From Eledone cirrhosa (taxonomy: Eukaryota): 64,000 bases of DNA. The notes beneath the pieces were generated by a model. That model was given only the letters and a program-made list of their open reading frames with translations. It did no database searches and was not told the DNA's origin. Position 1 is the stretch's first letter. Every line of letters starts with the position of its first letter. The stretch lies in assembly GCA_964016885.1 (NCBI GenBank), contig OZ024740.1, forward strand, positions 126,480,001-126,544,000, written 5' to 3'. Both the position numbers and the translations under genes were made by a program. Positions 1-64,000 of this stretch are shown piece by piece.

Positions 1-270
1 TCGAGACTGGCAGCTCATCAGACCTGTACTTATCCCGGTTTCCGTGGCTTCAAGCGACTGAGAGTACAAGAAACCACTCCGATACAGGAAGTTAAACTGT
101 TTCAAGGTTAAACTACCAGTTTGTACTCATTACAGTTGAGTATACTGGTGCTACTTGAAATGAAGTGCTTTGCTCAAGAACACAATGTAAAACCAAGCCC
201 AGAAATCGAACCCATGTCACTATGATTTTTAGTCCAATGCTCTTTTCAAAACACCATGCGCTGCCACACG
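1..270 (-). mobile_element. tRNA-derived SINE, degenerate (cephalopod-type)
   Basis: Minus strand has a B-box-like GGTTCGATTTC followed by TTGTGTTCTTGAGCAAAGCACTTCATTTCA. A related plus-strand copy lies at 52760-52900. Confidence 0.5.
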
Positions 271-518
271 ATACGTGACACTGGCCATATTATTAATAAA
301 AGCTACATCATGCTTAGATAACTGAAATTGCCAATAAAAATCCATACAGCAACATAAACAACATGACTAATATGCTTTCTCTCCCTCCGCCCGTTTCTCT
401 TATTCTTTACCATACCTCTTCCACATTCTCTACCTCTTTCCCCTGCCCTCATCTTTCCTTTCCGCCCCTTTCATCACCTTCATCCTCATTATCATGTTCA
501 TCCACATCATCATGATCA

Positions 519-541
519 CACTACTACTACTCCTACTACTC

Positions 542-604
<63 letters not shown>
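519..604. repeat. (CTA)n microsatellite
   Basis: Direct reading. Confidence 0.95.
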
Positions 605-1714
605 AACAATAACAAAAACAATGGCATCAAAAAGTTTGTAAAGTATAAAGTATAAAAGAAATAAGTCTTAATAAACGAATGGAAATTAATTAAGACATCG
701 GGAAAAAACATATGAGAGAACTAGCACGTAGAGATATAAAATACAAATGATGAAAGATCTTTAACATTGGGGGAAAAACAAGGTTATCAATAACGCCGTC
801 TTACTGAAGCTGGCATGAAAGAAACCTCGGTGTCAGTCCGCTAGATCAAATGGCTTGCGGCATTTTGTTGTGTGTATGTATGTGTTAGACTTCAGTCAGA
901 TCCTAAGACGTGCGTTTCTGTTGATTGATCAACGGAACAGCCTGCACTTAAAATTAACCTGTAGTTGCTGAGCATTTCATCGAAGTGTGTGGTTTTTGGA
1001 CCCGGCGACGAGCGTTCCGATTGCTTGATCTGCAAACTGTTGCTTATGAAATTAAACTACATGTGACTAAGCATTACACAGACACGTGCATCATTAACGT
1101 AATTCTCGGGAAGAGTGAGCGTAACACGGTGTGTGCTCATACGGCCGACAGCTGAGTGGACTGGAGCAATATGAAATATAATGCCTAACGTACCGAACAT
1201 CCTAAGCATTAGCCACGGTCCTTCTACTAACTTTAAATATTTATATTTTATTCCCACTGGCTTTTTGACATAACTCATATCGCTTCACAGTTCATCGTTG
1301 TTGCTGTTGTTATTATTATTGTCGTTAATGTTGTAGTTTAATTCTGAAATAGTAGTTATCTAGCAGGCCTAAAATCAAAAGCGTTCTAGCTGGGAACATC
1401 ATACTGTGACAGACTAAATGTATGAGTTAAGATCCCACCTGCATTGCAACATATTTGTTGTCACTTCTGAGTTTTTGTTTTATTTGTCACTGTTGTTTAA
1501 TTCTGAGATTTATCTAGAAGGAAGACCTTTGAAAAAAGACGTTCCAGCAGCGACCATCACGTATTTTCGTCATACATATCAGACTAAATTGAAAGCTTAT
1601 AGATAGTACTTTAAGGAACACAAGTCGTTACCTGCTGTACGTCTGTTTACGATCAAAGTCGGTTGAGCATTTGATCAACCAGTTTTCTTCACTTAATAAT
1701 AATAAAACACGGGT

Positions 1715-1991
1715 GTAGCATTACGCAAAAGAATGACCATCCATCACCAACAAATACGAGACATAAACACAAGAAAAATCCGCTTAAGTAGCCACATTGC
1801 AGATTGTGCAGGAATGACCCTACCCAACTTTAAAATCTTCCCCCTTTACAAGTGCCCCGATTCTTTCACTCAACAACAAAGTATAAATAAAGAAACACTA
1901 CTTATTAACAAATTTAAACCAACATTAAACATGTAATCACCCTCATTAGATTCTCTCTCTCCCACACACACACGTGCACACACACACACAC

Positions 1992-2086
<95 letters not shown>

Positions 2087-2900
2087 ACACCATGAAATAA
2101 GAGAGAAAAAATTGCTCATACACATATTTTCCAAAAATTTCCCGATTGAAAGCCACGATTGATGCTCTGCTCTATTTTTTTTTTTATTTCCCACCACAAA
2201 GAGACCTATGACAGACAGGTTGAAGCTCACACATACACATACAGGTGTGTATTTTATTTTATATATACACTCTCACACTACACATACTCTCTAAAACCAT
2301 ATTCCGAAAATAGAATTTCTTTACAACCCTACTGTTGCCAATCCTATATAACTTGATTCAAACTTACAATACAACCCCCTTGCCACCCCCAGCTGAACTC
2401 TTGACCAGTCCATTAACAGAATTTAGATACACACACATATTTACACTTTGTTCCTAAAAACAATTTTGTTCTGTGAAGAAACACACCCACAACCACTGCT
2501 CCTGCTACTTTATGGCTACACCTCTATCTAAATATACACAAGAGTACATTTTCCATTTTTCTTCTCAATAGGAAAGATGAAAAAAACTTACCTATTAATT
2601 TAAAATCTTTAATTTTTAGTTTTTAATTCTTAATTCTTTTTAATTGTAATACCTATTATTTGATAAGATGAATTTTACTAATACATCGAAACCGGTAATA
2701 CTTTATATGCTTTATATACGTTATAAAACTCTCTTTTAAAACAATTATCCCTCTCATTGTTTCAATAATGTCACTTTGACGAATCAAAGAAAGGAAAAAA
2801 AAATGCCTCTAAAATATACTTTCTGTGCTGATATTTCCTACTTCACCTTTTCTCTATAACCAGTGTTTTGTATACATCCTTACATCCCTCTTCTAATATG
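1715..2900 (+). mobile_element. PLE 3' fragment (GIY-YIG C-terminus, 3' UTR, HHR)
   Basis: ORF 1733-1936 (H.QQIR...SSHIADCA...KETLLINKFKPTLN) resembles a PLE GIY-YIG C-terminus. It is homologous to the fragment at 24080-24290 and has a downstream HHR. Confidence 0.7.
2657..2700 (+). ncRNA. Minimal type-I hammerhead ribozyme, U3-A8 core
   Basis: TAT-TTGATAA-GATG..CATC-GAAA-CCGG-TA-ATA. Confidence 0.6.
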
Positions 2901-2918
2901 TGTATATGTATATATATA

Positions 2919-3322
<404 letters not shown>

Positions 3323-5052
3323 AGATAGATTGATAGATAGATAGCAAGTGAGAGAGAGAGAGGGGGAAGAGTGCGAGAGAGGGGGGAGAGAGAGAGGGAG
3401 AGAGAGAAAGAAAGAGAGAGAGAGAGATCGTTAAATTGGTAAATGTCATTGGCAACATAAAGGAATTTTGAAATGTGTAACGCGCATTCCAATGCAAATC
3501 AGAAATAATATCTGAAATCAATGTCATTTTTTTTCTGTGTGGGTGGATGGAGCATAATATACATAACACCTTGCAAATTTAGAATCAATGCATACACAGT
3601 ATCTCTGCATTACAAATGCAGTAATTACCGTAAATAATCTATTTAACACTCCATTATGCAACTTCGTCTCCAACTACACCCACAAAAAAACCCTAAAAAA
3701 CACAACATACAAATTACTCTCTTTGTACCAACATTTATCAAAAGATAATGAAAACAGACATAAATCTACCGATTAGAACAAACAGAAAGACAAAGACACT
3801 AGCCACCCGAGTGGAGACAAGCACATTAGCACAACACACTCTTAAAATATGATTTTCATTAACAACCAGAGAAGAAAATAAAACGTTTTAACCTCCATAA
3901 AATATTTACTACAACAATTCTTTGACAATCTTCTCATAGCATTTATTGAGGTTTTGATAGTTTCTCTACACTTTTGTTTTTGCTCTGATTGCTATTTCTT
4001 CATTGCATTTAATTGTCATGTTTCCTTTTCATCCTTTCAACAATGACCTTTATACTCCGCCCCACAAGTGACGGACGTGGCTGAAGTTAACTCAAATTAT
4101 TTGGTTAAATTTTCATTTCAAAATGTGATAGTTTGAGCTTGATCATTTGGCTTTTTACCAAGTAATAAGAATGAGGAGTAGTGGACCATATGTACCCGAT
4201 TGTACGAAAAGATTGTCTTCCGGCAACTATTCGTATACCAGGATTCTTTCCTTCCGTATATAGTCAATATAGCTTACACACCGAACGAGATATCCCTAAT
4301 ATGCAACGGATACATCAAGATGGTTGTCAAATGCACTAGTACGAAATCATTCCAAAACTTCCACATCGAAAACAGCAACCTAAATTCTCTCACCAATTAT
4401 CGTGAGGCCAATGCACTGACTATGAAAACAAGGACACTACGCAGGTCTACTGATAGTATATTATACCTAGAGCTTCACTATTTCAATGAGAGAAGAATCG
4501 CAACTCTCCGACAAGCTATCCGTAGCGACTTAGAACTGGTGAACTCGGACCCCTCACGAAATCTACTTTCGAAATCCCAGCATGTAAATAACAATAAAAT
4601 ATAAATATTGTCTAACCGACCCATCAACAGCGCATACATGTGCAAGATATCGGATGTGGCTTACCGGATCACCTGCAGAAGCTGTGGTAGCTCATAATTT
4701 GGAACAATTTTCCGGATGTTGCTCGATAAAGGAACAGGAATGTTGTTGCATCCCCTTTCATATGACACAGGGGAGAAATGTAACAAGCGAGGCATTGAGA
4801 TCACTCATCATAAAAGCTGAGAAATTCCTTATTAATAACATGCATTAGGCACAAACAATTAATAGATTGAAACTAAAGAGTTGCTGGTGAGATATATTTA
4901 AAAAAAATATATTTTATAATCCTTTTATCCCAGTACTATCTTTATATTTCTAACCTAACTGTACCCGCTTCCCAAGTACTCAATTAGTTTGTACAGACAC
5001 ACTCACACGCACATACACACATAATCACAAATACACACACACACATACACAC

Positions 5053-5093
<41 letters not shown>

Positions 5094-5096
<3 letters not shown>

Positions 5097-5590
5097 GAGT
5101 GAAGAATAACACTGATAAGCTGTACAGTTGTGTTTATTCCAAGTATTAACAAATCATTCATTGGTCCGGTGTGTCTGAAAATCGATATCTGCGGTGCTGC
5201 TTTGACATCCATTTACATACTGTTATCAACAGCCAAATTATCAAAATACTGTATTTTAATAATTTGGCTGGTGAGAACAGTACTTAAAGTCGGATGTCAA
5301 AGCAGCACCACTGGTAGCGGTTTTTAGATACACCGGGCTAATTAAACATTTGTTAATACTTGGAATAAACCCTACTTATAACTTTTCGATGTTATTCTTC
5401 ACTCGTTCACTATTAATACTCCACTTACCTACAAACTATCGGGAATCAGCCAGCCGAACACCACAACTAGGTAAACATCTTGTCGAGTTAAACAACGCCG
5501 CACGTTAGAATCATCCACTGTACAGATTGCTCATAATCTTTACTTGGATTACCAAATACGAAAGCTTATTTACTTAAATGCATACATATA
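5094..5590. mobile_element. Palindromic PLE/retrozyme end with two head-to-head HHRs
   Basis: Arms 5094-5249 and 5251-5405 are inverted about position 5250. The right arm continues as a tail. (TA)n flanks on both sides. Confidence 0.75.
5142..5250 (-). ncRNA. Hammerhead ribozyme, U3-A8 core, long stem II, GAAA decayed to GAAT
   Basis: Minus strand AGTATT-TTGATAA-TTTGG...CCAAT-GAAT-GATTTG-TT-AATACT, with a 6-bp stem I. Confidence 0.65.
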
Positions 5591-6181
5591 TATATATAGT
5601 AATAATAATAAATTTGAAGTCTAAAATCCAAAGAGGGCTTGATAAGGATAAATATATATCAAATATATTAGTTTGTACAGACACACACTCACACGCACAT
5701 ACACACACAATCACAAATACAAACACACACATACAAACATGTATATATATATATATATAAGAGTGAAGAATAACACGGATAAGCTGTACAGTTGTGTTTA
5801 TTCCAAGTATTCGGTTTCCTAGTTAGGATTTTAGTCTACGACTTCAGCTATACCATTTATGTGGTTTTGTCTTTGCGTGCAATTGTTCCCCACGCTCCAC
5901 ATATGACGTATTATCTTCGTTTTATTCCGTTCATTGCCAGAGAACGTCTCTATGAACCACCTAAGAGAACATTAGTCTACGACTTCTTTTATACCATAAA
6001 CGTGGTTCTGTCTTTGCGCGTAATTGTTTTTCACCGCTCCTATTAAAAGACGTATATATTCGTTTTTTCCCGTTCTTTGCCAGGGAACGTTTCCACGAAC
6101 CAAAGTATCGTCTTCCTGTCTTCCTCCGATTGCAACGTTTTTTTGAAATATCCACTTCTGCGTTTACAGATTGACTTTGTT

Positions 6182-6232
6182 AGTTTCAGAAGATCCCGTT
6201 AAGGGTGAAAGCAGCGATTCTTTGCTTAAACT
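6182..6232 (+). ncRNA. Type-I hammerhead ribozyme with CAGAAGA (U4A) core
   Basis: AGTTT-CAGAAGA-TCCCGTTAAGGGT-GAAA-GCA.GCGATTCTT.TGC-TT-AAACT; all three stems pair. Confidence 0.75.
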
Positions 6233-6386
6233 TTAATCTGTTATTTTAATATATATTTGCTCTACGGTTCTTATAGATTTGATATATATTTATCCTTATC
6301 GAGCCCTCTTTGGATTTTAGTCTTCAAATTTATTATTATTACTATTTGGCTCCCTCGGTTGAGCACTCTATTGACTTATATTCATC

Positions 6387-8515
6387 ATGCAGAAACAACA
6401 TCTGAATATTTCTACAAACAACATACCCGTACCAAGCAGGGAAACATACCTAAAACTCGTGATACAGAAAACAGACGCGTTCATTAAAAGGTTGCGTTGG
6501 CGTGCCTTTTATTTTGATAATCCGCAAAAAGCAGACAACAAACAGGATAAATTCGGGTTTAAAACCTATAATAACCCCCCGTTTAACCCAGCATTGCTAC
6601 CCTTCGAAAATGATGTCTTGGAACTCATACGGAGTTTCAAATTTCGGAATAGGAGCAATTCCTTCCAGCAGGACCTGAAGAATTGAATTCGTTCTATTAA
6701 GGATTCTAATGCCGTGCACGTCCATTCCGACAAAACTGGCAACCTATATCAAGTGGAGCGCAGTACTTACCAACAACTACTACATAATGCTGTAACTAAG
6801 GATTACCGTAAAACTAATCGGTGCGTCATAAATGAAATCAACGATGCTGGGTTTAAAATCACCTCTGATCTCAACATCCTGGACCGGACCGAACCTCTGG
6901 ATCCTATTTCTCCCCACTTTACCCTGAAGGATCACAAATCCAATTTTCCGAACAACCTCTCTATTCGGCTTATTAACCCTACGAAGTCCGATTTAGGTAG
7001 ACTTAGTAAAAGGATTCTTGATAGAATTATACCAGAAATTAAAATGTTGGCCCCTCTTGCACTGTGGAACAATTCTTTCGTGGTGATTGATTGGTTCAAC
7101 GGCATATGCAACAAGGAATTTTGCCGTTTTATCCAATTCGACATCAACAATTACTACTCCTCCATCATTTTACCACTTCTCCTTAGAGCTATCAATTTCG
7201 CTAAAACACTCACAGTGGTTAAGGATTTCGAGGTTGATGTCATCCTCAATGCCCGTAAGTCGGTGATTAATTTCGACGACTCTATTTGGATAAAAAAATC
7301 CAATAGTACCACATTCGACGTGAGTATGGGCGCCAGCGATTCTGCGGAGGTTACCGATCTTATCGGCCTTTTCCTTCTTTTCTCTATCAAGGACGAATTC
7401 CCCAACGCGGGCGGTGGTTTGTACCGTGATGATGGTCTTTTGACCATGACTAAGTGCGGACCTCTTGCTTGCGACTGGTTCAGAAAAGAACTCACAGCCT
7501 TCTTTAAAGGCTTCAACCTCTCTATACAGGTTTAGGCCAATCTCTCGGTCGTTAATTACCTCGACGTTACCCTCAATTTATCGAATGGGTTGTATTACCC
7601 GTATAGAAAGCCGAATGATACGCTTAATTACATAAGTAAGGATTCCAAATTTCCTGCCAGCATAACCAAGAACCTTGGAAGAAACGTTTCGTTGAGGCTT
7701 TCCCGTCTATCTACTAACGAGCATATTTTCAACGACCATTCCAATTATTACAATGAAGTTCTTGCTCGGAGTGGATTTGTCGATAAGGTAGCATATACAG
7801 AGTACGAAAATAGACCTAGAAGAAATAGATCCCGTCGCATTTGTTGGTATAACCCACCATATAATATGGAGGTGACCACACCATTAGCTAAGATCTTTAT
7901 TTCCCTTATTACGAAGCATTTTCCCCCTACACATAAACATAGTAACATTTTTAATAGAAATACTATTAAAATGTCTTACTCTACGACTCCTAACCTTGCA
8001 CATAACATAACAGTTTCAAATTTCGCTAAACTACATAGCCGTAGGAACACGTGCAACCCTGTAGTTAGTACTAACTGTAATTGTAGGAATCGGGTTGATT
8101 GACCCCTATCCGGGAAATGCCTCTCTAGTAACATCGTCTACAAATGTAGGTTGAAACACCCACGTCCCGTAGGGCCTATATAGGGTTAACCGCCAATAGA
8201 TTCAAGCAGCGTCTTTACATGCATACCCATTTTTTTCGTTACCCGCTAAGAAGGAATATGACGTCACTTTCAGCTTATATCTGGAGTCTAAAAGACAACC
8301 ACCCCCAATATAAGTTACACTGGGAAATCCTAGCTAGGGCTAGATCGTATAACGGAAATAAAAGACCATGTGACCTCTGCGCCGCTGAGTCCCTGGAAAT
8401 ACTCTACGCCACAGACCACATCTTAAACAAAAAATCTGAGGCAATTTCAGCTTGTAAACATAAATTGCACAAAACTTTCCTGTATTACAGCCTCACGCTA
8501 TACCCTAACGGATAG
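6387..8515 (+). pseudogene. PLE reverse transcriptase + C-terminal GIY-YIG endonuclease, disrupted
   Basis: Motifs TLKDHK..RLINPTKSDLG, FIQFDI, FDVSMGASDSAEV, GLYRDDGL, WYNPPY, NCNCR, YIG, CDLC..E. Stops at 6684, 7533 and 8100, plus a frameshift near 8150. Confidence 0.9.
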
Positions 8516-9351
8516 TACGATCTAAACGTGGATATTTTACGTCTTGATGTGGTAGCTAAGTATATGTTTTGTTTATACCATTACTTATTTGCATAGGTAA
8601 GTATATATTACCTGTATGTTTTGTGAAGGCACGTATACTTTCTCATACGTATATTTGATTGTATATGTTATGGCGTATAATTTTATATATATTCTGGTAT
8701 ATATGGTTTGCTTATGTGTATACGGGAGTTTTGCGTCTGTGTGAGTATGCAGGTTCGTACGTATGTAGGGTGTGTGTATATGTGTACTTCAATATTTTGG
8801 TTGACTTACGTCTCCGAACATTTGTGTATTTACATGTAGGTATGTGTGTGCGCTTGTTATATACGTATTTATTTATATACGTTTATTTAATTATTTATTT
8901 ATTTGTATACACGCACACACACACACATATCTATATATGCGTGGTTTTGTATACCTATGGCAAGTGTTTTCGCATATGCTTGTGTATGTACGTATTTGCA
9001 TGCGTGTATGTATTTATTTAATTTCTATTACCTCTGCATTGTATTTTATTTACTTTATTCTTAACTCTGAAGCGGAGATTCATTCGGTTTCCTAGTTAGA
9101 ATTTTAGTCTACGACTTCAGCTATACCATTTACGTGGTTTTGTCTTTGTGTGCAATTGTTCTCTACGCTCCATATATGACGTATTTCCCGGTTCTGTCTT
9201 TGCGCGTAATTGTTTTTCACCGCTCCTATTATATTCGTTTTTTCCCGTTCTTTGCCAGCGAACGTTTCCACGAACCAAAGTATCGTGTTTCTGTCTTCCT
9301 CCGGTTGCAACGTTTTTTGAAATATCCACTTCTGCGTTTACAGATTGACTT

Positions 9352-9401
9352 AGTTTCAGAAGATCCGTTAAGGGTGAAAGCAGCGATTCTTTGCTTAAAC
9401 T
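9352..9401 (+). ncRNA. Second copy of family A HHR (3' pLTR)
   Basis: Same motif as 6182-6232 with a 1-nt deletion in stem II. Confidence 0.7.
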
Positions 9402-9431
9402 TTAATCTGTTATTTTAATATATATATATAT

Positions 9432-9905
9432 AGAGAGAGTTTTAATATAGATGAGATTCTACAGGACTAGAACTGTTTCATTCTTTAGAAATCATCAGGA
9501 ATCTGGCTTTCCAAAAATAAATGTTGTGGTATTTATATCTGTTCAGGTGGTAGGAGGGGGTGGGGTGTGTGATGGATGGAGGTCATTGGTTGAAAGAAAA
9601 GGGAATTCATTATATTTAGAGTGACAAAGGCAGAAAGAATTCTATAAACAAGTTCAGAATGGTGTGCCACTCCTTATTTTTAAGTTTCTCTTATCTCTTA
9701 ATCTAACAATGCCTATATTTCAGGTGTCTATAAGATGGTTGATAAGTTTAAAGAAAAGGAAAAATTGTTTAAAAGCTAATTCTTTAAAGCTCTACTTAGA
9801 GTGACAAAGGCCAAGATAATTCTATAAACCGTTTCAAAATATTGGGTGCCTATCATATCATTATTGTCATATTTCTCTTAAGCTATATTCCAGGTGTCAA
9901 CAGAC
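9432..9905 (-). mobile_element. HHR-bearing PLE/retrozyme 3' fragment with an internal ~180-bp-period duplication
   Basis: HHR at 9454-9504. Repeats at 9616-9730 and 9796-9900. The same family occurs at 35761-35915. Confidence 0.55.
9454..9504 (-). ncRNA. Type-I hammerhead ribozyme, canonical core
   Basis: Minus strand AGATTC-CTGATGA-TTTCTAAAGAAT-GAAA-CAG.TTCTAGTC.CTG-TA-GAATCT. Confidence 0.85.
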
Positions 9906-9911
9906 ACATTC

Positions 9912-10024
<113 letters not shown>

Positions 10025-10043
10025 CACATACACACATAAATAC

Positions 10044-10123
<80 letters not shown>

Positions 10124-10127
10124 TTGT

Positions 10128-10405
10128 GTATAGTGGTAGCTATGGTGCTTCCGTAGGCGGTATGCCAAAATTAGCACTCGATATTCATCAGAGTAGAGTG
10201 TAGATATTATAATTTTATGTAGTCCGGAGCACATTTTAATAAAATTTGCTCCGGACATAACACCCGTGTCTGAAAGAACCCGCAGAAGTAGAATCAGCCA
10301 GATCCATACAAGGACCATGACTCCAGCTACATGTCGGCGAAACATTTGTAACACGAAATAAACTAAGTCCAGATGCATCACTGATTCTTCGTTTTCTTTA
10401 CAATA
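10128..10405. mobile_element. Two-armed PLE end fragment with a degenerate HHR (10265-10355)
   Basis: Left arm is homologous to 36018-36115 and right arm to 43578-43715. HHR reads CGTGT-CTGAAAGA...GGC-GAAA-CATTTG-TA-ACACG. Confidence 0.6.
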
Positions 10406-10411
10406 TATATA

Positions 10412-10463
10412 TATGATGGCTGCCCCCTCGTTATCGAGTATGGCCATTGCTCGAGAAAAAAAA

Positions 10464-10522
<59 letters not shown>

Positions 10523-13500
10523 CATATTAATAACAACAATAATAATAACAACAATAATAATAACGACAACAACAACAATAATAATATACATATATATATA
10601 TATAGACACACGCACACACATAAACATATCTATACACACACACACACGATAGTAACTAACAGCGCTGCGATCGAATGTCGCTTTTTAGTCCAGCCAATGA
10701 TCTAAAATGGCTTGCACAGAGTCGGCAACCAAAACATTCACTGGGATTAGCCGGCTGTGGTTGGAGTTCATGTACTTTTGCATGTCGTTTGAGCCCTCCT
10801 GCTGATTTACATTCTCTACCACATGCTTGGCAAGCATGATGAGTAGCATCTCTAACAGCAGACTGGTAGTCAACCACTGGTCTTACTTCATGACTGCGAA
10901 GATGACTTTCGAGTCCAGCTTTGCTTAGGCGGAGTCTCGCACACACGCTGCATGTCAGCACCATAGGAGGACCCTCGCCGTCTGGAAGTGCAACAGCAAT
11001 GCCCTTCCTCACATCCCACTTTACTTTCTCGTATGCGATTTGAGATGCCTCAAAAGCAACTTTTCCCTCATATACAGTCTTTCTCCATTTATTACGATCA
11101 GCAGCAATATTTTCCCATGTATCAGCAGAGATGTTAGCGTCTTTCAAAGAGGCTTTCAAGGAATACTTATACCTCATTTTTGGTTTATGTGGCGGTCGTT
11201 TTCCTTTAACTAACTCTCCATAAAAGAGTTGTTTTAGTATTCTAGAATCCTTCATCCTGGAATGGTGACCACTCCAACGGAGTCGTTGCTTAAGCACAAG
11301 AGCTTCTATACTGTCACACATAGAGCTTTCCAAAATCTCGACATCACTGATGTGGTCTCTCCAGTGAACGCCATGGATCCGTCTGAGACACATCTGATGG
11401 AAACGCTCCAATTGGTTAAGGTGGTGTCGATATGTGACCCAGGTCTCGCTGGCAAAAAGAAGAGAAGAGAGCACACGTGCCTTTTACACCTTTACATTTG
11501 TCTTCTTGCATATGTCTCGCCGACCCCAGAGTCGCCTTTCTAGCTTTCCTAAAGCATCACTTTCCTAATCCTAAGTGAGATTTCACTATCAAGGTTGCTG
11601 TATCGATTGACAGTGCTTCCCAGGTAGACAAACTGATGAACTACTCCAAGTCCTTCACCATACACATAGATATTTGGTTCACTGTACTGATTACCAGGGG
11701 AAGGTTGGTACATGGCGACCGTTTTCTTGAGACTGACTGTCAGTCCTAGGGCAGTGCAAGCGTCAGAAAATGCATTAAAAATCTGTTGCATATCACTCTC
11801 TGTGTGCGCTACGAGATTGCAATCATCTGCATACAAGAGGTCTCTTATGATTGATGTAAATACTTTTGTCTTTGCAGCAAAGCGCCTCATGTTAAATATG
11901 CTGCCTGAGGTTCGATATCGAATGTAAACACCACGTTCGCAATTCCTGAATGCAATACAGAAAACCATTGCAAATATATGGCAAACAGGGTCGGTGCTGG
12001 AATATCCCCCTGTTTCACTCATTGTTTACTGACATCGGCTCCGACATGTTCCCTCCGACATTAACCCAAGCCTTCATGTCGTCATGGAAAGACCTAACTA
12101 AAGCAAGGAACTTATCAGGGCAACAAAGTTTCTGGAGAACCTTCCATAATCCATTTCTGTTAACACTATCGAAAGCTTTTGTCAGATCGACAAAATCCTG
12201 ATACAGATCCAAACCTTGTTCCATGCACTTATCCTGGAGCTGTCTAGCTGAGAAGATCATATCAGTAGTGCCGCGTGCAGCACGAACACAATATTGACTT
12301 TCAAGAAGAACACAATCTGCAATGAGTGTCAGCAGACGGTCCAGAAGCACCCTACATAAAACTTTCCCTACAACAGAAAGCAATGATATACCTCTGTAGT
12401 TCCCACAAACATTCCTGTTACCCTTTTCCTTGTACATGACCACCATTACTGCATCTCTCCAGTCCTCAGGTACGGATTCATTAGACCATATCCTGCCAAA
12501 CAAAGAGTGAAGATGTTGTAGGAGTCTCTCACCACCCTATTGTAGGATCTCAGCATGTATGCCATCCATACCTGGAGACCTTCCACTGTTCAGCTTCGAG
12601 ATAGCCACTGCAACCTCCACAAGCGTCGGAGTGTCTGCGAGAGCTACTTTCACAGGACTTTCTGGAATGAGATTGAGGAAATCTTCATTGACGACAGACG
12701 GCTGATTCAAAAGATCATCAAAGTGCTCTCGCCACCTTCGTAGAATTCTTTGTGAGTCACGAAGAAGTTCTTTGCCATCCTTGCTGCGAAGCGGTGTCAC
12801 CAGAGAAGAAGACGGTCCATAAACTTCACGCAAGAGAATGTACAACAGCTTTATGTTATTGGAATCTGACGCAGTTTGTATCTCATCAGCCTTCTCACTC
12901 CACCACTGAACATTCATCTGAGAAAGACTCCGCCTAACACGTGATTTTACATCCTTGAGTTCCTCATGCAACGTATTCCTCTCCTGTGGTTTTGCCGTCA
13001 TGTAGCGTGACAGAGCACGCCTCCTATCAGCCAACAAGTCTTCTATATGTACATCATACTCATTAAACCAGTTCTGATGTTTTCTCTGCACCAATCCCAG
13101 AACACGCCTGCCTACATCATAAACCGACTTTTCAATGATCGGCCAATCCTCACCAAGATCTGCAACCTGCATCTCTTCTTGCAATGTCCTCTTCACATTT
13201 TTATCCTTAAGACGAGCAGCATTCAATCTTTTGGGCAGGGTAACACCAGGAGCCCGGATTTTACGTTTAGTGATTAGTTTCACTTTTGCGCGAAGAGCAC
13301 GAACACACTGCACATCCTGTCTGCATGTCATTCCTTAGATGCAAGATGCATCCATGTGGTCTTGAATTTGTTCTTTTGTTGGAATATGGTGTTGGTAACA
13401 CACAGATCCAGCTCCTCACACATCTGCAGCAGGAGCATACCATTGTTGTTACACTTTCCCACCCCATGCCTTCCGATTACATTACATGTGTTAAAATCCC

Positions 13501-14035
13501 TACCCACTTTAGCATTAAAGTCACCAAACACGATGACTTTGTCTGCTTGAGGGATATTTCTTAAAACACCTTTCAAGGCATGGTAAAAGGACACTTTTTC
13601 TTCATCGGCAGAATTCATAGTTGGAGCATACACACTCACCAGGGTCGCATATCTTCCTTTGTCCAGCGGAATTCTCATGGACATAAGACGCTCACTAATC
13701 CCTACTGGGAATTCTTCTAATTTATTCACAAGCACAGTCTTAACAGCATATGCTACCCCAGCTTCTCTTCTGGTTCCTTTATGTCTTCCTTTCCAGAAGA
13801 ATGTATATTCTCCACAAAATTCTGTAAGATGACCATCTCCAGCTAACCTCGTCTCAGATAAAGCCATGATGTCAACATCATAACGTCGAAGCTCATTTGC
13901 AACAAGAGCGGTCCTTCGTTCAGGACGCTGCAGGGAATCCCTGTCAAGCAGCGTCCGTACGTTCCACCAGCCAAGACTAAATGCCTTGTTTGGCTCTATT
14001 ACAATGGCACGATGACGAGCGGGCCCAGGCTGTGA
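10412..14035 (-). mobile_element. RTE-clade LINE (APE endonuclease + RT + C-terminal C2H2 fingers), frameshifted
   Basis: Motifs WNVRTLLD..PERRTALVA.EL.RYD.DI.ALSETR, GDFNAKVG, NYRGISLLS, FVDLTKAFD, LLYADD, YLGS, LRWSGH. A 3' UTR stem-loop (CTCG-ATAA-CGAG) at 10412-10455 is also seen at 62637-62670. Confidence 0.92.
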
Positions 14036-14207
14036 TTACCTGGGGCCCCTGCCCTTATTGCCAATTATCTTTTTTGTTCCAGAAACTAAATTGCCAATTT
14101 TCTCTTGTATATTGTTCTGGAACATCATTGAATTGGGAAAAAAAGAAAGAAAAGAAGTAATAATAATAGTAACAATAATAATAATAATAATAATAATAAT
14201 GATTTCA

Positions 14208-17200
14208 TTTATTAGCCACAAGGGCCGACATGTAGGGGATAATAAAAAGACAGGGACAGTGGGGGTTTACAATGAGGTCGAGTAAAAGTGCACAATGGCA
14301 AGACTAATTTAACAATGAAGATATAAAAATATAAAATAAACTATGCATAAATAAAACAAAATAAATTCCCTGATAGGGGGTGGACGACCCTGTGGTGACT
14401 CTGGTACCCCGCCAATCCTGAACCACTCTGCGCGTCTAGGGCACCCAGGGAGAGCACCCCTCTCTTCAAGTTAGCTAGCCTATGGGCGCATGGTCAGAGT
14501 AGCCCCATTCACACGAGCCATTCTCTCAACATTCACCCACCTTTTAGCAAATGTACTGGAGAGCAGCACTTCTCTCTCCACCCTCACCTTCCTTTCCAGG
14601 TGAAACTTGAAGAAGTTGATGAGGGATTGGCCGAAGAGAAAAGTGTCTGTCTTCAGTCCTTTTAACCTGGTCCACCATATAACATCTTTCGCAACTGCCA
14701 CCAGACAGAGGAAAATGTCCTGCTCTTTCTGACCTAAGGAAGGCGGCGGGTCGATCTTCACTATGGACTCGGCCGATAGCCGGATTCGTTCCACACTCCA
14801 GTAGCTGTTCGACATAACATTACAAGTCAGTAATGCACAGACATTGGACAAGTGCGTGCAGAGCGGTTTCGTCGTTCTGTGCGCATCTTGGGCAGGTCCG
14901 TCTGACAGCACTTCCGTGCCTGTAGAGTTTATCCCGAACCGGCAGAGCCCCCGGTAGCACTGCCAAGCGAGGGATTTCTGGAAATTGTCCATCGCCCCGG
15001 CTCAAAAGTCCTCCGGTACAGACTGATCAGTTCGACTTCGTCGAGGCCGAAAGCTTCTCCGAGTGCGTCATCATACTTGCCCACCACTAATACTCTATAG
15101 AACTCGAGAGTGGAAGTTCCACTGATCGCATTGCTCGCTTGGTAGAGGGCAGTGAGTGCCTGGCAACATTCCAGGTGCCAGTCACCCAGTCTCGGTCTCT
15201 TCTTGACCCAGGACTGCAGCTCAGTCAAAGAAATGAGCTGCGGAAAGGCCCGTCTGATAAATGGCGACCTGATCACCGTTTAGGCAGAATATCTGGAGAT
15301 GTCGCAGCCTCAACGCATGTCTGCGCATCTTTAGCCACGACATGCCCAGCCCACCGCGTAGAGGGTGCTGGCAGCAGATGGACCGCCCCACCAACGGAAC
15401 CTGTCGCCTCCACAAGAATTTGAAGAGGAGCCGTTCCAACTTGACGAGGCGCGGACGGGGGCAAGGCACGACGGTCAGGCGGTAGTAGATGAAGGACGCG
15501 ATGTACGCATTCGCCACCTCCGCGCAACCTTTCAGTGATAGCTTCCTCCCAGCCCATTTCTGGGTGAGACTGGCTACTCTGCTCGTTACCTCGTCCCAAT
15601 TATTTTCCACCTGGAGGTCTGGTCCAAACCAAACCCCGAGCAACTTTACCAGTCCGTCCGTCTAGCGCCCCACGACACTGTTGGACGGCATGGGCTTGCC
15701 TGTCCAGGTTCCGAGCTGCAAGCCCACCGACTTTTCCGACCACCTCGATCTCTGAGGTGTTCGACACCATCACGGTGATGTCGTCCGCATAAGCCGACAC
15801 CGCCTTTCCACGTCCCGGTTCGAGCAGGATGCCCTGCAACAGCTCCAGCTTCCGCAGTAAGGCTCGAGAGTCAATACGTACAGAAGGGAAGAGAGGGGGC
15901 ACACTTGACGGACCGATCGGGAGAGCCGAAATGGTTCCGAGAGATGGCCATTAACCTTGACCACCGATCGTGTGCCGCTGTGAATTGCAGTGATCCAGCT
16001 TCTGAAGACAGGGTCGAATCCAGCTGCTTTGAGGACAAACTCCAGATACCGATGGTCGACCCTATCGAATGCTTTCGACTGATAAAATTGATCAGTGCCC
16101 CACCGAAAACATGTTTACAGCCTACCCTCCCTATGGTGTATCGCATGAGGTGGAGATTGTCGTGTATGGACCTGGCTGGGATTGCGCAAGTTTGCGCCTC
16201 CCCAACCAAATCCTCGACGACAAGCGCAAATCTCTTTGCTAACACCTTGGCCAAAATCTTAAACTCTGTGTTGAGCAGAATTATGGGCCTGAAGTTGTCT
16301 AATGTATCCCTCTTGTTCTCGTCTTTCCTGATCAGCGTCACCACTCCCCTGCTCACAGAACTGGGAATACTCCCATTCTGCTGCCAGTTGCAGTAGAGTG
16401 CTTCGAGCAGATCGGATAACAAGTCTGGCATATTTACGTACAGCTCGTAGGGCAGGCCATCCAAACCGGGTGACTTGGCCTCATGCAGCCGACAAGGGCG
16501 TCCTGAATTTAGGCTGAAGTAATAGGCTTTTCGCAGAGCTCAGCGTCGACCGTCGAGATGCGCGGCAAGCCGTCAAGGTAGGGACTGAAATCCGCTACTC
16601 TCTCTGACTCGCCACTCTCCCCGAACAACTGAGCAAAGTGCTGGCGAAAGGCATCACACATCCGCTTGGAATCGCTTATCTCGTGTCCGCCTCGGTTCGC
16701 CAAAGACCGAATTGTGGTTTTATTACCACGCTGCGCCTCCGCCACGCGGGCACATCGAATAGCTTTGGTTCCCTCGTTTCTCAGCGCACGCGCCTTAGCT
16801 CTGACAATGCAACCTTCGTGTTTCGCATTGAACAAATGGTCTAATGCCATTCTCGCCGCTAGCACGTCAATTGCAATGCCACTACAAATAGCCTCGTCTA
16901 GCTTATCTTCCAGCTCCCCCTCCTTTCTATTTTTCTCTAACGCTAGTTCTTTGCTGAACTCTATCGAAGTTACTCTAATCTCTCTTTTGAGAGCCCCCAC
17001 CATCTGTTGTTGATGATACCCCCTGTCAACTTTTGCTGAACTAAATTGTTGACTCGGTCCCTGTAAGCCTTACGTGCCGGAAATGACATGTTCAGCTTCC
17101 AGGAACCCGGTCCTAACCTACGCCTTTTATCTAGGTCGACCGTACAGAACACAAATTTGTGATCTGAATAGGCGACCGTTTTAAAAAGTGCGCAGCCCAC

Positions 17201-19209
17201 ACTATTTCTATCTATTTTCCTAATGAAGATCCTGTCTATATATGATCTAGATGACCCCATTCGGTTGGTCCATGTCCATACTGGCACATTGAGGAAATCT
17301 AGTCGATACCTGTCAGACAGTTGGAACTGGCTGAGTAGGTGCTTGAGGCTTTTGCACCCCTCGCTCCTATCGGCTACTCCCACAAAATCCTAGTGTGCGT
17401 CTAAGATGCCATTCAAGTCCTCCGCTAACAGTAAAGGGCGAGAAGTACCCAGAAAGGTCTCCAGGCGCCTAAAGAAGTCCGGTCGTCCGGCCCCTGTAGT
17501 GGCGTAGACGGCCAGCAGTCTAAAGGCACCACCTTCGCTACTGCTCACATCCAAGACCACCAACTTACCATCCGGGTTCCGGAAGATCGACCTTACCTCG
17601 AGATCCAGTCCTTTCCTAAACACCACTGCCTCCCCACTCCCCATTTCCGGCCTGCTAACAGATGCGAAGATCTGATAGTCGTCGAAATTGGGGTCTAGGG
17701 CGCGCGTGTCGGAAATTCTGGTCTCGCATCCATTTCCAGCGACCTGAGGTCGTTGAGTAGGAGACCCTGCTTCCAGGGTGACCCCAGGCCGCGAAAATTT
17801 AAACTTCCTACTCTTAATATGGCCATGTCGGTAAGCTAAGAGAGAGAAGGAAGGTTTACTTACCTCCCGGGGTCTTGTGAAGGTCGGGTGGTTCGTCCTC
17901 CATGGTTGGTGGGGTTTCTTTTGGGAACACCTTTAAAAGTCTTGATGTGAGTTTCACATTCGGGGTTCACACGTCTTGAAGGAAAACTCTCTCGAATTTC
18001 TTAGAAGGAATTGAGTGACATTCGGACCAGAAGCAAATCTTCGGGCACGCAAAATGTTCTCATTTCAAAAATCTCTCCCTCTGTTTGAATGTCCTCGCTT
18101 CATGCTAAGAGGGCCATCAGTTTATCGTTGGCCCTTCTAACAAGCACGAAGTTTTTAACATTTTGTTGGTGTGGTTTTATTTGTTTTCGCTTTGGTGACT
18201 GTGGTGGTGATGGTTTTGGTGGTGTTGTTTCGGGTATGTCTGTGTTTGTTGTAGGTGTGGTGTCTGCAATTTCAGGTATTTGTGTGTTTATTTGTACTTG
18301 TGTTTCTTTAAATTGTTTGCGTTTCGGGCATTGTTTGCGTGGGGGTGGTGTCGATGTTGCTGGTGGTGCTGGTGTTATTGGGGAAGTGTTTGCATTAGTG
18401 GTGTCTGTATTTTTTGTTGTGTATGTTTTTGTGTCTTGTTGGGGCTTTTTTTTTTGGTGAGTTTTCTGTTTTTTTGCACTTTTGGCTTTTCCTTCATCTT
18501 CGCTGCTGGAAGACAAAGAGTCTGTGGTTGTGGGTGTTTCAGTGTCTGTGTGTGCGTTAATTGTTTTGTCTATGTTTTTGCTGCTGCTGCAGCAAATGTG
18601 GTGCTTCTGATGCTCTTGTTGTTGGTGTTGTCATTCTTGCTGTTGTTATTGGTGTTGTTGTTGTTTTGTTTGTTGATGCTGTTGCCACCGCCATCCGTGT
18701 TACATTGAAGCTGTCGGTGTTATTGTCGTTATTGCTCTGAGTTGTTTTTGTTGTGGAGGTGGTGGTTGCGGTGGTGGCGGTGGTGGTGGTGATGTCGTGT
18801 TCAGATGATACTGCTGCTATCACAGAAGGTTGTGATGGTAGCTTTTGAGTTTTGCCTTCATATTCAGTAGAGTGGACGACAAGCATGACTGTAGCCGCCG
18901 TAGTCGTGATTAAATCTACAGTGGCTGCCTTTAAACATTTGACCTGAACGTTGTTTACCGTTTCAAGGTCGAAGATTTCCATATTTTCTTTTTGGTGGGG
19001 AAGCGATTTTTTTCGAAGTTTTTTTTAAAATAAATCTAAATATTCGGGCTTAAAGCCCGAATATTGAGAGGTATCCCTCTCTTTAAATCAAGATGTGTAC
19101 TTTAAGTTTCGTTAACCAAAAGAAAATACAAAAAATGACACTTTAAAACAGCTTAAAGTTACGAACCCTTTCCCCCGCAGATTTGTACTGTCTTCACACA
19201 TGTGCGTCC
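14208..19209 (-). mobile_element. Full-length Tx1/L1-clade LINE, degenerate ORF1 and ORF2
   Basis: ORF2 has EN (SRSYIDRIF, SDHK, G.WKLN), RT (PG.DGLPYE.Y, NFRPI.LLNTEFKILAK, SVRQ.CPLS, AYADD) and a C-terminal CPRC...E...H motif. A low-complexity ORF1 lies at about 17830-18982. AATAAA precedes a (TTA)n tail. Confidence 0.9.
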
Positions 19210-19243
<34 letters not shown>

Positions 19244-20409
19244 ACTATTAATAATTATTAATTAATGCAATCGTGCAATGCCTGTGCGTGATGAATATTT
19301 TTAAAGTGAGGAAAGACTGTGCACTGAGCCACTCTTTGAGCGACAGTAGCTATAACCCGAAAAGAAGAAAATATCAACATCATCGGTAACTACTGAGCCG
19401 CAGGTTTTATGTCGGAGTTAACCCAGTTTCCTGAGATACCTTCTCCTAGAAGAATGCCCTGACAAGGGCTAGGGGTTCTTCTCTCCCAGTTATTCTCTGC
19501 GCGATCGGGCAACCAGCCCGATTATTTCTATGTCCCGCGCGCAAAAAAAACCTCACTTATTGACACTTATACGTACGACATACACACACACGCACACACA
19601 CACATACATACGCGCGCACACACCAACACTCATACATACAAACAAACACACACACGCTACTCACTTACACACACACACATATATATATATATTATATTAC
19701 CGTCATTACTGATACAAGATTACAAGATTATGTCAACTGTTGACTTTCAAGAGTTCGTATAGTTGAAGCCGTTCGTATTACAGTCCAGTATTATTATAAT
19801 TGCTTTAAAGCATAGAGCTATGGCTCTCCCCGCTCTGAGCTCAAATCTCTAAGGTCAACCTTGCCTTTCATCCCCACGGAGTGAACAAAAGAGAGTACCT
19901 GTAATGCGCTGGTCCAGTCGGTAGATCCGTGCCAAAAGCAGAAAAATTATGATTAATAAAGTTGTTGTTTTCTTAAGGCCCGGTCGCTGGTGATGGCGGT
20001 GCTGATGGTGGTGGTGGCAGTTGATGTTGTTGTTATGTTGTGTGCGTGTGTGTGTGTTTTGCTATTTTGAGTCTTTTTGTTTGCTTTTTTTTATCTAGAC
20101 TAAAGTCACCGACCTGTGTCAAACTCTCTACTCTGTGTTGAATGTGTGTATATATATATATGTATGTATATATGTATGTATATATGTGTGTGTGTGTATA
20201 TATATATATGTATATATATATGTATGTATATGTATATAGTCAAATGACCAGAATTTCAACCCAAAAATCTACAACAGCAACACCGGCAATACTGTTTACA
20301 GCAACAACAGCTTCAGAATGAATTGAAATGAACATTTACAACAACAACAGTGGCATCAAACGATAAAAAAAAAAAGAAAATGAAACAAACAAAAATACTA
20401 AAATATATA

Positions 20410-20453
<44 letters not shown>

Positions 20454-20456
<3 letters not shown>

Positions 20457-20527
20457 CGAAGGAAATGTGGTAAGGAACCAGGTGGACCATAACGCACTTG
20501 AGCTCAGCCGTCGGGGTCTTACTGGTT

Positions 20528-20531
<4 letters not shown>
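20454..20531. mobile_element. 78-bp two-armed PLE end (family M) in (TA)n
   Basis: Inverted tail AACGAAGGAAATGTGG.. is joined to ..CAGCCGTCGGGGTCTTACTGGTTCCTAT. The same family occurs at 36982, 53986 and 63294. Confidence 0.8.
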
Positions 20532-20599
<68 letters not shown>

Positions 20600-20614
20600 T
20601 ATGTGTATATATAT

Positions 20615-22030
20615 GGCACACCGACAATTCCGCACATGACAATTCAGAGCCGACAATTCAGCGCATGACAATTTAGCGCAAGGAAGCAAATACAAGGACA
20701 ATTGAAGAAAAGGAATAACGAAATTAGATTTTGAGTTTAAACATTTTATTGGCAGACAATAATTAAAATAAAACATTTATTGAAATAGCATACTAAAATA
20801 AGATATATTTATAAATATATGAATTCCCAAAAATATTTTTATAGAAATATTAATAATAATTTACATCTGTAGTTCAATTTGCGCAAGTACTCCAACTTAT
20901 CGGCTCGATTTCCATACTCAGTCACTAACGGCGTTATCGCTTTATGAGTCCTTTGGTATTGGCATCCCTTCTACGACGGCGGAAGGGGCGGCCAATCCAT
21001 GTATCTGCGAAATAATTTGTTAATTCTTCCAATTCCTGAGGCATAACATCTTGCAAAGATTCAAATACTCCACAAATATCGTCAACTGGCACAAAAGCTA
21101 AAGCTACTAACATCTTACAGAATATGTTCCTCCCTGATATAAAGCTGAGTACGATTTAAATACTGGATTTTCCTCCATACGCTCTGAGCGAGGTGAAAAA
21201 AGCAACCACTTATTTGCGTGCTTTCAAAATCAGTTGTAAATGCATTTTGGAATGCCTTTTCAAAATCACAGAGCATAGTATCTAGCTTCAGATCCGGGTA
21301 TGAATTCAAAATAGTCCTTAATGCTCTCTCATATGTTTCCTCAGTTTTATTTTGCAATAGTATATATATCACTGGAAAAACACGTCCTTCACAAAGCATA
21401 TGCATAACATAAAGTTGGTAGAAAAGGCGCGAGGCTACTATAAATATACAGTCTGCAAGCCAGTTTGTGTATTCTTTAAGGTGTTCAATATTTTTTTCAG
21501 TCGAAAATATCAACATTCTTTTGGTATCGTCACTGCCGGAATCGTGCAATAAAAAATGTTCGCCACTGTGTGTTACACGCAAATGTTCAGGTAATACAAT
21601 ATCACTAACATTATCAGGTGCTGGGATTGACTCACCATCTCGTTTTCTACGGCGCTGAATACTTCGTTGCAATGAAGTATACTTAGGTAGTAAAATTGTT
21701 GCTTCATCTGGCAAATAGACTTGCGCCCCTTGGATCATTCTTCTCGGGACATCATTAGATACACCAGCTCGTTCACGAATGTTTGAAACCATCTGCTTCA
21801 TCCTTGATACTGCTGGCTGCGGCACATGGGTATGCGTTGTAATATCTTCCCATAAACTTTCATTAACAGGGATACGACCTTTGCATTTGTCTTCAGTACA
21901 ACGCCAAGATTCTTTTCCATTTCTAATCCATTTAATAAAGTGTGCTCCCGTCCTTTCTCTGATAATATCCGCTCCATAGGGCTCGTTTTTTAGTCTTAAC
22001 TTGGTAAATGTTTATAACCAGCTGGATTCC
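20615..22030 (-). mobile_element. MULE/Mutator DNA transposon remnant (FLYWCH-like + MULE transposase)
   Basis: ORF 21115-21825 has FLLHDSG, W.AD..F, FYQLY..H, P..YILLQNKTEETY, DFE.A..NA, GCFFHLAQS.WRKIQ. WRC..KCKGR..HTH lies upstream. Subterminal GACAATT repeats at 20623-20703. Confidence 0.88.
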
Positions 22031-22296
22031 TAAAAAGGAAGTACCACAAATAATGTGTGTGTGAAGAACTTTCTCGCTGAATCGCGGTCTTCAAACTGAT
22101 TTGTATGTGCTGTGTGGTTCTATATAAATGGATTTGGTGTGTTTGTGGGTGGGTGGGGTTTAAATATGTGTAGGAATGGGGCAGTGTTGAAAGCGGTTGG
22201 TGGTAGTAGTGAGTTGAGATAGCGAGTGGAAAATCCTTTATTCTGTTTTCCTACTGATAAACTAACTACTCACGCACAGACGCATGCACACACACA

Positions 22297-22367
<71 letters not shown>

Positions 22368-22368
22368 G

Positions 22369-22454
<86 letters not shown>

Positions 22455-22492
22455 CATACATGCACACACATACACACATATATATATACACT

Positions 22493-22526
<34 letters not shown>

Positions 22527-22545
22527 GTAATAATATATATAGTAA

Positions 22546-22625
22546 TAATAATAATAATAATAAGATCCCGTTAAGGGTGAAAGCAGCGATTCTTTGCTTA
22601 AACTTTAATCTGTTATTTTAATAAA
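22546..22625. mobile_element. Minimal two-armed insertion of PLE family A
   Basis: TAGTAATAATA (start of the inverted tail) followed by AAGATCCCGTTAAGGGTGAAAGC...ATTTTAATAA, within (TA)n. Confidence 0.75.
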
Positions 22626-22640
22626 TATATATATATATAT

Positions 22641-23230
22641 ATACTCTGATACTGGTTCAGTCTAGTTCAACTGAATTGGTCTGTCCCAGTCATTCATTGA
22701 GCAACATCGGTGAAGTTGGCACCCTTAACTCACAGTTGGGTGCGGATGCATTCATGTATATATGTGTGTGTGTCCGCATGTATCTGTGTGTTTCTAATTA
22801 TATTGTTAATAACTCCCTCTGGTCGAGCAATCTTTGAAGTGTGGGGACTGCTGGAAAGCTTCCATGACTCATACTTCTCGACTTCTTCACCACCTCTTCT
22901 ACGGCCTCGATATAAATACCCCCTCCGCCTCCGTGGTATTTTCTTCGGGGTTATAAGAGGCTTAGCTCTGTTTCTCGACCGTTATATCGCGTGACTATCT
23001 CCCCCTCCGCCTTTTGGGATTCTTTCTCACGTCGTGTAGACGCGTTCTTGAGACTAGTAAAATGAGGTATCCTCTTGATAAGTCGGCAGACCTCGCAAGG
23101 ACTCTATATCTTTATGATATATTGTTTTTGTTTATGCCACGAAACTACGTAGTCGAGGAATTTAGGAGCAGTTTAGGTATGATACATTCTATTACTAATT
23201 ATATCTAAATGTTTCTTCTCTCTTCATAAT
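22641..23230 (+). mobile_element. Non-coding HHR element (retrozyme-like monomer, ~590 bp)
   Basis: Starts with the tail motif ATACTCTG..TTGAGC, has an HHR at 23070-23159, no ORF, and (TA)n on both sides. Confidence 0.6.
23070..23159 (+). ncRNA. Hammerhead ribozyme, U3-A8 core, palindromic stem III
   Basis: TCCTC-TTGATAA-GTCGGCA...TGCCAC-GAAA-CTACGTAG-TC-GAGGA. Confidence 0.82.
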
Positions 23231-23231
23231 G

Positions 23232-23381
<150 letters not shown>

Positions 23382-23400
23382 CACATATATATATATATAT

Positions 23401-23456
<56 letters not shown>

Positions 23457-23460
<4 letters not shown>

Positions 23461-23786
23461 TGTTATACTTTGGGAGGGTCATGTTGCCAATAAGAAACAC
23501 ACGCACCGGTTACTTTCACTTCAATTTATTATATATTTATAAATTTATAAATTTACAAATCTACAAACTTATAAATTTCTGGTTGGTTGTGGAACGAACC
23601 AACCAACCAGAAATTTATAAGTTTGTAGATTTGTAAATTTATAAATTTATAAATATATAATAAATTGAAGTGAAAGCAACTGGTGCGTGTGTTTCTTATT
23701 GGCAACATGACCCACCCAAAGTATAACAATATCGGTTTCAACACACGATTTCGGATAAAGAATCTTGCTAAACAAATTCAGAAACG

Positions 23787-23790
<4 letters not shown>
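23457..23790. mobile_element. Mini-palindrome of the terminal region of the 37-42 kb PLE family
   Basis: Both arms match 42620-42768. The right arm adds the ~60-bp tail seen at 37148-37207. Confidence 0.9.
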
Positions 23791-23825
<35 letters not shown>

Positions 23826-23833
23826 TATAGATA

Positions 23834-23943
<110 letters not shown>

Positions 23944-23947
23944 AACA

Positions 23948-24038
<91 letters not shown>

Positions 24039-24076
24039 CACATACATATACATATATATACACACACATATATATA

Positions 24077-24830
24077 ACCGTCCATAAATCACAAATTAAA
24101 ATACAGGAATACAGAAAGATTGCCTTTAGTGAACATATCGCCAATTGTGCTCACAACCAACATCAAAACTTTAACATTTTTTCCCCCATTTACAGATTCA
24201 TAGACAACGCTACTTTCATCCAACGTACCAATAAGGAAACATATTTCATTAATAAATTTGAACCCCTACTTAATACTCTAAAATTCAGACCAATCTAATA
24301 CTGCAACAAACAATCAAACATTTAGAAGAGTTACCTCCCTCACATCCTACCTAATCCTTTTTCTTAAATAAATATCATCCAGCAAGAATTGCTTCCCCCT
24401 GCATATTAAATCTCTAAAAAGGGAAATCATTTCAAATCTCAGTCCACTATTTGCCTCCATCACGGAATCATGGATCAACTACGCACTTTTGCCATAGTAA
24501 CACACTCTGATCTGCTTAACTTCAATGACTTTATATTATAACATTTTTTCTTTCACATTGACTTTTATGTTCCACATTATGCAGGTTCTTTTTCCTTTTT
24601 CTTTTTTCTTTCATTTCATAAACCTAGTTTGTAAATAACATTATTCTTTCTGCACCTTCTGTTTAACATGTGCGACACCACACTAATACATTTCACTATC
24701 ATTTGATAATGCATAAAAATGCTGAAACCGGTAATAGACAATAATTAAATGTATAAATAGATAAATAAATGCCATTGTTATCTACATATATATTTACCTG
24801 AACATGGAATCTCGTTCTTCCCCCAACTCT

Positions 24831-24836
<6 letters not shown>
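24077..24836 (+). mobile_element. PLE 3' fragment (GIY-YIG C-terminus + HHR at 24696-24737)
   Basis: [23 protein letters not shown]...KETYFINKFEPLLN, followed by TTGATAA-TGCATAAAAATGCT-GAAA-CCGG-TA. Confidence 0.72.
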
Positions 24837-24917
<81 letters not shown>

Positions 24918-25640
24918 GTACACCTACACACATACACAAACACATACACAAACACCACCTTCAGCCCTCCCTGCTCGAACCCCCCGCCTCCCTCTCCCCT
25001 CTTCACCCAAGAAAGAGAGATAATCAAATATGTCAAATAAAATATACATAAATATTTTGATATGAAAATTTGTAAGGAAATTTTAGAAGTTCGTAAGAAT
25101 TTAAAACAAAGTGCATATGTAGCAGTTCAGTGTAGAAGGAGGGTGATGTAATCTCGGTATACATCTTCATTTTCCTTTGATAATTTGCAGTATTACTAAG
25201 TGTCATGATCTTTAAAATTAAAAATAATCAGATAATGTTTTACTTTGTCTCGTTTATGTAGCCTAAAGGAATTGTATGTTTGAAGCAACATTATTGAGAT
25301 TTATATTCCACTAAAACTAATATAGGTTTTATACGTTCAGCAGTCCTTCGTTTCACTGGAGGTGTAACATATATGAGGCGTTCTGCATAATATCCCTCAT
25401 TGTAATCGCATGCAATTTCTAAATTATAGATTGGATTGAACGTCTGTTAATTCTGTGTTATATCATATATTGATCTAATGTATAAGTGCGCAACTGAAAC
25501 GATGCCAATGTTTTTCATAGAAAATAAAATGTGGAATCTGCACATACTTATCTAGTGTTTATTCAGTTAATGGTCGAGTGTTTTAATCAAACATAAACAA
25601 TATGCATACATAATAACACACACACACACACACAGACAGA

Positions 25641-25757
<117 letters not shown>

Positions 25758-26306
25758 TCGGAGAAAGCTAATAACGATACTCACTCAACAAACATTAGGA
25801 AATATCTGAGTATATTCCTAATTAAACGTTCGGGGTGCTAACTAATTGTATTGTGTAGAAAATTGGCTGCATCATTTCATATGAGATATATCAAATATAT
25901 CACTTCCCAGACGACTCGTTTCATTATAAGATTTCTACAAGTTGGGTGAAATTATACCAAATTATGTAGAAGCTTGTATAAGATCAACAGATACTTATAC
26001 AAGTGGGCTCTTATAATTCTTCAGTGGGTGCCCAATAATATTAATATTGATAACCAAATCAACATCAATATTTAGCGATAATCACTATCAGTGCTTGAGG
26101 GAGCTGCTAGGTTGTTAGTCCAGCAGTTCTAAAAAAAATCTCACACTGTCTCGAAAATTGGAGGAACGAGGCTACCACCAAAAAAAAAAACAATACATGC
26201 GCAGGTCAATGAACTCTAAAAACAATTCAAGCCACGTGCTAGAACTCAATTGGATATGAAAAAATAACCATATGTACGCATCGCTTGATGAAACATATAG
26301 ATATTT

Positions 26307-26356
<50 letters not shown>

Positions 26357-26360
<4 letters not shown>

Positions 26361-26383
26361 GTACAGATATCTATATCTATTTA

Positions 26384-26424
<41 letters not shown>

Positions 26425-26454
26425 GTCTGTTTGTTTCTCTCTCACTCTCTCATC

Positions 26455-26496
<42 letters not shown>

Positions 26497-26519
26497 GTAC
26501 AGATATCTATATCTATTTA

Positions 26520-26558
<39 letters not shown>

Positions 26559-26594
26559 GTCTGTTTGTTTCTCTCTCACTCTCTCATCATATAA

Positions 26595-26597
<3 letters not shown>
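26357..26597. repeat. Tandem duplication of a ~135-bp (TA)/(TC)-rich unit
   Basis: CACGTACAGATATCTATATC...CATCATATAA occurs twice. Confidence 0.85.
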
Positions 26598-26648
<51 letters not shown>

Positions 26649-26956
26649 ATGTGTGTGCGTGAAAATGTGTGCGTGCGTGCGTGTGCATGCGCAACATAAT
26701 TTGTACATATGCATTTACATATGTGCAATCATTCATACACACCACCACATACACCAACAACTATTTGTCTTTAAATGTCTGTGTGTGTGTCTATTTGTGT
26801 GTGAATAATATAAATTATCAAAAACATCCAACTGCAAATGTTCAACATATAAATCACATATTCAACGCTATGATTTGTTTTCAAAGATTATTTGAGCGAT
26901 ATACTCGCATCTATACCGAACATCTCACAAGATGACACACTCGCAGATGATAATAT

Positions 26957-27031
<75 letters not shown>

Positions 27032-28249
27032 CACTTACATCACATATTACATGCAAAATGCCTATAGGTTTATATCTATTAACCGAAACAATCATTTAAA
27101 CATGCATATACAAAACAACGGTTTCGCCATAGCATAAAATACCTAAACAAAGCTGATGGAATAATTTTCAACCCATTAATAAATCTCAACAATAAGAATA
27201 AAAAACGCAAGCATTGAGATGCTAAAACCATTTAGGTGATATATAGCAACGCATGATTCTAATCATTCGGTTACTTTATTGTTTTAAATTCTCAATCAAT
27301 TAAACCCGATTTCTTTATATTCTGTTTTAAAATTTATAGCATTGTCATGTTTTAAATTTAAAATTTTATTTCTTTTCGGTATCATTTATAATTATCGTTA
27401 CAAACTTTGTGTTTTGTTGGATTTATAGAATCCGTTAAAGTGTTGGTGTGGAGTAGACATTCATTGCAGTAATTTATTACGATTCTTTACTTTTCCAGTT
27501 CCATTCTAGCTTGGTTAGTAGTCCTTTAGACTACCTTGTGTTTAGGTCGATAAATTCCACTTATACAAACAGGAAAACTTCTGCTTGTAATGTTAGAAAA
27601 CATTATCATTAATGGTTGTGTTCAAAAGCAATGGAGGAAATGCATTGCTGTTTTTTGTTACGAACCTCAACATTGCAGTTTCGAATCCTCTCAGATCAAC
27701 TTTACCTTTCATCCTACCGGGTTCGATAAAGTACTAGTCATGTTACCCCGCTTCGTTCTCCTACTTCAAAATGATTGGCATTGTGCCTGAAGAAGAAATC
27801 ATTATTATTACTGTTAGAAAATTGCGTTTGGAGTGTGGATGATTTAAGGCTACTGACATTGTTTGTTCTTTATTCTTTCGACGCTTTAATATGGGTTCTG
27901 ATTCAGCTACATGGCCAACAATTTTGGAGTGGGGGAAAGTCGATTAAATCGAAACCAGTTCATTACTGGTACTCTAGTTTGCCTTTCTCAGAATGTAAAG
28001 GGGTGTAACTCAAATCCGCAAAGCATGTTGTTTCACGCTTTACTTATATTGTCAATCCACCATCCTTATTCGAGTCTCCAATACGAAATTGCTTCAGCGT
28101 CGAATTTACATAAATTCAAATGGAAATGTAGCACAGTTAAATTATAATCGGTAATGGCCATCGTCAATGATTTATGAATTTTGTTTTCTAAATGTAAGGA
28201 GACAAGTACGGAAGCAACAGTAACAGCAGCATTGCAATCATATTTTGAG

Positions 28250-28965
28250 ACAAGCTCGGCCAAAATACTGCAGAAACATATGATATGGTAAAAACAATTA
28301 ACGTTCATGAGCCGGGCGAGTGTTTTCCGCTTACTCTAGATGTTTTAGGAGGACAAGAATCAGCAGAGAGACTACGAGAGGTGTGACAGGGTAGCGACAT
28401 CAGGATACCAACGTTGATCGACAAAATCCGTGCATTATTGGACGAGGACATTTGTGCTTCTATTCTGACGATTTTTAAACAATTTGAAATGGCTGAGAGA
28501 GATTTCCACAGAGTCATTCTTGACGATCCGAATATGAGGAACGTTTGTGCAAAGTTTTCCCCCATGGTGCTCAATGTAGATCAAAGGCAAAAGTGAGTTG
28601 ATGAGAAAAGGAAGATGATCGAGTGGATCGCTTAGAATCCAAGTGTCATTGAAGCTTTTATAGCGTGTGACGAAAGCTGGGTCTACTGTTATAATCAAGA
28701 GACCAAGACACAAAATGCCCAGTGGAAACATTGTAACTACCCCAAGACACAATAATCTTAGCCAAAGCAAGTCCACTGGGAAGCTCACGATGATCCCATT
28801 CGTTGACAGCAAGGGCACCATCTACATCCACTGGGCCTCCACAGCAAGACAGTCAACAAAGGGCACAATGTAAAGGTTTTGAGGCAGTTCAGAAAGAGAT
28901 TTCTTCGCTAGAGACGAGAACTATTTAAGTCTGGGCAGTGGCACCTGCACCAAGACAACGCCAAC
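28250..28965 (+). pseudogene. Tc1/mariner (mariner-type) transposase remnant
   Basis: RNVCAKF.P..L..DQ, DESWVYCY..ETK.Q..QW, SKSTGK..M...F.DSKG, W.LHQDNA. Confidence 0.85.
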
Positions 28966-29245
28966 TGCTGGTGGTCATCATTTTGTTTTCAACTAAGTGA
29001 ACAGGAACAAAATTAAATGATTTGCCTTTCACATAGGCATACGGTTAGTGACTGAATCGTGATGAGACAAGTGTTCGTCCAAATATTAGGCGGCGTGCCT
29101 TCACTAAATAGATTATAGAATCTTAACTAATTTTAGCTCCCAGCAATACACACACACTCCCATGTTTTGACTATGACACCGGAGTATATATTGTATATAC
29201 ATGCTTGTATGGCGATATTCTCATGTCCATGTTTATATATGTGTG

Positions 29246-29298
<53 letters not shown>

Positions 29299-29303
<5 letters not shown>

Positions 29304-29535
29304 CCCTCGAGCCGCCGATTATTGTGGGTAGGATCGATACAGATCGAACCTTGATCAGATGAGTGGCGATATGTGCGTCACCTATCAATAAATGCAATGA
29401 AGGATTAATCAATCGTCATTGTTATCCTTTAAATATATTACACTCTGTATAGCTCTACACCTCATCACGGAAGTGAACCTAAACATCGAGTGCTCTCCCG
29501 GGTGAACCTGCAGTAACTCCAAGTTACATCCCCCT

Positions 29536-29538
<3 letters not shown>
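29299..29538 (+). mobile_element. PLE/retrozyme end fragment with broken CAGATGA HHR and tail motif
   Basis: TTGAT-CAGATGA-GTGGCG..CGTCAC-(GAAA and stem III missing)-ATCAA, then TACACTCTG..TCGAGTGCT. Flanked by (TA)n. Confidence 0.5.
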
Positions 29539-29593
<55 letters not shown>

Positions 29594-30508
29594 CATGAGA
29601 AAAGATATATTGCAAATGTATTTACGTGTGCGTGCAAATATGTTATTAATGTGTGTGCCAACATGTACAGCATAAGAAAGCGAACCACAAAATGTTTGTG
29701 TATAATTTACATATATTTACAAACAATTAATTTGCCTGATTATAATATTTTTCAATAGTTATTAATATAATTATTTATTTAAATGCACAGTTTTTCTTAT
29801 ATAGACTGATGTACAATGCGTATTTGTGTATGATTTCAAGTAGGCAACGTTACCTAGTGTGTGTAATATAATTGTAATTATCAACAGATATAAATGTATA
29901 TTTTTATATAAGTAAATGTGTACGTATTTGCGTTGTACAATTGATCCTGGCTAATTGCTTGTGTTTATTTTGTGTTTATCTGAGTGGTGCTTTATCTGAA
30001 GGCTACACACATTCCTATATAATGATGTTGCACTTCTGTTGTTCCTCTTCGCTTTCTTCCTCCAGACATAGAAACATTAGTATACTGTGTTAGTAATGAT
30101 GGTGGTGGAGGTGGTGGTATGGTGACAGTGATATTCAGTTGGTTGTGATGATGATGTGCTATATGTTGTAATTGTACAAGGGTGATAGCATTTTGCTTTT
30201 ATCGTCGTTTTATTTGTTGCTACAAATGTCGTTTTCGACATAAAAAAGAGATTGTCAGATATAATTATAAAATGTGGAGAAGAAGCACACGAGTTGGAAT
30301 ATATATATATATGTAAATAGGGAGAACAAAACGATTATTATGAAGAAAAATATTGTTGTCTTATTTTTTTCTCTTTTTTCTGGGTTAGAAAATGTTTAAA
30401 ACAAAATATTTTACTTTGTGTGAAGTGTTAAGTTATTAGTTAATTTATTTTCTTAATTAACAATAGCATTGATTGATTTATTTATCAATGTATTTATTTG
30501 ATAATTGT

Positions 30509-30546
30509 CAATTACCGGTTTCAGCATTTTATGCATTATCAAATTA
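30509..30546 (-). ncRNA. Minimal hammerhead ribozyme, U3-A8 core
   Basis: Minus strand TAAT-TTGATAA-TGCATAAAATGCT-GAAA-CCGG-TA-ATTG. Near-identical to the HHR at 24703. Confidence 0.78.
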
Positions 30547-30659
30547 TGTGAGTTGGAGAGAAAAAAAAGGGAGGAATTTGTATTGGTATAACATGTAGGA
30601 GGAAGATAAGGTGGTGTTGAAAATGTCATTGAAATGGGCAAGAAAGAATAATATTATTT

Positions 30660-31560
30660 ACCAGCAAGGTTTGTAGGAGGTAGGGGCGAGTGATGCCTTC
30701 TTTTCTTGGTATGTGGGGAGTATTGTTTTTTTTTGTTGTTGTTGGTTATTGTGTGATGTTTGGGTGGTGATTGGGTTTTCTTATTATTTTGGTTTTAGTA
30801 AAGGGTTTCTTGGATGTGTGTTCTTTTTGGAAAAGTGTTTCATAGTTAGAGAACCACGTTACGTTATATCCCGAGGTTGAAGGGATTTTAATTCTTCCTT
30901 ATTAAAGTCCTCTATCTATAGTTATGAAATATTTTCTAGGCTGGTGTCTTTGGTTTTATTGATAATTGCTTGATTTATCTTATCGTCGTTGATTTGATCC
31001 TATCTTCATTTGCTTTGGCTTTCAATATAAGGAGTTCAATTTCGGCTTTCATGTTATCAAGTGCCATTCTTTCTCTGAAGCGTCTTTCTGTCTCAGGTTC
31101 ATTTGGGATGGATTTAATTTGTAGTTTGCGGGGAAGGATTAATGGGGATGAGTTAAACCATTTTTCATAGATCTCTGCTTTGTTATTATTTTGTATCATC
31201 TTCCAAAAGGAGAGTTTCCAGTTTTTAAGTGATGTGTACCATTGTGGTATTAATTTGTTTTTTATTTGGTAAGTTGTAAGTGTATTAATGTCATGTGTTT
31301 CCTCGTCTGCTTGAATAGGATTTGTTGTTATTCAGGTGTTTTTTATTGTTTCACCAAAGTTGTTGATATTGTCGTGATTTCATAGGATGTGTGTTTGGGG
31401 ATTGTTTCTTCACTTGTAGAATTAATTTTGTTGGCGATTATTGACAAATTAGAGTTTATTTTTTGTAGTTCTTGGAGTATCTCTTGATTGATGTTAATGA
31501 GAGTGGAGTCTGTTCTTGTTTTAGTAGGTATTTTCTGTATCTCGTGTGGGAGTAAATAAT
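30660..31560 (-). pseudogene. Disrupted ORF for a predicted alpha-helical protein of unknown function (~280-300 aa)
   Basis: Joined fragments read ..QEILQELQKINSNL.. / KNKLIPQWYTSLKNWKLSFWKMIQNNNKAEIYEKW..PLILPRKLQIK.IPNEPETERRFRERMALDNMKAEIELL.. / ..EELKS..WFSNYE.., then a basic, Pro-rich tail. Confidence 0.55.
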
Positions 31561-32139
31561 AATTATAAAATGTAGAGAAGCAGCACACGAGTTGGAACAT
31601 ATATATATATGTAAATAGGGAGAAAAAAACAATTATTAGGAAGAAAAATATTTTTTTCCTTTATTTTTTTTCTCTGTTTTCTGGGTTAGAAAATGTTTAA
31701 AAAGAAAATATTTTACTTATAAATGTTGTTGTTGGAAGGTGCACAATTGGCGATATGTTCACTAAAAACAATCTTTCTGTATTCCTGTATTTATATATAT
31801 ACATATAATAAACAATTGATGATTACATAAATATGAAAAGGAAAGATAAAAGCAAGGACTCAAAGGCGTCAGAAGAGGAGGACGGGGAGGGAGAGGTATT
31901 AATGGGCTGTGGACCCAGGGCGAGGCATTGTTCATGCTGCGCCACGTGGAAGAAAAAACTGCATAAAATCTTCCGTGGCGAATGGCTAGTCTCAGCTTCA
32001 GCAACAGCCAGTCCACCTATATATATGTATATATACAAATATAAATTAGCGAGAATCGTATTTCGGCTATTGGAAATTTGCGAAAAACAACTTCCGAGAT
32101 GTGTGGCAAGCGCTCAATAGATTCTAACGAACCAGATGC

Positions 32140-32198
<59 letters not shown>

Positions 32199-32290
32199 GA
32201 GTGTGAGAGAGAGAGAGTGAGAGAAAGTGTGAGAGAGAGAGAGACAGAAAGATGTACATAGGCGGGGTTCAATCTTTGAAACGCTGAAAA

Positions 32291-32730
32291 TATAGAATTA
32301 ATGTTAAGCATGATGTGCCCATCCACAGAGATGCCATAAAATAGCATATAAAATAGGGTGAAGACCTTTAAAAGACGGACAATTAGGTTGCCATCGGATT
32401 CTATAGGGAATGGTATCCTATAGATGCCAGATACAACCTAGGCTCTTTAAAGCATTAAGCTATGTGACTGTGACTACTTAATACCGCCGTTTCAGCTATA
32501 TAGGTGAAAATAACCTTTTTTCATATGTCTGTGTGTTTGTTAAATGAATGGTCACTTAGCTCAATAGTTTATAGGGCGTAGCCAGTATCTGGTAGATATG
32601 GGGTTTTATTCATCATAGTATTACAAAAAAGTAACATATTTTTTGGTTTATAAGGATCTTCACCCTATTTTATAAGCTGTGTTATAGTATCTTTGCGTAT
32701 GAACACATCTTCCATCATATTAATTCTATT
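32291..32730. repeat. Degenerate ~80-bp inverted repeats (old foldback or MITE-like element)
   Basis: TATAAAATAGGGTGAAGA at 32347 is the reverse complement of TCTTCACCCTATTTTATA at 32657. Homology extends outward. Confidence 0.6.
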
Positions 32731-32766
32731 ATATTATATTTTATGTATATATACATGTATATGATA

Positions 32767-32879
<113 letters not shown>

Positions 32880-34620
32880 AGTAATAATAATAAATTTGAA
32901 GACTAAAATCCAAAGAGGGCTCGATAAGGATAAATATATATCAAATATATAAGAACCGTAGAGCAAATATTTATTAAAATAACAGATTAAAGTTTAAGCA
33001 AAGAATCGCTGCTTTCACCCTTAACGGGATGTTCTGAAACTAACAAAGTCAGTCTGTAAACGCAGAAGTGGATATTTCAAAAAACGTTGCAACCGGAGGA
33101 AGACAGAAAGACGATACTTTGGTTCGTGGAAACGTTCGCTGGCAAAGAACGGGAAAAAACGAATATAATACGTCATTAACAGGAGCGGTGAAAAACAATT
33201 ACGCGCAAAGACAGAACCACATTTATGGTATAAAAGAGGTCGTAGACTAATGTTCTCTTAGGTGGTTCATAGAGACGTTCTCTGGCAATGACGAAAAATA
33301 CGAAGATAATACGTCATATGTGGAGCGTGGAGAACAATAGCACGCAAAGACAAAACCTCGTAAATGGTATAGCAGAAGTCGTAGACTAAAATTCTAACTA
33401 GGAGACCGAATGAATCTCCGCTACAGAGTTAAGAACAAAGTAAATACATACAATACAGAAGTAATAGAAATAAATAAATACATACACGCAAACAAATACG
33501 TACATACACAAGCATACGCAAACCACGTACCATAGGTATACAAAACCACGCACATATAAATATCTGTGTGTGTGTATGCGTGTATACACATAAATAAATA
33601 ATTATATAAACGTATATAAATAAATAAATACGTATATAACAAGCGAACACACATACCTACATGTAAATACACGAATGTTCGGAGACGTAAGTCAACCAAA
33701 ACATGAAGTACACATATACACACACCCTACATACGTACGAACCTGCATACTCACACAGACGCAAGACTCCCGTATACACATAGCCAAACCATATGTACCA
33801 GAATATATTAAATTATACACCATAACATAAACAATCAAATATACGTACGAGAAGGTATACGTACCTTCACAAAACATACGGGTAATATATACTTACCTAT
33901 GCAAATAAGTAATGGTATAAACAAAACATATACTTAGCTCCCACATCAAGACGTAAAATATCCACGTATAGATCGTACTATCCGTTAGGGTATAACGTGG
34001 GGATGTAATACAGGAAGGTTTTGTGCAATTTATGTTTACAAGCCGAAATTGCCTCAGATATTTTGTTTAAGATGTAGTCTGTGGCGTAGAGTATTTCAAG
34101 GGCCTCAGCGGCGCAGAGGTCACATTGTCTTTTATTTCCGTTATACGATCTAGTCCTAGCTAGGATCTCCCAGTGTAACTTATATTGGGTGTGGTTGTCT
34201 TTTAGACTCCAGATATAAGCTGAAAGTGACGTCATATTCCTTCTTAGAGGGTAACGAAAAGAATGGCTATGCATGTAAAGACGCTGCTTAAATCTATTGG
34301 CGGTTAACCCTATGTAGGCCCTACGGGACGTGGGTGTTTCGACCTTACATCTGTAGACAATGTTACTAGAGAAGCATTTCCCGGTTCTGTCTTTGCGCGT
34401 AATTGTTTTTCACCGCTCCTATTATATTCGTTTTTTTCCCGTTCTTTGCCACCGAACGTTCCCACGAACCAAAGTATCGTCTTCCAGTCTTCCTCCGGTT
34501 GCAACGTTTTTTGAAATATCCACTTCTGCGTTTACAGATCGACTTTGTTAGTTTCAGAAGATCCCGTTAAGGGTCAAAGCAGCGATTCTTTGCTTAAACT
34601 TTAATCTGTTATTTTAATAA
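32880..34620 (-). mobile_element. PLE family A, second insertion (inverted arms)
   Basis: Left arm 32880-34384 is the reverse complement of the GIY-YIG end, UTR, pLTR and tail. Right arm 34376-34620 is the forward pLTR. HHRs at 32991-33041 (-) and 34550-34600 (+) each carry a core mutation. Confidence 0.92.
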
Positions 34621-34711
<91 letters not shown>

Positions 34712-34716
<5 letters not shown>

Positions 34717-35690
34717 AACTAATATATCTACCAACACATGTACACAGAAACATACCCACGCTAGCAAATATCTATGTTTTGTCTTAGTAACTTTGCGGTT
34801 CTATGCAAGGGGATGCAGAACAATTATATGAAAGACGTGAACAAGAAAATTATAAAAATCGACTTACTTACTAAAGTTTCACTCCAACCAATTAGCCTCT
34901 ATAAGGGAATAAATATGGTTACGGAGCGTACCCACAGAGAAACCCTACGTCGCCAGGGAGTCTATTCTCAGCTAAGCTTCCAGGCAATGCGAGGACACTG
35001 GGAACTTATATAAAAATAATTCAGTGGATGGAAAAAAGCGAGCGGGGACCAAATTCCAAGACACCGAAAAAATTCACCGCCCACCTGGTCAGCGGCAGAC
35101 CCAAAAGAACCAATCACGTGACACCGAGGTCAATCAGCGAGGAGTGGGGTGCCATTAAGACAAGGGCCTAGCCACTACCATGAACCATAGTAGTAATCCC
35201 GGCAAGTTTTGCTCAACAAATAATTTGGAGATAATTATAAAGAACTAGTATATCTACCAACACATGTACACAGATGCATACCCACGCTAGCAAATATATA
35301 TGTTTTGTCTTAGCAACTTTGCGGTTCAATGCAAGGGGATGCAGAACAATTATATGAAAGACGTAAATAAGAATATTATACCCCACTACTCGCTGATTGA
35401 CCTCGGTGTCACGTGGTTGGTTCTTTTGGGTCTGCCGCTGACCAGGTGGGCGGTGAATTTTTTCGGTGTCTCGGAGTTTGGTCCCCGCTCGCTTTTTTCC
35501 ATCCACTGAATTATTTTTATATAAGTTCCCAGTGTCCTCGCATTGCCTGGAAGCTTAGCTGAGAATAGACTCCCTGGTAACGTAGGGTTTCTCTGTGGGT
35601 ACGCTCCGTAACCATATTTATTCCCTTACAGAGTCTAATTGGTTGGAGTGAAACTTTAGTAAGTCGATTTTCATAATTTTCTTATTTACG

Positions 35691-35700
<10 letters not shown>
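34712..35700. mobile_element. Non-coding ~525-bp unit: 1.27 tandem copies plus an inverted arm
   Basis: 34712-34853 is repeated at 35238-35380. 35380-35700 is the reverse complement of 34825-35150. Confidence 0.85.
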
Positions 35701-35760
<60 letters not shown>

Positions 35761-35768
<8 letters not shown>

Positions 35769-35914
35769 CTAAGAGCACTAGAACTGTTTCATTCGTGAGA
35801 AATCTGACACATTTCTAGTCCTGTAGAAACTCTTCTATATTAAAACATTTATACTCTGCTATGTATTGAGTACCTTACTTACTGTGGTTACCTCCGCTGC
35901 AACCCGAAATAACT

Positions 35915-35915
<1 letters not shown>
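35761..35915. mobile_element. Mini two-armed fragment of the 9454 HHR family
   Basis: CTAGAACTGTTTCATTC (minus arm) followed by TTCTAGTCCTGTAGAA..ATACTCTGCTATGTATTGAGTAC (plus arm with tail). Confidence 0.65.
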
Positions 35916-35946
<31 letters not shown>

Positions 35947-35953
35947 CGCGCGC

Positions 35954-36018
<65 letters not shown>

Positions 36019-36477
36019 TGATGGTAGCTAAGATGCTTCCAGAGGCGGTATGGCGGTTGAGCACTCCATGCTCTTACAGAGCAGAGTACGATATTATATA
36101 AAACGAAAAATCAATATACTATGTGTTACAAGATGGATATATTTTCTGTATAGCTCATGCTTCTCCTGTGTACTATCTCATACGCATACACGTTCCTCAT
36201 TATTCTTTTTTATATATCTCTATGTGACGTTATATCTATACTTTTAATATATTGCATATTTATTTCATATATGTATATATACGTATGTGTATATATAGAT
36301 GTGTATATATATATGTATATATAGAGATGTAGATATATATGTGTGTATATATGTATGTGTATGGTTATATTGTTTATATATGTGCATGATTATAACAAGA
36401 TGCATCATTTCATGTAAGACCCATTGTATGATCCATTGTGTATCTTTATATGACTTTGTGTATATATCCTATTTGTG

Positions 36478-36515
<38 letters not shown>

Positions 36516-36594
36516 ACGTCACGATTCTTAGCCATTTTTGAATCTATTTTTGGCGCAATCACTTTGGAAAATTAAATGTCTAATTTTGAGTTCG

Positions 36595-36664
36595 CTCCTG
36601 ATGAGTCCGAAGCTCTGGACATTCCCTGTTATCGGACAAACATACGGACGAAACCATGGTAGAG
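36595..36664 (+). ncRNA. Canonical minimal type-I hammerhead ribozyme
   Basis: CTC-CTGATGA-GTCCG...CGGAC-GAAA-CCATGG-TA-GAG. Tail motif ATACTCT..GAGTGCT at 36772-36804. Confidence 0.85.
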
Positions 36665-36940
36665 GTAATTAAGGTATGTACGCATTTTTTCTAAGTTTGA
36701 ATTTACACCTAATTCTGTTTAGTTGACGGTATATCTGGTCGATTTCTACATGCTGTCGAAATGTTGGATAAATACTCTATCGTTGCCACCGCGAAGAGAG
36801 TGCTTTCGGTTATTTGTCGAAGATTTCTTCATAGGAGCCTTTATTATTATAGCTTGGTCTGATTTTTTATATGGTTAATTATGCTAATTGGCAGAGGAAA
36901 TGGTATATATTATATCTAGTGATTCTAAAGACATGATTTA

Positions 36941-36981
<41 letters not shown>

Positions 36982-36984
<3 letters not shown>

Positions 36985-37098
36985 CGAAGGAAATGTGGTA
37001 AGGAACCAGGTGGACCATAATGCACCAAAGTACTCAATACTTAGGGTAGTAGAGTGGGTAATAGGAACAAGTAAGACCCCGTCGGGGTCTTACTTGTT

Positions 37099-37101
<3 letters not shown>
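36982..37101. mobile_element. Family M mini-palindrome
   Basis: TAGGAACAAGTAAGACCCC-GTC-GGGGTCTTACTTGTTCCTA with an ~80-bp tail on the left arm. Confidence 0.85.
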
Positions 37102-37151
<50 letters not shown>

Positions 37152-37696
37152 CGTTTCTGAATTTGTTTAGCAAGATTCTTTATCTGAAATCGTGTGTTGA
37201 AACCGATATTGTTATACTTTGGGAGGGTCATGTTGCCAATAAGAAACACACGCACCAGTTGCTTTCACTTCAATTTAATTTATTATATATTTATAAATTT
37301 ACAAATTTATAAATTTCTGGTTGGGTGGTTGGTTCCACAACCAGATAGTTGTTTATATATATATAGTCATAGTTCTTTCGTCACACACTCTGTGACCTCT
37401 GCAGTGACTGGGGATTCTTTCTTCGTTTCTGTGCCTTTCCTTTCTTCTATCCTACGCCATTTTGTTTGTGTGTGGGTTGCGTGCTCAGTTTGCGCATGCG
37501 CCACATCCGGGTGTCTGTGTGTGTTTGTGTTCATTTTTCTATTTTTCTATTTAAATTTTTCTATGTGTTTGTTTATTTATTTATTTATTGTTGGTTGGTT
37601 GTTTGTTCTATGTGTGTGTGTGTTTTCATTTCGTCTTGTGTGTGTTTTCAATTGTAAGTTGTTTGTTCTATGTGTGTGTGTGTTTTCATTTTGTCC

Positions 37697-39130
37697 TTAA
37701 TTGTAAGTTGTGATGTTGCTATTCCACTCATATTTTCTATTTAATTTTGGTTTTAATTCTTTTATGCTTACTGCCTCTGTAATTTGCCTAAACATTGCGT
37801 CTTTCTTGTGTGTGGATTCTATTTTTATTTCTATGCTCTCTAATTTACCCCTGTGTTCTATCTTAGCATGTTGGTAGAGCACAGATGATTCTTTATTATC
37901 TTGGAGGTTTCGCCAGTGTTCATTTATTCGTTCCCCTATACTACGAGCTGTCTCACCTATGTACACTATATTTTTGTTTCTACATTGTCCTTCAGTACAT
38001 CTTATGCTATATACTACATTTCTAGTTTTACAGTTAATATGGGGGCTTATTTTACAGGTTATACATTTCTTATCTATACATGAGGGTCTTTGGAACGGGT
38101 ATGTCTTGCTAATAAGTGTTTTTACGGAGGTACCAGGTCTTTCTACTATCTTAATATTGAGATTATGTTTCTTTAGGGCCCTTCTAAATTTGTAGGCTAG
38201 TTCGCCTCTAGGGGTTGTATTGATGAACATTACACTCTGGTATTTATTGATATCATACCATAAGTTTATTCTATTGGCCTTGTTCTTAGTTCTTTCTATT
38301 CTATTCCAAAATTTGCTCCTATACAAGGGGCAGGTCCCATTTATGTCATTATTTACCATTTTTTCCCATTTGGTTCTGGCTCCTGTATACACTCTGATTC
38401 TATCTCTCTGATTGTAGCCAGAGAACTGCATACGGTGGATGAAGTGTTGTATGTGTCTCTCTAGTTCTTCGGGGTTGCACATGCGGGACACATTTCTCAT
38501 CACCCGTACCAAATCCGCAATCAGTATGTTGATTTTGGTATGGTCCGAAATGGCCGAGTTTCGGTGGATCAGATGTTTGGAAGTCATGGGTTTGGCATAA
38601 TGGGAATGGAGGATTTGTTTTTGGTTGTTAATTGTATCTAACCAGAGCTCTGTGTCTAGTACAGGTAATCGATGGTTGGGGTGTCTACTTGGGTAGTCTA
38701 TAGTAACTCTAATGCTCTGGTGGATGGAGTTTGCTATTTGCTGGATGCTTTCCATTGTGTTTTTCTCTAGTTCCTGACTGTTCTTTAGTGGGGGTGTCTT
38801 AACTACGATGTTTATATCATCTACGTAGCGGGAGTACATTATCAGGGTTTAGCTGTCTTCTAATTGTTCATTAAGTTTTTGTTTAAGTCTACTGTCCCAC
38901 CATACCATGAATAAGTTAGCTATGTCGCCTGCAATGCTAACACCAATGGCTGCTCCTTCCTCTTGGGCATATGTTTTACCATTAAATTTGAACATATGTT
39001 CCTTAAGGGTTAATTTTATGCTGGCCCCTACCGCATGTGCAATCATTTTCTTCAGTTCATCGTGGTTTTCGGGTGTCCGTATGGCTCTGGTCCACTCGTT
39101 CCATCTATCTGTGTGGGTTTTCTTGGCCAT
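37697..39130 (-). pseudogene. Inverted partial copy of the PLE RT-EN ORF (one nonsense codon at 38849)
   Basis: ORFs 38849-39130 and 37697-38839 match the C-terminal ~478 aa of 39138-42275. Confidence 0.95.
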
Positions 39131-39137
39131 TGATTAG

Positions 39138-42100
39138 TTGTCTGTCAGAAATAGAAAAATCATTTACGAAACTACGCTGGAGCATCAAAACAAAAACAAA
39201 AGCAACGATATACGCACACACATATACAACACACATCCCAACAACAACAGACACACAGACACAAACAACAATAACAACAACAATAGCAACATACCCAGAT
39301 ACAACAACAACAATAGCAACATACCCAGATACAACAGACACGCAGACACAAACAACAATAACAACACACACGGAGACAACAATAACAACAACACACACAT
39401 CAACAACAACAACAATAGCAACATACCCAGATACAACAACAACAGACACGCAAACACAAACAACAATAACAACACACACAACAACGATAACACACACACA
39501 CACGGAGACAACAACAACACACATCAACAACAACACACATCAACAACAACAACACACACGCATTCAATGCCTCTCACCACCACCACAATCTTAACAAACA
39601 CACAGACACAGAAAACAAGTAATGACAGTAGCACAGAAATCAGAGAAATAAGAGAAAGTAATAGGATTAAAAGGAAAAGGAGATGGGAGACTAAGGACAA
39701 AGAGAATAACCAAGACGAACACACAGACACACAAAATAGGGTAGATAACAACATTGAGCCAGTGGAAAGAGACAGGAGTATTTATGAGAGACATAGAAAC
39801 AACCATGAAGCTGAGGCTGCTGCTGTTGGTGGAAATAGAAACAACACAACTAACAATAACAATAGCACTAGTACACATAAAGCAGCAGCCTGGAACTCTC
39901 CGATTTATAACCCCTCCGATAAATCATTCGACCTACGACGAGTCCACGCCACGACTTTGCCATTTAACAAACGCACGCAGTTGCCGTCGCAGGTCGATGA
40001 ACAAACAGAAGCACAATTTAGTATAGCTAAATCCGAACTTAGAAATATTATAGAACAGTATAGCAAGAAGCATAATAGAATAGAGGCCCAGCAACTGGGA
40101 GAAGAATCTGCAAATGGCTTGCGTAAGCTCATGCAGCGCTCGCGTAATGGAGAGATAGCATGCTTTCCAACAGACAAGTCTGGCAGAATGTCGGTTGACA
40201 GCCTGCCAAACTACATCCAGGCAATGCAACCCCACATCACTAACACAAGAGAGGTAACACCACAGGAGCATGAGGATAGAGAAAAAACCCTCAATGCCCA
40301 TATGGTGATGTGGACAAATATAATGCAGCCCAACAAAAGGACTGCCAACAACTTCCAGGCCTGGAACAATGACGTGCCGGCGTTGTATGGGCTTCGAAAA
40401 GACCATAAAACGGGCTGGGACCCTGTCGCGGGACCACCAACACGGCCAGTCTGTGGGGCTAACATTGCTAGTAACTACAGACTGTCCTACTTCCTCTCCC
40501 TGATCATACGCCCCATCATTGAGATGTCCCCAGATGTGTGTGACAGCACGGAGGACCTCCTCAGCAGAATCCGCGCGGGTAACCGATCTGGGGACCTAAC
40601 AAACTGCATAATAGGCAGTATGGATGTTGTGTCCCTGTATCCATCTATTGACGTGGATTTTGCTGTGGAGAAATGCGTCGAAATGATCAGCGAGAGCAAG
40701 GTTGAGTTCCGTGGGATTGATACCAGTGAGCTGGGACTTCTACTTAAGCTTACCCATAGTAATAGTTACCTAGACACTTATGACCTTAGCAACCTGTGCC
40801 CTACAAGACCAGCAAGAGGCAGACCACCTACCATTACCTCAATGGCCAAGAAAACCCACACAGATAGATGGAACGGGTGGACCAGAGCCATACGGACACC
40901 CGAAAACCACGATGAACTGAAGAAAATGATTGCACATGCGGTAGGGGCCAGCATAAAATTAACCCTTAAGGAACATATGTTCAAATTTAATGGTAAAACA
41001 TATGCCCAAGAGGAAGGAGCAGCCAGTGGTGTTAGCATTGCAGGCGACATAGCTAAGTTATTCATGGTATGGTGGGACAGTAGAGTTAAACAAAAACTTA
41101 ATGAACAATTAGAAGACAGCTTAACCCTGATATTGTACTCCCGCTACGTAGATGATATAAACATCGTAGTTAAGACACCCCCACTAAAGAACAGTCAGGA
41201 ACTAGAGAAAAACACAATGGAAAGCATCCAGCAAATAGCAAACTCCATCCACCAGAGCATTAGAGTTACTATAGACTACCCAAGTAGACACCCCAACCAT
41301 CGATTACCTGTACTAGACACAGAGCTCTGGTTAGATACAATTAACAACCAAAAACAAATCCTCCATTCCCATTATGCCAAACCCATGACTTCCAAACATC
41401 TGATCCACCGAAACTCGGCCATTTCGGACCATACCAAAATCAACATACTGATTGCGGATTTGGTACGGGTGATGAGAAATGTGCCCCGCATGTGCAACCC
41501 CGAAGAACTAGAGAGACACATACAACACTTCATCCACCGTATGCAGTTCTCTGGCTACAATCAGAGAGATAGAATCAGAGTGTATACAGGAGCCAGAACC
41601 AAATGGGAAAAAATGGTAAATAATGACATAAATGGGACCTGCCCCTTGTATAGGAGCAAATTTTGGAATAGAATAGAAAGAACTAAGAACAAGGCCAATA
41701 GAATAAACTCATGGTATGATATCAATAAATACCAGAGTGTAATGTTCATCAATACAACCCCTAGAGGCGAACTAGCCTACAAATTTAGAAGGGCCCTAAA
41801 GAAACATAATCTCAATATTAAGATAGTAGAAAGACCTGGTACCTCCGTAAAAACACTTATTAGCAAGACATACCCGTTCCAAAGACCCTCATGTATAGAT
41901 AAGAAATGTATAACCTGTAAAATAAGCCCCCATATTAACTGTAAAACTAGAAATGTAGTATATAGCATAAGATGTACTGAAGGACAATGTAGAAACAAAA
42001 ATATAGTGTACATAGGTGAGACAGCTCGTAGTATAGGGGAACGAATAAATGAACACTGGCGAAACCTCCAAGATAATAAAGAATCATCTGTGCTCTACCA

Positions 42101-42275
42101 ACATGCTAAGATAGAACACAGGGGTAAATTAGAGAGCATAGAAATAAAAATAGAATCCACACACAAGAAAGACGCAATGTTTAGGCAAATTACAGAGGCA
42201 GTAAGCATAAAAGAATTAAAACCAAAATTAAATAGAAAATATGAGTGGAATAGCAACATCACAACTTACAATTAA
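39138..42275 (+). CDS. PLE polyprotein (Asn/Thr/His-rich repeat region, RT, thumb, Zn-linker, GIY-YIG); 5'-truncated open frame
   Basis: Motifs PTDKSG, LYGLRKDHK, PTRPVC, GSMDVVSLYPSI, YAQEEG, RYVDD, LPVLD, C..CITC..CK.RNVVYSIRC...C...YIGETARSIGERINEH, H...EH, RQITEA. Confidence 0.93.
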   Translation: MSVRNRKIIYETTLEHQNKNKSNDIRTHIYNTHPNNNRHTDTNNNNNNNSNIPRYNNNNSNIPRYNRHADTNNNNNTHGDNNNNNTHINNNNNSNIPRYNNNRHANTNNNNNTHNNDNTHTHGDNNNTHQQQHTSTTTTHTHSMPLTTTTILTNTQTQKTSNDSSTEIREIRESNRIKRKRRWETKDKENNQDEHTDTQNRVDNNIEPVERDRSIYERHRNNHEAEAAAVGGNRNNTTNNNNSTSTHKAAAWNSPIYNPSDKSFDLRRVHATTLPFNKRTQLPSQVDEQTEAQFSIAKSELRNIIEQYSKKHNRIEAQQLGEESANGLRKLMQRSRNGEIACFPTDKSGRMSVDSLPNYIQAMQPHITNTREVTPQEHEDREKTLNAHMVMWTNIMQPNKRTANNFQAWNNDVPALYGLRKDHKTGWDPVAGPPTRPVCGANIASNYRLSYFLSLIIRPIIEMSPDVCDSTEDLLSRIRAGNRSGDLTNCIIGSMDVVSLYPSIDVDFAVEKCVEMISESKVEFRGIDTSELGLLLKLTHSNSYLDTYDLSNLCPTRPARGRPPTITSMAKKTHTDRWNGWTRAIRTPENHDELKKMIAHAVGASIKLTLKEHMFKFNGKTYAQEEGAASGVSIAGDIAKLFMVWWDSRVKQKLNEQLEDSLTLILYSRYVDDINIVVKTPPLKNSQELEKNTMESIQQIANSIHQSIRVTIDYPSRHPNHRLPVLDTELWLDTINNQKQILHSHYAKPMTSKHLIHRNSAISDHTKINILIADLVRVMRNVPRMCNPEELERHIQHFIHRMQFSGYNQRDRIRVYTGARTKWEKMVNNDINGTCPLYRSKFWNRIERTKNKANRINSWYDINKYQSVMFINTTPRGELAYKFRRALKKHNLNIKIVERPGTSVKTLISKTYPFQRPSCIDKKCITCKISPHINCKTRNVVYSIRCTEGQCRNKNIVYIGETARSIGERINEHWRNLQDNKESSVLYQHAKIEHRGKLESIEIKIESTHKKDAMFRQITEAVSIKELKPKLNRKYEWNSNITTYN

Positions 42276-42563
42276 GGACAAAATGAAAACACACACAAAC
42301 ATAGAACAAACAACTTACAATTGAAAACACACACAAGACAAAATGAAAACACACACACACATAGAACAAACAACCAACCAACAATAAATAAATAAATAAA
42401 CAAACAAATAGAAAAATATAAATAGAAAAATAGAAAAATGAACACAAACACACACAGACACCCGGATGTGGCGCATGCGCAAACTGAGCACGCAACCCAC
42501 ACACAAACAAAATGGCGTAGGATAGAAGAAAGGAAAGGCACAGAAACGAAGAAAGAAATCCCC

Positions 42564-42608
42564 AGTCACTGAAGAGGTCACAGAGTGTGTGACGAAAGAA
42601 CTATGACT
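42564..42608 (+). ncRNA. Minimal hammerhead ribozyme with an extra nucleotide after A9
   Basis: AGTCA-CTGAAGA-G-GTCACA.GAGTG.TGTGAC-GAAA-GAAC-TA-TGACT. The inverted copy at 37365-37409 has core CTGCAGA. Confidence 0.8.
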
Positions 42609-42763
42609 ATATATATATAAACAACTATCTGGTTGTGGAACCAACCAACCAACCAGAAATTTATAAATTTGTAAATTTATAAATATATAATAAATTAAAT
42701 TGAAGAGAAAGCAACTGGTGCGTGTGTTTCTTATTGGCAACATGACCCTCCCAAAGTATAACA

Positions 42764-42841
<78 letters not shown>

Positions 42842-42966
42842 TTGTAGGCGTGCGTCTGCCTGTATGTGAATATGCGCATATTTGTAAGAGTGTATGCGAC
42901 AGTGTCTGTGTGTGTGTGTATGTACAAGCACCCAATGTACCGAAAGGGTTAGTTTGTGTATATATT

Positions 42967-42997
<31 letters not shown>

Positions 42998-43233
42998 ATG
43001 TATATATATATGTGTGTGTGTGTGTGTCTGTGTGTATGTATGTATGTGTATATATCTATATATGTGTGTGTTTGTGAGCGAGTCACTATGTGTGGCTGTA
43101 ATTGGGCATGTAGGCAGGCGTCTGTGTATGCGTATGTCTATAATTTTGTTTACATGTTCTCCTTAAGTGAGTGTGTATAGCGGGAGTCTAAGCGTACGGA
43201 TGTTGTTATCTATGTGATTGTGTGTGTGTGTGT

Positions 43234-43341
<108 letters not shown>

Positions 43342-43577
43342 GTGTGCGTGCGTGTGTGTGTGTATGTGTGCGTGAGTGCACGCGTGGACGTGTGACCTAC
43401 CAAACCCAGTAGTAATTCCTCGAAGTGTGACAGAAAGGGACAGCTGATGGTCAGTCGAATTGACATCTGTTGGTCAGAGTTAAGTCGTAGAAAAGCAGCA
43501 GCCAATAACAGGACGCGCGAAGAGGATGTTTTTGACGCTAACACCCCAGTGAGAGATTTGCTCCGAAATCATTAGAC

Positions 43578-43715
43578 GTGTGTCCGTCGAACCTGCAGAT
43601 CCAGAATAAGACAGATCCACATATTGATCGTGGCTCGAGCTGTCCGCCGGCGAAACAATTGTAACACACAATAAATTGAGTTCAGATGCATCACTGATTT
43701 TTTGTTTTATATTAT
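43578..43715 (+). mobile_element. PLE/retrozyme end with degenerate HHR (same family as 10265)
   Basis: GTGTGT-CCGTCGA...GGC-GAAA-CAATTG-TA-ACACAC. Stem I covaries with the 10265 copy. Confidence 0.55.
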
Positions 43716-43717
43716 AT

Positions 43718-43769
<52 letters not shown>

Positions 43770-45621
43770 CACCAGAAGATGCACACAGTTACATAAGACC
43801 ACCTTTCATTTACCACATGTTTGCACAACAAATTGCCGAAAACCTCTGTTGGTGAGATGCATATGAGACGATACCAATGCACAGGAAGGAGAGAAAATGA
43901 TTGAAATCATATCAGTTTATCAAAGATAGCCATGTGTTAGCGTTAATATGTATTAATATATTATCATTAAAAAAAGGATACAGTCACATTAAACGAACAG
44001 GTACCTCCAACTTTTCCTCATCAGCCTCATTTCTGCTGTGCAATCTTCCGCATAGAGGTGGTATTGCACTTCTGGTGCTAGTTTATATTAGATCTCTAGT
44101 AGGGTTTTTTTTTAAATTAACATCTCAGTAGCATTGTCTGGGTTTTTCTATGATACATGATACCGAAAACATCGAATTTTAGTATGCATCCATATTCCTG
44201 ATATTATATCAATGCCAGCACCAAATCTATATTAATGATATCACATTAAAGTTAGTATGCCATGTATATTTGTCATTAATATTAGCTGACATATTTGAGA
44301 ACATAGCACAGGAAGAGAAATTGGTAATATCAATTTCTATTTATTCTTATTTATATTAAATAAAAGTACAATATATTTATTCCTCAATTTCTAAACACCT
44401 TGTCGTTTTTATGAGTAAGTAGAATCGAGATCATAATCTAAACAGCAAGAAACCCATGAATATATGCTGATATTAATCATTTATTTAACTGTGTTTAGGA
44501 GAAACCACGTGCCATCATTTGAAGTAAACTAAGGAAGGGAAACAGCACTCGGAAAAGAAAACAGAACATGAAAATAACATTGGAATATGTCAGCCATTTT
44601 ATTTTATCATGGCTGAAAATTGAATTTGATAACAAGATCAAATCACAAGAAACGATAACCTAACAAAGTGATAATCTTGACGGTTTGGCATGGCACCCAA
44701 ATTATACGAAAGCAAATGCAAAGTGACAGCGTTATTAAATTGTCAATTCATCACAAAAACAATTTCGATAATGAACAGGAACACAATTCCACCACTTCAT
44801 TATTATCAATTTATGTTCAACAGACATAAAGCAAATATACTATAAATCTGTTTGGCTTGCCTCTCTGAGCATGTTGATTATGTTGTTAAAAGAAACTGCT
44901 GGGAGCCATCATCTATTCATGACAGTAATGTTATATGTCCCTCGGTTGCACACACACATACATACAGAAAGCCCCGTACGCAATCACACATACTTACAGA
45001 CAAAGACACCTATGCAATCAAGCACATATATACAACTATATGAATGGTTGAATTTAAAAACAACAGGATAAGATTCAAACAGAATAATAATAATAATAAG
45101 CATTTCATATAATTTTTCTTCCTGAAGCAGGGGTTAGATATATGGGCTTGATAACAGGCTTCTTCACTTTACTAGATCCTCAGGAATCCCTTCAGCAATC
45201 GCATAATTTTCATTTCCTCCACCACCTTCCACAGACATGTAATTCTTGGCATTTCCTTTCTTCCAATTCTTTCCATATTCATTACCACAACCCACTAATC
45301 GGAACACTTTCATACTTACCAGAACATATGGCCCAAACAGATGTAAATTGGAATTATGTGGTTATATAATATGTTTTACTTCTGAGTTTTGCGAATGGCA
45401 CTGATCAAGTAGACCTATTACGAGGTCAGAAAATCATGAAACTTTGAGGAATAATAGAGAGAAAGCAATTTTAAATGAACTAGTATATGCTGGAATATTA
45501 ATATCATTGCAACGTATATGCAGCATATATAGAAAGATTAAAGACAAACTCACACACATACACATACAAACACACACACAAAGCACACACACAAGCACGC
45601 CCGCACACACACACACACACA

Positions 45622-45735
<114 letters not shown>

Positions 45736-45954
45736 ATGTTGAAAAGGTAACATACCAGAGAGAGATATACAGTGCGCTATCAATAAAAGAGGGAAAAAAC
45801 CACCAGTGTATGGAATCTATAACATATGTAAAGCAGACAATAAACACGATAATTAAAAATATAAATGAAAGCGTAAATAAATACCTATATAACTATATAA
45901 CACACGTACAAATCCAAAGAGATGTTTCGCCAGTAATTTGTTGAAAGAAATGGA

Positions 45955-46251
45955 ATAACCTCGGTTCATCAGCGTGTGTAAGGCTACACTAAGAGAATTT
46001 TAAAAGTGACTGTCCAGCTACACGTGGGAGAGAGAAGTCACAGCGTGTTTAAGGGCAGTGAACCAGTGGCCTCTGAGGGGCGAGCTGCTAGAAAGGGCAG
46101 CCCAAAACCACTCAGAGAAGTGTGCTCAACCAAACAGAGTGATAGGAAAGACTGTTATAAGGAGCGAAATATCACGATAAATTAACGGAGCCATAGGCCC
46201 TCGCCATTCCCTCAGAGTGAATGGCGAGGGCCTATGGCTCCGTTAATTTAT

Positions 46252-46259
<8 letters not shown>
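45955..46259. repeat. Perfect ~41-bp-arm hairpin (46169-46259) with a leftward tail
   Basis: ATATCACGATAAATTAACGGAGCCATAGGCCCTCGCCATTC and its exact reverse complement. The right arm ends in (TA)n. The left boundary is approximate. Confidence 0.8.
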
Positions 46260-46291
<32 letters not shown>

Positions 46292-46294
<3 letters not shown>

Positions 46295-47250
46295 CACAGA
46301 TTAAATTTTAGATAAATAATTTCTGCCTTGACCTGAAGCGGGATTTTCTGAAACTGAGAAGAAATCAATCCGCGGAAGTAGAAATAGATATTTTCAAAAT
46401 ATTACGACCGAATCTTTCCTTTGGAAATTAGAAAGATATAATGGTAACACGAGAAGACGTTCTCTCAAGATACAGCGAAATGTATGCAAGTAGAATTACC
46501 TCATTAGCTGAAGCAGAATGAACATGTGATGATCAGACATCGTAGTTCTGATGATAGACGACTTCTGCACAGACATGGATGGTTGCGTCGAGTTCTCTGA
46601 GGCGATCTGAGAGGGCTGATAAGGTGCACTGGACAGCGTGTACAAACATATAGGAAGGGCGATGCTGTTCCTGAACAGGAAGGGCACTGATTGCGAGTCA
46701 GTGGAGGTGCAACCACCCAGTCCTCCTCAACTGGTCTGTGCGCTTGATCTCCAGGTACTCTCGTATGGTTTTTGAGAGAATTGGGGAGCTGAGAAAGCAA
46801 GCAGTGAATTTCCTCGACGTGATAATCAATATGTCGAACGGCCTATTCTATCCGTATTGAAAGCACAATAATACGTTATATTTCATTTGTAATCATTCTA
46901 ACAATCCAGCGAGGCCTTTCCGTCAATCAGCTAACGTTCATATTTTCACCGACCATTCCAGATATTATAAGAAATCTCAGGCTCGGAGCGGATTACTTCT
47001 ATTAATATCAGTTTCCATATATAGAAAATATTCGGCTATTCTATAAATAAATCGTTCTCCTGATTTTTCCATAGCAAGAATTTGTTCGTCCCGCTTTGAG
47101 TTTTATTGTTTTGTCTTTCTGTTTTCCAAAGTCTCTATTTGGTCGTAATATCTTTTTACTATTTAAATCTGCAACCACGGATTGATATTTCTCAGTTCCC
47201 ACTTTAGGGTGAAAGCTGAATATTTGGTCGGGATTCTTTTTTAAATATTT
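46292..47250. mobile_element. Old relative of PLE family A (inverted pLTRs, RT scrap)
   Basis: VNFLDVIINMSNGLFYPY at about 46804. pLTR-like arms at 46292-46420 (-) and 47130-47225 (+) with CCC..GGGTGAAAGC. Confidence 0.6.
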
Positions 47251-47633
47251 AATTATGTGTCCACGGAGAGATATGTCTAAGTGCGTGTGTGGTTACGTGT
47301 GTAATGTCGTTGGATTGCAAGCCAGTAACGTTATTGTAATAGGATTAGCCGTTAGTGATGGAATTGTGGTAGAAATATTGTTTACTGAATCGCATTATGT
47401 ATGTACTATTATTTAGATAGTCATTCCCTTGCATATATTTCTACTCAGAATATATAAGAATAATGTAAATTAGAATGTGTATCATATCCGATAAAGTGGA
47501 GTGTTTAAGTAAATAAAGTATGCACGAATTGCATTATTTTATATTTATATTCGAGATTTATTCTAACCGTAAATTAATCTCAGATGGATATTGGTCATAT
47601 ATATACATATATATTTTTATGAATAGGTATGTA

Positions 47634-47667
<34 letters not shown>

Positions 47668-47668
<1 letters not shown>

Positions 47669-48776
47669 TTCGGGTAAACATTGATGCAATTCAATTCAGG
47701 CACTCAACGTACTTATTCCACATAGGAGTGACGGAGTAAATATCGAATACGGAAAAGCGAAGTATTTTCAGATGTTCAAGTCTTTTAATAATAAGGCTGT
47801 GATATATATTTCAATGGCGACAGTGGCAACACTGTACCGTGCGCCAGTTCTGCGACATCGTCAGACAGCTTGTTACATAATAAGGTTATGTTTCCGAGGC
47901 AATCCAAATTGAATCGACATGGGAACGGACGAAGTGTGTGCTCTTGGGTTCTTCATCCATTCTCCTGTGAGTACGAATTCACACCCACCGGTCTGCGCAG
48001 GCTCATGTCCGAAGGAATTTGACCATTAGCTGCCGCAGATTTCAACGAAATTCGCTTAGTCAATTCCCCCTCTAAGCCAAACAATGACCCATTCAGGCCT
48101 GTAATATTGCTTACTGAAAAATTATTAGTTTTTAATTGTTAATTTTTAATTTCTAATTTTTAATATTTAATATTTGATTTCTGATTTTCGATTTTAAATT
48201 TTAATTTTTAGTTCTAATTTCCAACTCTCATTCATAACTTCCACCGTGAAACCATGATACATAGAATTAAGTATATTTTCTTAGAGGTTGATGGTCAATT
48301 ATTCTGTCCATTTTTAATGAGAGGTGGTATTCAGACCTGTAGATATACACACTCTCCCATCCCCACTGGCTTTCGACTGACAGCCACAGACGGGGTGGGT
48401 AGCAGTAAGCAACATTACAAGCCTGAATGGGTCATTGTTTGGCTGAATGGGGGAACTGACTAAGCGAATTTCTTTGAAATCTGCGGTAGCTAATGGTCAA
48501 CTTCCTTCGAACCTGCGCTTGCGCAGACCGGTGGGGGTGAATTGGTGCTCACAGGGGAATGGATGAAGAAGCCAAGAGCACAAACTTCGTCCGTTCCCAT
48601 GTCGATTCAATTTGGATTGCCTCGGAAACATAACCTTATTATGTAACAAGCTGTCTGACGATGTCGCGACACTGGCGCATGGAACAGTGTGGCCACTATC
48701 GCCATTGAAATATATATCACAGCCTTATAATTAAAATACTTGAACATCTGAAAATACTTCGCTTTTCCTTATTCTA
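47668..48776. mobile_element. Non-coding palindromic HHR element
   Basis: 47745-48105 is the reverse complement of about 48415-48775. The left arm has a ~75-bp tail. Confidence 0.88.
48650..48723 (+). ncRNA. Hammerhead ribozyme (CTGACGA core, ATATATAT palindromic stem III); mirror copy at 47796-47869 (-)
   Basis: GCTGT-CTGACGA-TGTCGCGA...TCGCCATT-GAAA-TATATA-TC-ACAGC. Confidence 0.82.
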
Positions 48777-48796
48777 TATATATATATATATATATA

Positions 48797-51700
48797 CAGT
48801 TCAAGAGTAACCAACCTTAAAGAGAGAGATGGAGAGAGGAGAGATTGGTGAATTAGTTTGAAGCCAAAGCGTAAAGGCATGTGCTCAAAGTGCAATATGC
48901 AGTGGAAGGCAGCTAGGTGGCTGGGTTGATGCAGAGGTTAGGAGCACAGAGCTGGAAATATTCATTAGTTAAGCAAGACAAGACCACAAATTTCACAAGG
49001 AAGACATTATTAAAAGATTGTCAACATATTTTAGTTTGATGTAAGAAATGTAGAGAATAATAATAATAATATTAATAATAATAATGTTCGTTTACAATTA
49101 TTTCGCTACTCCATATAATATTTCTAGATCAAATGATTATAGATCATTATTGATCTGGTTCAGTTGAAAATAATTTACATAGGTAAAAATAGAGCAGCTC
49201 ATCGGAACTTCAAAATGAATATAGCTTCAAATAAGGAAAGAATGTTACATAAATGTAATATTCCATATATTGGTATTTCACTATGGTGTCCTCGGTATAT
49301 CTATTGTCTGACATAGTCGAGCAGTATTCTTCTGTCGAGGCTGCATTGTGTGAGATCTGCCTATGGGTAACAAGATGGCCGCCAATGGACATGTTTACCT
49401 TATTAATTAGATGATGGTTTCAGGGGAAGTAACTCCTCGAGAGATTAGAAATTGTGGGGGGTTTATAGTTAAGTGCTAATTTTTTAATTTTTTAATTGAG
49501 AGACAATGTAAGGGAGGTAACTTATAATTATCTAAGTTAGCTATAACTATTTAACTTATTAGCTACAAGTAAAAATGGGGCTAGATGACTATGTTGAGGC
49601 AAATATTCTGTTGGGAAAGGAATTAGCCCTTCGATGTTGACAGCTAATAGTTACCTCCGTTCTATCGTTAATCGGTAGAGGTCGTGATAGGGTTATGTAA
49701 TATGCTTCGGTAAGACAGAGGTCACCAGATTTTATTCGTCCATTGAACGATTGGATCTAGCCAAGATATCCCATGTTAGTGAGTGTTCAATGTTGGTTAA
49801 TTTAAGGCTTTTAATGAGCCTAGCTAGAGATGTCGAACATCTGTTGTTAGGGTCTCGGAAGGAAAAAGAATGCGCGTTATAGCATACATTAAAAGGGCTA
49901 GAGGTAGACCCTATACAGGAGCTGGTATCCGAAGCAGTTTTAACCGTGCACCTATAAACTATATTAGGTGTCAGGTAATGGCAATTTAGTGGGCATGCAT
50001 TAGGGGAACGAGAGTTGCAGTTACTTCTGCGGTTAGTGAGAGTAGGGTTGTTTAACCTAAGCGGTTGGTCAGTGCTAGAAGGATTAGATGGGGGAGGTGT
50101 GCTACTAGAGTAAGTATTGGTGTAGTGGCGTAGTGTATCTGATGAGTGTGGTGGTACCGCGGTGTGGGAGTTATACTGTCTTAGTTTATGATGGTTGCTG
50201 AATGCGATGTGTCTAGCTAGGTTAGGTGTTGTGGAGAATGACATGTTAATGTTATTTTTATTAAACAGTTTATAATATCAATCCTGGGGGGGGGGAGTGT
50301 TAGATAGGATAGAGAAGAAGCGTTTGGGGATATTAGTGGCTAGATTAGATGAGAATGGGGGGTTAATCCAGGTGATATTTCTAGGCCTATTCCTTCTAAG
50401 GGTTCTAGTGGAGTTGGTAGGTGCCTTCATAATGTTATTATTACCTGGGCATTTATTATTTGACATCCCATTGCTCATTCCTATTCTAGGGTTGATTTTT
50501 AGTTTGCTACTTGGAGTGGGAAGCAGGCCACTGCAACCATTAAGGTTCCCTGTATAGGTGCTGTTACTGCTAAAATTCCGGCGAATCTGGATATATGCTA
50601 AGGTATATCTAGTTCTAGTGTTAAGTTTATAATGGTTGTGGTAAAGTGCTGTGTTATGGCATTAGGTATGTAGTAAATGGACTGTTCATAACCAGATTCA
50701 GAAAGAGCCTTATTATAATATGCCGCATTGTTTATAAATATCTCCTCATTTGCTGATAGCATGGAGATCCTATACGAGATATATTTGATTACTGCTCTGA
50801 TGACTGCCGGTGGGTGGTTAGAGTGTGGGCTAATATATGTAAGTATTTCACCTGGTTTATGATAAGTGTAATATAGGTTATTGTTAAGATCCAGGGTAAC
50901 GTCTATGAAGTTTACTACTTTATGGTTCGGCTCGATGGTGATAGAGATACCGTTATTTTTAAAGAATCTATGTAATTGTTTTTTGAGCAAGTCAATGCCT
51001 CGATTAGTGCAATTGTGGACTGCAAATAGGGCGTCGTCCCTATATATTACGCCTTGCAAGGGTTGGATTTCGGATCTGATGTTATGTAATAGGTAAATTC
51101 CAACTAAATTGGTGATTTGCGCAGAGTCACTAGAGTCCATTGTGATGTCAAAGTTGTCTGTTCTGTCTTTTCTAGTCCAGAGTGCTCCGTTGAATTCAAT
51201 GATGGTCTGCCTAGCCATAAGGTACGCTATAACGCGCACTCTTTTTCCTTCCGAGACCCTAACAACAGATGTTCGACATCTCTAGCTAGGCTCATTAAAA
51301 ACCTTAAATTAACCAACATTGAACACTCACTAACATGGGATATCTTGGCTAGGGCTCAACCGTTCAATGAACGGAGAAAATCTGGTGACCTCTGTCTTAC
51401 CGAAGCATATTACATAACTCCATCACGACCTCTACCGATTAACGATAGAACGGAGATAACTATTAGCGTTCAACATCGAGGGCTAATTCCTTTGCCAACA
51501 GAATATTTAACCCAACATAGTCATCTAGCCCCATCTTTACTTGTAGCTAATAAGTTAAATAGTTGTAGCTAACTTAGATAATTATAAGTTACCTCCCTTA
51601 CATTGTCTCCCAATTAAAAAATTAAAAAATTAGAACTTAACTATAAACTACCCACAATTTCTAATCTCTCGAGGAGTTACTTACCCTGACACCATCTAAT

Positions 51701-52140
51701 TAGTAAAGTAAATATGTGCATTGGCGGCCATATTGTTACCCATAGGCAGATCTCACACAATGCAGCCTCGACAGAAGAATACTGCTCGACTAGTGCATAC
51801 AATAGATATACTCAGGACACCATAGTGAAATACCAATATATGAAACATTACATTTATGTAACATTCTTTCCTTATTTTAATTTATATTCATTTTGAAGTT
51901 CCATGAGCTGCTCGATTTTTACCTATGTAAATTATTTTCAACTGAACCAGATCAATAATGATCTATAATCATTTGATCTAGAAATATTATATGGAGTAGC
52001 GAAATAATTGTAAACGAACATTATTATTATTAATATTATTATTATTATTCTCTACATTTCTTACATCAAACTAAAATATGTTGACAATATTTTAATAATG
52101 TCTTCCTTTTGAAATTGGTGGTCTTGTCATGTTTAACTAA

Positions 52141-52145
<5 letters not shown>
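48797..52145 (-). mobile_element. Degenerate YRDD-type PLE family B with inverted arm
   Basis: RT 50598-51239 (FDITM.SSDSAQI..LVG, IYRDD, VNFIDVTLDL, SNHPP), WINPPFS and GIY-YIG 49732-50244. Plus arm 51221-52145. Confidence 0.9.
49090..49208 (-). ncRNA. Hammerhead ribozyme, CCGATGA core, ~95-nt stem II domain; mirror copy at 51898-52015
   Basis: GTT-CCGATGA-GCTGCTC...GAGTAGC-GAAA-TAATTG-TA-AAC. Confidence 0.68.
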
Positions 52146-52178
<33 letters not shown>

Positions 52179-52759
52179 TACATACCTATTCATAAACATA
52201 AGTGCATAGAAACATATGTATGTTCTTCTGGTTTTATAATTTCGCAAATGTTTGCCAATAGAGTGAGAGTCGGTTTCTAACATAGTTACAAGACTCTCTC
52301 ATTGGAATTTACACAACATCAACTAGGTAGATATGTATGTATCTCTGACTGCATCCATGTTTGTGCAGGTATGGATGTTACTGTATGTGTGGATGTGGAT
52401 GTTTTGAGTTGTATGTGTGCATGCGCATATGCTTTGTATCTGTACATATGTATATGCAGTTATTAGAGGCCTCTGCCTCCCTGCTTACATTCAAGTAGAG
52501 GCAGTCTATATCACTGTTGATGTGGAATTTTCCGGTGTTACTTAGTATTTTTCCTAACATCAACTGCTCGGATTTCGTCTATTGTCCAATTGAGTATTCC
52601 AAACGTCGGTGTCAGGACAGGCACAGCAAACATATTGTGAGCCACTGTTTTATTGTGCTCATGTATGCATGTATGTATGTATGTGTACGTATGTATATGT
52701 GTATGTATATGTATGTTTGTGTGAATTTATGTATGTATATATGTATGCATGTATGTGTA

Positions 52760-52900
52760 AAGGCGCGTGACTTTGTGGTTAGTGTATTCGACTCACAATA
52801 GTGAGGTTGGGAATTCGATTGTTGTCGGTTCGTTGTGTCCTTTAGCAAGACACTTTATTTTACATTTTTCCTGTCCACTCAGGTGGAAAATATGAGTTGT
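52760..52900 (+). mobile_element. tRNA-derived SINE head
   Basis: GGCGCGTGACTTTGTGGTTAGTGT..TTCGATT..GTGTCCTTTAGCAAGACACTTTATT. Confidence 0.6.
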
Positions 52901-53284
52901 AACTGTAATTCGAATAGCTAATAAAGATGACGTAAGTATGTAACAAAGTTTTCGCCAGGCGGCCATAAATTTGCACCATAGATGTAACTTTTTCCAAGTA
53001 AGAAAATGAGGGTATATTTTGTCTACTAAATGTTGTTAAAAGATTAAATATATTATTTAAATATTCACATCTTTAAAATGTTCAAATATCAACACTTCTG
53101 GTTATACGACATTCCTCTCTCCTTCCTAGTCTGTCTGTTTAGATAGATACATAGCTATGACGTCTAGCCCTTATAATATGTCTCTGTATGTCTGTATGTC
53201 TGCATTTTGAAAACCATTCTGTATAATGACTTAGCTATCTGTGTGTGTGTATGTATATATGTATATTAGGTGTGTATATATATT

Positions 53285-53338
<54 letters not shown>

Positions 53339-53633
53339 TTAGTATCATAAATAAGAGAGTTTAATTTGTACATGTATGTATATATTTATACGTATATATA
53401 CATACATAAACACGTTATTTACAGTTGTATAAAAAAAGAACTATAATTGTTTCTACTTTTGGCACAAGGCCAGCAATTATCCAGAACATTACTGGTACTT
53501 TATTATATATAATACCACATTCCTCTCTCTTTCTTACTATGTCTTTTTAGATAGATACATAGCTATAACGTCGCGTATTTATAATATCTCTCTGTATGAC
53601 CGTCTGTCTGCATTGACTTCGCTTCTAGCCAAC

Positions 53634-53688
<55 letters not shown>

Positions 53689-53730
53689 TATAATCGTGTA
53701 CATATTTGCAACTGTCATTCTATACTCTAC

Positions 53731-53845
53731 TATATATTTTCAACAGTGATACTATACTATACGATATATTTTCAACAGTAATACCGTACTATATATTTTC
53801 AACAGTAATTCTATACTATATATTTTCAACAGTAATACTATACTA
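53731..53845. repeat. ~30-bp minisatellite, 4 copies
   Basis: TATATTTTCAACAGTAATACTATAC units. Confidence 0.9.
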
Positions 53846-53947
53846 CACAGACGGCTTATCTTCTGTTTATCCAAGCCATACTAGGTACGTCAGCTATATA
53901 TATCTGGATGCCGTAGAACACACCAATGGTAGCCGGGCGCCAGCTAG

Positions 53948-53979
<32 letters not shown>

Positions 53980-53985
53980 TATATA

Positions 53986-54252
53986 TGAAATTAGTCAGGA
54001 CCCCGACGGCTGAGCTCCGGCCGTTTCGACAGGAAGATCTGAACTAACCCAGTAGCGTTACGACTGTAGTAATTCAGCTAGATTACTACCGTCTTGACAC
54101 TACTGGGTTAGTTCAGATCTAGCTGTCGAAATGGCCGGAGATCAGCCGTCTGTGTCCTAACACTCTTTTCCTATTACCCACTCTACCTCCCCTAAGTATT
54201 GAGTACTCTGGTGCGTTATGGTACACTTGGTTCCTTACCACACTTCCCTTTT
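53986..54252. mobile_element. Family M palindromic insertion
   Basis: About 54000-54075 is the reverse complement of about 54080-54160. The right arm carries the tail ..TTCCTTACCACACTTCC. Confidence 0.8.
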
Positions 54253-54284
54253 ATATATATATATATATATATACGTAATATAGC

Positions 54285-55180
54285 CTATCTGAAGATTAAT
54301 AAATCGTCTGCAAAGTCATTGTTCGGATTACCTAGTAAAAAAATGTTTAAGGTGCATCAACACGTATATCATTAAAACACAAATCTCTCACTCTTGAATA
54401 GTACATTAGACATATCCTAGTTCACAGAATTGGCCTCTAAGAACAGAGCCAAATTCACAAAGTTTGAAATTATAGATTTTTATCCTTCTTATTCTAGTAG
54501 CCTTCAGAATAACGCTTTAAACTTAGTATGTTCTATTGTATACATCAGTGGCATGGACTATGACCTCATATTCCACGCTCCTATTTATTAACGGTACTAC
54601 TGTGGTTAAAATATCTGACCCAGATGAATATTTTGGTGTTTCCATGGGTTTCCATGAGAGTGTTGATGTTCGTCATCTTATCGGCTTATACATTCTTCAC
54701 ACGGTAAAGTATAAATTCTCCGACCACTCCTTTGGTCTATTACGAGACGATGCTCTTTCGTTTTCAGAAGCTTCCAACAGATACACTGTAGATAGATTCT
54801 GTAAAAATGTAATTGAGAACTTTCAAAGACTAGGACTAAAAATTAAAGTTGATACCTTACTGACGCAAATTTCCCCCATGCAAACATAGAACTAACAAAA
54901 ACTTCGTACAAACCATATAATAAACCGAACGAAAAATTGAAATATATTAATAAAGCTTCATGTCACCCTACGTTGTTTTTAAAAACTTACCTTCTAGTAT
55001 AAATACTAGGATCTCAAATCTATCAGCAACCAGGGAGATGTTTTTCGATAATGATGCACAATAATACACCCAAATCCTCCTTGACGGTGATTTTTAGGAC
55101 AACATTATGTACACACCCAATCAAACCCCAACCAAATATACTAAAAATACTAACAGAAAAAGAATGATTATGTGGTTAGC
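54285..55180 (+). pseudogene. Highly degenerate YRDD-type PLE RT
   Basis: LRLIN, KFTKFEIIDFYPS, FGVSMG..ES..V..LIGLYIL, FGLLRDDAL, YKPYNKPNE.LKYINK.S.HP. Confidence 0.8.
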
Positions 55181-56329
55181 ATGTCAATATTGTTGCTCTC
55201 CAATTATATTTAGAATTTGGTCTATATTCTAATGGTTGTCCTTCTTTTTATCAATTTAGCGCATGCCAATGCTTTTGATATGGTCAATAGGGAAGAGCTA
55301 TTAAATAGTTTACCAAAGTTGTATACACAAACATGTTGAAACTCTTAGGGCACAGCGATTTATAATACTATGCCGAATAGAAATGGCATGTGTTATACCT
55401 AATCACTGAAGAAGTAATAAGCCACAGTGTTGATCGATGAATTTTCTTTCTGCATTCAGGATCACAGCAGTACACAAACACAAAGAGAAAATGATTCCAA
55501 ACTTATGAGTCATTGTGCGTCATAAAAAATAGTACCGAATATAAGATTGTAAGAAATGGACAGAGAATGTATTCCCCTAGAATATCACGATTGCTGTTTA
55601 TTAAGTAAATACCGCAATTGCAAAGTCAACGGCACTTCCCGCAGCGTATCTATGAAAGCCTAAACAAAGACCTGCAGACGATTTTCTGATTTCTAAGTTC
55701 TTTTTGAAATGTCCAAAGCTAACTCAAATCAGGTACATCTTCTATACATCAAACGAAATAAGCTTATATATTTTTTTTTTTTGTCGAAAATATTTCTGGA
55801 ATCCCCTTGTATTAAAGAAGTGGCAGCTGCATTTGAAAGTTATTTTTAATTTTGCTAATATACTAGCCAAAGCAAGTGTTACAAATCATTGCTTCAAACG
55901 TAGATCATATATCTCAACATAGGATGACAATTAGCGAATATTGTGTCATGTGGTGCTGATATCTTTATAAATATGCAACACATGCTAACGCAGTTACAAC
56001 ACTTACATTGAACTTGTTCAGTCGTGACTGTTAATCTGTGGCTTTCCCTATCGAAGCACGGTACGAAATCTACTCACCAACGTCGAGGTGAAGAGAGTGC
56101 TCCTTATCTTCTATTGCTGAGGAATACAGCAATTCAAATGTCACCATACGTACATTATGACGAAAGTTAGTTAGGAATTAAAAGATATTAAGTAGTTTGT
56201 TTAGAAATATTCTACATGTATTGCTAACTTAATTTCATTTATGATGACAAATGCATTGAATCCGCTAGCGTGTGCTTGTATTTATGTCAACATCAAACAC
56301 CCGTGTAGTTCAATGTTAACATAATAATT

Positions 56330-56505
56330 ATTTCTACTATTGGCACAAGGCCAGCAATTATCCAGTACATTACTGGTACTTTATTTCATCGACCCCGTAA
56401 GGATGAAAGGCAAAGTTAACATCGGCGGGATTTGAACTCAGTATGGCAAGGACCGTAACTCTATGCGTCAAAGCATGGCGTCAGACCCTGTACCGATACT
56501 GCCAA
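56330..56505 (-). mobile_element. SINE (second family); fragments at about 19820-19950, 27640-27800 and 53450-53500
   Basis: Shared core TTCAAATCCCGCCGA.GT.AACTTTGCCTTTCATCC...GGGTCGAT.AAA..AGTACCAGT. Confidence 0.6.
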
Positions 56506-58237
56506 ATAATAATAAAACCTAACATCGTTTATCTAAACAATAAATATTAATTTATTCAGAGAATCTACTTTCTGTAGCCATACGGAAATCATTCTCATTT
56601 CATAGTAAAATATGTTTAATATCGGAGCATTTTATGAGGCTTTCAATGACTTAGTTATCTCTTTAGTACATATAAACTTAATTAAACAGCACAAGGAAAT
56701 TCACAAGATGACATGCTTATAGCGGTTAATAAATGTTCCCACAACTATAAACACTTTTTCCGCTAAAGTTACGAAAATATTCACAGCAAATCAAAATCAT
56801 GAAACAAAATAAAACACAAAAAAGACACTTATATGATATAACATGAAGCAGAGAAATCAATTACCATGATAGCACGTATAATGGTTACGATATTTTCATA
56901 GATGAAGTATACAAGTCCCCCGATAAGAGATATACTAGACTAGATATTACTTGATGTCAGATTGCAGCAACATATAATTGATTCATTTACTGATCTCTTT
57001 CCCATGATCATCTATGCCTCTAAAAGGAACATTAGTTGATGTTCTTTTTAACTCAGCCATTATTCATTATGATATATGCTGTTTACTTAATTAAAATATA
57101 GACAATAAATATATCAACACATAGAGTTTTATATTATAACGTTGATGCACATTCGCAAGTATACACATAGATGAAACACACTCATACACTCATATGCAGA
57201 TGAAATGACTTCTAGATAACTCCTAAACATTGTAAATAAAGGGATATTTATGTATATGAATAGCAAGTTATCGACGTTAGATGTTTATTAATAAAATGTT
57301 GAAGAACTTGTTATAATTTTATTAAACAAATAGCTACTTTACAGCCTTTGAATATTTACACATGAATGGACAAACTCATGAAAATTAAATGGTATTATAT
57401 TTGCTAAAGAGAATTGTGTCCTATTTTCGACCTCCTCTGTGTATGATGTAGTGTGTGGCTGTGGTGAGTTTGTAAAGTACTAAATTCCTCCAATATTGAT
57501 CTAACATCATTGTTTTTACTACACTAGTTATTACACCAACGATATTTAGCGACCTGGATTAGGTCGAAAACTAGTTTTGGGACTCCTTCCTCAGACCACG
57601 CACAAAAAATGAATACCTCTGCATTTCCACTAATCAGTCAATCCTTACCACTATCAAATCAAATGACAAGACAGCAATTTGGGATCGGCTCCGCCACTTT
57701 TGATATTTCCACAGCCCCGCTACGCGGCAAAGATATATAAAATAAACATTTATCGATACCAGGAAATTATTGTTTATTTAATATTATACAAATATGCATA
57801 AACTATGATCATTTAACATTCAATAATGAGTTTTTTCTGCAATTTGCACCGTAGTATACTCCATTGTTTACCATAAGGATATCTTTTTCTCCGTTTACAG
57901 GAGTATTTTACCTGATTTTCTATTGTGTGTACATAGCTATCCTGCGTCCGATATGTTCTACATTTGCTAAGCATTTTCACTCACTCAACGCGCCAATGTT
58001 TATTTATAAATGTTGTCACATCTAAAAGGTGAATTTTAGCTTTATTTAAGACGATGACAGCTATCAGTGATCGTTTCGTTCAATGATACAGAACACCCAG
58101 CCAGAAATTAAGACGTTCAGACTTCACTTGTCTTTAATGACTACTGGCCACTTTTTCCGCATATTGTTGTATTTTACCCGATTTTGTAAGCGTTGTTTAC
58201 AGCTGTGATCCAGCGTTCAAGATCTACATTTCCAAAG

Positions 58238-58296
<59 letters not shown>

Positions 58297-58298
<2 letters not shown>

Positions 58299-58822
58299 TG
58301 TGTAGATAAATCTACCAAAAGTTTACGGTAGTGTCCAATCCGTATGAAGAACTCAATGTAATCCGGATATCATGAAAAGAGAAGATGCATTCAAAAACTA
58401 CTTTCGGTGAAAAATAAACGGAAAACAGAGTCAAGATGAATTAATAAAATAATGAATAAACAAAGAAACAGTTCCTTATATTAAAAAAAATTCCTCATTT
58501 TACGATCGTTTCTAGGATATATATGTGTTAGAGTTGGTATGCATATTCTATAGATCTATGTACAATATTTATACAAACTATCAGAGGGAATATACATACA
58601 AACACATATATATGCTGTCTTCAGAAATATTATTTCTGAAGACAGCATATATATGTGTAGGTATGTATATTCCCTCTGATAGTTTGTATAAATATTGTAC
58701 ATAGATCTATAGAATATGCATACCAACTCTAACACATATATATCCTAGAAACGATCGTAAAATGAGGAATTTTTTTTAATATAAGGAACTGTTTCTTTGT
58801 TTATTCATTATTTTATTAATTT
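58297..58822. mobile_element. Near-perfect palindrome (arms 58439-58629 and 58631-58821) of two head-to-head HHRs, PLE family C
   Basis: Centre TCAGAAATA-T-TATTTCTGA. HHR reads CTGAAGA...GAAA-CGATCG-TA-AAATGAGGAA. The left arm has a ~140-bp tail. Confidence 0.9.
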
Positions 58823-58835
58823 ATATATATATATA

Positions 58836-61695
58836 TGTACATAAATCTACCAAAATAAACGGTAGTGTCCAATCTGTATGAAGAACTCAATGTACTCCAA
58901 ATATAGAAGATATCATGAAAAGAGAAAATGCATTCAGATATTAACGATAAAAATCACAGGAAAACAGAGTCAAGATAAATTAATAAAAACAATGAAATAA
59001 AAAAAAAGAACATGTTCCTTATATTGAAAAATTCATCATTTTAGGATCGTTTCTGGGATATATGTGTGTTGGTATGTATATTATGTTAAAGATCTATGTA
59101 AAAAAATATTACAAATTATCAGAGGAGATATATATATACCTTCACCAATACATGCCATCTTCAGAAATGATGAAGTATGTTTATTGAAAGAAACAAAGTA
59201 TTAATATAAAAGGTCTGTTTTTGGAACAGGTTTTGAATTGACCAATATAAAAGAGTTAGAGGTCTATTTGATAGAATTACAGTAGTAGAACTCAATGCTA
59301 AGAGTGGAGGAATGTAAATTTACGCTTTGAATGAAAAGAATAGAATGGGGAAGTGAAAGATAGAGGTTAAAATTAGGTCAAATCAAGGAGATAGTGAAGG
59401 AGTCCCAGAAAATGTTGATGTTATTAAAAAATACTGTTAAATGCGAAGGGAAAGAAATTTGTGGGATGAGAGTGTTAGTGAGAAATACAAATCTTATTTA
59501 AATTTCAAGGAACCTATATACATAAAAGGAAATTAATTTAATTGATAGGTATACTTACAGAGTTAAAATTATATTAATTCTTATGAATGTGATAAATAAA
59601 GAAGTAAAAATATAAAAAAATAAAAAATATGTATAGAAAAACTGAAATAGATAACATTTTATAAAAACCAGTGTATCTATCTAAACATCCATAATATTAA
59701 AGATATTAATTATATTTAATAATCCTAGGTATTAAATGTGATCAATAGCGGATGCGGTTAAAAGAAGTAGTGTGGTTAAAGATAACTTTAGGTAAAGTGA
59801 GCTGTAAGAGGGAAATAAAATTATGAAATTCTCTGTAGTAAATTTCTAATTATAGGTTAACTAAATTTTTAAAAACAATTCTTTTTTAATTAAGATAATG
59901 ATTTGTAAAATATAGGAGCGAGGTATATACTAATTAAGTTTATAATATTTGAAGTTTTTCTAATTCTATTATTGCATGATATAATTAATTTGTGTCGCCT
60001 ATTTGATAGGATATCATTAAATTTCATGATTTCAAATAGTTCTTGGGAACATAACCTACACTCATATCTGCTATTTTGATAAGGGGTGGCCCTTTTGAGC
60101 ACGCTCCAGGTCAGGTTGTAATCAATATCCCTCTTTCTATAATTATTAATTGGTTCAGCCAAGGAGGTTGTATTAGCTATTGCGGCATTTTTAAAACTAT
60201 GTTTGTGGGTATTAAATCTTACTCTAAATTGGTTAGACGTAGCTCCTATAAGGGATTGAGTGGAGGCCTTAGTACTAATTACACATTTATAGACTATGTC
60301 ATTAATAAGACAGTTTCCTTTTAAATGCCGCATTAGCTAATACAACCTCCTTGGCTGAAGCAATTGATCATTATAGAAAGAGGGATATTGATTACAACCT
60401 GACCTGGAGCGTGCTCAAAAGGGCCACCCCTTATCAAAATAGCAGATATGAGTGTAGGTTATGTTCCCAAGAACTATTTGAAATCGTGAAGTTTAATGAT
60501 ATCCTATTAAATAAGCGACAGGAATTAATTATATCATGCAATCATAGAATTAGGAAAACCTTCAAATATTATAAACTTAATTAGTGTATATCTCACTCCT
60601 ATATTTTACAAATCATGATTAATTTAAAGATATTTTTTTTTTAAATTTAGTTAACCTATAATTAGAAATTCACTACAGATAATTTCATAATTTTATTTCC
60701 CTCTTACAGCACACTTTACCTAAAGTTATCTTTAACCTCACTACTTCTTTTAACCGCATCCCCTATTTATCACATTTAATACCAAGGATTATTAAATATA
60801 ATTAATACCTTTAATATTATGGATGTTTCGATAGATACACTGCTTTTTATAACATTTGTCCTATTTCAGTTTTTCTATGTTTTTTTATTTTTTTATTTTT
60901 TTATTTTTTTATTTTTTTATTTTTTTATTTTTTTATTTTTTTATTTTTTTATTTTTTTATTTTTTTTATTTTTTTATTTTTTTATTTTTTTATTTTTTTA
61001 TTTTTTTATTTTTTTATTTTTTTATTTTTTTATTTTTTTATTTTTTTATTTTTTTATTTTTTTACTTCTTTATTTATCACATTCATAAGAATTAATACAA
61101 TTTTAACTCTGTAAGTATACCTATCAATTAATTTAACTTCCTTTTATGTATCTAGGTTCTTTGAAATTTAAATAAGATTAGTATTTTTCACTAACACTCT
61201 CATCCCAAAAATTTCTTTCCCCTCGCATTTAACAGCATTTTTTAATAACATCAACATTTTTTGGGGACTCCTTCACTATCTCCTTGATTTGACCTCATTT
61301 AAACCCCTATCTTTCACTTCCCGATAGTATTCTTTTCATTCAAAGCATAAATTCACATTCCTCCACTCCTAGCATCAAGTTCTACTACTGTAATTCTATC
61401 AACTTGACCTATAACTTTTTTCTATTGGTCAATTCAAAACATGTTCCCAAACAGACCTTTTATATTAATACCTTGTTTCTTTCAATAAACATACTTCACT
61501 TTTCTGAAGATGGCATGTATAGGTGAAGGTATATATATATATATATTTCCTCTGATAATTTGTAATATTTGTTTACATAGATCTTTAACATGATATACAT
61601 GCCAACACACATATATCCCAGAAACGATTGTAAAATGATGAATTTTTCAATATAAGGAACCTGTTCTGTGTTTTTATTTCATTGTTTCTATTAAT
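58836..61695. mobile_element. PLE family C 3' region as inverted arms (GIY-YIG remnants 59890-60333 minus and 60351-60584 plus)
   Basis: GNCL..DIVYKC..IGATSNQFRVRFNTHKHSF..CRLC..E. Arms join near 60330. Confidence 0.9.
59032..59174 (-). ncRNA. Hammerhead ribozyme with 10-bp stem I and ~105-nt stem II domain; mirror copy at about 61495-61642
   Basis: TTCATCATTT-CTGAAGA-TGG...CCCA-GAAA-CGATCC-TA-AAATGATGAA. Confidence 0.75.
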
Positions 61696-62111
61696 CTCTC
61701 TCTATATATATATACACATATATATATATATATATATACATACATATATATACAGGCTACAGAATAGATTTCCAAATAAGGGCGTGAAATTTAATGAAAA
61801 CTTGTTCACGTGACAACCATAATTTCATTTATAACCAATCAAATTAAGTTTATAAAAAAGCCTTCATGAGCCCCCCTTTTTAAGTAAAAAGAAATTCAAA
61901 CACTCATATATGAAAAAACAACCTGACACCCCCTCTTGTCTGTGAAGACCTTTGTAACGCGAACTGGCGCGAAATTTAATATAATTATTGAACACCCAAT
62001 CAAATTACTTCTCTAAAACCTGGCCTTTCGAGCCACTTTTTTCCATATAAAACAAGTAACGTTCAAAGACCAACCAATGTGAGAAAAACCACAGACCCTC
62101 CATCTCAACTC

Positions 62112-62151
62112 TACTTTTGAAAAGCAGAAGAACTGCGAAACCGGTAAAGTA
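62112..62151 (+). ncRNA. Minimal hammerhead ribozyme, U3-A8 core; inverted copy at 63650-63686
   Basis: TACTT-TTGAAAA-GCAG.AAGAA.CTGC-GAAA-CCGG-TA-AAGTA. It lies in repeat 62078-62289, which is the reverse complement of 63491-63722. Confidence 0.82.
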
Positions 62152-62281
62152 ACCAAATAAATATATATATATTTTTTAAAATAAGATTCCAGTTGCATTT
62201 TCGATTTCATCTTTTTTTCTTTATACTTTCACTCGTGTAGGACACCTCCGTTATTTTTCATTTTGTAAAAAATAACCTCAC

Positions 62282-62337
<56 letters not shown>

Positions 62338-62399
62338 GTAAGGTATCCAATGATGTTGACTTGTTCTTTTTTTGGTAAATAGCATCTTGATTAAGAGAG

Positions 62400-62670
62400 T
62401 GTGACTGGCTTTGTGCAGTGCCTTTGCTCACTATTAAAGCTTCACGGCACAGGCATTGCTTTTTATCTAGAGATGTCTCTGCACTTGTCATCACATGGTA
62501 CCATGGGCCCAGCGCTATGTGTCTATACTTGTCACAAGTGTAGTGTTTGTACCAGAGTTTTCAAGTCGCTGGCTGGACTAACACGTCAACCTCGTTCAGC
62601 GCTTCGGTAGGAGTTCTCCTACATGGATATAAAGTAGTGGCCGTACCCGAAAACGAGTTACTAGCCACCA
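62400..62670 (+). mobile_element. RTE LINE 3' fragment
   Basis: C2H2-like [16 protein letters not shown] and 3' UTR TGGCCGTACCCGAAAACGAG..GCCACCA, similar to the 10412-10455 end. Confidence 0.6.
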
Positions 62671-62672
62671 TA

Positions 62673-62703
<31 letters not shown>

Positions 62704-62731
62704 ACATGTATACTTGTATATATATATATAT

Positions 62732-62765
<34 letters not shown>

Positions 62766-63293
62766 TTACACCTAAGCATATGCACACTGCACCATTTATG
62801 GTATTTAGATAAACAACGGAAAAGTTAAATATAATAAAGCTAAAAGCGGAATGAATGATATATGAGGTATATTGAACATGCGACTTTTTAGTATGTTGCT
62901 GAAAATGTCGCCATTATGTTAGTAAATGCGGAGTGTAATAGTTTCGTCCAGAAAATTGATTTTCCGAATCATACAGATTTGATTTATTTAATTCATTTTA
63001 ACAACTGCATAAGTTTGAATATCATCTCCAACCCTGGGGACTTGTGTTCAATATCGTATAGATTTAAAGAAACAGGGACATATACAACAATTTGTACATA
63101 TACTTGATAGTACAGGCAGATATAGATATCGGTGCCCACAGACGGGTAGAAGCACACACAGACACACATACAGGCACACAGAAACAGTCATGCATAGTCT
63201 GTATGAGTGTGAAGACAATAATATATATCGTACCGCATATACAAACATACAGAAAAGCCGATGAAATTTGGTCATATATATATATAAAAATAT

Positions 63294-63384
63294 ATAGGAA
63301 CGAGTAGGACCCCGACGGCTGAGCTCAAGCCGTTTCGACGGCTTACCACATTTCCTTACCACGCTCCTTACCACATTTCCTTCG

Positions 63385-63388
<4 letters not shown>
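63294..63388. mobile_element. Family M mini insertion
   Basis: ATAGGAACGAGTAGGACCCCGACGGCTGAGCTCAAGCCGTTTCGAC followed by a stuttered tail CTTACCACATTTCCTTCGTTAT. Confidence 0.8.
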
Positions 63389-63429
<41 letters not shown>

Positions 63430-63744
63430 CATACATACAAACTTACATACACAAATATATACATGTATGTATATATATATACATATATATATTAGAAAGT
63501 GAGTTTTTTTTTTAGTTTTTTTTTTTTTTTTACAAAATGAAAAATAACTGAGGTGTCCTAAACGTGTGAAAGTATAATGAAAAAAAGATGAAATCGAAAA
63601 TGCAACAGGAATCTTATTTAAAAAAAATATATATATATTTATTTGGTTCCTTTACCGGTTTCGCAGTTCTTCTGCTTTTCAAAAATAGAGTTGAGATGGA
63701 GAGTCTGTGGTTTTTCTCACACACATATATATATATATATAAAA

Positions 63745-63806
<62 letters not shown>

Positions 63807-64000
63807 GTATGTATAAATGTGTGCATGTTGCGTGTAGGTGAATACGTTTGTGTGCGTGCCGATATGTACTTAGGCACTCATACACAGATATATACATATC
63901 GACAGATAAATATATAGATATTATGCATGTACGTATTTGTCTGTCTGTGTATAATTTATACTCATGCGTAAATGGATGAACTTGCGTCTCTGCAAATACC

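Follow-up and report, generated by a model that had tools for sequence, protein, structure and literature searches.

Junction patches in retrotransposons, the capture of host DNA by Penelope-like elements (PLEs; PMC3846280), hammerheads of the U3-A8 type and R2 junctions that record a ribozyme cut (PMC3774820) are already known from the literature, which is cited here for the parts of its text that were available. In L1 retrotransposition, templated insertions of less than 250 bp are found near the target, beside twin-priming inversions, and SDSA-like synthesis on DNA has been proposed for them (10.1101/2024.08.27.596794). Direct-repeat patches made by Pol theta arise from the opposite resected end (PMC7165422). 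A PLE protein was found to cut and extend both strands, to prefer ATT, to use uncleaved RNA and to need no hammerhead cleavage, and RNA reads ending at the cut site were absent for this PLE (PMC11167929). The U3-A8 hammerhead variant was already described in PLEs (PMC4209133) and is, together with a U10.1-U11.1 mismatch, a known tolerated natural variant (PMC3088659); single monomeric minimal hammerheads gave no cleavage (PMC4209133). Whether PLE hammerheads cleave in vivo is an open question in PMC4209133, PMC8557442 and PMC11167929, and the available text of PMC8782182 contains nothing on PLE hammerheads in vivo.

We analysed a junction in a 64,000-nt stretch of DNA (the window), to whose positions all coordinates refer (Table 1). 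It lies within an insertion of family A, whose motifs point to a PLE resembling the Hydra clade. The translated A protein contains RWR (RWK-like), DKT and a CxC-X5 linker with a stop at the place of the third cysteine, and it has 103 relatives of 503-953 aa. The marks of the Hydra clade are an RWK-like motif, DKT, a CxCX5C linker and a single ORF with RT followed by GIY-YIG (PMC8557442, available part). The (TA)n targets of family A and the hammerhead motif of its pseudo-LTR (pLTR), at 6182-6232 with A in place of U4, also fit this clade, whereas the repeat unit of ~3.3 kb contrasts with the 'generally under 3 kb' of Hydra-clade elements. Pfam assigned none of the four A ORF pieces, nor the piece at 4182, to a family; in the scan of 30 proteins, 5 had matches, all in other elements. 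The A insertion is arranged head-to-head, with a 73-nt inverted long-tail arm, the filler studied here and then a full unit reaching 9432. The 3' ends of A, at 6256 and 6345, both lead into (AT)n (143 and 131 contigs in run X1).

Table 1. Features of the patched junction, its neighbourhood and further local duplications in the window
Feature	Positions	Strand	Remarks
Filler donor	4983-5147	+	CA-rich flank 4983-5055; family B (TA)n target ~5056-5096; last 51 nt of inverted B arm
Family B inverted (short-tail) arm	5097-5249	-	16% diverged from other arm; ends in (TA)n
Type I minimal hammerhead motif	5143-5249	-	From descriptor scan; H17 at 5148
Family B direct arm	5251-5585	+	Long tail to ~5585; second hammerhead copy, H17 at 5354
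(AT)n target and inverted left arm of A	5586-5668	-	Last 73 nt of long-tail 3' end (A 6345 to 6273)
Filler	5667-5811	+	Direct copy of 4983-5147; microhomology AT (left) and ATT (right)
A upstream pLTR	5809-6345	+	Hammerhead motif: stem I from 6182, core 6187-6193, H17 at 6227
A RT and GIY-YIG ORF	6375-8515	+	Broken by stops and a frameshift
A downstream pLTR pieces	9082-9432	+	End at short tail in (AT)n
Local duplication	31559-31718		From 30261-30416; beside repeat-derived sequence
Local duplication	35236-35380		From 34710-34854; beside repeat-derived sequence
Local duplication	53512-53614		From 53104-53206; beside repeat-derived sequence

Two further observations were made on the copies of family A. 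All four full window copies of the A hammerhead (6182-6232, 9352-9401, 34550-34600 and 33050-33005) have a core with A for U4 (CAGAAGA; CAGAACA at 33 kb), with no majority difference at this place among the read differences listed, and family K (62125, 63674) has the same core word as A. The U4-to-A core variant is possibly found in A genome-wide. In addition, 9183-9432 and 34376-34631 share a short deletion and an identical 9-nt junction, which would be explained by one panhandle insertion split by a ~24-kb inversion between inverted A copies. When flank continuity was tested for this inversion, nothing above shuffles was found.

The filler sits precisely between the two A arms and is, in the assembly, a same-strand copy (145 bases) of DNA located 450-610 bases to its left, the donor ending ~450 nt from the (AT)n target of A. 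The first-pass annotation had described such a ~145-bp copy at 5666-5811, taken from 4984-5147; the copy is real and the coordinates were one base off. Alignment of the filler with the donor gave 138 matches and 5 substitutions in 143 aligned bases, plus one 2-nt indel in the CA-rich part and one of 22 nt in the (TA)n microsatellite, which is shorter in the filler. At the left junction AT (5667-5668) is common to the filler and the inverted arm, and at the right junction ATT (5809-5811) is common to the filler and the pLTR, the latter in agreement with the annotated 3-nt microhomology and right end at 5147. An artefact of the microsatellite was ruled out, as the right part of 51 nt, which is not repetitive, reaches a score of 48 with the donor and no more than 11 with any other place in the window. 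The left-end 14-mer of the filler occurs only twice. No poly(A) remnant or splice mark was seen in 5660-5815, although a nascent RNA would still fit.

The right part of the donor belongs to family B, an older head-to-head insertion directly left of the A insertion. Its arms differ by 25 substitutions in 153 aligned bases, and the B centre is spanned by a contig of run X2 (5111-5369) that shows 3 differing letters and 9 gap letters. Within the 51-nt overlap, 8 sites distinguish the two B arms; at 7 of them the filler agrees with the donor, and at 5113 it has a third base. Alleles at 5129, 5131 and 5122 are common to the donor and the filler and mostly absent from family B, where the family letter was A at 5129 in 388 of 393 depth, G at 5131 in 324 of 393 and A at 5122 in 227 of 393 (run X1), and was found in 230, 218 and 231 of 231 reads, respectively, with 7-10 start places, in run X12. 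Because these donor-private alleles are present in the filler, the template was the adjacent locus, and the local origin that had been proposed is borne out. Another family B copy as the source was ruled out by the private alleles and the included flank.

Divergence is 3.5% between filler and donor, 3.8% between two family A copies and 16.3% between the B arms. The filler is therefore of family A's age and was copied long after the arrival of B. These values also bear on a misassembly of this microsatellite-rich sequence. The read comparison excluded 5570-5769 and listed no record across 5811, and the best runs contain only 0.56-0.65 of the words, which leaves room for such an error; the five substitutions and two indels between copy and donor, which match the age of A, would argue against it, and we find it hardly credible.

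The end of the filler match at 5147 coincides exactly with a predicted ribozyme cut, since H17 of the minus-strand motif at 5148 places cleavage at 5148|5147. This is the match noted in the first-pass annotation, and it occurs on the strand required by RNA run-off. With the microhomology, the right breakpoint may be any of the four positions 5144-5147. A relaxed descriptor found 37 minus-strand and 31 plus-strand hammerhead-like sites in the window, giving a chance per end of 0.0006 for an exact match and 0.002 for the microhomology window; over four local copies we estimate ~0.5-2% per window. The coincidence is the main point in favour of a cleaved local RNA and is not dismissed. According to this explanation the B minus arm would be transcribed from ~5250 into the flank and the hammerhead would cut at 5148|5147; the A RT would then jump from its tail onto the cut RNA, run off its 5' end and join the long cDNA via ATT. 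Ribozyme cut sites shape R2 5' junctions (PMC3774820) and capture of read-through RNA by PLEs has been proposed (PMC3846280), as far as the available text of these sources goes. When rough, unmeasured odds are multiplied for its four conditions (an RNA template, a minimal motif that cleaves, a core that was intact and complete run-off), the explanation comes out as unlikely.

Much depends here on the state of the hammerhead. Judged from its letters, the B motif is a real family-level hammerhead motif with predicted self-cleavage. In the minus arm stem I is formed by 5249-5245 and 5147-5143, the core from U3 to A9 lies at 5244-5238 and G12 at 5159. This arm reads GAAUG where the family has GAAAC, with A15.1 (5156) and C15.2 (5155) replaced, so the local core is broken today. 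Changes of A15.1 lowered activity at least 10-fold (PMC3088659) and A15.1 mutants lost more than 100-fold (PMC4075628) in the parts of these studies that were available. The plus-arm copy is broken at G5 (5258) and G12 (5343); the family depth reaches 5581. The family letters G at 5155 and T at 5156 had 1172 and 1183 of 1196 depth in run X1, 1966 and 2012 of 2046 in X2, and 230 and 231 of 231 reads in X12, and T>G at 5343 was found in 2376 of 2461 depth (X1). As these majority letters restore GAAAC-AUUU-GUU, the 3' core is intact at the family level, with GAAAC, a 4-nt loop and a GUU triplet that is found in both arms. The comparison of family and window letters covers 40 of 262 listed differences, with no 5' core row among those 40.

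U3 and A8 are present in both B arms, the 5' core is complete in the minus arm and has A at G5 in the plus arm, and stem I measures 5-6 bp in both. Stems I and II form in the minus-arm fold and stem II is absent from the plus-arm fold (z = 0.64 and 0.41). Loop III is close to a palindrome, two U-U mismatches lying at its centre; a true palindrome is present in family D of the window. The core halves are ~80 nt apart. Rfam gave no hammerhead among 104 matches up to E = 1, and an exact search of metagenome contigs with a 23-nt stretch of family B gave 0 matches. An alternative parse of the B hammerhead begins 15 nt further on at a CUG.UGA-like word; on visual inspection it was discarded, since its partner strand is not preceded by an NUH.

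A cleaved local RNA thus has on its side the exact end on the right strand, the intact 3' core of the family, the natural tolerance of U3-A8 and the U10.1-U11.1 mismatch (PMC3088659, available part) and a minus-arm fold with stems I and II, though with z = 0.64. It requires, however, that the core change postdate the filler (0.07-0.24). The clock ratio gave 0.24 for this order (95% range 0.08-0.52) if the change was one event and 0.07 if it was two, and direct counts gave 0.20-0.25 and 0.07-0.10, respectively. A one-event origin is plausible because the change would make a short tandem repeat. On these figures the local core probably already lacked A15.1 and C15.2 when the filler was copied. 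The explanation also requires cleavage by a minimal motif, a kind that was inactive as a monomer in the available part of PMC4209133, and an internal jump on 2 nt, and the filler carries neither poly(A) nor a splice mark. Moreover, a long hairpin (-156 kcal/mol) is the predicted fold of any transcript that includes both B arms, and only a start at the palindrome centre avoids it. Upstream of the donor, at 4100-4800, we observed the decayed C-terminal part of another PLE ORF.

The ends of retrotransposon arms provide a further comparison. For families with a recognisable hammerhead we counted six arm ends of A and two each of B, young D and F; the count excludes older D copies and any family whose motif is unclear. 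None of the 12 arm 5' ends lies at the cut site, and 5 of the 12 lie within 8 nt of the stem I 5' edge (both B arms, both D arms and the piece at 22562); the 12 ends are not independent, since they come from about seven insertions. Cut sites were likewise absent among the six best-supported loose-end places of run X1 or X2, the lowest of those listed having 13 and 21 contigs, vs 274 and 306 for the two 3' ends. Both results speak against a cleaved local RNA. Among the reads, all 8 listed opposite-strand joints of A (15 of 145 joints shown) have one end at 6182-6193. This start spot carries what we take to be an initiator-like word. In 1 of these 8 joints the other end is at 6228, A's own cut site, with 3-5 nt of microhomology corresponding to stem I; snap-back of uncut cDNA would explain this joint without cleavage.

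Because arms start at the 5' edge of the ribozyme and none at the cut site, the templates appear to have been uncut. The starts at the stem I edge suggest that the RNA begins there and is copied uncut, which fits PMC11167929 (uncut RNA template) and PMC4209133 (inactive single minimal hammerhead). The head-to-head arms with such starts represent three families (5250, 58629-58631 and 22562; 6182-6193 in family A). Intact motifs with a canonical core were found in both arms of D (58436-58824) and F (47737-48782) and as singles at 9.5 kb (9460-9498) and 45.9 kb (45907-45972), none of them in Rfam; these would be better substrates for cleavage assays than family B. A 1045-codon open frame at 39138-42275 encodes a PLE RT/GIY-YIG protein with an asparagine-rich N-terminal part and no Pfam match, and this element has a 2-kb inverted arm (97%), indicating a young copy.

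An end at 5147 might also reflect a special site at which no RNA was cleaved. In one version the ATT of stem I would have been nicked in DNA by the PLE endonuclease; in the other a polymerase would have stalled at the junction of an uncut hammerhead that was folded or bound by protein, on a template of RNA or single-stranded DNA. A PLE endonuclease prefers ATT on both strands (PMC11167929), ATT is found at both partners of the right junction and again at the 9183-9185 junction, and only 16 ATT sites occur in 4983-5596. On the other hand, family A's own targets are (AT)n runs, ATT is frequent in such AT-rich DNA, and a stem should stop synthesis on entry at 5142 and not 5 nt later. We regard a special site of this kind as quite improbable.

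Similar copies exist elsewhere in the window. From a masked self-comparison, 40 repeat matches of at least 35 nt within 3 kb were listed. After inverted arms, tandem or low-complexity units, an internal pLTR repeat, a second family D copy and short or distant matches had been set aside, four local direct duplications were left, including the filler. They are 103-165 nt long, 0.4-1.3 kb apart and beside repeat-derived sequence, suggesting that local patches are common here (4 in 64 kb). Only the filler ends at a hammerhead-like site, the nearest miss among the four being 12 nt, and the other three need no ribozyme, a further point against a cleaved RNA. These three comparison copies are imperfect controls, as their donors are inferred. 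The copy at 35236-35380, initially a candidate for a clean second flank capture, was downgraded: 34713-34824 may be the long tail of element C, which makes this copy a weak control, since it may be element C's own 3' tail re-copied.

The copies beside unrelated repeats at 31559-31718 and 53512-53614 would also be in line with a later event, in which break repair or a template switch near the palindrome pasted flank DNA into an A junction that was already there; fragility of the B palindrome is conceivable. Such an event is very improbable, given that the filler lies exactly between two A arms and is of A's age.

We consider it probable that the filler arose as a patch on a DNA template during the joining of two target-primed cDNAs of a Hydra-like PLE, and that its match to the cut site is due to chance. 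An ordinary patch on a DNA template is likely because the local ribozyme is broken and the similar copies end elsewhere. This reading rests on the local origin, the same-strand orientation, the microhomologies, the age of A, the broken core and the other copies without ribozyme ends. In the sequence of steps that we propose, the A endonuclease would cut both strands of (AT)n at ~5590, and both cut ends would prime reverse transcription, producing the 73-nt left arm and the long right arm. The two cDNAs would be unable to anneal to each other because both are antisense. One free 3' end, most simply that of the right cDNA ending in AAT, could then anneal to the ATT of 5145-5147 in the left flank, which would be exposed, be extended by ~165 nt, be released and be joined to the other arm through AT. 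Position 5147 would accordingly be the landing point of synthesis and not an RNA run-off end. The polymerase, the direction of synthesis and the type of template in this scheme are inferred.

Several observations fit the DNA-templated patch less well. The end is exact and on the strand needed by RNA run-off, at the estimated frequency per window given above, and one of the 8 listed A joints reaches A's cut site at 6228. Pol theta patches (3-30 bp, PMC7165422) are shorter and closer than this tract, and the donor is more distant than in the L1 cases (within 15 bp, 10.1101/2024.08.27.596794), in the available text of both. A single-stranded flank would place 5145-5147 within the stem of the B hairpin (by RNA fold), making it a poor landing place. 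We nevertheless hold that the end at the predicted cut site is likely a matter of chance.

The first-pass annotation had seen in this junction an RT jump to a ribozyme-cut local RNA. The local origin, the family-level motif, the exact end and its strand stand; as the likeliest cause, the jump does not. The same applies to the larger claim of a fossil of in vivo cleavage by a U3-A8 hammerhead, against which the broken local core, the 0 of 12 arms at a cut site and the ribozyme-free copies speak. That a U3-A8 minimal hammerhead cleaved itself in vivo and left a genomic fossil in this junction, a Hydra-like RT having captured, during insertion, the ribozyme-cut read-through RNA of a different and older PLE family transcribed 450 bases away, seems doubtful to us. 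Were it true, the many local fillers of this genome would let one read off where RNA 5' ends lay and when PLE hammerheads cleaved, and a cleaved RNA here would be rare in vivo evidence of such cleavage. Under the preferred reading of a DNA-templated patch, the locus is one clean, allele-traced local templated patch at a PLE inversion junction, and it bears on a step of PLE integration that is still unexplained. Perhaps the more useful side result is that arms begin at the hammerhead 5' edge and not at the cut site, in keeping with an uncut RNA template.

The comparison with described systems, drawn from the available parts of the sources, is as follows. Like the L1 templated insertions, the filler is a duplicate of a nearby genomic segment of less than 250 bp inside an insertion; unlike them, the element is a PLE and the donor ends ~450 nt from the target instead of within 15 bp. 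With Pol theta insertions (PMC7165422) it has in common a direct-repeat copy of the flank, microhomologies of 2-3 nt at both ends and AT-rich DNA, whereas those are mostly 3-30 bp and near the break and the tract here is ~165 nt and 450 nt away. The B motif resembles the minimal type I hammerheads of PLEs (PMC4209133, PMC3088659) in its short stem I, long helix II region, 2-bp stem III, U3-A8 covariation and motif pairs on opposite strands. It differs from them in a near-palindromic loop III (AUUU), the triplet GUU, the ~80 nt between core halves and the fact that both local copies are broken. The idea of a genomic junction recording a ribozyme cut is that of the R2 HDV-like ribozyme (PMC3774820), where the element's own RNA, many copies and tested activity were involved; the present case would involve a single foreign RNA of local origin whose motif is broken. 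Our search, which covered neither subscription papers nor supplements, found no paper on local fillers at PLE inversion junctions. The closest relatives are complex PLE insertions in head-to-head arrangement, with tails and with host spacers captured in them (PMC3846280, PMC8557442, PMC11167929). They too have two 3' ends and (TA)n targets, an inverted arm truncated at its 5' end, palindromes where the inversion joins and captured host DNA. In contrast to these, the captured piece described here lies at the inversion junction and was traced to the adjacent flank by private alleles.
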